A stretch of DNA of 59,086 bases, the filler included, from Dirinaria sp. TL-2023a (lineage: Eukaryota), in the NCBI GenBank assembly GCA_051941275.1. It is 3 parts of 3 records of this genome, joined end to end, with 100 filler letters (N's around TTAATTAATTAA, not from the genome) between each part and the next. Parts side by side here need not be neighbours in the genome. Positions count along the whole stretch, not along the records: positions 19,756 to 39,378 come from JAVEBF010000322.1; 2 more parts are not named here. One strand, 5' to 3'. This document shows positions 1 to 59,086 of this stretch, in pieces (position 1 is the first letter of the stretch; every line of letters starts with the position of its first letter). Made by a program: the position numbers and the translations under genes. The notes beneath the pieces are model-generated. The model did not search any database. It was given only the letters and a program-made list of their open reading frames with translations, and was not told where the DNA came from.

Positions 1-350
1 GGTGTTGGTAGGGAGGACGGGCGAGGATTTTGGGCGGCGGCGGCAAACAGGGGGTTTGGCGGAGTTTGCTCTGACTTTTTACTCCCATTTCCGCCGATAT
101 CTAAGTTTTGTCGTCACACTCTTCAGCAGTAGAGGGAGGTCTCGGTAAGACCGAGGGACGAGTTGTAGGACTAAGGACTGCTCTCGATCTAGATACCTAA
201 GCGAGAACTACCTAAAAAGTATCATGGACGTCATTTTGCCTCTGCCACCGACGAAATCAAAATGGCTTTCCACGAACTTCATAAGATTACCAGAATAATG
301 CTACGCCAGCCAAATGCAGGATCTGTAGACTGCCGCCTGTCTTTCCAAAC

Positions 351-1574
351 ATGCAGTCCAACGGGACCAGCAAGCGAGTTTCCTACGCCACAACGACCAG
401 CACCGGAACCTACTCACTACCACCACCGCAGCGCCCGACCTACAAAATCGCGTCGATTCCAGCTGACGGCATCGGACCCGAAGTGATTCGCGCTGGGATC
501 CAGGTGCTCGAAGCACTCGCTGTCACACTCGGAGAGTTCACGCTTGATTTCACGCATTTCGATTGGAGTAGCGAGTACTATCGAGAGCATGGAAGATATA
601 TCCCGGAGGGAGGGTTAGAGGAACTCAAGAAGTACGACGCAATCCTCTTTGGCTCCGTCGGCGCTCCTGACGTTCCCGACCACATTTCTCTGTGGGGCTT
701 GCGCTTGGCGATTTGCCAGCCGCTGCAGCAGTATGCGAATGTACGACCCACGAAGGTTTTGCGGGGTACGGAGTCCCCGCTCAAGAATTGCCAGCCCGGG
801 GATCTGGATTGGGTCATTATCCGTGAGAACAGCGAGGGCGAGTACGCGGGTCAAGGCGGCCGCAGTCATATCGGACAACCGTGGGAAGTGGCTACGGAAG
901 TTTCAATCTTCACACGGCATTGCGTGGAGCGGTTGATGCGCTTCGCGTTCGAGGTTGCCGAGAAACGAGAGAGGCGGAGAATCACGGTGGTCACGAAGAG
1001 CAATGCGCAGAGAAATGGATTGGTGCTCTGGGACGAGGTTGCGAGCGAGGTCGCAAGGGAGTTTCCGAACGTTGAGTGCGACAAAATGCTGGTCGATGCT
1101 ATGACTACGAGAATGGTGTTGAAACCCGAAACGCTGGATACAATTGTTGCCACGAATTTGCATGCCGATATCCTGAGCGATCTGGCGGCCAGCTTGGCTG
1201 GCAGCATTGGCATAGCACCTACTAGCAATCTGGATCCGACAAGGCAAAACCCGAGTATGTTCGAGCCTATCCATGGTAGCGCGTTTGATATAACGGGCAA
1301 AGGGGTCGCGAACCCTGTCGCTACTTTCTGGACCGCCGCGGAAATGCTGAGGTGGCTGGGCCATAGAGATGCTGCCGAGAGTCTGCTAGAGTGCGTGGAG
1401 AATGTCTGTGAAGCGGGCATCAAGACGAAAGACTTGGGAGGGACAGCCACAACCACCGAGGTCGCTGATGCGGTTTGTAATGAGATTGAGAGATTACTGG
1501 GGTTTGATCTCAGCCCTTCGACTTCAGTAAGACGCAAAAAACCAACGCCGAAGAGGCTGAAGCTTGGATTTTGA
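351..1574 (+). CDS. Tartrate dehydrogenase/decarboxylase-like enzyme (isocitrate/isopropylmalate dehydrogenase family), intronless
   Basis: 407-aa ORF with IASIPADGIGPEV, QYANVRP, IIRENSEGEY, VTKSNAQRNG, NLHADILSDL and SMFEPIHGSAFDITGKGVANP; PDHISLWGL is typical of the TtuC/tartrate dehydrogenase subgroup. Confidence 0.9.
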   Translation: MQSNGTSKRVSYATTTSTGTYSLPPPQRPTYKIASIPADGIGPEVIRAGIQVLEALAVTLGEFTLDFTHFDWSSEYYREHGRYIPEGGLEELKKYDAILFGSVGAPDVPDHISLWGLRLAICQPLQQYANVRPTKVLRGTESPLKNCQPGDLDWVIIRENSEGEYAGQGGRSHIGQPWEVATEVSIFTRHCVERLMRFAFEVAEKRERRRITVVTKSNAQRNGLVLWDEVASEVAREFPNVECDKMLVDAMTTRMVLKPETLDTIVATNLHADILSDLAASLAGSIGIAPTSNLDPTRQNPSMFEPIHGSAFDITGKGVANPVATFWTAAEMLRWLGHRDAAESLLECVENVCEAGIKTKDLGGTATTTEVADAVCNEIERLLGFDLSPSTSVRRKKPTPKRLKLGF

Positions 1575-1674
1575 AGCTGAAAATTTGTTTGAGCGGAGTA
1601 CTCTTCTCAAGTCGTACACCCACACCCCATGTAACGAACGAAGGGTTTCTCATTCCTCGAGACGAGAGCAGAGG

Positions 1675-2211
1675 TTAGAAGTCCAAGACACCGAGGACAC
1701 CATCAACGACGCCATCAACGACACCATCGGAGCCGCCATCAAAGCTTCCGCCATCAAGGCTTCCACCGTCGAGGCTTCCGCCGTCGCCAGATCCACCGTC
1801 GTTGGCCGGCACTGTATCTCCCCTCTCTGGTCTGCTTTGCCTCTCGCCGATTGGAGCATTGCCTCCGTGGTCTCCGTTGTCCCTCTTCCGGTCGAGGTCT
1901 TCGCTGAATTTGCTTCGTGATCGTGGAAAAGAGCTTGGAGTGATTTGAGGAATGGCATCTTCGACCCCTGATTTTAGCTGCTCGCCCAGATTCGCAGCAC
2001 GATGATCCTCCTCCTCCTTCTCAGTCGTAAATGCTCGGGAACTGTAGCGCCTATCAATTTGCTTCGAAAACCGAAAGCAAGAAACCGGTGCTGTTCTTTG
2101 ATTAATGGGGCGTAGCTGCGATCGTGGTGAAAGGGCGATTCGAGCTGGATCCAGAGCGAAGCGTGGGTGACGCGAAAGTGTTGCAGCACCTGCCGTGGCC
2201 GCCCTCAGCAT
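1675..2211 (-). CDS. Orphan 178-aa ORF with mitochondrial-presequence-like N-terminus and DGGS/DGVV repeat tail
   Basis: True ATG at 2211; the first ~60 aa are Arg/Ser/Ala-rich with few acidic residues; the C-terminus is encoded by 12-15-bp tandem repeats. No family recognised. Confidence 0.4.
   Translation of the reverse strand: MLRAATAGAATLSRHPRFALDPARIALSPRSQLRPINQRTAPVSCFRFSKQIDRRYSSRAFTTEKEEEDHRAANLGEQLKSGVEDAIPQITPSSFPRSRSKFSEDLDRKRDNGDHGGNAPIGERQSRPERGDTVPANDGGSGDGGSLDGGSLDGGSFDGGSDGVVDGVVDGVLGVLDF
1700..1805. repeat. Degenerate 12/15-bp tandem repeat
   Basis: Units ccatcaacgac x2, then gccatcaaagcttcc / gccatcaaggcttcc / accgtcgaggcttcc / gccgtcgccagatcc. Confidence 0.8.
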
Positions 2212-3715
2212 TCTGAATTTCCAAGATCAGAGGACTGCTCGCATCGGTCGTTCACAGCGATCTGCAGTATCGCATATTCTAAACCCGTCGAGGGAGCTGC
2301 GGAGCGCGTTACAGTATCTTCATATCTTCAACTGGACCTGAATGAGTCATCGGCCTTGTTTGCCTAATATGCGCCCCCGGTTTGTACCGAGAACACGGAC
2401 CAACCGCCTCGATCGCGCTTCTCGTCAAACTCTCCACTAAAGCATTTGCTAAAGTAGTCAGCATTTAGGGTATCAGCATTTTGAAGAAGAATGCTCTCAC
2501 TCAAGTAGTCTGGATGTCTCAATGGATCATATTCAACGATCCTCAGTGCCAAGACCCATGGGATGTGCCTACTGCTTATGCCTTGCTCGAGCGGGTCAAA
2601 CGGTCAATCTCTTATTCCCTTCGGCGCCAGATGACTCGAGTGAAGGCTGTAGAGGCTGAAAAGACCAAATCTCTCTACCTATGAAAGCTTCCCGTAATGG
2701 TCGCTCACGGGTGAAGCTCGAGGTCAGAATTTACCACATCCCGTTACTCTTACAGTGCTCTGCATCTTTCCGCAAGATTGTTAAGGACGGATTCGAATGC
2801 CAAGCCTCGTCTTTCCTTTAGACATCTCAAAGTCTCATTTGTCCAGCTCCGAAAGGCCTCATACTTTAGCACCAGACTTTTCACCGCCTGAAACTTGTAG
2901 CAGGGCTTTAAGATCCAGCCGCCGAACCACAACCCCCTTCAGACGCGTCTGTTTGTTGAGTAGTGCTTTGTAGCACAGCGGATGCACAGTTATAGCGCGG
3001 AATCTTAGCATCCAAGAATGTTTTTGCGGAGCTTTCTGCTCTCACGAATGCTGTGGAAGGATGGCCTTGCTCGAAATTTGCGGAGGAAGTTTGGCATACA
3101 GTGAAAGAACTCCATTCGCAGTGTAGACAATCATGTTTCAATCCTTCTAAGGCAACGCGAGGACTTAGAGCTGAGATAGGCCAAGGCAGTGGTCAAGGTT
3201 TTCCTTACCTTAAGGTACAGAAGTAGATGAAGGAGTAACAAGTGTACTCTGGGGTGATAACCTTAGAAACGTCATCCCGCATGCTCCTTCGACATTGGCC
3301 GCAGGCTCGCAGCAGTCGGGTCCCACCTGAGGTACTGTAAGGTAAGGTAAGGGAGACACATGCATCCGGAAGATTATGCATGCCTCACCGTATGACCAGC
3401 TGGCTGTCTTGCCTTACCTTATCATCTCAGCTCATTTCCAAGGCGACCCTCGACCTCGGCATTCACGGGTTTAGAATCGCTGCAAAGGCTTGGCGCTATC
3501 TAAGGTCTGCCCCCCCCCCTTAGACTCATCTCTTGATCCTAAACCGTTCCCAATGCGATGAACGAGCGGCAAAGTTTGTCGATACAAGTTGCCGTGAACA
3601 ACATGCACTTTCCCCTTCTACAAACTATAGGGCTGAACTACACTGATGCTTTCTGATACCCTAATACCTTGGAGAGCTGCTTCATGTGATAGCTCCGTCT
3701 CACAACGCCATCGGA

Positions 3716-5168
3716 ATGTCGCAACGTTCAAAAGACGGGAGTGCCTCGGAATCTCTTAATAAGCAGGAGCAAATACCTGAGGCGACCTCGACTCCCGCAA
3801 ACACAAGCTCTGCCCCTCCCGATGGTGGACTACGTGCCTGGTCTGTGGTGTTTGGAGGATTCAGTGCTCTTGTTTGTACCTTTGGCTATTTGAACTCCTT
3901 TGGGTATGTAGATATCCCTTCGAACCTCGGTTCTATCATGTTCGTCGCATTTCTGACAGCCGTGGGAAAGAGTCTTTCAATCTTACTATTCGAGTCATTT
4001 CCTGGCACAAAGGTCCTCTAGTGCAATCTCCTGGATTGGTTCACTACAAGTCTTCTTTCTCTTTCTGGGAGGCATCCTCTCCGGACCACTCACCGACCGC
4101 TATGGCATCAGAATTGTCCTTATCCCATCCTCCGCCAGTCTGGTTTTCTCCGTGATGATGGTCAGCCTGGCAACTCGATATTACGAATTCATCCTGGCCC
4201 AGGGCGTGCTATTCGGACTCGCATGTGGTATGATTTTCACCCCAACTGTTTCGACTGTGGGACAGTACTTTACAAGCAAACGAGCGTTTGCCATGGGCAT
4301 CGTGGTCAGCGGCGCATCAGTGGGAGGCGTCATATTCCCTATTGCGTTAAACCGCCTTCTCAACGACACTTCGCTTGGATTTGGCTGGACGATTCGCATC
4401 ATCGGCTTTATTATGCTTGCGCTCATGCTATGCGCTTGCGTTGTGATGAAGGAACACGCCGCACGACGCAAGCACGGCTTCTTTCTACCTGAAGCCTTTC
4501 GTTCCTGGCCATACGTCCTGACACTCATGGGCTTCTTTTTCAGTCTCTTTGGTTTTTGGACACCGATCTTCTACATTGCAGATTATGCGCGGGCTAGGCA
4601 TGTGAATGCTCGCCTTGCCTTCTACGAAGTCGCCATCCTCAACAGTGCAAATTTGTTTGGGCGGACGATTCCCAACTTTGCAGCTGATAAGATTGGAAGT
4701 TTCAACGTCAACATCATTGTTACACTTTGCACCGCCATTCTGCTGTTCTGTTGGACGGCCGCGGAGTCAACCGGAGCCATCACCGTCTTCAATGTGTTAT
4801 ACGGCTTCTTCCAAGGAAGCCTTGTCTCTCTAATTTCGCCTTGTCTAGCACGTGGTAAGTCTTAATCCAAGCCTTTCATTCGCAGACCATGGATAGCAGT
4901 CAAAAAGACCCCTGTGAGAACGCTGAAGAGCTTGTTAACGCTAGCCATAGTCTGCCCCAAGCCAAATGACATCGGAACATATATTGGCATGGCACTTGCG
5001 ATCTGCAGTTTCGGCGGACTTGCCGGTACCCCTATCAATGGCGCATTAATTACTAGATACGGCTTCCTGAGCTCAAGCATGTTCAGCGGCGCTTTTGTAT
5101 TGGCTGGCGCGGGTTCCTACTTGGCAGCCAGACTGTCACTCAATAGCACCATTACAGCCAAAATATAG
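3716..5168 (+). CDS. MFS monocarboxylate-porter family (Mch-like) transporter, 2 introns (~3904-3970, ~4855-4950)
   Basis: PPDGGLRAWSVVFG, ISWIGSLQ, LTDRYG, QYFTSKRAFAMGIVVSG, GFGWTIR and GRTIPNFAADKIG motifs; multiple hydrophobic helices; GTATGT and GTAAGT donors restore a continuous frame. Confidence 0.9.
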
Positions 5169-5552
5169 TTAATTACATTATCTAAGTACGAAATGGGTAT
5201 GGGAAGTACGAAACTTTGCATGCTAGAGTTTAGAGACTTCGCAATGAAATTAGGAGTCACGCCAGCTTAGCTACTCTCCTACTGTAAACACTCTGTACCT
5301 TATGTATTCGTCCGCTAAGGCTAGCCCTACGGGCTTGTTAGTCATATATTTGTAATCAAAAGTCCATGAAATCTCTCCCAAAAACATCGAAGGTAGCGTT
5401 CCTCCCACAATTTTCCACATGTTTGCCTGCGATTTATTTCGGCTGCGGGGAAATATCTATATCTGTGGCAAGATCTGCCTCTGAGAACCTCAATTGGTCG
5501 AAATTTAGGCTTTAAGTATATGATTTTCGAACGGTTGTGAAATCTCTCTATC

Positions 5553-6080
5553 ATGGCTCTACCCAAAGAACATCTAGATGACTTCTCAAGAGAGCCGTGG
5601 TGTCGTAGTCTACTGACATCTCCTGACTATGAAGTGCAGCCGACTCCCTCGCGGGAGATCCCGCAGCCAGATCCAAATCACGCACACTCGTTCTTCTCCG
5701 GAACACTAGCCACCGAACAGGGACTTCGTGCGGTAATTTCTCTGGAAGAGTTGGCCACTGGAAACTTAGTTATGCTCTTCTCCCTGGGTACAGGCTTGAA
5801 TGGGCCCCAGGGTATTGTCCACGGCGGTTTGATTATGACATTACTTGACGCTGCAACTGCATTACTTGCGCATCGGGTAACCAAAAGTCCCGTACTAACT
5901 ACACGGCACGAGATAACGTTTCAAAGAAAGATGACCGGACCCTGCATAGTGCTCGCACGAGCATCGATCCGTCATCAACATGGCAACAGCATTGTCACGG
6001 AAGCCCAATTGGAAGATGGAGCTGGAAACATATATGCGAAGACAACAGCCACTTTGTTGAAGAGAGCGGCGAAGTTATAG
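5553..6080 (+). CDS. Hotdog-fold (PaaI/THEM4-like) acyl-CoA thioesterase with C-terminal PTS1 (AKL)
   Basis: LNGPQGIVHGGLIMTLLD signature; C-terminal -AKL matches the peroxisomal targeting signal 1 consensus. Confidence 0.88.
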   Translation: MALPKEHLDDFSREPWCRSLLTSPDYEVQPTPSREIPQPDPNHAHSFFSGTLATEQGLRAVISLEELATGNLVMLFSLGTGLNGPQGIVHGGLIMTLLDAATALLAHRVTKSPVLTTRHEITFQRKMTGPCIVLARASIRHQHGNSIVTEAQLEDGAGNIYAKTTATLLKRAAKL

Positions 6081-7133
6081 TCTAGGACTAACGTCGACTT
6101 CACCCCTTCCAGCATAACCTCCTTTACTTCTCGGAACATCACGACCCGATATGATGGCCTCTGATTTGATTCTCTCCCACTCCAGCGCTGTATGTCTCTC
6201 TCCATTCTCCGATCGAGGTATCCTACCGCCAAAATCCAGTGGCGCCATCAAAGCATCCTTTTGTGGCCTGGCTAGATAGGCGACGCTCAGTTTTGTGTCA
6301 TTTGCTTGTGCCCCTGGCGCATACGAGACACGATGCAGGTCACTTCTAAGGATACCTCCGCTCCATTCAGCCATGGCATCACCCATGTTGACGACGACGC
6401 AATTATCCTCAGGTTTAACATAGGCCCAGTTCTGCTCCTCATCTGTAGATCCGGGCGGAAGGACCTGTAACCCACCGATGTTCGTGCCGAGTATAGTAAT
6501 GGTGCCAATATCTGTGTGGCCAACAAGACTCGTTCGACGGTCCCCAGGAGGCTGAGGCAAATAGCGAAGTAGGCGCAGTGATGTTTGGGAAGGCTCTGCC
6601 AAGCTCTGAAGCCCTGCCAGAGTGCCTGCTGGCAGTTCTAAGTGCTTGTCCAGGTGGGAACAGATGAGTTCGACCAGCCTATGAGCGCCGCGAATGAAAG
6701 AAGCGATGTCATCTCTGTGGGACTGCACAGCCTCTGGATTGTCCGGCCGTTTCGGATCCGATGCCGTGCCCAAGATGTCGTCCTGGCTCAGCGTCCATGC
6801 TTCGTAACGGTCAGGAGCGCCGGATTCGACCTTGTTTCTGCCAGCTTGTTTGAACCCGAAAAGCTGTTTGGGTGGGGCATATGCGTGTTTCATCTTGGCC
6901 TCCTCTGGCAGCGAATGTAATGCTTCGTCCAACTCGTACATTCGTTGCAGATCAGCTTGGAACTGTCGTCCTTCTGCACCATCTGTGATCAAGTGAAAGA
7001 AACCGTACGTTTGGCATGCATGGAAAAGCCGTTCTGTTTCGCTTTCGTCATGGTCCAGCAGTTTCTCAAGCGAGAGCCGCGCAATATCAGCTGTTCTTAT
7101 ATCATCAGGGAATTCGTGAGTGCTACCAAGCAT
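6075..7133 (-). CDS. 2-oxoglutarate/Fe(II) dioxygenase (isopenicillin N synthase-like, DIOX_N plus 2OG-FeII_Oxy), intronless
   Basis: ACQTYGFFHL, LRLLRY, HTD iron motif, GGLQV, VVNMGDAMAEWSGG and the distal His in LHRV; ends -PRL. Confidence 0.9.
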   Translation of the reverse strand: MLGSTHEFPDDIRTADIARLSLEKLLDHDESETERLFHACQTYGFFHLITDGAEGRQFQADLQRMYELDEALHSLPEEAKMKHAYAPPKQLFGFKQAGRNKVESGAPDRYEAWTLSQDDILGTASDPKRPDNPEAVQSHRDDIASFIRGAHRLVELICSHLDKHLELPAGTLAGLQSLAEPSQTSLRLLRYLPQPPGDRRTSLVGHTDIGTITILGTNIGGLQVLPPGSTDEEQNWAYVKPEDNCVVVNMGDAMAEWSGGILRSDLHRVSYAPGAQANDTKLSVAYLARPQKDALMAPLDFGGRIPRSENGERHTALEWERIKSEAIISGRDVPRSKGGYAGRGEVDVSPRL

Positions 7134-7657
7134 CTTCGGACTTGGTGTTGTGTGTTACTTGGGCTCTGCTGGTCCTGGATCGATCAAAATCCACTGTTAT
7201 TTGGACGAAAAAGTGATCTAAATCCTACCGAAGATATCTAGCATTCGGAACGAGGAGTCGATGCCTAAGAGGCTGTGCGATTGGTCTCCTGGTGTGGGAT
7301 TGACTAGCGGTTGTTGGCTCCTGCCGCATTGCGCAACTGGCAAGGTTGTTCTTGGCATGGCATCTCCCCACATAGTACCTTAGTTGTCTCACAGAACTTT
7401 GTTCAAGCTCCTGTTCCTACAAGGATCACGATTCGTCATCATACCTTACATAAGGGTGAAACCGTGGACCCTCGGTTGAATCTGCCCCATGCGTCTACTA
7501 CCGTATGAGGAAATTACCGGAAAAAGACTGATCTCAAAGAGCTGCCTCGTGACAAGCGACACGCAGCTACGGCTCGGAATTCATGAATTATGCTCTAGTG
7601 ATGATTATGACCGGACCCTTTGATCAACAAATCTCGGCCCTGCGGAAAACTCCAACC

Positions 7658-8987
7658 TCACGCTATAACCGAATAACTTTGCGTGTCCAGATTATGTGAA
7701 TCCAAAGGCCACGGATCTTTCGACCCTGCCTGGCTTTGGCGGAAATTTGTCACGCTAATGTCGGTTTCCCTCTTTATGTTCATGTTGTCAAGAGGTACGC
7801 CAGCCGAGTTCCGAGATCCTTGAGCTCGAGGTGTACCAGCCATACAGCGAGCTCTGTGGCCTATGAGGGGAGGCGAGTCGGGCGTAATCTTGTCTTGATG
7901 CTTACTCTGGCTTAGCAACGACCATTTCTTCCAATACGATGAAATGTGGCTCATCCCGAAGGACACCCCGGAATGGCGTTGTAAGAACAGGTATACCATG
8001 CGACTCAGTGCAACATTGGCAGCTATGATACCAACGTTTGCTTCAGCGAACGCCCAGTAGTCAATGGATACCAAGGTCCATGTCTGGTCTCCCGATGTGT
8101 TGAGCACAGACAGCGCTGCCCTTGCAGACGCACATCCTGAAGCAATGAGTCCCAGAGACGTCAGCCCACAGATGGAGAATTTAATGCCTCTCGAGATTTG
8201 GACCTTCCAAAGAATAATGCATGGCAAAGTTGTACAAATAAGATCGGTAGCAACAGAGTAACCTAGGAACATCAGTTCTGCTCCTGCTCACCAGGGACAG
8301 CCCGGGCATGACACTCACCGACGGCGGCATAGATGAACCCGTTGTATATCCGGACATTCCAACACGTACCAGCTTCTCGATCCCAGAAGGCCCTCAGAGG
8401 CCGGCACTGCGCAAGGAGTATTATATCGCAGCTTCCGTTGGTGATGACCAAGCCTACCATCACCGCGGCCAAGAACCATCGCAGCCAACGCTTGGCACTG
8501 ATGCGGAAAATGTAAAGGCAAATTGATATCTTAATGAAGCATACAGTCAAGAAGATCAAGAATTCATTCCCCCAGGTCCATTTCATAATTTCGGCGATCT
8601 GATGTTTGTGCAGGTGTGCTTCATGCCGGCCGTTTCCCTCACTCAAACTCACCATCGTGAAGCAGAACGATATCAGACGAAAAGTCTAAGCCAAAACATG
8701 TGTCAGTGCCTTGGTCAGTCAGAGATGAGACGCAGCGACTGCGATAGTTGCTCATCGGAGGTGCAAGCGGCTGCGAGCCGTCTGCGTTGAAGATGTTTCT
8801 TTCGACGTACCATTGCAGTACTGATTGTGGCATCATCCCAACCCGCTTGACGGTTTATCAAGCGCACGCCAACGCGCACGATGGTGGTGGCCAAGGCCAA
8901 AGTTGTGAGGATTATCTCCTCCACCAGTAAGCCGGTGCCCCTTGACGGATCGTCTCCGGATGAGCGCGCGTGCAGGCCAGGTATCAT
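7658..8987 (-). CDS. PTH11-like / fungal rhodopsin-domain integral membrane protein without CFEM domain, 2 introns (~8810-8686, ~8318-8264)
   Basis: VRVGVR...GWDDATI, GNGRH, FIKISICLYIFRI, QCRPLRAFWD...GTC, ATDLICTTLP...LWKVQIS and WAFAEANVGIIAAN form a 7-TM pattern; spliceable introns link the three ORF pieces. Confidence 0.88.
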
Positions 8988-9884
8988 CGTGGCTGGAATC
9001 GATCAAGTTGCGGTAGGCAAGATTGGAAGCCTCGATGCCTGGTCGTGGATCGGAGATAACCGGCAACTTGAGGCAGGGAGTTCGGACGGAATTCCAGCAT
9101 CAGAATGCCTCTTTTTTTTCTCTTTCTTCTTGTCCTTGTTTTTTCATTCAATTGCAGCGTGCACTCAGCATGATGCCGTAATGTGGAGAAGGCAGAGATA
9201 GAATCGCATTATTACGTGGGCCGGCGATCTCAGAGGATTGGGATGGTTTTGAAGGGTGCGTACGAGTACCTGAGGATTCCGGGGTCGTCATCGAGGGCGT
9301 GATATGATACGCCGAAACGGTGCATCGGGATTCGAGCTGCGCTATTGCGGCACATGTTTGTTTTTTTTTCGCTGAGGAGGCGGAGAACAGCAAATAATAA
9401 TCACAGTAGCAGCCATCAGTAATCAGTCATGTAAGGGAGGTGGTAGGGGGCAAGGTGAGGTAATCTCGCCCTCCGTACCCCAACCCAACCCCATTTTAAG
9501 AAACACAGTGTCACACTTTCAGTCCTTCAGCCCTCGGCCTAAAGTAGGCTTGGCACGTAAGCCGGGGCCCAGGCAGCCAGGATTTGCAGGCGATGCAGGG
9601 GATGATCAGGGAACCAGGGATGACAAAGGAAAAAAAGCTTACCTCCTACTACTGGTTCGACATCGCAGTGTCGATCTGATCACACGTGCAGGTTTCGTTT
9701 GACTTTGGCATTTTCTTCGTCGATTGGTGCGCCTGCTCCGAAACGATGTGAAATGCTCCGCCTGAGTGCATGAATTTCTCTGTAGAGAGTAAGGTCAGGT
9801 AGGTACGGAGTACTACTAGTACCACTACAGCCTCCGGGACTGGACGATGCGGGTGTGGACACACAACGGTTTCCTGCTCCTGGT

Positions 9885-9919
9885 CTTGCTCGGTATTGCT
9901 TGCTCGGTATTGCTTGCTC
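9885..9919. repeat. 14-bp perfect tandem repeat, 2.5 copies
   Basis: cttgctcggtattg cttgctcggtattg cttgctc. Confidence 0.85.
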
Positions 9920-10972
9920 TGTTCTACAGTAGCACCGTAGCTTATCCTTCCATCAACCTTTGCGACCCCTCACAGACCTGAAAAGTAATACACTAATACT
10001 GTCCTTTCCACTCAGCCCATACTGGTTCCCCACCAGTTATCCGGATCATGGGGCCATTATTGGCGAGGGACAAAGAAAGAGCAGAAGCCTCCCGACTGTG
10101 ACTGGGTACGATTTCTTCTTATCGTTTGGGGGCTACCATCAATAGTCCAAACAGAAACTCCGGCAACCGGATCGTCGATGATGATGATGATTAGAGCATC
10201 CAGCTACCATACCCAGCCTAGAACATAAGGACCTTCCTTCTACCGTATGCGCTAATCGATCCGTAATTTAGAGCCAGCCTACCTTACCTTACCTTAGGTT
10301 GTCTAGAGCTAGCAAACACCGCCATTAGGATGACGCTCATCCTAGAGAAGCTAGACGTTCCGTTACGGAGGAATACTAAGCATTGTAGAAACCGTTGTAC
10401 CCCCGCGTCTAGTCACCGCCCGACCGGTGGAACGCGCCTCGAAAGGCTTATATGATCGAGCCACCATCCGCAGCGTCATCGGCACCATCAAACCTGGCCC
10501 TGTGTACTTGCACAGCAGCCTAATCTCGAGAAATCGATCCATTGGTCAAGACCAGGGGCATTTGGGGTCGGCACTGGTGTATCCAGACCCAGGCCCGGAT
10601 CCTCCCATTCCTCGATCTCGGAGGTCTGGCTGCTTGAGGTAAGGCAGAACACGCCTCTTGATGTGCACACACATTGTTTCGAATTACAGCAGGTCTCTTC
10701 AGCATTGTAGACTGTGTATCATACAGGAACACAGCCTTGAGCTGTTGATCTATAGTCTTTTCCTGTCTTCGACGAGTTCAGCCGCCAGTAGTAGTGTGCT
10801 TGACCAGAGATTTTCCAGAACATGTGATGTTGAACATACGTGGCGGCCCATGGCTAAGCTTTCAAGCGCTTACCTTTTTCCGGGTTTCTCCTCGTTGATT
10901 CCGTCTCGAGCGTCTCCCTTTACACGCTGTTGATCGATACTCTGACTTCTCCAATCCCTGAGGTCTGTCGAA

Positions 10973-12778
10973 ATGTTGATACCCCCGGCTCGAAAGCTAT
11001 GTTACGACATAGCCAGTCTAGATGGATTGAGACTCATCGCATATGGCTTTCTACTTCTTTTTTCTGTTGTGCTACTTAGAATGATGTACAATGCATGTAT
11101 ACATCCACTCAGTTCATTCAAAGGCCCATTCTGGGCTCGTTCCACACCTTTTTATCTCACATACCTATTCGCTAAGAAAAGGTCGCATTTGCAGACCAGG
11201 GAACTGCACCAGGAATACGGTAAGATAAATCAACATCCATACAGACTTGGCATTGAAACGTCAAGTAGGTAGCGTTGTTCGGCTTGGACCAAACCTCCTG
11301 AGCTTCGACGATCCAGCTTTGTTGCCCGAGGTCTATCACAGAAATGTCGAAAAGACCCCGTTCTATAGCACTGGCCTTGCCGGAGAGAAGCCACCTCTTC
11401 TTCAAATCCAGTCTCATGACGCGCACAAGGAACAGATGAAAGCACTGGCACCCAGCGTAAGTCTGGCTTCCTGTACAATTCTACCACCCGGGCTGAGCAT
11501 GCAAGTATTCCATGCACAATCTTAAATTACTTGAAGACGAAGTTGAGGAGCGAGTACATATGGTGATCAGCACTTTGCGAGAACGACACTGTCGGCGCAA
11601 CAAACCAGTCGATCTCTCGGAATGGACGAGGTGAGTCACACATATAGAAATCCTCCAAGCCCCATTTTCAGCGCCGACGCTGTGACCTCGTCTGACATGA
11701 TCAGGTGGTATGTCTACGACACAATCACCCACTTGATATACGGCCACCCCGTTGGCTTCGTTGAAAAAGGTGCAGACGTGGACAATCTTATCGGATCGTG
11801 GCACAACATGTTCCTACTCGGAGGCTTAGTGTCTACGTTGCCATGGCTTGTCCACCCCCTGATTACGTCGTGGCCTTTGAAGAAGTTCGTAATGCCTCAC
11901 AAAGGGCTCTCTTATGGCAGTGGAGCCATCATGGAGGCACACGGAAAATTCTTCCAGCATCGGCTGGACAATCCCCAGCTCGCGCATCCAGGCAATATAT
12001 TTGACAGCTTCCTTCGCATGAGCGAGAAGAACAAAGGACGCACTCTCGCCGATGCTGAGCGAGAGTGCTTTCTTCTGACCGTTGCCGCGCAAGACACCAC
12101 TGCTGGCTTCATCTCCCCACTGATCTCCTTGATCTCGACCAACGCTCGGGTGTTGAAAGCGCTACGTGAAGAGATCCGGGCTTTTGAGAACGCCGGCCGT
12201 CTCAGCAACCCGGTAGCAAGGTATGACGAGATTGCCGAGATGCCGTATTTCCAAGCGTGTGTTCGCGAGGCGCTACGGTTACAGCCGCCTACCCCCCTGA
12301 TCCTGCCACGGTATGTCGGCAAAGGCGGTATGATCATCGACGGCAAAGAGATACCCGAGGGAACCGAGATTGGGGCGAACCCCTGGGTAATCCACCGCGA
12401 CCGAGGAATCTTCGGTGAAGATGTGGATGATTTCAGGCCGGAGCGGTGGCTGGAAGACGAGGAGCGGGTCAAACAGATGAACAAGTACGACTTTACGTGG
12501 GGTTACGGAAGCCGCAAATGCGTGGGCAAGTACATCGCCATGATGGATGGTAAGAAATTTGTGCTACAGGTAAGCAGGTCCTCGGTCATGATCGCATCGA
12601 CCTTGTATTTTCTTTCTTGGGGTGTTGGTTTAACAACAACTGACCAATGCGGTAGCTGTTCCGAGATTTTGACATCTCCGCCGTGAACCCCGACAAGCCA
12701 TGGAGAAGCGAGAACTGGGGCATCAACGTATATTTCGATCAGTGGGTTCATCTACATGAACGTCACAGCAGCTCGTGA
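10973..12778 (+). CDS. Cytochrome P450 monooxygenase, 4 introns (11220-11267, 11457-11504, 11631-11704, ~12570-12655)
   Basis: N-terminal membrane anchor, HPLSSFKGP, VVRLGPN, I-helix AAQDTT, EALR (ExxR), PERW and heme motif FTWGYGSRKCVG. Confidence 0.93.
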
Positions 12779-14507
12779 CATGGCAGTAGACGGCTTGCAA
12801 GGTATGCTGAGAGCCGAGGCCCCGAATGGGAAGTTTCACCTGTTCCACCAACTTCGCTAGTGTTTGCTCTAATGTTCCCTTGCAGGTGGTGAAGGCTGAG
12901 AAAGCGCTTCAAGGATCGAAGTCATCTATGGAAAACCTTCCTGATGAAGGATGATTGCTTCAAAGCTGTTGCTAATGCTTTTGCCATACAGAGTACTCTA
13001 CATATGTGTACATAGGTACATTCCCTTGCAATTCATTTCGAGCCTACGATGAATGGGCCTTGGCCACGTGGAGCTGCAAGTGTACGGAGTACCTTATGCT
13101 GTGGCTCGTTCGTTCAAGTTCCACCGCAGCTAATCGGGCCAAAGCCTTACCATCGGCAGATGGCTGGTCGCATAAGGTCAGGTACATACCTGCCGTGCTA
13201 ATCGTCAGTCACAGCCTTGCAAGCAGAAGGGAGCACAATAATGAAGGTGAGACCTAGAATCGAAATCACACCGATAATAATATAATGGACGACGCGAAAC
13301 TTCATTAGAGTTCGCGAATCCTTCAATGGCTGCCTTGTAGGATTTTGGCGAACTATGTGCGAGTGGGGTCGAGTCGCCATCAGCCGCAAAAAGATCGGAA
13401 GTTGTGTGCATGCAGTTGCAGACCACGCATGCAGCTTGTGCTCTTGGGGTCAAGGGGGTGTGGTTGGATTTAGAATCTTAGCGCATTATTTTGGTCTCGG
13501 CGAGGATCGGCCCGACCATTGGTAGTCATACATTGGACCACCGACCCGACGGCGACGGACCCCATTTTGGCCCAGTACAATTACGGTATTTTATGCAGCA
13601 GCCTGTGCACTGTCTACATACCTACGGTAATCACGTGGGGTGTGGAAGGCTGCGTCATCGGGCATAAAGTCTGCATTAAGTCTGCACTAAGTTGTAGCGC
13701 ACAAAAAGCTTCTCTTCGTGTCTGAAACAAGGCTTCTGCCGTCATCATCCGATGGAGCAAAGCACGAACTCTAAGGGAACAGTAGGAATTTGCTGACCTT
13801 GCCCACTGTAGCGCTCATTGGCACAAGGCAACCACCGTTTCTCCTCTCGTGGCTACGATGATGCGATGGGCTGGCGCCATCTATTTCAAACACCACGACC
13901 TTAAGGTCGCAGTCTGTTTCTACTCCAGCCGGAGTGCCATAGGCTCTTCGCTTCACACCACTTCTCCTCGTCGATGACCTTATTGGTTGATTCAGCCGTG
14001 GGGCAGGATGCTGGTCTGCCACATCCTTCCAAAGCCACTGGGCTGACCCTTAGGGTCTTTTATGATGCAGCCTCCGTCAAGCCATTGATGCACTTAATAC
14101 CCGAGATTGACATGGCAAGTACCAACGCTGTCTACTTTGAGCGTTGATCAAGCCATCTGTGCGGCAAAGCTCATCGGCTTAACGCAAAAAATCCAAAACC
14201 TACAGTATCCACATCAAGGTCTTGCCGACTCTTGCGATTTGGCGTCTGAAAGAACATCATCGCTTTTTTCGCGAGAAACTTTGGCGACTCTTGATCTGTG
14301 AGGTAAAAAAGGAGCGCGAGACCCTCGTAGTGATATCGTAACAAAAAAAAAAAAAAGATGCTATTCACACACTTGCGGGAGCTGTGAACTGTAATAATCC
14401 TGCGCTCGTACGATACCAGGTCTGCGTCCTCTGATTGCACCACTCTTGTGCCCTTGATCCGGTCTCTATCCGGGCTGTGAGAGTCGGACACCCTGCATTC
14501 CACGAGA

Positions 14508-16942
14508 ATGAATGGGTCGCTGTTCGGTCTCCTGGGCTCATGCATGCTTCTGCTGCTGCTGCCGCTGCTGCCTGTCATCTGCACAGCAGCGGGGTCGATT
14601 CCTCCCCTGCCAGGCAATTACTCCGGCGACCTTGGTCCTGAAGCAGTTTACAGCTACGTGGTATGCTTGAATCGTGACTTGACTTTTTGAGCGATTGGTG
14701 TCAAAATAGCAACCGACGCACGGGCTGATGAAGTTGTCGCGCTAGATCGTTGGAGGCGGTACGAGTGGTCTCACGGTCGCGAAACGACTAGCAGAGACTC
14801 CGGGCGTATCCGTCGCTGTCATCGAAGCTGGAGGTTTTTACGAAATCGAAAGCGGCAATGTCAGCGAAATACCAGCCTTTGCGACCAAGGGCACTTCCGG
14901 TGATCCCTCTCAGAAGCTGCCAAACGTCGATTGGGGCTTTGTGACCACACCGCAGTCGGTAAATCATCCGGCACGGCATCCTTGTTCGGATTTTTACTGA
15001 TACACGAGCAAAAGGCTTTGAATGGACGTGAAGTCTTTTACGCTCAAGGGAAAACGCTAGGCGGAGGGTAGATTCCATTAACCCTTCCCCCACCCGTACC
15101 ATCACGCATTAACGACTGGGCAGGTCAGCACGAAATGTGCTTGCATACCAAAGGCATGCAGTGCCAATTTTCTGTCAATGATCCCATGCTGATCTGTGAT
15201 TCAGAGGTACGAGAGGCTCTTACCAGAGGTGGGCAAGTGAGGTCAAGGACCAAAGCTTCACTTTTGATAATCTTCTTCCCTACTTCGAGAAGAGCCCGGC
15301 CTTCACACCACCAAATAGCACTACTATCCTGAATGGAAGCTCCATATCCAACAGGACTGCGTTGTTCAGTCCGAATGGTGGCCCTCTGCACGTTTCATAC
15401 AGCCACTATCGTCAACCTTTTACCCCTTTTATTCAATCGGCCTTGGCAAAGCTCGGGTTGAAGGCAATTGCGGATTTTACTTCTGGGACTTTACTTGGGT
15501 TTGCGCCATTCGCTGCCACTATAGACCCTGCCACGGAGACCAGGAGCTCCTCAGAGACTTCCTTCCTGCGAGCAGCTGTCTCCGAACATGAGCGTGTGGT
15601 GGTATATAACCATACAACTGCTCAAAGGATCCTCTTTAATGCAAATCGGACTGCAACACGAGTGCTTGTCAACAAAGCTGGAGCTAACTACACATTGAGG
15701 GCGACGAGTGAAGTGATAGTTGCCGCTGGTGTGGTGAGCATTGACAGAAAGGCCTCTACTCCACATCTGCAAGTGAGCTGACACGGCCAGTTCAAATCTC
15801 CCCAACTCCTGATGGTCTCAGGTGTTGGGCCTCCAGCAACTCTTCGCAAGCATGGCATACAGGTCATCTCTGCACTGGACGGCGTTGGCCAAAATCTTTG
15901 GGTTCGTCTGGCTTATAGGTGAACGATGGGTCTGATGTTTGCTGATGTAAAGTTGTAGGATCATGCGTATTACGGCATTGGGTACCGTGTCAACGTTACG
16001 ACCGATCAAGAACTAGCCAATCCAGCCTATCTCCAGCAAGCGACTACGGACTTTATTCAGCACCAAGCTGGGCCGCTGACCAATATTGGAGCAGATATCA
16101 TTGGTAGATGTTCCTCCCGCCGCACAAAAGCAAGAAACTTATCGCTTTTAGGATGGGAGAAGGTTTCGGCCAAATATCGAAACAAGTTTACTAATTCCTC
16201 GATTGAGGACTTGGCTCAATTTCCACCTGACTGGCCGGAGTTGGAGCTCCTCCCGATCGCTGCGGCAACTTTCCCGGTCAACGATACGGCCAACTATGCG
16301 TCATTCACAGTGGCTAATGTGGCTCCGGTATCGCGGGGCAATGTGACTATCCGGTCGACAAACACCAACGACCAACCTCTCATCAGTCCGAATTGGCTTT
16401 TGTCCAAGGCGGATCAAGAAGTCGCCATTGCCGGCGTTAGGAGAGCGCGTGAAATTGCCGCCAACAGCGGTATTGTCGTAGGGCAAGAAGTGGTCCCAGG
16501 CCCGAATGTGCAGACGGATGCTGAGATCCTGGCATACCTCCGGGAAACCGCTTACACGATCCACCATGCCTCTGCTACTTGTAAGCTTGACATTCTTTTG
16601 TGCAGCGAGTCTGAGAGACTACGCTGCAGCCCTTGCCGTTTTCATGTTGAAGGGCTAACTCGGTTGGTAGGTGCCATGGGGCCGTCGACGAACCCTATGG
16701 CTGTAGTGTCCACGACAGGTAAAGTGCATGGTGTGAGCGGGCTTCGAGTCGTAGACGCTTCTACATTCCCATTACTTCCTCCTGGTCATTGTCAAGCCAC
16801 AGTCTGTACGTTCAAACCCCCCATCTGTTTTACTTCATGATCGGAATATATTTGGGGAGAGTAGAAAGACTAACATCACACACCTTGGCTTTTAGACGCA
16901 CTTGCAGAGAAATATGCCGATGATATTAAACATGGCAGGTAG
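14508..16942 (+). CDS. Secreted GMC oxidoreductase (versicolorin B synthase/PatE-like subgroup), many introns
   Basis: Hydrophobic signal peptide; spliced [19 protein letters not shown]...[52 protein letters not shown] and [16 protein letters not shown] motifs; last exon ends [14 protein letters not shown]. Confidence 0.88.
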
Positions 16943-17421
16943 ATGGCATAGGCTGCATCAGAGCATGGAATGCAAAAGCAGTGGGTAGTGTAGAAATCAG
17001 CCTCTCTTGTATGATTTGTAGGATACACATGTCCCTTGTGCCTGATCTTACCTTACCAACCTACTTTACCTTATATACCCCCCAGCGACTCGAAAAGGGA
17101 TATTCTGTTGCACAGCCTATGTACCGAAACATAACCGGAAGAACAATGATCCTCCTGCTACTTTACTTTACTTTACCTTAGCCTTGGACCCTTGCATAAA
17201 CGCTCAAGTGGGGGCGGTTGAATGTTGTGCGAATTTATGCCCAGGCAACATTGCATATATCAGCCTCCAATACCTTTGCTTCATGTCAGTTCCAATCACC
17301 TGTCTTCTTTACTCCATTTATTCGACGGTCTCCCCGCTCTACAATTCCACCGCGTTCACCGCATTCTCCCGGCCTCTTCCCCTAGACTATTCATCCAATC
17401 CTCACTCCCCAATTCTCGAAA

Positions 17422-19345
17422 ATGTCTCCTGCTCATGAAGAATATGATTTTGTAATCATAGGAGGCGGCACGGCCGGTCTCGTACTCGCCAACCGGCTGA
17501 CCGAGAATGCGAATATCAGCGTGCTGGTTCTGGAAGCCGGCACGGACCGTGTTCAAGACAAACGTGTCATGATTCCGGGCATGTCGTCTGCGCTGTATGA
17601 CAACGAGGAATTTGATTGGATGTTCAGATCGGTCCCGCAGGTAAGCCATCCTTAACTCCGCGCTTGTCACTAGGTAGAATCGTGCTTATTCACCGTATAT
17701 GGCACGCTAGGAGCACCTGAAAGGGAAAGTCATCTCGTACCCGAGAGGCAAGACTGTAGGTGGTTCCAGTGCTATCAACATCCTTGGTCTTGTCTACCCC
17801 AGCCAAACGAGCATCGATAATTGGGGCAAATTGGGCAATGAAGGATGGGATTGGGATCGGCTTTCGCCGTACTACCGCAAATTCCAGACGTTCCATCCAC
17901 CCTCTGAGGCGGCCAAGGAATCTCTCGGGGTCAATTATATCGATCAAGGTATTCAAGGACATGCAGGTCCCGTGCACAGCTCGTATCCTGATTTTGTCAA
18001 TCCGCTCGTCAAAGCCTGGCCGAAGGCTCTGGAAAATCTCGGCTGGCCCATTACGGGGGATCCCATGTCCGGCAACAGCATTGGCGGCTTCAGTGGTCCG
18101 TATACCGTGGACCCCAGGGACCGTGTGAGGAGCCATGCTGGTAGTGCATACTACGCGCCTATTGCGGAGCGACCGAATTTGGAATTGGCCACAGAGGTTC
18201 TTGTGGAAAAATTGATGCTTGAGCAAGATGATACCAGTGGACTCGTCGCTAAAGGCGTCTACTTCTCTCGCCATTATGAGCGGACACTGGTCAAGGCGCG
18301 GAAAGAGGTCATTTTGGCCGCTGGCGTCTTCCAGACACCTCAGCTCCTAGAGCTCTCGGGAATTGGATCTCGTGAAGTGCTGCAACAGCATGGTATCGAA
18401 GTGGCCTTGGAGAACACGAACGTAGGAGAGAATCTCCAAGACCACGCCATGACCGGTCTCTGTGCCGAGGTCAAAGAAGGGATCCCAACCGGCGATCTGC
18501 GTCGAGACCCAAGCTTTGTGGCGAAAGCGAAGGAGCTGTACGAGCAGCAGCGCACCGGCCCACTCACAGCCGGCTTTCCTTCATTTGCTTTCTTGCCCCT
18601 CGCAGGCTGGGCGGACGACACGAACATCGAGCATCTGCTGAAGGAACATGTATCAAAGTATCCAAACGACAAAGACACCCGACCATCGAGCGAAGCCCAA
18701 GCGCAATGCCTGCGCTCCATCATCACATCGCCCCACGAAGCAAGCGTCCAATTATGCCTCGCCACCTCGCAGGTCCACTTCGACAAAAGCAGCTACGGGG
18801 ACGTCTTTGCCGTCACCGAGCCCGAGAGCTACGCGGCCATCCTCGTCTCCCTGCCACATCCCTTTTCCGCCGGAACAGTGCACATCGGCAGTAAAGACCC
18901 AGCGCAACTACCCATCGTAGACCCCCGCTTCATGAGCCACCCGCTCGACGCAGAGATCCTCGGGCGCCACGTGAAAGCCTTGGATCAACTCCTCGCCGCC
19001 GAGCCTCTGGCCGGCTTGCTCAAGCCGGGAGGGAAACGCCTGCCCGCGCAGTCCCCACTATTTGCGCCGGACAACTCGACCGATGCGGGCAAACGGCTGG
19101 AGGCCGCGCGGGAGCACGCCCGCACGTATATCCGGAGCACGTCGCATCCGGTCGGCACGTGCGCGATGCTGCCCCGGGATCAGGGCGGGGTGGTGGATCC
19201 GCGTTTGCGGGTGTATGGCGTCAAGGGACTGAGGATCGTGGATGCGAGCGTGTTCCCCATGGTGCCGAGGGGGAATATCCAGAGCACGGTGTACGCGGTC
19301 GCGGAGCGGGCGGCGGATTTTGTCAAGGAGGAGTGGCGTCTCTAA
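17422..19345 (+). CDS. Intracellular GMC oxidoreductase (aryl-alcohol/choline dehydrogenase-like), intron 17641-17710
   Basis: [59 protein letters not shown] and [11 protein letters not shown]...GN motifs; no signal peptide. Confidence 0.93.
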
Positions 19346-19655
19346 GTAGAAAGATTATTTTTTGCGCCGAAGAAGAAGTTCTTAATCCACTGCGCGAGTT
19401 CCTATGACTATGATAGATGCTACGTCGAGGAATATCGGAAAGAGAGAGAGATTTGTCGTCAGTCTATCCCTTAACCCTCCTAACCTAGCCCAAAAAAAGA
19501 AATAAAATATAAAACCTCCTCCCCCTCCTCTATAACATCCCATCAACGCTTCTGTCTTATTAGATCCATACCCTTTAATCCCCAACCCGAACCATTACAT
19601 CGACATAGAAAAACATCGATCATAACTCAAGCCCCCTTTCTTTTCTTTTCTTTTC

Positions 19656-19755
19656 NNNNNNNNNNNNNNNNNNNNNNNNNNNNNNNNNNNNNNNNNNNNT
19701 TAATTAATTAANNNNNNNNNNNNNNNNNNNNNNNNNNNNNNNNNNNNNNNNNNNN
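19656..19755. other. Assembly gap with artificial TTAATTAATTAA linker (19700-19711)
   Basis: A 100-nt N run with a central 12-mer carrying stops in all six frames; the same structure recurs at 39379-39478. Confidence 0.97.
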
Positions 19756-20441
19756 GTCTCCATCCACCCGCCCTCCACAACCCCATACTCGGCCCTCGCG
19801 TCCTTGCCCCCCCCTTCATAGTCCTCGCCCGCGTCGGCCAGGTCCTCCATCGCCCGCTCCAGATACCGGGGCAGGTACTCCATCGGCGACGGCAGCCTCA
19901 GCTCGAACCCCAGCACCCGCAAGAGAATCAGCTCCGCCTGCACGAGCGTCGCGCGCAGGTTGTCGTATGTTTCGGATGGGATCTTGAGGGTGTCCTGGAA
20001 CGGGTCCGCGGGAGGATGAAGGAGACGGTGGGCGGGGAGGAGGATCTCGCGCAGACGCCGTGGCGATTCGGTGGCTTTGCCGGCTAGGGAGAGGGTTGCG
20101 AGGGCGAGAGTCTGGGGGGGAAAAGAGGGGGAGATTGTGTCAGGGAGGTTTTCTTTTAATGACAGGGTATATATAACTCGGGCCGTTGATGGTGGGGGGT
20201 TCTCTTGAAAAGGGAGACAGACGTACGAGTCTAGAGGGTCCGGTACTGCTGGTTGGGGGTTCTGCTCGTGGAATCGTTTGTATTTGTTGGCGTAGATGTA
20301 GGACATGGCGAGTGCTTCATCTGGCCTGGAGCGGAGTTAACATAGTTGTCTTGCTGGTAGGTCGGGTTGTAGAGTGGCTTACAGACGGAGAAGGTCAGCC
20401 ATCGTGTCAGTGAAGGCAATTGGGTCTTTAGGGAGAGGCAT
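19756..20441 (-). CDS. Cyclin-fold protein (transcriptional cyclin L/T/K-like), 3' end lost in the gap; 2 introns
   Basis: Spliced MPLPKDPIAFTDTMADLLRLPDEALAMSYIY...TLALATLSLAGKATESPRRLREIL...AELILLRVLGFELRLPSP matches cyclin-box helices (LAxK and E-x-x-x-L-x-x-L-x-F). Confidence 0.75.
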
Positions 20442-21163
20442 TGTGGGCAATGGAGTTGCATGGATGGCGAGAGAAGGGCTGGAGCATTGTATGAGGTAGA
20501 TCAAATAGATGTCTTGGGGGCGTAAATGTTTTCAGTAGCGACATTCAAAGCTACCTCTACCTTGAGCAGCATTCGAAGCGACAATACCACTTCTTACTCT
20601 ACATACATAATAGCCCTGCATCAATTCTTGCCGTGTCATCAAATTGACTGGACTGTGTCAATTCAGAGAGCACAACTCTTCTTCAAACCCCCGCGGATCG
20701 CGGGTGAGATGATGAAAAGAACACTGATGACAGGTTGTGTGGACCATCAAAAATTGCGCCGACGAGGATGCCGAAACATACTCGACAATTCTTGCCGCCG
20801 CGATGTGCAATGCAGGGCTCGAACCGTGAGGGAAGATTTTTTTGATCTTCCTCCTCTCTCAACAAGGTAAGTATGAGGAATCAAAAGAATGATTTGGGGG
20901 GCGGGTGACGGGTTAAATAGTAGAGGACAGGATGCCGGGTAGCGAAGTGTGAAAACGGGATCACGCTAAGGAACTCTGGCTTCATTTTGCTCGCCAAATT
21001 TTTGGTCGCGTCAAACACAGGCTCTTTCTCAAAATCACTGTAACTGACCCAAGATCAAAGCCTTACACCCTTTCCACTAGATCAGGGAAGTAACCCTCAA
21101 TAGTCATCTCCGTCGAACTCTGACTCCCAAACAACAAGCCTCAGACAATATACTTCTGCTGCG

Positions 21164-22747
<1,584 letters not shown>

Positions 22748-22770
22748 AATGTTTCATCAGATCCTCTTTA

Positions 22771-22796
22771 TTTTTTTTTTTTTTTTTTTTTTTTTT
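22771..22796. repeat. Poly-T tract downstream of RVB1
   Basis: Uninterrupted T run. Confidence 0.9.
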
Positions 22797-23348
22797 CATG
22801 AGATTCATTCATGCCTGCCCGTAAGATTGGCGTGAGATCAAAAAATCAACCCTCTCCCTTTCTTGTTATGTAGAAAGGAGAAAGACAGAGAGAAAGAGGA
22901 AAATAGATACCCAGAAGCAAGCGGAACCGTATGGGATACTGTACGCAACTCCCGCCGTATTGTACCGCTGAACGCACCTCATTCCCGAAAAGATCGTAAC
23001 GACTTACCTTATCATAAAATATCTGCGGTTCTACGTCTACGCCCGGTAAAGATAGTGAACCTAGTTAAGACAGATAGATAGACTGGAGACGAGATGTAGA
23101 TGGGATACAGGAAACATGCATGCATGGATCCTTGATGAGTTGTTGAATAAGGGGGGAAAGGGGGTTTTGTTTCCCATGATTATTTCATTGCTCTCTCATG
23201 AAATCTTCATCAATTCATTGCTTGTCACTGTATATATATACTGTAAAATCCTCCGAACGAACATACCTTACCTGCAATCTCAATTCATACCCATTCATAG
23301 CTAGCTATCGAAACCACCCGAATCCTGAGCGTCAGCATCACCAACAAA

Positions 23349-23410
23349 CAAGCAAGCAAGCAAGCAAGCAAGCAAAGCAAAAGAGTGACTTAAAAAAAAA
23401 AAAAAAAAAA
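23349..23410. repeat. (CAAG)n microsatellite plus poly-A tract just beyond the hxA stop
   Basis: caagcaagcaag... at 23349-23374 and an A run at 23392-23410. Confidence 0.85.
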
Positions 23411-23450
23411 GATGGAAAAAACCCTCATAAAAACATCATCAAAATCCAAG

Positions 23451-26400
23451 TCATATAGACATGAAAAAACTCTTCTCGCCCTCCTTCGGCACAACCATCG
23501 CCCGTTTGAGAATCGGATCCGCGCAGCTGACCCGGATCCGCTCGGGCGTGGCGGGGCTCTGCAGACTCAGGACCGCGCGCTCGCCATGCTGCTGCCGCGC
23601 GGCTTTCAGGGCGTCGCGGATGGCGAAGAAGACGCTGCTGCCCATGAAGAGGGGGGGTTCGCCGACGCCGCGGGAGCGCTGGATGGTGCGCAGGTTCTCC
23701 CACTGCACGTCCTTGAGCAGGCTGACGTTGAACTGCTGCGGGATGTCGCGGAAGCCGGGGATCTTGTAGGTGCCGGGGCCCTTGGTGAAGAGCTGGCCCG
23801 AGGCGCGGTGCCACAGGCTCTCTTCCGTCGTGAACAGACCCTGGCCCTGCACGAACGCGCCTTCGATCTGCCCGTAGTCGATCGCCGGGTTGATCGACCG
23901 CCCCACGTCCATTTTGATGTCCGCCCGCACGCACGTCCAGTCCCCCGTCAGCGTGTCGATTTCCACTTCCGCCGCCGTCACCCCCTGCGTGAAGTAGTAG
24001 AACATCTGCCCCGTGTTGGGCCCCCAGACGTAGCCGATGTCCGGGGTCTTGTAGAAGCCGTTCGCCGAGAGGTTGACCCGGTCGAAGTACGCCGCATGGG
24101 CGAGTTTCTTCATGGGCGCGTCTTTGCCGAGTTTTTCACGGTATGGAGCAAGGCGTTTGTTGAGTTGTTCGCAGGCGTTGTAGATGGCGTAGCCGTTGAG
24201 ATCGCTGGATGCAGAGGCCGCGGTGGAAGATGTGTTTGGGACCGTGTTCGTTGCGGTTTCGGAGATGAAGACGTCTGATAGCGGGACGTCGAGGGCTTGA
24301 GCGGCGATTTGGGTCATCTTCGTGTGCAAGCCTTGACCCATTTCCGTGCCGCCGTGGGCGACGAGAACGGATCCGTCATGGTAAATGTGTACCAGGGCGC
24401 CGGCTTGATTGAGGAAGATGGCCGTGAAGGAAATACCGAACTTGGTGGGGATGATAGCAAGGCCGCGCTTTTTCCATTTAGAGGAGGCATTGTATCTCTG
24501 AACTGCTCTCCGCCGCTCTATGTAGTCTGCTTCCTTGAGAACTTGTTGATACATCAACGGAACGTGCCAGTCTTTCAGCTCTTGGTTAAAATGTGTTTTT
24601 TCGCTGGGTTTGTAGAAATTGATCTGTCGAAGCTTTTCCACCGGCATACCCAAGCGGTCTGCAACCTCTTCCATGTACGTTTCGGCAATGAACATGCCTT
24701 GAGGACCGCCGAAACCTCGGAAGGCTGTGTTGGAAACTGTGTTCGTTTTTGCCAAACGACCCCTGACGTGTACATTGGGGATCCGATAGCATCCATCGAT
24801 GTGTGACAATGCTCTATCAACGACAGCACCGCTCAGGTCTTGACTCCAACCCGCGTTACCAAAGACATCAGCATCCAAGGCCTGGAGCTTCCCGTCTTTG
24901 TTCACTGCAACTTTCCATCGTGCTATAAATGGGTGTCGTTGACCCGAAGTTGCAATGTCATCATCCCTGTTCAGCATGCAGCGTACGGGGCGTCTCATCT
25001 TGTTCGCAGCAACGGCGCAGATGCCTGAGAGCTGGATAGACCTAGTCTCTTTGCCACCGAAACCACCCCCTAGGCGTTTGACCTTGGACACAATCTTGTT
25101 CGCTTGAACGCCTGTAACTTGAGCGACGTAGGCTTGCCTGCATTAGAATTAGTAGCCGTTTCGGGGACGACTTTGGCGGACAGTGTCCGCTAAGAGATTC
25201 TTACGTTTCAGTGGGATTCTGCGTGCTGCTAAAGACCTCCATCTCACCATCCTCAGGCTTGGGTATCACAACGCAGGCTTGAGTCTCCAGATAAAAATGT
25301 TCTTGTCCGCCCATACGGACTACCCCATTAAATACGTGATCTGCCTTTTCGAAAGCACCTTCGACATCGCCAACATTAATATAACGATAGTGGTCAAAGT
25401 AACTCTCGTGAGCGATCGCCTCTTCGATAGTGAAGATCGCAGGCAAGTCCTCGTAAACAACTTTCACGACTCTGGCTGCAGCCTCTGCGCGCTTTGCAGA
25501 ATCTGCGAGAATCATACCAATCGGCTGGCCAGCGGTGAATACTTCGTCGACTGCAAAGAAAGTCTCGTCACACGATGGAGCTCCCCACCAATTGGCTTGT
25601 GGATTTGGTAGATCATGGCGATCCACCCAGCCAGCAACACCCGGCAATTCGAATGCTGGAGAAGCATCGACGCTCAACAATTTCGCATGAGCTTTCGTCG
25701 ACAACACCAGGTGCCCATAAAGCTCGTTGCGCTGCACAGGTATGTCATCTGTGTACTGAGCTTCCCCGGTACATTGTTTTAGCGCCGCCAGATGTGGGTT
25801 TGCCTTGCCCACGATTCGCTGGCTGTAGGCTTGGGTAGAATCATGGTCTTTCTTTCCTACAGATATGGCTCGTTCAATCTCACCCCGCACATCCTCGTCA
25901 ATATCTACTTCCTTCACCTTGAGTTCCGAGAGTACTTCGTGGTAAAACCTGTAGAAGAAACCCAGCGCAAGTGATTTTCGATACGTTGCCATTCCACCGG
26001 GCACGCCGAAGCGAAGATCAAAGTCGTTCCCAAGGGCTGACATCGTCTTTTCAAGGGTTTTCGGGTCTGTCCATCTCTTTCCTTTAAGGTAGGTTTGCGC
26101 TTCTTTTGCGGACACAGTAGTCGGTGCCATGCCTCCGTAGACAAGATTCACAGACTCAACAATATTGGAGTTGTTCAGGCTAACACGTAATGCAGCATTG
26201 ACAATAGCGATATCGTCATCTTTCCGTTTCGCTTGCTTGTATGCACGAAGATGCTCACCATTTGCACGCGACAATGGAATACGCAAGCAGGCTATAATGG
26301 CGTCAGGTGGCAAAGCTGTCATTCTGTAACCTTTGAAAAACTCTGTCATGGGAATCTCGATCTCTTTGTCCCGTGATTTGGCAACCAAGACTGTCCTTGT

Positions 26401-27761
26401 CGCTACAAAAACAGGATTAAGGTCCGATATGGGGGAAGCGGTAGCCAAATTGCCAGCCGGAGTGCCCACGTTCCTGATCTGGCGGCCAGCGAAATATCGG
26501 ATTTGCTTGTGGATAGCTTTGAAAGGTTGTCCTTTGACAGCGCCATAGTGTTCAACGGCCTTCAGGCAGATCTCCTCGAGGTCTGTCAGTACTACGTTAC
26601 CGCCGATCTCAACATGATCGTTTCGGAAATAGTATTGACGTAGCTCAGCAATATCACCAACGTAAACAGATGCGGTATACTGCATAGCTTTGAACTTGAT
26701 TTCGATCTGGGTCTCGGTGCTACCTCCAATAACCTTGGAAGACGGATAGGCAGCTTTTATATCAAGGAGCTGCTGCAACGTCACTGGACGATACCATTTC
26801 TTGCGCTTGTTTCCAAAAGCAAGCGGCTTAAACTCGTGTTTTCTCAATGCAGGAGGGAAAATGAGCTCCGTATCTGGGTTGTATTCGATGAAGCCAGGAG
26901 GCGTGAAACGTTTAATTGTTTTCTCCGTCTGGGTACCATTGCCGTTCTGCATGCAGCAGCCATTTTTTGCCGCTGCATTTCCATTTTCCATACAGCATCC
27001 GCCTCCACCATTCACAGTTGCCTTGCCGCAAGCCTTTTCCCTACTGAAAGACTGAGCTGCATCGAGTATAGGTCTGTAGCCTGTGCATCGGCAAAGATTT
27101 CCATCGAAGGCTTCTTCCACCTCGAGTTCAGACGGGTCAACATCGTTTCTTAGCAGGGCGTACAGACTCTAAAGAGGAAGTGAGCTAGACCCTGGTCTCC
27201 GTGCTATAAGGTTCGTACCATAACTATGCCAGGTGTGCAGAAACCGCATTGGCTCCCACTACCCAATGCTATGCGCTCTTGCGCGGGATGGGGCTTCTTT
27301 ACATTCCCGATGCCTTCCACAGTGATGACATGCTTGCCGTCAACGCTCACCAGGGGTGCAAGACAAGCATTTACACTGGCATGGTAAACCCTTCCCGTGG
27401 TTGGATTGAGTTGTGAGACAACCTGTCAAGTGATAAGGGGCGGGTTCCCTGCTAGTCACAAGAAGGCTACGTACCACTGTGCAAGCACCGCAACCTTTAT
27501 ACCTATCAGCCGTCGACCTCAATATACTTTTCGATATCGTCTCTTACCTCCTTCAGCGCAACCAAGCTTAGTTCCAGTAAGGCCAATGCCTCTGAGATAT
27601 TCGAGCAGCGTTACCTCTGGATCAATTGACTCGTCCAGTACAACTTTGCTGCCGTTGAGGTAGAATCGAAGAGCATCGTCGTAGCCACTGGTCGCTGATT
27701 GCAATGAATGCACGCTTTGATCAGACACAGCGGGCTTGGGTTCTATCCGTCCCGGAGCCAT
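23451..27761 (-). CDS. hxA: Xanthine dehydrogenase (2x[2Fe-2S], FAD, Moco), 4 introns
   Basis: [26 protein letters not shown] and [14 protein letters not shown]e-S motifs; [58 protein letters not shown]. Confidence 0.97.
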
Positions 27762-27937
27762 CCTTGGCCTATTTCATAAGAAAGTGGCACCAATGGCAGA
27801 GGTTCGGTGAACAAGAAGGAATTGAGGAATGATACAAGTAGCAGGGACCGATTCAATTGAGAGAAATCTCAAACTATGAGCAGAAAACGCAAGGAGAGAG
27901 AATTGGAATCGTTGCTGTCAGGTTCTTGGTTGGTGTT

Positions 27938-27969
27938 CTTATCGCCACTTCTTCATCGGAGTACGCCGT
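27938..27969. promoter_or_regulatory. Putative GATA (AreA-type) site next to a UaY-type CGG-N6-CCG site upstream of hxA
   Basis: CTTATC (GATAAG on the minus strand) at 27938-27943 and TCGG-agtacg-CCGT at 27956-27969, ~180-200 bp upstream of the hxA ATG. Aspergillus purine-catabolism promoters use AreA plus UaY (TCGG-N6-CCGA). Confidence 0.55.
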
Positions 27970-28414
27970 CATGGGCATTTCGGTAGCAACCCCTTTTCAC
28001 TTACACTTGCACGTCCAATGAGAGTGTGAGAAGAAGATTCGCAAACCGTAGAATATTACTGCGTTTGATCTCTGATAGGATAGAATGGACCTCTTATAGA
28101 TTGATGTAGTCCTATCCCCAATGATCAGGCGGGGATAAGGCTTGCCTCAGTGAGGTTTTACCTTAGGGTACAGGTAAGTAGCAAACTAAAGTACCTACGG
28201 TACCTTAGTGAACTCTCATTATTCCCGCTCTGTGTCATATCTCATGTCCTCCTCGGTTCCCTTGGTCCCCTCGGCGCTCTTCCCAGATTTGCCAAGCTTT
28301 GCCAAGCCCCCGAGAAAACGAGTCAGCGAGTCAAGCGAGTAGTGAAACCAACTTCCATCGAAGTGGGAGTTTGCTTGAGATGACCGATTGTACCGGCCGC
28401 TCCAGAGAAACAAT

Positions 28415-29578
28415 ATGCGCCCCAAACTACACCTCTTTTCCCCGCGACAATATTCTGCTGTGCGAGCACGAGTCCCAAGGTATCAGGCACCACTCCCTCT
28501 GCACATCGCTTCACGAAGGTACATCACAGCCGACGAGAAACCGCTCCCCAAAGCAGAAGAAGGGGAAGCAGGGCCGAATGAGACTCAATTGCCTCATGTA
28601 AGCGAAGAAGCAGCCGCTACTGGAGAGATCACAGGTGAGGGTGGTCCCGAAATTGAAGAGCAAGGAACCCCCGTACAGGAGGTCTGTTGATTAAACGCTC
28701 TCTTCTCGGTTCGCACTTACACAGCGCATACAGATTCTCGACCGAGATGAGGAGAGCAAAGACAAAGCCCCCGAGGTGATGAAAAGAGGGTTGCAAAACA
28801 AACCACTCGATGGCACCAGGTCGTTCTCTACCTACGCAAGACGAAGAGCCGAGCTCGCCGTGACCGAAGCAAGAGATTCGGACATCGAACAGGACGTGGA
28901 ACAGGATGTCGAACAAAAAGGGCATATCTTCGATTTACCCTCCCTTCCACTGCCTAGCAACGCCAATATCAAGCACCGTTTTGATCCCGTCGTACAGCAG
29001 GTGACGGCTCTCATCATGCGAGATGGCAAGCTAGCTTTAGCTCAGAGGGTACGGTCGCCAGTGCCACTTTTCTACACTGGGCACATTCTGCGCTTTCCGA
29101 GATCATTGTTGCTAATTCAGCTAACTCACAGAACATGGCTACGATACTCAACCAATTACGAACTGCCTCACCGCCCACCGTCAATCCTACCCGACCTCTA
29201 GTGCATGGTGCGCCTCCTGCCTCCCACTTGCCGCTCAATCCAGCTCTATACATGACGGTTGCAATTGATTCGGTAGCCCCACTATTCCGTATAAGAGCTG
29301 TCAAAGGTGTAGCAGGTGGTGGTATGGCATTGCAGGTACCGGCACCTCTATCAACGAAACAGCGGCGACGGCGGGCATTCATGTGGATCTTAGACGCTGC
29401 AAGCAAGCGGAGAACGAGAGGCAGTGGCAGGGATGGGTTTGCTCAAAAAATTGCAGAGGAGATAGTAGCGGTAGTCGAAGGCCGAAGCGGAGTCTGGGAT
29501 CGCAAAGGCGGCGTGCATAAGTTAGGCGTTTCTTCACGTGCAAACATCAATTTCAAAAGGTTTACAGGTCGTAGATAG
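28415..29578 (+). CDS. RSM7: Mitochondrial small-subunit ribosomal protein uS7m, 2 introns
   Basis: Arg-rich presequence; IMRDGKLALAQR, AIDSVAPL, GGGMALQVPAPLSTKQRRRRAFMWILDA and EIVAVVEGRSGVWDRK...HK...RAN motifs. Confidence 0.92.
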
Positions 29579-29920
29579 AGCCAAAGAAAATGCGATCATT
29601 TTGTACATAAGGTTGCTATTTCGCTGGCTCAGCGGTTAGTCGAGACATTTACTTTCACAGTGTTTGCCGTGCGTAAGTCGGACCCTTGGGGCGCTTTGTA
29701 GATTAGGTAAGCCTCGGCTGAACCTGCATCTACTTACTGAGCTACGTTACCCGCGTCCTGCTGCGCGTCACTCTGAGGTTTTTGACCTACTCAGTACCTT
29801 ACTTACTATACCTCACTTTATGTGAGAATCCGGGCATAGCAGCCTCATTCAGTAGTAGTAGTGGAGAGCTAAAATCCAATCACTCATAAGCCGCCCACCT
29901 TCCATACGAACCAAGCCATC

Positions 29921-31178
29921 ATGGACGAAGTTTCAGCCTCTCCTCCTACTAAAATCGACCCTTACAAAACCCTTGGCATTCCAACGAAAGCAAGCGCTCC
30001 TGAGGTCAAAACCGCGTACAAAAAGCTCGCTTTGAAGCACCATCCAGGTACACCGTCGTTGCCAAGTTACCATGAGCAGTAACACGATGCAAAGCTCAGT
30101 GTTCTGACTGAGCTCTATAGACAAAGTCGCCTCGAAAGACCGCTCTGCTGCGCATACGAAATTCCAGGAAATTGCCTTGGCCTATGCGGTACTGTCGGAT
30201 GAGGCGAGACGTGCGCGTTATGACACCACCGGCTCAACGTCAGAGTCCTTGTCTGATGACTTCAACTGGGCCTCATTCTTCAAAGCACAGTTTGCTGAGA
30301 CCGTTACTGTTGAGAAACTCGACCAGCTCAAAGATAACTATCAAGGATCTGACGAGGAAAAGCGAGATATACTTGACGCCTACAAGAAGTACAAGGGCAA
30401 TTTGAACAAGGTTTTCTCGGAGATCATGCTGAGCAACGTGCTCGATGACGAGGCCCGCTTTAGGGAAATCATAGACGGAGCTATTGCTGCTGGAGAGGTT
30501 CAAGGCTTCGACGCATATGTCAAAGAATCCCATCAGTCGAAAGATAAGCGACGGAGGAAGGCCAATTTGGAGGCTGCCGAGGTCGTCCAACATGCCAAGG
30601 ATTCTGGGGTGTACGAGAGCGTATTTGGAGATAAGACTGGAGGCAAGAAAAGCTCTCTGGCCGATATGATACAGCAGAGGCAGAAAGAGCGTGCTTCAAC
30701 GTTCTTGGACGATCTGGAGGCAAAGTACGGTGGGAAGGGGCAACCGAATGGGCAAAATAAGAGTAAAAAGCGAAAGCAAAATAGCGAGCCGCCAGAAGAA
30801 GCCTTTTGGACTAATGGAGCAAAGCATAAGAGACGCAAAGCATCTAAAGATGCTGAAGAGCTCGATGGATTTGTAGAGGAGGATAAAGATCCAGAGCCAC
30901 CTAAGGAGGACGTCCCAGAGGAAGCTTTCGAAGCAATGGGGGCTCGCACCCGGAAACCTCGAAAATCTCGGCAACCTCGGAAAGCTCCGAAAGCTCAGCT
31001 CTCGGGGAGAGAATCTGATGCAGAGGAAAGTTTAGGAGAAATGGACTCTGACGATGAGGAGGTCGAGGAGGTAGAATCGGAGGAAGACGATGTGAAGCTC
31101 AGGAACAAACCGGAGTCAGATTCCAGGATCAAGAAGAAACGTTCCCAACGCAAGAAGCGTGGGCGACGGTCGAGATGA
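29921..31178 (+). CDS. J-domain protein, DNAJC9-like, intron 30048-30120
   Basis: DPYKTLGI...VKTAYKKLALKHHP|DK (HPD motif across the intron), FQEIALAYAVLSDEARRARYDTTG, YQGSDEEKRDI and FLDDLEAKYG; basic/acidic tail. Confidence 0.9.
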
Positions 31179-31696
31179 TTTCAAGTGGCGCTACTTCAGC
31201 GACGGCTTAAGGGTAGTTCAAAAATCCGCTGAGGAATGATTCGCGGATTTTCATCAAGCATCTTCCTTAACTTCCAACCCTGATTCTTGAAATGCTATCA
31301 AACAACCCTGTGACAGAGCGTCTTCTCCAGGAAGTGGTTCGCGATGAGGCAATGCCTTTCACAAGCCGGCCACAAAAAGCCCGCATAAGGAGATATTTGA
31401 CATACCCAACTAAGTAACATCAATGTGGATCGTTGTGCTCGATTCCTATCGAAGGTGTTTGGACTTGCTTCCCAGAAATGCAAATTGAATTTACTAGGTC
31501 ATGATACAGAAGTACCGTAGCTATGTTATGTTATATCGCCTTCCACCAAATAAGGATTCATCCAAACATTCGTTAGTTTAGGGCTGTATCAGGTTTCGTC
31601 CTTATCCATGTCCACCTCACGTTTCCTTACCCGAGCCCTGACTCTGGCTGATTGTTCATCACTGTTCGAAGCCAAGGCCTCAGGCTGGAGACTGCC

Positions 31697-32224
31697 ATGG
31701 CCTACAACTATCCAATAGAGCCACTAGATCACGGTGCGTACATGGAATTCGCCCTCTCCCTAGCGAAAGAATCACCACCAAAGCCGACCAATTTCCGAGT
31801 CGGCGCTGTCCTTGTCGACGAAGGCTCAAACCGTATCCTTGCTACGGGATACACTCTAGAACTGGAGGGGAATACTCATGCCGAGCAATGCTGCTTCAGA
31901 AAGTTCGCGCAAGCGGAGAAAGTCCCTGAAGAGCAAGTCGGCCAGAATCTTCCGCGCAATTCGGTCCTCTACACTACCATGGAGCCATGCAATGAACGAT
32001 CAGTTGGTAACATGCCTTGCGTTGACCGGATCCTCCAGACTCTGAAAAGTGCCAGTGGTGGTGTCAAGACTGTCTATTTGGGAGTTGCAGAACCACAGAC
32101 CTTCGTCAGTAAGAATAGTGGGAGGTCGAAGCTCGAGGCGGCAGGCGTAGTGTGCATTGAGGTCCCTGGATTCGAGAAAGAGATCCTGGAAGTAGCGACA
32201 ATTGGCCATACCAAGGCTGAATGA
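31697..32224 (+). CDS. Cytidine-deaminase-fold DRAP deaminase (RIB2 C-terminal-domain-like, riboflavin synthesis)
   Basis: SPPKPTNFRVGAVL, TGYTLELEGNTHAEQ (HxE) and LYTTMEPC...PC zinc ligands. Confidence 0.85.
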   Translation: MAYNYPIEPLDHGAYMEFALSLAKESPPKPTNFRVGAVLVDEGSNRILATGYTLELEGNTHAEQCCFRKFAQAEKVPEEQVGQNLPRNSVLYTTMEPCNERSVGNMPCVDRILQTLKSASGGVKTVYLGVAEPQTFVSKNSGRSKLEAAGVVCIEVPGFEKEILEVATIGHTKAE

Positions 32225-32486
32225 TGATTCGGACTATGAATCAAGAGTTTAGTTCATCCCATACCAATGTCACGTGTTTCCGTGGCTCGCTTGTGTCACA
32301 GCGTCCTCTCCAAAAGCCAAGTATCGAAAATTACACCCGTTCGGCCCGTCCCCGATGATGTTCATCCGCCTCGATCATGATGTCAGTCCCTCTATGACGA
32401 ACCTGAAGGGTCCATGAGGCGTTCGAAATGTTACTGCCTCCTGCCCAGAGACACAGTAAGTATTAATCAGTTCATTCGTGCTCTAC

Positions 32487-33513
32487 ATGCGTCTTCCAAT
32501 TACACCCCCCACCATCTCAAGAAGCATCCGAGCAATCACACCCACATCCACATCCACGAGCATTTTCCTCGCAGCAAGAGCCAGCAAATTTGCGCCAGTT
32601 CTTCAAAACCGCAATATGACTACCGGTATTTTTACTGTAGCTCCAATTCGTCATTCGTACTCCAGCTAAGCCTTGGTAGTTGGGGATGACGTGAAGTCAA
32701 ACATTGAGAGCACCAACATCAAGACAGCTAGCGGTGTTTCGCTCGATGAGCACCAGCATACGCTCGTGGGCAGCGTTCTGGATGTATGTGTGGCGTTGAG
32801 CATATCTATCCAGCATTTTGCTAATGCATGAATCAGCTTTTCGCAGGTCGACCATCCTTAAAGAAGCTCTCACTATGGGACGACGAGGGAGTTTTCGAAG
32901 ACCCTCTCACAATTGCTACTGGACGCAAGCAGTACGAGCCTCAATGGGTTAGCACGTTCTTCACCCGTCGCTACCTCATGCTAACAAACCAATTAGTACG
33001 GGCTACAGACGGCTTTCAAGGAAATCGAGCGGCTCGGTCATGAGGTGACGGACGCTGGCAACCCCATCGGCCTAGATCTCAAGACCCGCTATGTAGTCAA
33101 GGGCATTGGCAAGGAGCAAGTGATCTCCAGCAAAGTCCAGATTTACTACGACAAGGCCACTGGGAAAATCACCAAAGTCCAGGACAAGTGGGACGGCAGT
33201 CTGCCCGATAGCTCTTTCACCAACGTAAGTCTTGGCCAATTGTTCAGTCTTTGGTGGTGGGTCCATTATTACGAGGGCTGGGCGTGGTGGATGTGGAGTT
33301 TCACTTGGGACACGTGGTGGTGGCAGGTGCGTGTTTTGCCTGCCACGTGTGACCCAGTGGAAAAACGAGTTGACGCCCACCTTTTAAATGAAAGGTTTGC
33401 TAATGGTGTATTTGTACGTACAGGTGTTCCGCCAACTCAACTCGGTGTCTGTGCCGAAGATGGTCGGTGTGCCGAAGAATGACGAGGAAGACGCGAAAAG
33501 AGGTAATCAGTAG
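32487..33513 (+). CDS. Conserved fungal protein (possibly SnoaL/NTF2-like); in-frame ATGs at 32487 and 32616; 4 introns, the last with alternative donors at 33225 and 33327
   Basis: Spliced frame MTTVGDDVKSNIESTNIKTASGVSLDEHQHTLVGSVLD|LFAGRPSLKKLSLWDDEGVFEDPLTIATGRKQYEPQW|YGLQTAFKEIERL...KITKVQDKWDG...|VFRQLNSVSVPKMVGVPKNDEEDAKRGNQ*; canonical donors, branch points and acceptors. Confidence 0.8.
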
Positions 33514-34513
33514 ATGCAAGCGATTGTCGGTTACAACAAGTTATTGGCAAGTACCTCGAGTCGCACCATCTGACCGTCGAAAGACGTGGACTGCAACCTG
33601 AAAATCTCGCTATTTATTGAAATCTTTCAGTAACTGAGTTCTGTTTTCTGTCTTGAATTGGTACGCACTAAACATGGTTGCGGCCGTTTGCTATCTCCAT
33701 CATAGTGCATCATGTACGTTCATAACGTACACTATTTTAAAGCTATATTGAGATCAATATTTCTTTATCAGCTTTAATCTACTGACTATCGATCCGACAA
33801 TGGCGATACCGCTACTACACTTGCCATCAGAGCTCCTTCTAAATCAGCATGATATGAGGTCCGGCTCTAGATGAATTTGAAGATGAATCGAAAACCTGTC
33901 TACGAAAGCTTTGTCTATATCGGATACGGCTCAGAAGTCAAGTCATGTTACAATCACTACATTAATACTTTCCTTTTTAATTATCTAAGAATAAAGTTGA
34001 TCTACTAGGCAATTTCCTTGCCTGCACTCTTGATGAATTTGAACGAACAATTTCGAGTGCCGTGGCCATAGCATGAGATGCTGCTAGCAATAGCATGCAA
34101 ATTTAGTGGGAGGTGGTGAAGATTGATATGCTTGTTTTTGGAGCGTTGACGTGGTTTTAGAGGTTAAGTATTCGACTATGTTGTGGAAAAATACCTGACT
34201 GTTGATAAGCAACGTCCGAGAGCTATTGCAGCACAGATAGAAGGGCTCGGAGGCGGTGCATTAAGTGGTTATTAAGCTACAGCTCTCACACTACTCTATG
34301 TGAAGAATATCTTAGCCTCAAGACAGGTACCAGAGCTGCAAAATCACTTGCAGGGCTCCTAGAATCAGCAGCGATGCTCCGTCGGGCGACTACAGAAGTC
34401 CCAGCTTCAAAACCCAAATGCCAACCGTTCCGGCGACTTACTCGCAGTCACTAGAGGAGACAGCGCCAGGTCAAGCCCTATGAAAGATAGGAAAAGGAAA
34501 AGGTCTGCTCATA

Positions 34514-36127
34514 TTACGATTCACCGAATTCATAGCCACTGTATCTTTCCGACCTGATATTGGCAAGCGCGGCACGATACCTCGACAAACCTCCGAAGTA
34601 GAGTCGCGGCGCGACCTTCTTCCCCGGAATGTTTTCTCCAAAGAGCCACGAGCCTGTTTTCGAAAAGAGTGTCGCTCCGGCGATAGTCTCTAACTGTTCT
34701 TGCCACTTATCTTCGGCCTCTGGTGTGTTCTCAATCACTCCCGTACCGGTACCGCTCTTGCGGATTGCCTCTGCATGGGCGATCAAATCTGCTACAAATC
34801 GAGCGCCCTCTTCTGTTGCAGGTGGATTGTTGGCAAAGGGAGCCCCGGGCCCATTAACAAACAATAGATTTGGAAACTCTGAGGTGGTTATCCCTGTATG
34901 TGTCTTTGGGCCCTCGGCCCATTGATCTCGCAAAATTTTGTTTCCACGTCCCCTGATATCGATACGGGTATAAGAACCGTCAATTGCGTCAAAACCTGTT
35001 GCGAAGACGATCAGATCTGCCGGGTGGCTTTTGCCATCAGCTGTCGTTATACCATTAGAGGTCACGGCTGTTATGGGACTCTTTTTCAAGTCCACAGCGG
35101 AAACATTATCTTGGTTGAAACGTTCGTAATAGAAATCGTCCGTCAATGGTCGGCGGACGAATCAGTCGGAGGAAGACAGCACTTCAACCGTTTGAGGATC
35201 TTTGACAATCTCCTTGATCTTACTATGAATGAACTTGATCGCCTCTTTGTTCGCAGCTTCGTCAACCGCAAGGTCTGAAAACCCGCCGAACAAGAATCGA
35301 AATCCGCTTCCTTGGTCCCACAGGCTCTGGAATATCGCCTCTCTGTCCTTTGCAGAAACGGAGAAGACCGGTCGCGCAGGCTCAGCGAAACCAAAGCCCG
35401 CGGTCGACGTGAAAACATCTCGCCAAATTTCATCATATCGGGCATTAATGGCTCTGCGCTCTGCCGCATCGACCGGTCGAAGCGCGGCTGGCAGAATATA
35501 CTGCGCGTGCCTGATGAAGTGCGTCAGAGTTTTGGCATGTCCACCAAGCGAGCCGACCAGCTGAACACCAGAAGCACCGCTACCAATGATAGCTACGTGT
35601 TTGTCCTTGTACTCAATCTCCGGAGTCCACGTGGAACTATGTGTTGTCTGTCCCTGGAATTTTTCTAGGCCGGGAATGTCTGGCACGTTCTTCCTGTACA
35701 AAATCCCGATCGCGGTCACGAGGTAGCGGACCGCGAAAACGTCGCCGGTACTGACTTTGACCAGCCACAATTTGCGGTTCTCATCCCATGTCGCATCCGT
35801 GAGATCGGTGCTGAACTGGATATGCCGGTACAGATCATGCTTACGCGCCACTTCTTGGAAGTAGGCTTGGATTTCGGCCTGAGTCAGGTAGTTGTTTGGC
35901 CATGGAGACGACTGAAGCAGCTCCTTGTCCCACGAATAGCGATAGACGTAACTCTCGACGTCGCTTCGGGCTCCGGGATAGCGGTTCCAGTGCCACGTTC
36001 CCCCGACATCAGCTGCGTAATCGATGGCATGAACTTCAAGCCCTAGTTGCTTGATCAAATGCAGCGCATACAGTCCGCCAAAACCAGTGCCTACAACCAA
36101 TGCGTCGTAATATTTTTCAGCGGTCAT
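34514..36127 (-). pseudogene. Type I Baeyer-Villiger monooxygenase (cyclohexanone monooxygenase-like), intronless, interrupted by one in-frame TGA at 35162-35164
   Basis: GTGFGG and GSGASG Rossmann motifs, GGTWHWNRYPGARSD, BVMO fingerprint FQGQTTHSSTW and ATGFD. ORFs 36169-35162 and 35146-34514 are in the same frame: VEVLSSSD*FVRRPLTDDFYYE. Confidence 0.85.
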
Positions 36128-36685
36128 ACTTCTCGCAGAGCTAAGTATATCGGCTCCCAAGAAATCCACAATCCACCTACAAAGAGGTGATGGATTTCTT
36201 TGAGCGGCATTTGCATTGGCTGCTTTAATGGGATGATACGCTGCCCCTCGTGCCCGTTACTCCAACAGCTTGAGGTGGTGCAATTTGCATGAGGCATGAC
36301 ATCATCCAAAGGGTCGAGATGGCGTGCTTCGAGATAACGAGCCCGCGGCCCAGGGTAGAGGGACTGAGGGAGGCGTCCAAGCCACGCGGCTGCATATCTC
36401 ACCAGACTGGAAAAAAAAGGCATCGATTTGTAGATGTCGATGTTGATTACTCGGGGTTCTGCATCTGCATGTCGAGGATCCAGATCTCAGTGCTCGCAAG
36501 ATGGCCCTGACACCATCGCCCTCGTATGGATTATGCTAGCCCTGAGGCGACATCTAGACCTGACTATGTATCTCGGGCAAGACGACCTCCTCCGACACTA
36601 GGCCAGCGGGTGACTCGCCAGTGTTCGGTGTAGTCATGCCACTTGATTCCTCCCCTCCTGGAGCTTGACGCCATTTCGCAACAAG

Positions 36686-37341
36686 TCAGATTTTCTTTAC
36701 TCCTTCGTCGAATAAGGGGCAAAAGTTCGCCACACATTGGCAACGGCCACAAGACCCACTGCCCAGCAAATGTGGCGATTCCCCAGATAAGCGCGATTTT
36801 GCCACATACTTCTCATGAATGCAGCTCTCTCGCGTGTAAAGTAAGCATCTACCATCGAAGGTCGACATCTTGATACCGACGTTGCCATGCTCCTTGTCCT
36901 CGATGCACTCGATGCTAAGTTAGCTTTGACCATTTGAAATCAGTTTCAGGCCAAATGATCATTTCAGCAAAAACGAAAAAGCTGATTGCACTGACAGCAC
37001 AAGAAATTGACAAGAGACCACTAGCAACGCTGAGAATCAACATAAAAGAGAAGAATACTAACCGTAGGGGAGGACGAGACCACTAAACACTTCTTCTTGT
37101 GTCACTGTCAGAAAATTTCCTGGCAATCATAAGGTTGCGATACAGACGTTTTGGTAACCTTTCTGCCTGTTCCCAAAACGCATTTCAGTTGTTTTGTTAC
37201 AAAAATCATGCCTGAGAATGTCAGTGCTGATAAGATCTACCCTTGGGGCTTTCACGTACCCATAGCAAAGGCCGCGCCCAATGCAAAAACAGCTCCATAT
37301 CCAACACCCTGAGAAAGCGAAGGTGGTGGTAGACCTGACAT
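36686..37341 (-). pseudogene. Collapsed relic of a DUR3/UreA-type urea/polyamine sodium:solute symporter gene
   Basis: ATG 37341 gives MSGLPPPSLSQGVGYGAVFALGAAFAM|intron|GMIFVTKQLK (DUR3-like N-terminus). Around 36803-36731 the minus strand reads GKIALIWGIATFAGQWVLWPLPMCG and, frameshifted, VANFCPLFDEGVKKI* (DUR3-like C-terminal helices). The central part is missing. Confidence 0.75.
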
Positions 37342-38197
37342 CCTCTTGACTTAAGATTGCAGTGAGGAAAAATGACTTTGTTTGACTTGCTGCCGTTGAG
37401 AGAAATTATAAGACTCACAGATCCTAGTTGAGCCATGATCACAAGATGTGAGGCTTGAACTCATTGCAGCAGGCCCACGAAAATAGGGATGAGCTGATTG
37501 AGTTGTAGACGTCGTTGACAGAGTTTCAGCAAAGTGTGAGCTCGGCAGTCAGAAAATAGTAGTGACACCGAAGACTACCGCGGAACAATTGTACATCCAT
37601 GACCCCCATCTGGCTGTCCTTAGCCACATATTTCCTTATTATTGATGAGTATGAACGTCCTCGATGATTTGCTGCAGGTTGTAAAACCAGCTGAAGGTCA
37701 TCATATCAGACGATTATCTGGAAGATGAAAGAACAGAATGTGTGATATGTGATGTGAAGCACACGAAGAAGATGGCGAGATTATCTCTTGATTCAGTCTT
37801 TCCAATACAGTGCAGACGAGAATTCTTCTTATTAAGTCAATGCTTTGAACTTACTGTGAGCTTCGCTCATTACCCTTGTAGAGCTCAGTGATCTACACAG
37901 TGTTTCATTAAGAAATCGTTGGACGATCTATTGCAGAGACTAGGTGAAGAAAGCTCTTCAATGAATATGCACTATCTTGTGTGGTATTCACCTCAGGCTT
38001 CGGAAAGTGAGTTCGGTGAGCACTCACTGCTTTATACATTGCTTGTGGAGACTCGGCTTGTTCAGACCTGGCACAGCTTACTTGACGCTGTTTGCTAATA
38101 GCAAGATACAAGCTCACAGATATCTTTGTCCACCGATCCAGTCCTATCTTACCACTACATTATCCTGAGACCAAGTCTTTCTGTTCCTCTACTGTCT

Positions 38198-38328
38198 CAT
38201 CCCAAAAGCCCCTCTCTCGTCACAAAGTACCTCTCAGTCACGGATCTCCATTCGAGCTCTCCGCATCCAAAAACCCCCTCTATAGTCACAAAGCTCCTCC
38301 CAGTCACGGGTTCTCTAATCGAGCTCTT
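38198..38328. repeat. Two diverged ~66-bp tandem copies immediately upstream of the MYND gene
   Basis: catcccaaaagcccctctctcgtcacaaagtacctctcagtcacggatctccattcgagctct vs catccaaaaaccccctctatagtcacaaagctcctcccagtcacgggttctctaatcgagctct. Confidence 0.85.
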
Positions 38329-38333
38329 CAACC

Positions 38334-39035
38334 ATGGACCACTCTCAAACGAAACCAGCGATAGCTGAAGCTACGACGACGTCCATGCATGCAGGCTCAC
38401 CACCCGATAACAACCTGACTGACCCCTCCGCCCCCATCACAAAACCATCATGCAGTAATCCAAGCTGTCCAGCTCCGGGAACGAAACTGTGCGCCTCCTG
38501 CCGAAAAATCTCTTACTGCAGTCGCGAATGCCAGAAAGTTGATTGGCCGGACCACAAAGCCCACTGTACAGTGCAAGCCGTGAGGCTTAACGCCACCGAC
38601 CACAGACGCAGCGACTACCAACAAGTGACCCTAAAGCACAACGACCCGATCTTCCAAACGAAGCCAATCCCAATCTCCCGAACACTCGGCTTCCAGCTTC
38701 TCGTGGCCAAGCTCGAGGACATCCCACCAAGGGGAGGCTCCAACCCGCATGCGGTGAGGCTAATGATTGATCCCCACACGCTGTGGGCACCGGACGACTG
38801 GCAGATGATACTGAGGACATGGGACGTCATTGTTGCCAGAGCAGACAAAAAGCCGCTAGAAACCAGTACGTTGGCTATCATGTTGGACTACATCCATGAG
38901 ATCATGGAAAACTGCGACCAGCCTGAGGCGGCAACGAATTGGGAGCCCAAGCCAGAGAGCTATTACGATGTCAAGAGGTTCAAGGAATATATGGCGAGTC
39001 ATGCCAAGGGTCGGTCGCAGGGAAGCCGGGATTAG
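38334..39035 (+). CDS. MYND-type zinc finger protein, intronless
   Basis: CSNPSC...LCASCRKISYCSRECQKVDWPDHKAHC is a canonical zf-MYND; it is followed by an uncharacterised domain (WAPDDWQ...VIVARADKKPL). Confidence 0.85.
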   Translation: MDHSQTKPAIAEATTTSMHAGSPPDNNLTDPSAPITKPSCSNPSCPAPGTKLCASCRKISYCSRECQKVDWPDHKAHCTVQAVRLNATDHRRSDYQQVTLKHNDPIFQTKPIPISRTLGFQLLVAKLEDIPPRGGSNPHAVRLMIDPHTLWAPDDWQMILRTWDVIVARADKKPLETSTLAIMLDYIHEIMENCDQPEAATNWEPKPESYYDVKRFKEYMASHAKGRSQGSRD

Positions 39036-39194
39036 TTAGTTAGCAAGGGGAAAGTTGTGGGTGAGAGCTGAGGGAGAGATATGAGAGATTTATGGTGTTA
39101 GGCAGTGGTGGGATGAGATTTTCAATGGCAGTTTAAGGTTAAATACTTATCATGAGGACGGCGGCTGACACCTATCAGCCGCAGCAAGGCTACT

Positions 39195-39378
39195 TAGGTC
39201 TAAAGACCGAGGGGAATAGAGAGTAGGATAGCATAGTATATCAAAGCAATGATCCCCCTCTCTCAACATCCAAACACCCAACCCTCGCAATGAACTTCTT
39301 TATCAGCAAAGCGAAATAGGTCTAAAGACTGAGAGGAGAGAGAAGAGCATAGCATAGCATATGCAAGCAATGATCCCC
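39195..39378. repeat. Diverged direct repeat with ~122-bp period running into the gap
   Basis: taggtctaaagac...gcatagtatatcaaagcaatgatcccc at 39195 recurs at 39317 as taggtctaaagac...gcatagcatatgcaagcaatgatcccc. Confidence 0.85.
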
Positions 39379-39478
39379 NNNNNNNNNNNNNNNNNNNNNN
39401 NNNNNNNNNNNNNNNNNNNNNNTTAATTAATTAANNNNNNNNNNNNNNNNNNNNNNNNNNNNNNNNNNNNNNNNNNNN
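39379..39478. other. Assembly gap with TTAATTAATTAA linker (39423-39434)
   Basis: Same structure as the gap at 19656-19755. Confidence 0.97.
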
Positions 39479-39657
39479 GGGAGGGGATGATATGGGTGGA
39501 TGGCTTTTGAAATTTTTCTACTAGAAAATGAAGAGAGATACAATGAGCCGGCACATTTTTTGGGACAAAAAACCTATCCTAAGATGCAGGAGCCAAAAAA
39601 AAAAAGCCACTGAATCCAAATTCGTTAGCCTGACTTTCTACCCCTCTGTTCTAAATT

Positions 39658-41589
39658 TCAGTCCTGTGGTAACCGCACCTCATACCCGTTCCCCCGCGTC
39701 CGGATCCAATCGAGCACGACCTGAGCATCTGTAAAATATGCCACTGCGCCTCCTTCCTGATTATACTTACAATTACCACCAAATGCAAGACCCAGCCACT
39801 GTCCGCCTCGTGTAAAAACAAAGGAGCCCGAATCGCCATGGCCTTGATCAAATGGCCTCTGGAATGGACTACCGCGATCGGCCACAAAGACATACTCAGT
39901 TGAAAACCCCATCCTCACATGTGGCAGCCCATCCCAAGGCATCTTAACGTCCAACTTGATATGGTTATATTTCCCGGTCGTTGCGCCGGTGCGAGAGCCG
40001 ACTTTGAATACTCGATTGAGGGCAGGGCCGGTCTGCATGCATGATGCTATACCGCTGAGCATTCTACCCGCCGCAACAGGAGGCTCGAAAGGAGATGACC
40101 ATTGGCCTGCTTCAGGAATGGTGTTGCTGCCTATCCTCGTATCTCGAAGCTCGAGCACCGCTAGGTCGAGTCGATGTTCCTCTAGGCTCTGTTTATAGCC
40201 GGAACACATGAACAGGCATCCTAGAAGATGGTTTCCTTGATCGAAATAACTGATCTTTTGCTTTTTCTTCTCACGGTGCATTGTGGCTATCTGCTGGGCC
40301 GCAACATCATTTGGTGAATGTTGCAGGTACTCCTCCATTTCCTCAATCTGTTCGTCATGCCACAATACGGTAGACCGATGCTGTCGTCGGCTAGGCGACT
40401 CAAAGGTGATATTCTCTCTACCTTTTCGACCGGGTCCAATCCCGCTTTGGTCGGCCTTCTGAAGCTCGCTACCCTCTTCGAGCGGTCCCTCTTTAGCTTT
40501 GCCTGGCCTATCTTCAACTACAGTGTAGCCATCGATGGCCTCCCTAACACAATGATAGTTCGTGATCGCGTACTTCTTCCATTGTCCCTCCTTTGACCGG
40601 ATCTCAAGATACCCTCCAATCGTTGCCGTTGGTCCCATAACGACATTCCCGTTTGCGCCAAGCCTCAAGTATCGATCAGGACCAAAGCCTGCGCCCATAG
40701 GAACACGATCCGGATAGTGCTCCCTGATGACTTCATTGTATTCTCCAGCTTCGGTTGGCTTTATCACTGGGAAAGTCATGGATGGATCAATGTTCCCACG
40801 TTCGAATTCCACCTTGACATCAGCAAGGTCGCATTGATCAAGGGAATCCAACATGTCTTTGATAGCCCTTTCCTCTCGCACCCAATCGCTGCGATTGAGA
40901 CCGTAGTCTACAGTGATGGAGATGGTTACAGGCCTTGATGGAGCTTCCTCGTATCCAATCCTCAGCGCATCTATGCTTTGCCAGCCTGAGTTCAACCTTG
41001 GGTTTTCCTCGAGGATCTCATGGATACGATTGTTCACCAGCGGCCAGGCTCTGACCAGTGGATGGCTAGCTTCGACGATATCAACAAATCTAGGTTCTGT
41101 AAGCTGCCAGCCGATGATTTCGACCTTTAAACTTCTCAAGTGCACGCTGCGGATGAGCACTTGCTTGATCTCGTGAGCGGCATCGTACCATGATTGGGCT
41201 CCACTGTCGTCGACCCAGTCAGCGTAGATTATAAGTGTAGCGTCGTCCTCGGATGGTTCGTCGCCTGGTATGGTTCGATACGCGACATCGGTCTGATGCT
41301 CCTCAAAGTCTATGTTCTTCTGCCGTAATATGTCAGTGATATGCGGTTCCAATTCCCTAAATTCTGCTCTGGCGGGGGAGTCTGGTGGTAGAGGTGTCTC
41401 TTCGAGTGGCAAAAGGGCGAGCGCTGGTATTCCCACTCGATAACGCTCAGCTGAGTAGTTTCGTCCTGGTACAGGAGCAATGACCAAGTCAGACCCTTCG
41501 GATGAGCTATCTTGCAGTCGGCGGCGTTTCGTATCGGGAGAAGAAAAGCTATTGGTCGTAGCAGATGGAGTAGAGTATGGTGTGGCCAT
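39658..41589 (-). CDS. Putative chymotrypsin-clan (PA) serine protease with long N-terminal region, no signal peptide, intronless
   Basis: 643-aa ORF with ordered motifs ATIGGYL, AITNYHCV (His), RLDLAVLE (Asp), VFKVGSRTGATTG and HGDSGSFV (Ser), followed by WLGLAFGG. Confidence 0.72.
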   Translation of the reverse strand: MATPYSTPSATTNSFSSPDTKRRRLQDSSSEGSDLVIAPVPGRNYSAERYRVGIPALALLPLEETPLPPDSPARAEFRELEPHITDILRQKNIDFEEHQTDVAYRTIPGDEPSEDDATLIIYADWVDDSGAQSWYDAAHEIKQVLIRSVHLRSLKVEIIGWQLTEPRFVDIVEASHPLVRAWPLVNNRIHEILEENPRLNSGWQSIDALRIGYEEAPSRPVTISITVDYGLNRSDWVREERAIKDMLDSLDQCDLADVKVEFERGNIDPSMTFPVIKPTEAGEYNEVIREHYPDRVPMGAGFGPDRYLRLGANGNVVMGPTATIGGYLEIRSKEGQWKKYAITNYHCVREAIDGYTVVEDRPGKAKEGPLEEGSELQKADQSGIGPGRKGRENITFESPSRRQHRSTVLWHDEQIEEMEEYLQHSPNDVAAQQIATMHREKKKQKISYFDQGNHLLGCLFMCSGYKQSLEEHRLDLAVLELRDTRIGSNTIPEAGQWSSPFEPPVAAGRMLSGIASCMQTGPALNRVFKVGSRTGATTGKYNHIKLDVKMPWDGLPHVRMGFSTEYVFVADRGSPFQRPFDQGHGDSGSFVFTRGGQWLGLAFGGNCKYNQEGGAVAYFTDAQVVLDWIRTRGNGYEVRLPQD

Positions 41590-44541
41590 TTCCTCGAAGC
41601 TTCAATCCAATGGTACAACGAATGTAGAATGGAAGAAATAGGAAATAAATGGAGGCGGTGGCCTTTATTTAGCTGTCACAGTATGCCTTGGAGGCTGAGG
41701 CAATAATTTCTTCCCGTGGACATCTCTCTTATAGTATATTTCCCAACAGTAAAGCTTAATTCGGTGGCTTTCTGTGTTGGTTGATTTCGGTAGCCGACCC
41801 GCTCCATCAGTCAGTTTAACTTTAAGCCCCCTTGCTCAACCAAGAAAAGCCCTGTCATTTCTTCTCACCGCCGAATTCCGCCACTGTATTCATTCTATTG
41901 ACAAGATTTTAGAAGTTATTTTGAGTTAGAGAAGCAGGAATGCCCGAGTGATATAGGAGCTCGAGGACAGCCAAGAAGATAGAAAGGAGTAGAAAACGAC
42001 ACTGGGGTCACCTTTGACGATTTCCCCTCTGATTGATAAAGTCGAGGCAACTTGATTTCCGCTTCTTCAAGCTCAAGTACTTTTGCGGCTTTTCCTATAG
42101 CTCTCGTCACATTTTTCGAAGAGACGCACCTCTGGCTCTTGTTTCAATTATCCGCAATCCAGGCTTTATCTTCGACTGAAGTGATACACCTCTTTTTCGT
42201 CGCAATGCGAAATAGATTTAACATACCTTAGATATAGAATCGTACTATAAGATCACTGGATTTGGAAAGATAGACTATAACTCGTAAGTCGTGAAAATAA
42301 GAAGAAAGAAACTGCAAAGGTTCAGAGCACTGGTATCTTCATCCGCCGCAATGAATGTAAAGAGCGCAAACCTCGTCTTTCGCTATTGGTATGTCGCTCC
42401 ACGTAATGTGATCCAGTATTTGACCCATAACGGAACAGTATTCCATCTCGTCATATTACCTTAATGGCGCTTGAATGTCCGATGCGCTGCTTCAAGGCCT
42501 CGAACGCATTCGAAGATCTGAGGATGAACTGGATCCGCGACTGCAAAGTGCTCGAGATTTCGTACTGTCAGTTCATCAACAGCTCAGTGAGAGCTGAACC
42601 GTCCGCTTGGGTAAGATCAAAAATTCACGATTGTCTGCTGTCGCCGGGCTCCAGCTGCTTGTGATCTTTGTATTTGAGCTTGTTCGAGCAAATCAGTGCA
42701 CAGTGCTTTCTTCGTCGATATCTCATGTGCAGCAACGCTTCTCTCAGTTTTGACCGAGCTTGGACTCACATTGTGTTGAGATCATCTTCTGACCATTCAT
42801 TAGGACCTGTGCAAATGAAATGCTGAGAATTGAGAATTGCTTCAGTAAATCTAAAGCCGGTCGATTCACTCTATGGTAATCTTCTCATTCCTTGATCCCA
42901 TTCATCAATATCCTCATTACAGATTCAGCCTCGAAAAATGTTTTCCTTCATTAGGCTGACGGTCTGCTTCGTATCAGATTGGATGGATGAGGAGAATGTC
43001 GCTCAGCAATTCTAGCATACTTCAGCCTCATTGCTTCTATCAGCTCATTCCCTGAGTGCTCCAAGTTCCGACAATGCTTTCTTCACATCACCATCGCCAG
43101 ACTTGGCCTCCGCCTTCAGCGTGGTGGCCATGATCCGAAGATTTTGTCCTCTAGCAGTGCAATACGTTGTAATTTGATGGGCATCGCCGACCGATCCTTC
43201 TTGCAGCTTCTTTTGTCTTAAAATGGAAGGCTTATGAATGATAGATCTCATCATAGGCTTGAGTTACTGCCTTTGAGGCCGTATTTTAAGTGTAGCTTTC
43301 TAGCGCTACTTTGATGGTCTTTACTTGCAACTGAAGGAATTTCGATGTCCGTGGGGCAATGTCGCGCTTCACCGCTTGTGTAATGTAGGAAAACCTTTTT
43401 TGTGGTCTCTCACGATCACAAGCATCTAGCTTCTGTTCGCGTTGTGAGTCGACTACGAGCACTTTGAATTGCATCGGAACCATCTCGTTCGACCACTCGC
43501 TTACGAGCTTGCTCTCCTTTCTCTTCTGGAATGGCGTCTTGATACACCTCTATTTCCTTCAGCACACAGCTAACAGGACCAATTTAGATATTAGTGATAA
43601 GGATTTGGTGCTGTTATTGTAACTAAGAAGCATACATTCCAATGATACCTTGGCACTTGCTTCTCGCAATTGCTCAGATTTGACGTATACCAAACAATGT
43701 CAAGCGAATTACAAGCGTAGAGATGTGAGTTTAAAAAAAAGACAGACTGGTGCTCTGTGCACAGAACGGCGAGAACCATGTGCAGGTGGAATTCCCAATT
43801 CGCTTCCTAGAAGGTTAGGACCCATACATAGTATACTTTGAAGAGAGTTTATGCGCTGCCAAGTGCTCGATCTAAAAGGTTAGCTGGTGGTTGTTGGCCT
43901 CAATTGGGACTTCTGATATTCAACTACGATAGGTAACTACCTTAGTAACTTCCCTCATTGAAATGTAACTTAGACTAGCAGTCATTCCAGACCACCAATT
44001 ATTGCACTAATTTGCGCACTGTATGAGTTGTGTAATTCCAGTCTCCGCACGTAGTGAGGCTAGGACTTGCGAGTGCTCTGGCTCGGTCAACAGCTTTTTA
44101 CTAGATAGCCTGTCATACCCATATGTTTTTCTCTTTGTAAATTATATCGTCATGATGCAAAGAGGAATTGCAGGTCTTTTGAATGCCGAGCAGGCCCGCG
44201 GGGTGATTCTGATATTTGTTCAGATGCCTCTGATTTGCTGTTCTGACTGCTTCATTTCCTCACAGCGCGCTGCAATTTATTAGCATTCCATTTTCGTTCC
44301 ACTTCGATCTGGAACTTTTGGCATTTAAAGGCGGGCCACTACTTTCTACTACGCGAACACCTTCAACATAGTACTGATCTTGCGGAAAACCCTAGCAGAA
44401 CCCTATATTTGTAGTCCTTTAAACGCCATACCTTATTTGAGAAATGTGAGCATCGCTTAGAGACCTAGAATTTAAACCTCTTCTTTTTCTCCTTTGATAA
44501 ATTGCAATATATATTGAAATAGGAAAGTATTAGAGCTCATT

Positions 44542-44651
44542 GGCCTTGTAGTATAGCGGTTATTATGTCTCCTTTACAGAAAAAAAGTTCCTTTACCAAC
44601 TTTAACAAATGCAAACGGAGAAGGTCCCAAGTTCGATCCTTGGCAAGGTCA
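44542..44651 (+). tRNA. tRNA-Val (anticodon TAC at 44575-44577) with a 37-nt intron (44579-44615)
   Basis: Acceptor stem GGCCTTG/CAAGGTC plus discriminator A; anticodon stem TCTCC/GGAGA; T arm CCAAG-TTCGATC-CTTGG; A-box-like TAGTATAGCGG; intron at canonical 37/38; T-run Pol III terminator at 44657-44661. Confidence 0.93.
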
Positions 44652-46037
44652 CTCCCTTTTTGCATCTTCTTACCCATACATATCTGCCTTTTTTTGCTTG
44701 AGCTTAGATGATTATCCGCCTGTTTCTAATTCATCCCTATCCAAGCAAAACGAAATTGATTGTTAAGATGAAGATGTTATGAAACCTATCTCTCGGTTTG
44801 ACATTTAATTCTACCTTTGCCCCCCAATGTCGCACTGGATGTGATATCGGTTCATATTTTTTCTATCTTGAATCATTTATAAATCGCCAGGTATGCTAAG
44901 ATCTGCGACCTGCTGTATGCCATACCACCTATTGTGAAGCTAGAGAGAAACCTGGATGGGTAAGATGGTTCTGTATATTTCATTAACATCTATATATAGG
45001 ATTTCAGATGCTTACGATAGCAATCGAAAATTAATTACCAGTATTGGGAATGTATGCGCAAGGAACCGTTGGGTTGGGAGGGGTTTGGAAGTTCAATGCT
45101 AGCAAGGAGATGGGAATATCTGATCCTCCTCTCATCGCCTTTTACGGATGATTTTCTCTTACCAGCGAGACTTTATAGGCTTTGTTATGGATGGTGTGTG
45201 ACTTCCGGATTTGTTCTCGCATCTTTGCTGCCGATGTGCTTTTGTATGAACATAGGACTCTGGGAGGTGTTTCCCCCTATGTACAGATTTGATACTATCC
45301 GCCTAGGTTCGGTTTCTTTGCGTTTAAATCGAAACTCCTATGATAATAGATACTGTAAGTAATCCTAAACCGATGAGGTATCTCACTACCGATCCCTTTG
45401 AAATAACCCTTACTTCTTTCCCCCTTGCTCCCTTCCCCCGACTTAATCAGAAAGAAGTTCCAATATACACATCCATACCCTTAGGTGATTTCTTCAGCTA
45501 TAAAATCAAGAGTCCATTTTGCAGTAAGGTGAACACGCTTTGTTGGCCGGTCGAGATGGTTGGGGTGGGCGCTTTCGCTGTTGCGCCTTCGTAAAAAGCT
45601 GCGTCCTGGTAAGGAGGGCGGGGCGAGAATGGCTAACGAGCAGTGAGTTACCGCAAGGTAGGGACAGAAGTTAGAGGTAATGTGATTCGGACCTGATGGT
45701 GAGGGTGAGGGTGGTGTATGTTTGGTGGCTACCAATGTTTATTTGTGGGCTACAGGGTTATAACAGCGAGTTTTCATGCGACTTTTTACTGAGTATTTGT
45801 GGATATGGGTTAATTTTTCTTGTGCAAAGGATTTCTTATCTTGGGGATATATATGCCCCGCGAAGTGAAAGAGAGAGTGTGTACAGCTCCTGAGGTAAAG
45901 TACCATATTCTACATTTTTAAGCCGGAGCAAGATGTTAAAAAAAAAGGGCTAAAACAGATTGTGTTACAGTAGCAGCCTGCCCAAAAATACCCGAAAGCC
46001 CGTGTTATGCCGCTAGGAAAGAGAACTCCCCTTTTAA

Positions 46038-49000
46038 TTAAGGTAGCGTGAAATTGAAGGGATTAACCTTTGCACCTGCTGTACCTTCCGCTGAGCGTTC
46101 CCACAGTGGCCCCTCGCCGGTGTCGTGGGGCTTCGCAAACGAATTGCCGTTGCCCGGTTTTATATTCCGCCAATTTTGAACGAACTTTTCGAACGTCTCG
46201 TCCTTGTCGGTGCATTGGAGCCTGTGTGGCTCCTTGCTTGGTCTAGCCTTGGTCGGGGATACTGCAGATCTGCCAAGTGTTGCTGATTTTAATGAGCCGT
46301 TCTGGGCCATGGCACCGGGTCGGGAATAAGCATTGGGCATAGGTGGGGGTGGCATGGCGATAGGTTTCTTCGAGGCTGAGTTGGGCTGGCACGTATCACG
46401 AGGTACCAAAGGCCTCGGTTTGAGAGGGCTCTGTACGCTCGGAACATTATCGCGAAGCCGACTGTGGCTTCCCTGGCTTGGTGAAGACATGGTAATAGTC
46501 TTGAAGGGACTCGGCTTTGGTGGAGTGCTTGAAGAGCCCCTCGGTTCCGTCGTCCACCAAGGTAATGGGCGACGAGGGCGGCTCGCTGATTGTTCTGGTT
46601 GTGGTGAGATACGACCTAATCGTACTGGGGATGAGGTGTCCGAATCGTCTTCTGTGAGGTCGATGACTTTGCGACGGGAATATGGAGGAGACGAGTCTAG
46701 AGCGCCTGAAGTAGTATCCGGGGCAAGGGGTTTTGGTGTTTGAACAGCTTCTGCGGTGCGCTTTGGAGATGAAGCCTCATCCGAGCTTTCTTGCTGGACC
46801 CGCTCCCTCTTCTTTTCACGCTGCATTGGAGTCACTACTCGACGAAGCTCTCCGAGAGACTTCGCACCAGACTCCTGCCCTTCTAGCCATCTACCACCGT
46901 CAATATCTTTGTCACTGAGGCTAGATCGCTTCGAATCCTGTTCCTTGATCGCTGAAGGACTTATTTGGCCAAGGTTCTTCATCGTCACTATACGTTTTGA
47001 ATAGCGAGGTTCCTTAATGTGGTTGCGGTAGAAGTACTCATACAGAACCGGATCCTGAGCGCCCTCTGCACATTGGTTGAGGTAGGTAGGGTAGTCTGTC
47101 TTGTGTCGTATGATAAAGTCATCCCAGAGCGACGGGTGTTCGTTGCGGTCAGCCTTCAATAGCGTGGCAATCTTGCCACACATGTTCTTGAAATGCTGCT
47201 CGTTGCCATTGTAGTCGGAATATGCTGCCTTGAACTTCTCGAATATAGTCACAGATTTTGTCTCGGTTTTTGTTTCGGCATTCTTTTCAGATAGTCGCTT
47301 CATTCCCTCTATGACTTTCTCACTGACTAGAGGCTGCACATCGTCGATTTTTTGGACAGATGGAGCTTCGACGTGATTCGAAGTTGATGTACAAGAGTCC
47401 TTCTGAGCTTTTCCTTCCACGTGAGGCACTACAAAGTCTGCCATGGAAAATTCCCCCGACGCTTGATTTTGAAACCGAATACTGCCCGTTGGCTCGATCC
47501 TTTGAGATAACTGCGCTTCAGCACTTGAAGGGGGCTCATTGGTAGAGGAATCTTGAGCATTGATACTTTTGGCTGTATTGCTTGAAGAATCTTTTGAGTG
47601 GAGTTTAAATTGAGCTTGTGATTCTTGAGCAAGTACGGGTTTGATTGGATCATTTGCGTCTGTCCCCTTGAGCTCAGCTGCAGCTGTCAAACCGGAAGTG
47701 GCTAGTCCTGAGCGTTGTGCATCTTGGAGAAGTTTGTTCTCTACAGCTAAAGCTGCACGAGCGTCCTCTGACTGGTCAAGTGTTACTTTCTCCTCTGGCT
47801 GAGGAGCAGAGTCTGTTCCGATAAACTTGTGGCGGGCGCCTGACGGTAGCTGCGTCTTCGGCGAGACCTGCCCCTCGTCCATTAAATGCAAGTTTGGTTC
47901 CTGCTCTTCATTGATGATCGTTCCATTTGGTTCCAGCTCAGGTCTATCGATATTCTCGAGAACAGCGACGCCTGGTTCCTCAATTCGGACGCCGGCATTG
48001 CCAGGCTTTGAAGCCTCGTTAGCTCTGCCAACAGTCAAATCCTTAGCTTTCCTGAGATTAGCAAAGAATTCCGATCGAGATCGACGCCCGATCACAGATG
48101 GATCTTGCATTACCCCCTTTAGGAAAGCTGTATCAGACGACGCCCGCGTAAAAAGCCTTTTCCGACGCTTTGAAGCAGTTGGTGAGAGAACAAGCGGTTC
48201 AGAGGCTTTACGCTTCAGGTCAGGCACGCTCGTAAAAACCATTCCGGATGCTAAAGAATCTGGTGTGGACGGAGCGTGTATTTCGTTTGGCATATTCAAG
48301 GGAAGAGATGTCTCTTCAACAGAAGATATGAGGTCTGCCATTGAATTTACACTACCAGGATCAATGAATTGGCCGTCATGCTTCACGCGATTGATGGAAG
48401 TCGCATTCGCTTCACCATTCTGCGTCACCTGCTCGGATAAATCTCCGCTGTAACGGCTCCTGCCTTCTCCAGTAGTAAGGGATTCGGCCTTGTCTACCAC
48501 AATGACCTCTGAGCTAGCGTTAGACAATGTCACGTGAGTGTCTTCAATGACGCCCGGTTGACCAGATAGTTCTTGATGCCGACTTGCAGTAGAGCAGGCT
48601 ATAGGAGGAAGATTTCCATTGTGGCGAGAATTGATTAACGGCGTCCGCTCGACTTGCATCACAATCTGCTTTGATGGGTCTGTAGAAGCGAAACTCTGTG
48701 TTGGTAGAGATTCGTTTGGAAACCCCGTCTCGTGTTCAAGCGCTATTGGAATAGTAAGTTCCAAATCTGAATCTGCACTAGACGAATCAGGCATCGAGCT
48801 TTCGAAAGGGTCTACAGATATATGCTGCTGAACAGGGTCGGCAATTGCTTCATTACGTTGCTGGTCGTTAAAGAAGGCTTGCGTTTCAACGACTCTGCTT
48901 CCATCTGTAGTCGCACGGTCGGACTCAGGCTCTGCCAGGAATGGCTCCGAGATGCTTTCAATTTCGAGATCAGAGGCATCCACTTCCGTAACCTTTGAAT

Positions 49001-51224
49001 CCAATGGCCGAGCATGAGCAGAGCGATGAATTAGATTCACTTCGTTGGAGAAGGCATTACTGGCTTCATTTATTGACGGCGATTGAGCTTTGGGCATGTG
49101 ATTTGTTGACGACTTGTCTAATTTGACTGATCGACGCTGAGCTCGACGTTTTGCACCTTCGGAAGCGGACGAGAGCTGAGCTGGTAATTTCTCGATCCTT
49201 CTCTGATGACGGAGGCGCTTGCGTGGATGAATGTCGGAATCTGATGATAGGGATAAACTCGATTGCCTACTTTGGGAGGATGATCTACTCTTATCGTGAT
49301 CAATAGCATTTCCAGCCAGTCTGTAAGCATTTGGTGAATTGCCTTTATACCTTGATGATACACTGCGGGTCTCTATACTGCTGTCCGGTGGTAAACCGTG
49401 TTCTTCTTGAGAAGCCGGCCACTGCGCGGATGAAAAAGGGGGGTCCGAGTCAGATTGACCTTCATTAGACTGGCCGTCTTCTGACGATGTCTGGACCGAC
49501 TGATCTTGTGCTTGAGATCGCGGCGAACGCGATCTGGGTGGTGACTCGGACGATGAAGTATTCTGGCGGTCAGCTTGTCGGTTGAGGTCTTGAAGTATGG
49601 CAATGGGAATATTTGCTGTTGGCGGCCTTTGGCCAGGCTCTGGCGGATACCAAGCTATAGCTGTAAGTTAGCGCTCTTAACAAAAGAGTGCTAGGAATCA
49701 GCATGCCGGCCGTCAAGACATCGGCAGGAATAGCCACAGAATGAAGTCAATGTGATATAAACGTGGGAGACATTTACACACATACCATCTGGGCGCTCTA
49801 AGAGGGTCATTTGATTCTTAGGTATTAAAATATCTCGACGTCTGAGCCGGGCATTGGTCTAACAGATTGTCAGCTACTTAGGACTAAAATATACATGCAT
49901 ACGGAACTCATGCTACCTTGGTAAGTGTGGAGGCAGGTCCTCGTGAGTCCGCCGGCAATCGTTGAGATTGGTCCAGTCGGTTCTCGCCGTCGATATCTGC
50001 ACGACACTGCTCAGACTCTTGGTCTCTTGGCACTGCTTTTGACTGATTTAGAAGCGCTTGTGGCTCTGACTTTGTGGAAGAGGACTTTGCCACTGTTGCC
50101 GGCGGATGCAATGGTGGCTTATCTGAATTTGCATCTATTACGTCCAAATTTGGTACGGCGGCAGGAACGGTCAATCCGGTTGCTTTAGGTTTTGTGCTCT
50201 TGTCCAGCAGCCTTACCAGATTGGATGCTTTTTTTTGGAGCTCGTTGGCTGCCGGAGGTTGACTATTCCGGTTGTATCTAGCTTCCTTTGCAAGATCATA
50301 TTCAAAATTTCCGAGAGTATTGGCTTTGTTTCGGCTTTCCACGAGTTTGGAAGACAGCGCCTGAAGCCCGGATTCATGCGTCTTCTCTCCTAACTTTGAG
50401 GCTTTGTGAACACGTTTTTTGTTAAGGGCTATGTTTGTATCACTATTGTGGCCATTCACAGTGCTGGTCGAATTAATCTTCGATTCAAAGGCTTCTTCTC
50501 TACTGGACTCGACTCTAGTACGCTTCTCGGACCGGACTTGAGGTGCCTGGGTAGCGAAAAGCCCTTGATTAAGAACTTCCTCGCTTTCTAGATCAAAGAT
50601 ATTCCTCGCTGGGGGCGGCGATAGTGAACTGCTGTCACACAACTGCAGGCCTTTTGATGACTGCGCACTTGTCGCACATTGTGCACGAGCAGCTTGAAGT
50701 CCGTTAAGAAGCTCCTGAATGTCCTCTCGACACTCAATGGGACGTGGATTACCAAAAGCTCCAGACCCGTCGGAACCGATGTGCTGCAATTCCTGGATGA
50801 GCATGGTAATTTTTGTCTTCTTGGGTCCATAGTGTTGCGCAACGACCTCAAATTTCAATAATTGAAAGATAGCTCCTAGAGTGCCTTCAGTAATCCTCCT
50901 TCGCTGGTCCCGCTCGAATTTTTCAGCTGCAGCGGCGGCAATTGTGACTTTGACATGCGTCTCCGAGTCGGAGATATATACTTGGATGGGACTTTTTATC
51001 TGTTCGATCTAGATATAGCATAAGATGAGCATGGGAGAGAGCGCGGCAATTGGCGCTTTTACCTTCACGAACTGCACAATTGCTTTCTCTTCTGATTTGA
51101 CTCGCAAGTTACTCCCATCATCTTCGTATCTTACGTTAGGTTGGGATCCCTGTAAACTCCAATGTTGCGCTTGAGTCAGAACTTTATGAACGTATGGAGC
51201 GATCCATGGCTGAAGCGCATCCAT
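46038..51224 (-). CDS. Large (~1600-aa) protein with an N-terminal TPP1/Est3-like OB-fold domain and a long low-complexity tail, 3 introns
   Basis: MDALQPWI...VQFVK|...VYISDSETHVKVTI...RRITEGTLGAIFQLLKFEVV...HIGSDGSGAFGNPRPI resembles the fungal Est3/TPP1 OB fold. Introns (~51062-51008, ~49917-49860, ~49786-49657) join it via IPKNQMTLLERPD|AWYPPEPG to the frame of the 46038-49097 ORF, which contains IFEKFKAAYSDY...HPSLWDDFIIRH. Confidence 0.7.
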
Positions 51225-51296
51225 GATCAAGGAACTTCATATGAATTTGGGTTTTCATGAGATGCAGCTGATTATTGTTCTATCCGATCGATTAGG

Positions 51297-51465
51297 ACGC
51301 GTAAAACATGGCAAAGATGTTCGGTTTCGCATCGAACTCAGTCATCGAGACACAAATCATGTGCCGTTCTGTATAACGCGGTCTCTTAGATTTGTAGAAT
51401 GTTGCTCGATTCACTCTGAGTTTGCTTAGTGAAATCTTTGCATGAGCGACAAATTACGAACGCGT
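51297..51465. promoter_or_regulatory. Two MCB-like ACGCGT boxes in the divergent promoter between the TPP1/Est3-like gene and FAB1
   Basis: ACGCGT at 51297-51302 and 51460-51465, ~70 and ~240 bp upstream of the ATG at 51224. Confidence 0.45.
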
Positions 51466-52008
51466 TCTTGAGATGACATGCAGGATGACAGTGCGGCGTA
51501 AAATAAGATACGCATGATTAACAGATTTCTAGTGATGGAGGCGTCAAAGTGACACCCGAAGTGGCTAGTGTCACTGACCCTGCGCTAACCCTAGATAAAC
51601 ATGGTCCGGCATTTCAGGTCGCAGTCAAATTGGCTGCAAGTTGCCATCATCGGCTTTAGGATTCTTCTAGATTTCAAAGCGCGGGGCGGGCTACTCATTC
51701 TTTGTAGTTCCAGAAGGGCAATGATAATTCTTTGTTCCGATTTCAAAATCTTGTTCGTCTCTTACATTCGCATGGCCAGCTACTCAAACCTTCGATCGAA
51801 CGTCGACATCGGATTTTGTCGCGTCTTTGGACCACATCTGTTCTCTACAGCACAGCCAAGGATTAAGTGATGATACACCTTCTCTACAAGACTTAATCCT
51901 CAAAAGGTGAGCATAGGACAATAGATCTAAATCTCCACTCTCTAGGATCTGACCGGAACAATAGCAGTGACATTGCTACAATGAATGACTTGACACGAAA
52001 TACCTACC

Positions 52009-55000
52009 ATGACTGCACGCTCCATCTCAGATGGCGGAAGCCCTCCGACTCCAAACCCGATTCTCCCTCAGCTTCGTCGTTCGCGACCAGGTTCTGTTAC
52101 GTCTCTCGATAGCACGCCACAAATCGGTAAGGGCACCTTGGCAGAGGCGCTCGATCACATCCACAGTACTGCTTCTCAAAGTGAAGCGTTAACGACTTTC
52201 AATGAGTATACCTCGCCACCGTCGCCATCTTCCGGGTTAGAGGGGAAGGGGATAACCAGCGACCTGCAAGGTGGTCTCAGCGGGCTCTACAATAGGTTCA
52301 GGGCGTCTGTCGGCAATGTTAGAGACATCGTTACCCTCTCCGGGGAGGATATTGTGGCGGACGACGCTGTTATACAAAGCCCGAGGCTCGCTCCGCCCAC
52401 CCCTACTCTAGCGCATAACCTTCAAGACCCTGTCAAATCTCCCATTCCTTCTATACATGTGCTTGAGGACCGGAAATCGGTCCACGGTAGTCGACAGTCC
52501 TCACGTGGTGCCGCTACAGCAGAAGCTCAGGCACAAAATAGCTCACGAGGTCCACGATCCCCGAATACAGCATCGGGTGGAAGTAATTCCAGCCCTAGAC
52601 CCCCTCTGAAGTCTCCGGTGAATATGGCTGCACCTGCATCATCCGCCGCCTCTCCTGCAGTCGCCGAGGTCAATGTCAATGCTGTCAAGGAGCGCCTCCT
52701 ACGAGACGAGAAAAGTACAGCTACGCCCAATATAGACTCTGCACAGCTCGCAAATCAATCTATAACTTCACGTACTGAAGCCAGTTTGTCCTCTACAGCT
52801 ACAGTAGGACAGCGGAAACCTCCAAGCATTCAAAGCCGTGCAAGAGATCGGCCCGAAGCGAAGGAGCCTCAGCTACACTCTCCAAATATTGTCGTGTCCA
52901 TGCCGAATGCAGATGCCATTGACGAGCCTGTAAAGGGTGAACGCAACGAAACCGTCAATCTAAAGCCTGCACGCTCCAACAGGTCGTCCGTCGATGACAA
53001 TATATCGCAGAAGCATCATACTAGCCTCCCAAATGCTCATGAGCACGAGAAAGCTGTATTAGCACCGACTAGATCAGACAATGGTAGTAGCCCACCTATC
53101 AACACGGCAAACCCTGCTACTCCGCAGGAATCTCTCATCGGTGTTTCAAGGCTATCAGAAGCTGTGAAAGAACTCCCGAACATTGCTACTGACATACCTC
53201 AGTATCAGCACGTCGAAATACCAATTCCGAGATCGATCCAGCCGCAACCGACAAGTCGATCTAGGACCCCAGATGTAAGTCTCACACGAGCATCATCCGA
53301 AGTCACATCGACCAATTTAGTCTATGCTTCAGCACAAAAAGCCCCTATCACCAAAAACGTGCATCAAGACCTAAAGTCCAGCACCACGGTGTTGTCTCAG
53401 GCTCGCAGCAAAGTTCTAAACAAAGAATACTGGATGAGAGATGAAAATGCTAGAGATTGTTTCAATTGTGGTGACCCATTTTCAACGTTCCGTCGAAAAC
53501 ATCACTGCAGTGAGTTCTTTCATGCCACTCTTTAAGTTTCATCACTAAAATATCCTCGAGGGACATGTGGCCAAATTTTCGATGCAAAATGCACAAGTAT
53601 TCTATCCGGAGCTATTTTCGGTCATTCAAGTTCCATCCGTGTTTGTAAGCCTTGTGAAGGCATCATTAATGGCTACGATGACTCGTCAGAGCTCTCCGAC
53701 GAAAGTAGTATTCCGACTGGAGGTTTGCGGCCAAGGCATGGATCGACTGGTGCGACCGATGCCCTGGGAAGTCCAATTCCGAGATCTAATCCATCATTTG
53801 ATGATTTGAGACGAAGTCCTATGCAGCAGGATCGCACAGCTCCCACCATGGCGATTCCAGCAGCGAGGAAAGCGGGCGGTGATTCGAACCGAAGGCCCCC
53901 AGTCTTGGAAATTGGGGTCGAGCGAACACTTACTCGCCCATCATCGTCCAGATCCTTGAAATCTTCATTCGCCAATAGGCCATTCGTATCTGGCCACAGG
54001 CGCCACCACTCACGTCACCTCACCCAACGTGGCTTTAAGCCGATTAATGAAGACAGCGCTCCTTTCCATCAATCCGTAGGCAGCGACAAAGGCATACCAA
54101 GCCGCTTGCCTGCCTTTCATGACGATAACATTATCGATCCTGACTTGGCTCCGTACTTGTCAGACGATGAATCTAGTGGCGACGAGCATTTGAGCATTAT
54201 GGCAGCTTTAAGCGGGGAAACTGGAATGTCTAAGAGCCTCGATCATGACAAAAATGGATTGGCTGGCCTTCTCGGCTCTTCACGGAAGGGTAGATCCAGA
54301 ATGGGTGGCATGAATGTGCCTAGTCGTGACACCGATAACATCAGCTTAAGCAGTTCCCGTACTACTAACCTACCACAAGGCTCCAAAAGACGAAATCTAA
54401 GCATCTCCAGCAATGTGCTTCTGCGGCCGTCCCCAAGGAACCACCGTACACCGTTAAGCTTACCAGCTGCTTCGCATCTTCTTGAAACATCAGAAATCTC
54501 TGATCAGGGTCAACATATCCTTCCATATGCCCCCACTGGAAGCCCGCGAATGGTGCGGAGCTCATCAATGAGAGGTGCTGCAGCTCCTGCTGTGGAGTTG
54601 AATAACGCAAGTTTACAACATGTACGCAAATTGCTTCGCCAGCTTCTGGAGGACGCTGAGCTTCAAAAAATCTCTAGCTGGGAAAAGGCACTTGTACCGA
54701 TCCTTCTACAAGCCACTGACGACGTCAATCCCGATGTGCCCAGAGGCGACGATATTGATATTCGACACTATGTCAAACTCAAAAGAATTCCTGGAGGACG
54801 CCCTGGAGACACTTCTTACGTGTCCGGCCTCGTTTTCACCAAAAATCTTGCATTGAAATCCATGCCCCGAAATATTGCTAATCCAAATATTCTCATCGTG
54901 ACCTTCGCCCTGGAATACGCTCGCCATCAACAGCATTTCATGAGCCTTGAACCAGTCATCCGCCAGGAGCGAGAATATCTGCAAAATCTGATAAGCCGCA

Positions 55001-58000
55001 TTGCAGCTCTACGACCTCATCTGCTTCTCGTACAGAGGAACGTTTCCGGCTTGGCCTTGGAGCTGCTCGAGAAAGCGAATATCGCAACTGCATACAATGT
55101 CAAGCCATCAGTACTTGAAGCGGTTTCTCGATGCAGTCAAACGAGGATCATCTCGTCTGTAGATAAATTGACGATCAAACCTGCACAGGCAGGCACCTGC
55201 GCAAATTTCTACCTCAAAACGTACGTACATAAAAATAGGAGGAAAACTTATATGTTCCTCTCAGGTTGTGCAAAGGAGCTCGGATGTACGATAGCTCTTC
55301 GAGGAGCGGAAGAAGGGATTTTAGCCAAGGTTAAGCGGATCACTGAGTTCATGGTCTACGTTGTCTACAACTTAAAGTTGGAGACGTGCCTCATGCGCGA
55401 TGAGTTTGCCCTCATCCCATCATCTGTTGAGATAGGATCCATGAAAGATGCGAAAAACTCCTCCCGAAAACCTTCGGAGGCCGTCCGGCAGGAGCTGATG
55501 AATTCCGATAAAACCCTGACTTCAAGTAAGGAGAGAACAGAAGTCCCTGCTGAGGGGAATGAGTTAGCACCTGCAGCCACGTCGCGCTCAGATGTGTTTG
55601 CGGGAAGGACGCCTGGAATTCTTGCAACAGAGCAGCAAGACGAGAATCCAGCCGCCGATGACTCGACAATGCCGGAGGATATCCCTATGCCAACGTTCTA
55701 TACCGAAATGGTTGAAAAGCACAGGACAAAGATATTGTCCGCGTCGCCCTTTGTAAAATTCATGCAACCATATCTCCTTATGAGGGCAAGAGAACAAGAG
55801 CGGCGCCTCGCTTACTTGAAGCGTTTACGAGATCTTGTCCACGGTGAAGAGCAAAGAGATGAACGTGGACCTGAGCCGCAAGAATTCAACCTCATTAAGC
55901 CAGAGATGGTCCATGAAACAACACAGAACATGTCCAGAAAAGTGCGTGAAGTGCTGCATGCGGTACATGATGCGGAGTATGACAAGGCGCTTCACACTTA
56001 CCAAACACAAAGCAAGCAATGGGAGGCTTATCTTGCGGGGAGCATAAATCTTTTTGATCCCTATGCGCATCAGAGCATCGCAGTTCTCTACAGTGTCGTC
56101 TGTACTGTCACCACCGTACCGTGCACCGGGCCGGATATGCTGGCTTTGGGCTTTTATAATGAACACGAGACGAATGCGGCGTATGAAGCTGACTGCACAT
56201 TGGGCCAATACGTAGAGGAGCTCTGTCTCTATGCGAACAACGTGTGTACGGTCAATTGCTGCGAAAGAAAGATGTTCGATCACCATCGCCAATATGTTCA
56301 TGGAGATGCACAGCTAAGTGTCTTTGTCGAGCCTTGTGCATGCCGACTCCGAGGATTACAGGACACTATCTTGATGTGGAGTAAATGCAGGGTATGCGGT
56401 AAAGAAACACAGGTCCTGCCAATGTCTGAGAGTTCATGGAAATATTCGTTTGGCAAGTATCTCGAATTGTCTTTTTGGAGCAGCGAGCTACACGCAAGAG
56501 CCGGCGTCTGCCCCCACGATCTTCACAGAGATCACTTACGATACTTCGGCTATCGCAACATCGCTGTTCGCATTCACCACGATCCCATAACGCTCCTTGA
56601 GATTGTTGTCCCCAGAGCCAGAGTGACGTGGAAGGTTGACAATGATCTGCGCTTCAGAAACGACCTCTTCTCGAAATATGAGGAACGTATTAACAAATTC
56701 ATGGCTTCCATCAAGTCCCGCATTAAAGGAATCAAGGTCGAGGGGGTTATTCCTGAGAAGGCCAATGACTGCCAGCAGGAAGTGATAAGGCTACTGAAAA
56801 AGGCAAATGAGGATCACCAAGCTCTCATTCAGGGACTTCAAGATGAATACATGAATTCGAAATACTATGAGATCATCCCGCTAAATCGTGCAATTCGTTA
56901 CACTCAAGAAAAGGTCGCTGAATGGGATAGAGCATTCGCCGATTTTGATCGCGACTACTTCCCATCCGAGAAGGACATCCGCAGATTGGCGGCTTTACAA
57001 TTCAAGAAAATCTTTCTTGAGAGGGAAGATTCCAACGCTTCCTTGGCATCCCATGATGGAACCGCTACTCCCAATCCCGAAGTCATCTTAGAGAAAATGT
57101 CGAAAGAAGGCATACCAACCTTGGCACCACAAACGCGCAACATGTCCCCTGAGAAAGTAGACCACATGCTGGCATCCGTTGTGGAAAGGGACGGTTCTTC
57201 GGAAACATCCGAAAAACTGGGTTTGGATCAATATCAAAGTGCACCCGCTACTTCTCTACCACTTACCGATGCTGAAAGTCTGTCTACATCAGCGAATGAT
57301 CTTAAAAGGTTGAATTCTGAGGACGTCCAGCATCTAGATCTGGCTGTTTCGGAAAAGCTGTCATATAGCATAAGTGAAGAACTTGGTCCATGCTTGAGTA
57401 CTCCAAGCTTATTGGATCCTCTCAGAGGTGTAAAGATCTGCTCGCCTGGGGGTACAGTGACCGATGAGCCTACAACTCAAACGCCCAAGGCTGAGCTCCC
57501 ATTACAGCAGCGCATAGAGGAACCAGTATCGAAAGACGCTGCTCTGAGGGAACCGAATCCTAGGGTGACAAGCGGACGACCGAACGAAACAAAGGATCCG
57601 AAATCAGAGCTAAAAGTTCCTACTCCTTTATTACGAACTCAATCTCAACCTACCCAAGCCAAGTGGGAGAAGAGCAGCAGCAACTTCAGCCAAGACATTT
57701 CGAGTCTACCACAAAGCTCTGTGTCCAGCAACCCAAATAAGCAGATCGGCGCGACTGCTGTTCCTCAAACAGCAACCGGCATCCCTTCCAAGCCCAATGA
57801 GAAGAAATTATCGGAACGACTCGGTCTTGGTGCTCTGAAACAGGCCAGTAGTGCTTCGCAATCGATGATTCCACGCAGCATTGCCAGTCGACGAGGGCAA
57901 TCGCACGTCTCCAATCTGGCCAAGCATTTTGAGCAGCTTAGCCGCGAGTTCGAACAAGAGCGGGTTCGAGAGCGACGCCAGCGTGCGGCCAAGAACAGGC

Positions 58001-59086
58001 AATCTAGAACGTATCCCATGGCTGCTTCCAAGCCTATAGTAGAGATTTATCGTAGCGTTCACGAAGCGGTGGAGGAGCGCGAGCCGTCAGATGAGGATCT
58101 GATTTCTTCAGATCCATCTCATGTTGGACAAGAGGAAAGCCCTACCATGGCCGACCATATGGCGCATAGTACGGATGCAGAAACGCAAGGCGAAGGTTTT
58201 CACGCTGAAGGTACTACCGCCGAGACGACGGAAGTAGACGACAAAATCCGATCTAACACCAGTGTTCACTCCGATGTCGAAAGGGAGGGGATTAGGACTG
58301 ACGATGAGCACTCTCTGATGGACGAGAACGCTATTCAAGAGCACCATGCTATCACGCCTTCCGAATCTCAGCATGATCTAAAATTGGATCTGCCCAAGCA
58401 TGAGAAGACGTCGCTTATGAAGATGCTGACGAATTTCTGGGCTGAAAGATCCGCCAGTGGCTGGCAAGCGCTAGAGTATCCTCTGAACGCGACTGATCAT
58501 GTTTTTGCAGATTCAGATATCATCGTTAGAGAGGATGAGCCAAGCTCTTTGATCGCTTTCGCCCTCGGCTCAGCAGCTTACCAGGCTAAGCTACTGAGGA
58601 TGTCTGAAAGTGGTCACGGTCTGTCATGTCAAGATGAGCTAGTTGATTCAAAGGAATCATTCCTAGGCAGTGGCGAGCCAGTCGAAGTTGAGCGGTCTCT
58701 AATCAGATCTACTGGCACTCATCTCAAATTCCAATTTCAGGAGGGGTCTGCCAAAATGACCTGCAAAGTCTTCTTCGCCGAGCAATTTGATGCCCTGCGC
58801 CGGAAATGTGGTGTCTCGGAACGTATCGTCGAATCTCTTTCCAGGTGTCTAAAGTGGGATTCCAAAGGCGGCAAGACCAAGTCTGTCTTTCTCAAGACCC
58901 TCGACGACCGCTTCGTTCTGAAATCACTTTCACCAATTGAAACACAGGCCTTCCTTCGATTCGCTCCAGCTTATTTCCAAATAATGTCTGAGTCGCTATT
59001 CCACGATATGCCATCAGTCATCGCCAAGATGCTGGGCTTCTTTCAGGTCATCATCAAAAACCCTAACACTGGCGTGGAATTCAATT
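52009..59086 (+). CDS. FAB1: 1-phosphatidylinositol-3-phosphate 5-kinase (PIKfyve), 3' end beyond the window; intron 53510-53560
   Basis: FYVE domain YWMRDE...C...FRRKHHC|RTCGQIF...RVCKPC; CCT-like domain (DIRHYVKLKRIPGG, GCTIALRG); WKYSFGKYLELSF; IIVREDEPSSLIAFAL; start of the PIP-kinase domain (GGKTKSVFLKTLDDRFVLK). The long frame is open to the window edge. Confidence 0.96.

Follow-up and report, generated by a model that had tools for sequence, protein, structure and literature searches.

Background

The closest analogue that we found in the literature is the PTC7 gene of Saccharomycetaceae, which has a conserved intron free of stops whose translation would give a predicted transmembrane helix. 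According to the published account, the protein made from the spliced mRNA is mitochondrial, the one made from the unspliced mRNA is found in the nuclear envelope (a targeting attributed to the helix), and in one species the two forms are encoded by separate genes (PMC3597508). A second case is SKI7/HBS1, a rare and old alternative splicing event of fungi, which is described as kept in many Ascomycota and lost in some lineages (PMC3597508, PMC7491326); SKI7/HBS1 and PTC7 are both treated there as unusual fungal cases (PMC3597508).

The locus analyzed here belongs to a lichen-forming ascomycete, Dirinaria sp. (Lecanoromycetes, Caliciales, according to a taxonomy look-up). The likeness to PTC7 is that one gene would encode two in-frame proteins, and that an optional segment without stops keeps its reading frame from species to species. 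The systems differ in that PTC7 relies on retention versus splicing of an intron near the N-terminus, whereas here two 5' splice sites compete for one acceptor near the C-terminus; moreover, the PTC7 segment is predicted to be an ordinary transmembrane helix, whereas the one described here is Trp-rich, and the protein families are unrelated. With SKI7/HBS1 the locus shares the character of an old, proteome-diversifying fungal splicing event with lineage-specific losses; SKI7/HBS1, however, involves alternative exons of a translation-factor-like gene that provide two functions, and it is not known to have a membrane cassette or a dual-coding donor.

Our literature searches found no paper on the Trp-rich cassette or on the protein family that carries it. 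As argued below, the locus is probably best explained by an old alternative 5' splice-site switch that adds an aromatic helical membrane or lipid anchor to an NTF2/SnoaL-like protein.

Gene structure and evidence for the two forms

A search over splice-site combinations identified a gene of five exons on the plus strand of the window, i.e. the whole stretch of DNA analyzed (59,086 nucleotides including filler; Table 1). Its last intron has two donors in the same frame, with one acceptor and one GCTAAT motif common to both, exactly at the coordinates that had been read off the sequence in the preliminary description. Use of the first donor removes 199 nt and use of the second removes 97 nt; the difference of 102 nt leaves the frame of exon 5 unchanged, and the gene model search predicts a short product of 180-185 aa and a long product with 34 additional residues.

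Table 1. Features of the Trp-cassette gene, in positions of the window.
Feature	Positions	Strand	Basis
N-terminal extension, 43 codons (MRLPITPPTISRSIRAITPTS...) from an in-frame upstream ATG	32487..32615	+	within ORF 32460..32669
Exon 1 end, annotated-type start ATG (MTT) to donor G/GT	32616..32625	+	gene model search
Exon 2	32680..32783	+	gene model and RNA junction 32783/32837, GT..AG
Exon 3	32837..32947	+	gene model and RNA junction 32946/32996, cut +1, GT..AG
Exon 4, part common to both forms (end of NTF2-like domain and linker)	32997..33224	+	gene model, RNA, structure model
Exon 4, predicted long form	32997..33326	+	gene model
Donor 1, GTAAGT after AAC; 5' splice site of the short form, Val-Ser codons in the long form	33225..33230	+	relative's RNA and conservation
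Trp-rich cassette, 34 codons, 11 W; intron in the short form, exon in the predicted long form	33225..33326	+	sequence, homologues
Predicted hairpin, cassette end and donor 2 (GTGGCAGG) with intronic CCTGCCAC	33306..33357	+	folding; low confidence
Donor 2, GTGCGT after CAG	33327..33332	+	in-frame GTR donor in 41/46 unique cassette loci
Branch-point-like GCTAAT, common to both donors	33399..33404	+	consensus assignment only
Acceptor CAG, common to both donors	33421..33423	+	relative's RNA join to 33424
Exon 5, coding part (VFRQLNSVSVPKMVGVPKNDEEDAKRGNQ), stop TAG 33511-33513	33424..33513	+	ORF list, gene model, RNA

The N-terminal extension is rich in Lys and Arg and has no acidic residues, and many homologues encode counterparts (MRLP.., MRPF.PQ..) 5' of their annotated Met. 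The extension resembles a presequence and may have a role in targeting. It lies inside the transcribed region, which according to RNA contigs of a close relative begins at 32456 or further upstream and ends with a 3' UTR that reaches at least 33648.

These contigs were assembled from four RNA runs of one lichen sample, the only runs that matched part of the stretch (word shares 0.08-0.11), and they differ little from the window itself (9 differences in 229 nt of exon 4). They confirm every junction of the short form, including the splicing of the equivalent ATG..ACG to 32679/32680, and in 4/4 runs they join 33224 to 33424 at a depth of 63-276, i.e. donor 1 is used. An equivalent join is present in a second, low-depth and more diverged contig. 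Thus, the short form is real and abundant in a near relative, and it is probably the major product, which fits the better match of donor 1 than of donor 2 to U1. In the RNA records searched, the junction 33326/33424 was not found; contig coverage is absent over 33229-33392 in the four runs of this one sample, and, as assembled contigs drop minor forms, this counts neither for nor against the long form. The long form and the use of donor 2 are suggested by comparison between species and by NCBI gene models. Hence the splice switch proposed in the preliminary description stands with regard to the two competing in-frame donors around a coding cassette, both of them conserved, and to donor 1, which is joined in the relative's contigs; for the donor 2 side the argument is a comparative one.

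Annotated proteins reflect both forms. Of all 384 proteins collected, 188 contain the cassette followed by read-through, 51 are long spliced forms, 49 are short spliced forms, and 96 are fragments or unclassified. The NCBI models of Dirinaria and Heterodermia are of the short form; the Dirinaria sp. protein P0076 is 100% identical over exons 3-5 and uses donor 1, and its differing N-terminus is probably a mis-model. Eight short spliced records (P0084, P0266, P0274, P0283, P0281, P0299, P0301 and P0336) come from lgn or jgi sources only and may derive from transcripts or from genomic DNA. Among such lgn/jgi-only records we found no long spliced form, also with a profile search aimed at the junction of the cassette and exon 5, where the lgn/jgi matches were in-frame read-throughs of the distal intron; the long spliced proteins whose source was seen are all NCBI gene predictions. 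The same gene is modeled as a protein of ~176-179 aa or of ~210-215 aa across genomes, even within Aureobasidium pullulans and Xanthoria, a systematic split of the annotation that a splice switch would explain.

Composition of the cassette

The 102 nt between the donors are translated without a stop, in the frame of exon 4, to VSLGQLFSLWWWVHYYEGWAWWMWSFTWDTWWWQ. They contain 12 TGG triplets, 11 of them in frame 0, a number reached in 0/5000 dinucleotide-preserving shuffles (mean 3.3, maximum 9), so that the preliminary description of a stop-free segment with eleven TGG codons in register is confirmed. The open frame alone is unremarkable (1781/5000 shuffles were stop-free). In six frames of the 59 kb scanned there is no other open Trp-rich frame; three other 34-codon windows have at least 6 in-frame TGG and all of them are interrupted by stops. 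The intron matches no Rfam family (e.g. a snoRNA) at E <= 1. The cassette of the window has neither Lys nor Arg.

Distribution and loss of the cassette

Among the 120 listed homologues of exon 4 plus downstream sequence, the cassette follows exon 4 immediately and in frame in 117 (102 are ORFs continuing into the intron, 15 are long spliced models) and is missing from 3. In many relatives it is annotated as an ordinary exon, which the preliminary description had not noticed. Annotated long forms occur in Lecanoromycetes, in Dothideomycetes (Aureobasidium, Elsinoe, Cladosporium, Diplodia and several Pleosporales), in Coniocybomycetes (Sclerophora, Chaenotheca), in Leotiomycetes (Hyaloscypha, Claussenomyces) and, in a more diverged variant, in Sordariomycetes (Apiospora, Diaporthe, Colletotrichum). 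The taxonomy was checked for Dirinaria, Apiospora, Hyaloscypha and Sclerophora; the remaining genera (e.g. Aureobasidium, Elsinoe, Diaporthe, Claussenomyces and Chaenotheca) we take to belong to the classes given. Judged from these comparisons, a small NTF2/SnoaL-like protein has the cassette as a conserved coding segment in at least five classes of Pezizomycotina.

At the DNA level we compared the window with 80 metagenome loci, which together gave 65 unique loci, 46 of them (window included) with the cassette. A further 14 unique loci have a plain intron of 53-81 nt with the same donor and without the cassette, and three loci have no intron. In L050/L051 the last intron has been lost exactly, from donor 1 to the acceptor, so that exon 4 runs into exon 5, while intron 3 is kept; this precise loss hard-wires the short form and indicates that the short form can work alone. 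L062, possibly a transcript, lacks introns altogether. Stops interrupt the cassette in 5/46 unique cassette loci (L021, L024, L027, L029 and L034). In one clade donor 2 has changed to GGAGGT, and here two cassettes are open (L016, L020) and two have stops (L024, L029), a pattern that suggests decay of the cassette following the loss of donor 2. The interrupted cassettes and the clade devoid of donor 2 imply that some lineages can dispense with the long form.

A quick tree was built from the exon 4 plus exon 5 sequences of 46 distinct proteins (cassette left out, 103 columns, many open forks). It needs five changes between presence and absence of the cassette; its strongly supported branches force at least two for the cassette-less group, which is nested among cassette-bearing loci. 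These results fit an ancestral two-isoform gene that was reduced to the short form in several lineages.

Could the cassette of the window itself be a relic? Under this explanation the long form would be ancestral, the lineage of the window would use donor 1 only, and the time since then would have been too short for decay. Such a history would agree with the short junction being the only one in the relative's RNA contigs, with the short NCBI models of Dirinaria and Heterodermia, and with the decay or loss seen in other lineages (five interrupted cassettes, 14 cassette-less loci, three without the intron). However, the cassette of the window is intact, with 11 W and both donors, and similar to that of relatives that differ from it at many synonymous sites. 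A single transition turns any TGG into a stop (cassettes have up to 12 of them), and the 11 of the window would decay fast without selection. Furthermore, the loci nearest to the window in the tree (L010, L011 and L025) have intact cassettes. We therefore regard a relic as improbable, though it is the strongest competitor of a working splice switch.

Conservation of both donors

Donor 1 reads GTRAGY in 44/46 unique cassette loci (GTAAGT in 24, GTGAGT in 13, GTAAGC in 7; the other two have GCAAGT and TTAAGT), and in the window it is a perfect match to the U1 consensus. Elsewhere in the same genes GTA and GTG together make up 30% of Val codons, and AGT makes up 26% of Ser codons. Since GTRAGY departs from this local codon usage, the near-invariant Val-Ser pair is kept as a splice signal too, and not only as two codons. 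In homologues of Sordariomycetes and Leotiomycetes, seen as protein sequences, the cassette starts with V-G, V-R and A-S pairs. Donor 2, a poorer match to U1, is found as an in-frame GTR at +102, +105 or +108 nt in 41/46 unique cassette loci, exactly at the end of the frame (GTGCGT in 18, GTGAGA in 8, GTGTGT in 5, GTGAGG in 4, GTGGGT in 3, and three other hexamers once each). A YAG acceptor adjoins exon 5 in all loci in which exon 5 was found, except for L030 (CAA).

The conservation of donor 1 bears on the idea that the cassette is simply a constitutive exon, with the long protein as the real product and the GTAAGT at 33225 as mere Val-Ser codons picked up by gene finders or by occasional mis-splicing. 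The 51 annotated proteins that include the cassette and its constraint at the protein level (see below) would be expected in this case, but donor 1 is used in the high-depth transcript contigs of the relative, Val-Ser is encoded by GTRAGY in nearly all loci against local codon usage, the intron loss in L050/L051 spans the whole distance from donor 1 to the acceptor and so hard-wires the short form, and 49 records are of the short spliced type. A constitutive exon is therefore very unlikely, and a switch between two conserved donors remains the preferred reading.

Coding-type conservation of the cassette

The frame of the cassette is open in 41/46 unique cassette loci. Among the 41 loci with an in-frame donor 2 its length is 34, 35 or 36 codons (28, 6 and 7 loci, respectively), i.e. 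it differs by whole codons only, and 37/46 loci combine an open frame, a GTRAGY donor 1 and an in-frame donor 2. Per-site diversities at positions 1, 2 and 3 are 0.18, 0.13 and 0.43 in the codons other than TGG of 19 unique 34-codon cassettes, very much like those of exon 4 (0.14, 0.10 and 0.42). The cassette has a median NG86 dN/dS of 0.12, as compared with 0.08 in exon 4 (18/171 pairs among the 19 unique, related sequences were usable). Thus the preliminary description was right to doubt a neutral intron, and the TGG repeats out of frame or stops that it had considered possible in orthologous introns are not a general feature. Of the pattern that it proposed to look for, conserved in-frame Trp codons with synonymous change at other sites, the variation at position 3 was observed, and Trp itself is replaced by F, Y or L in relatives. 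Columns with Trp change to TTC, TTT or TAC, aromatic replacements that proceed via two base changes, and Leu also occurs there. The number of Trp per intact cassette ranges from 3 to 12, while the sum of W, F and Y stays near 13, which suggests that the aromatic character is selected rather than the Trp codon.

This pattern argues against a purely RNA-level role, in which the TGG-rich stretch would be an intronic splicing or structural motif that is never translated. G/T-rich runs can serve as intronic enhancers, and some lineages show pairing between part of the stretch and an intronic element further downstream. Yet the substitutions show codon periodicity, insertions and deletions comprise whole codons, the frame is open in the great majority of loci, replacements of one aromatic residue by another require two base changes, and a conserved donor 2 sits precisely where the frame ends; the absence of an Rfam match points the same way. 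We consider an untranslated RNA element highly improbable.

The hairpin around donor 2 was considered separately. In the window it is weak: the MFE z is -1.8 relative to shuffles of the downstream 50 nt, and the donor is no more likely to be paired than in shuffled sequences. The cassette end with donor 2 (TGGTGGCAGG) pairs in some lineages with a downstream CCTGCCACC, and L053 has a similarly strong hairpin of different sequence. As a general regulator the hairpin was rejected (median z -0.57, only 9/33 unique sequences below -1.64); it may help to set the isoform ratio in some lineages.

The least credible explanation, and one at variance with the preliminary description, which had suggested a translational Trp-sensing segment as an alternative to a membrane- or lipid-binding insert, is that the 11 Trp codons stall ribosomes at low tryptophan and thereby regulate the gene: it would account for the extreme density of a rare single-codon amino acid, but not for the variation of Trp among intact cassettes at a nearly constant sum of aromatic residues, nor for the position of the cassette near the 3' end of the coding sequence instead of in a leader.

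Protein fold and predicted properties of the cassette

In the AlphaFold2 model of P0018, a long-form relative (mean pLDDT 80), residues 20-139 form an NTF2-like cone. The last strand of the domain is followed by a low-confidence linker (141-148), after which the cassette is predicted to be helical at 153-157 and at 159-178; a third helix, 181-197, extends into exon 5 (pLDDT 66-79 for these helices). As the cassette lies outside the NTF2 domain in the model, its presence or absence should leave the fold undisturbed. At E <= 0.001 Foldseek matched the model to 109 PDB chains; limonene epoxide hydrolase and PhzA/B come first, and ketosteroid-isomerase-like proteins are among the others (probability 1.00, target-normalized TM-score 0.53-0.76, 11-19% identity). 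The likeness to this NTF2/SnoaL-like superfamily concerns the alpha+beta cone fold of residues 20-139; a Trp-rich helix at the C-terminus is absent from all of the matched chains.

Sequence searches agree with this assignment at a sub-threshold level. In five full-length homologues Pfam gives SnoaL_2 (PF12680) with 13.5-22.7 bits, below the gathering cut-off of 27, and DUF2358 (PF10184) with 14.6-16.5 bits, below the gathering cut-off of 24.3; the single exons of the window and the cassette alone have no Pfam match, and a search of PDB by sequence found no relative. Names in the protein atlas are generic (SnoaL-like/NTF2), and the source names of the family are restricted to "hypothetical" or "SnoaL-like domain-containing protein".

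With Wimley-White values, the sum for the best 19-residue window, WWWVHYYEGWAWWMWSFTW, is ~ -15 kcal/mol on the interface scale and likewise on the octanol scale, and the short form has no favorable window. The hydrophobic moment of the cassette is low, and it contains His, Glu and Asp; because of these features it is neither a textbook transmembrane helix nor a textbook amphipathic one. The predicted helix, the partition sums and the conservation of aromatic residues together suggest that the cassette, located just before the C-terminal tail, may act as an aromatic helix that anchors the protein to a membrane or lipid surface. The fact that an aromatic, hydrophobic helix is kept favors an anchor at a membrane or lipid surface over a sensor of Trp. 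Trp-rich membrane-proximal or interfacial segments, e.g. the MPER of HIV gp41, are short helical stretches whose clustered Trp residues favor partitioning into the membrane interface; the likeness is confined to the clustered-Trp helix, the proteins are unrelated and the segments are not known to be splice-regulated, and we regard it only as a lead.

Proposed mechanism

In the two-isoform scheme, the upstream donor with its perfect consensus (AAC/GTAAGT, 33225) would remove 199 nt and lead to the short protein, and the downstream, weaker donor (CAG/GTGCGT, 33327) would remove 97 nt and keep 34 codons. The hexamer GTAAGT would thus be a splice signal in one mRNA and Val-Ser in the other. In the long form, a helical, uniformly hydrophobic and very aromatic segment (11 Trp) would follow the NTF2-like domain and precede the acidic C-terminal tail; there it may tether an otherwise soluble protein to a membrane or lipid surface. 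Given the presequence-like N-terminal extension, the target membrane could be mitochondrial. The ratio of isoforms would be set by competition between the donors. An exitron was also considered and rejected: the 102 nt have no acceptor of their own and are removed only together with the distal intron of 97 nt.

In a more elaborate version, which we offer tentatively and consider rather doubtful as a whole, the switch would predate the split of Lecanoromycetes, Dothideomycetes, Coniocybomycetes, Leotiomycetes and Sordariomycetes, the hexamer would have its dual role throughout, the protein would bear a presequence, be possibly mitochondrial, and alternate between a soluble form and one with a new kind of Trp-packed helical anchor, and the hairpin would set the ratio of the two in some lineages.

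Implications

The comparative evidence makes the splice-switch reading a well supported one. Unusual features of the locus are the dual-coding donor, the extreme Trp content and the conservation across classes. It is unusual for a protein segment with about one Trp per three residues to be conserved over such distances, and the cassette is a candidate membrane or lipid-droplet anchor. The comparative signature of the locus is clear: one donor also serves as two codons, the cassette is under purifying selection, and particular lineages have repeatedly lost or hard-wired the arrangement. Conserved alternative splicing that diversifies proteins is rare in fungi, and this locus would add a case that spans at least five classes of Pezizomycotina.

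The 5' end of the gene and its neighbours

An upstream ATG, located in frame and within the transcribed region, extends the NTF2/SnoaL-like protein by 43 residues (MRLPITPPTISRSIRAITPTS...), which are rich in K/R and include no acidic residue. Comparable extensions (MRLP.., MRPF.PQ..) precede the usually annotated Met in many homologues, and the 43-residue segment looks like a mitochondrial presequence or an alternative start. The NCBI model from the same species (P0076, 173 aa) starts within an upstream ORF (MSRVSVARLCHSV...) and leaves out exons 1-2. Its 5' half differs from the one indicated by the RNA contigs of the near relative.

Features in and around the NTF2/SnoaL-like gene (window positions)
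Feature	Position	Strand	Remarks
Upstream neighbour ORF, 190 aa	31652-32224	+	HAEQCC and PCNERS motifs
Upstream ORF used as start by P0076	32240-32380		MSRVSVARLCHSV...
Upstream ATG and N-terminal extension	32487-32615	+	In frame, within transcribed region
Pro-rich antisense ORF, 103 aa	33072-33383	-	Opposite exon 4 and cassette
Predicted hairpin, cassette end and donor 2	33306-33357		Likewise in L001, L010, L011, L021, L025, L053
Long ORF, 215 aa	34514-35161	-	Downstream of the gene; ..FATGFDAIDGSY..

The 190-aa ORF upstream probably represents a separate cytidine/deoxycytidylate-deaminase-like gene. In some lichen annotations (P0258 and P0259, 343 aa, with the PF00383 deaminase domain) this neighbour is joined to the NTF2/SnoaL-like gene, and such fusions are probably annotation errors. 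From its motif, we regard the long minus-strand ORF downstream as a probable single exon of a flavin-monooxygenase-like gene. The Pro-rich antisense ORF is what one would expect to read on the strand opposite a TGG-rich sequence.

Variant models and loci among homologues

Other database models of homologues are annotation artefacts: in P0340 (Umbilicaria vellea) the cassette is translated in the wrong frame (..NSMVVAPLWRGVGLVDVEFYLEYVVVAG..), and in P0341-P0343 the gene is merged with neighbours bearing PF10451, PF01336 or PF00383. Among the homologous loci of relatives, the divergent pair L030 and L034 has the appearance of a copy in decay: both donor 1 (changed to TTAAGT) and the acceptor AG are gone from L030, the cassette of L034 contains three stops, and exon 5 is frameshifted in both.

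Predicted hairpin over donor 2

The final cassette codons and donor 2 are predicted to pair with an element that lies 9-30 nt further downstream in the intron. This predicted hairpin is strong in some Lecanoromycete lineages and weak or missing in most Dothideomycete-like loci; in the homologous locus L053, a hairpin of similar strength is built from different sequence.
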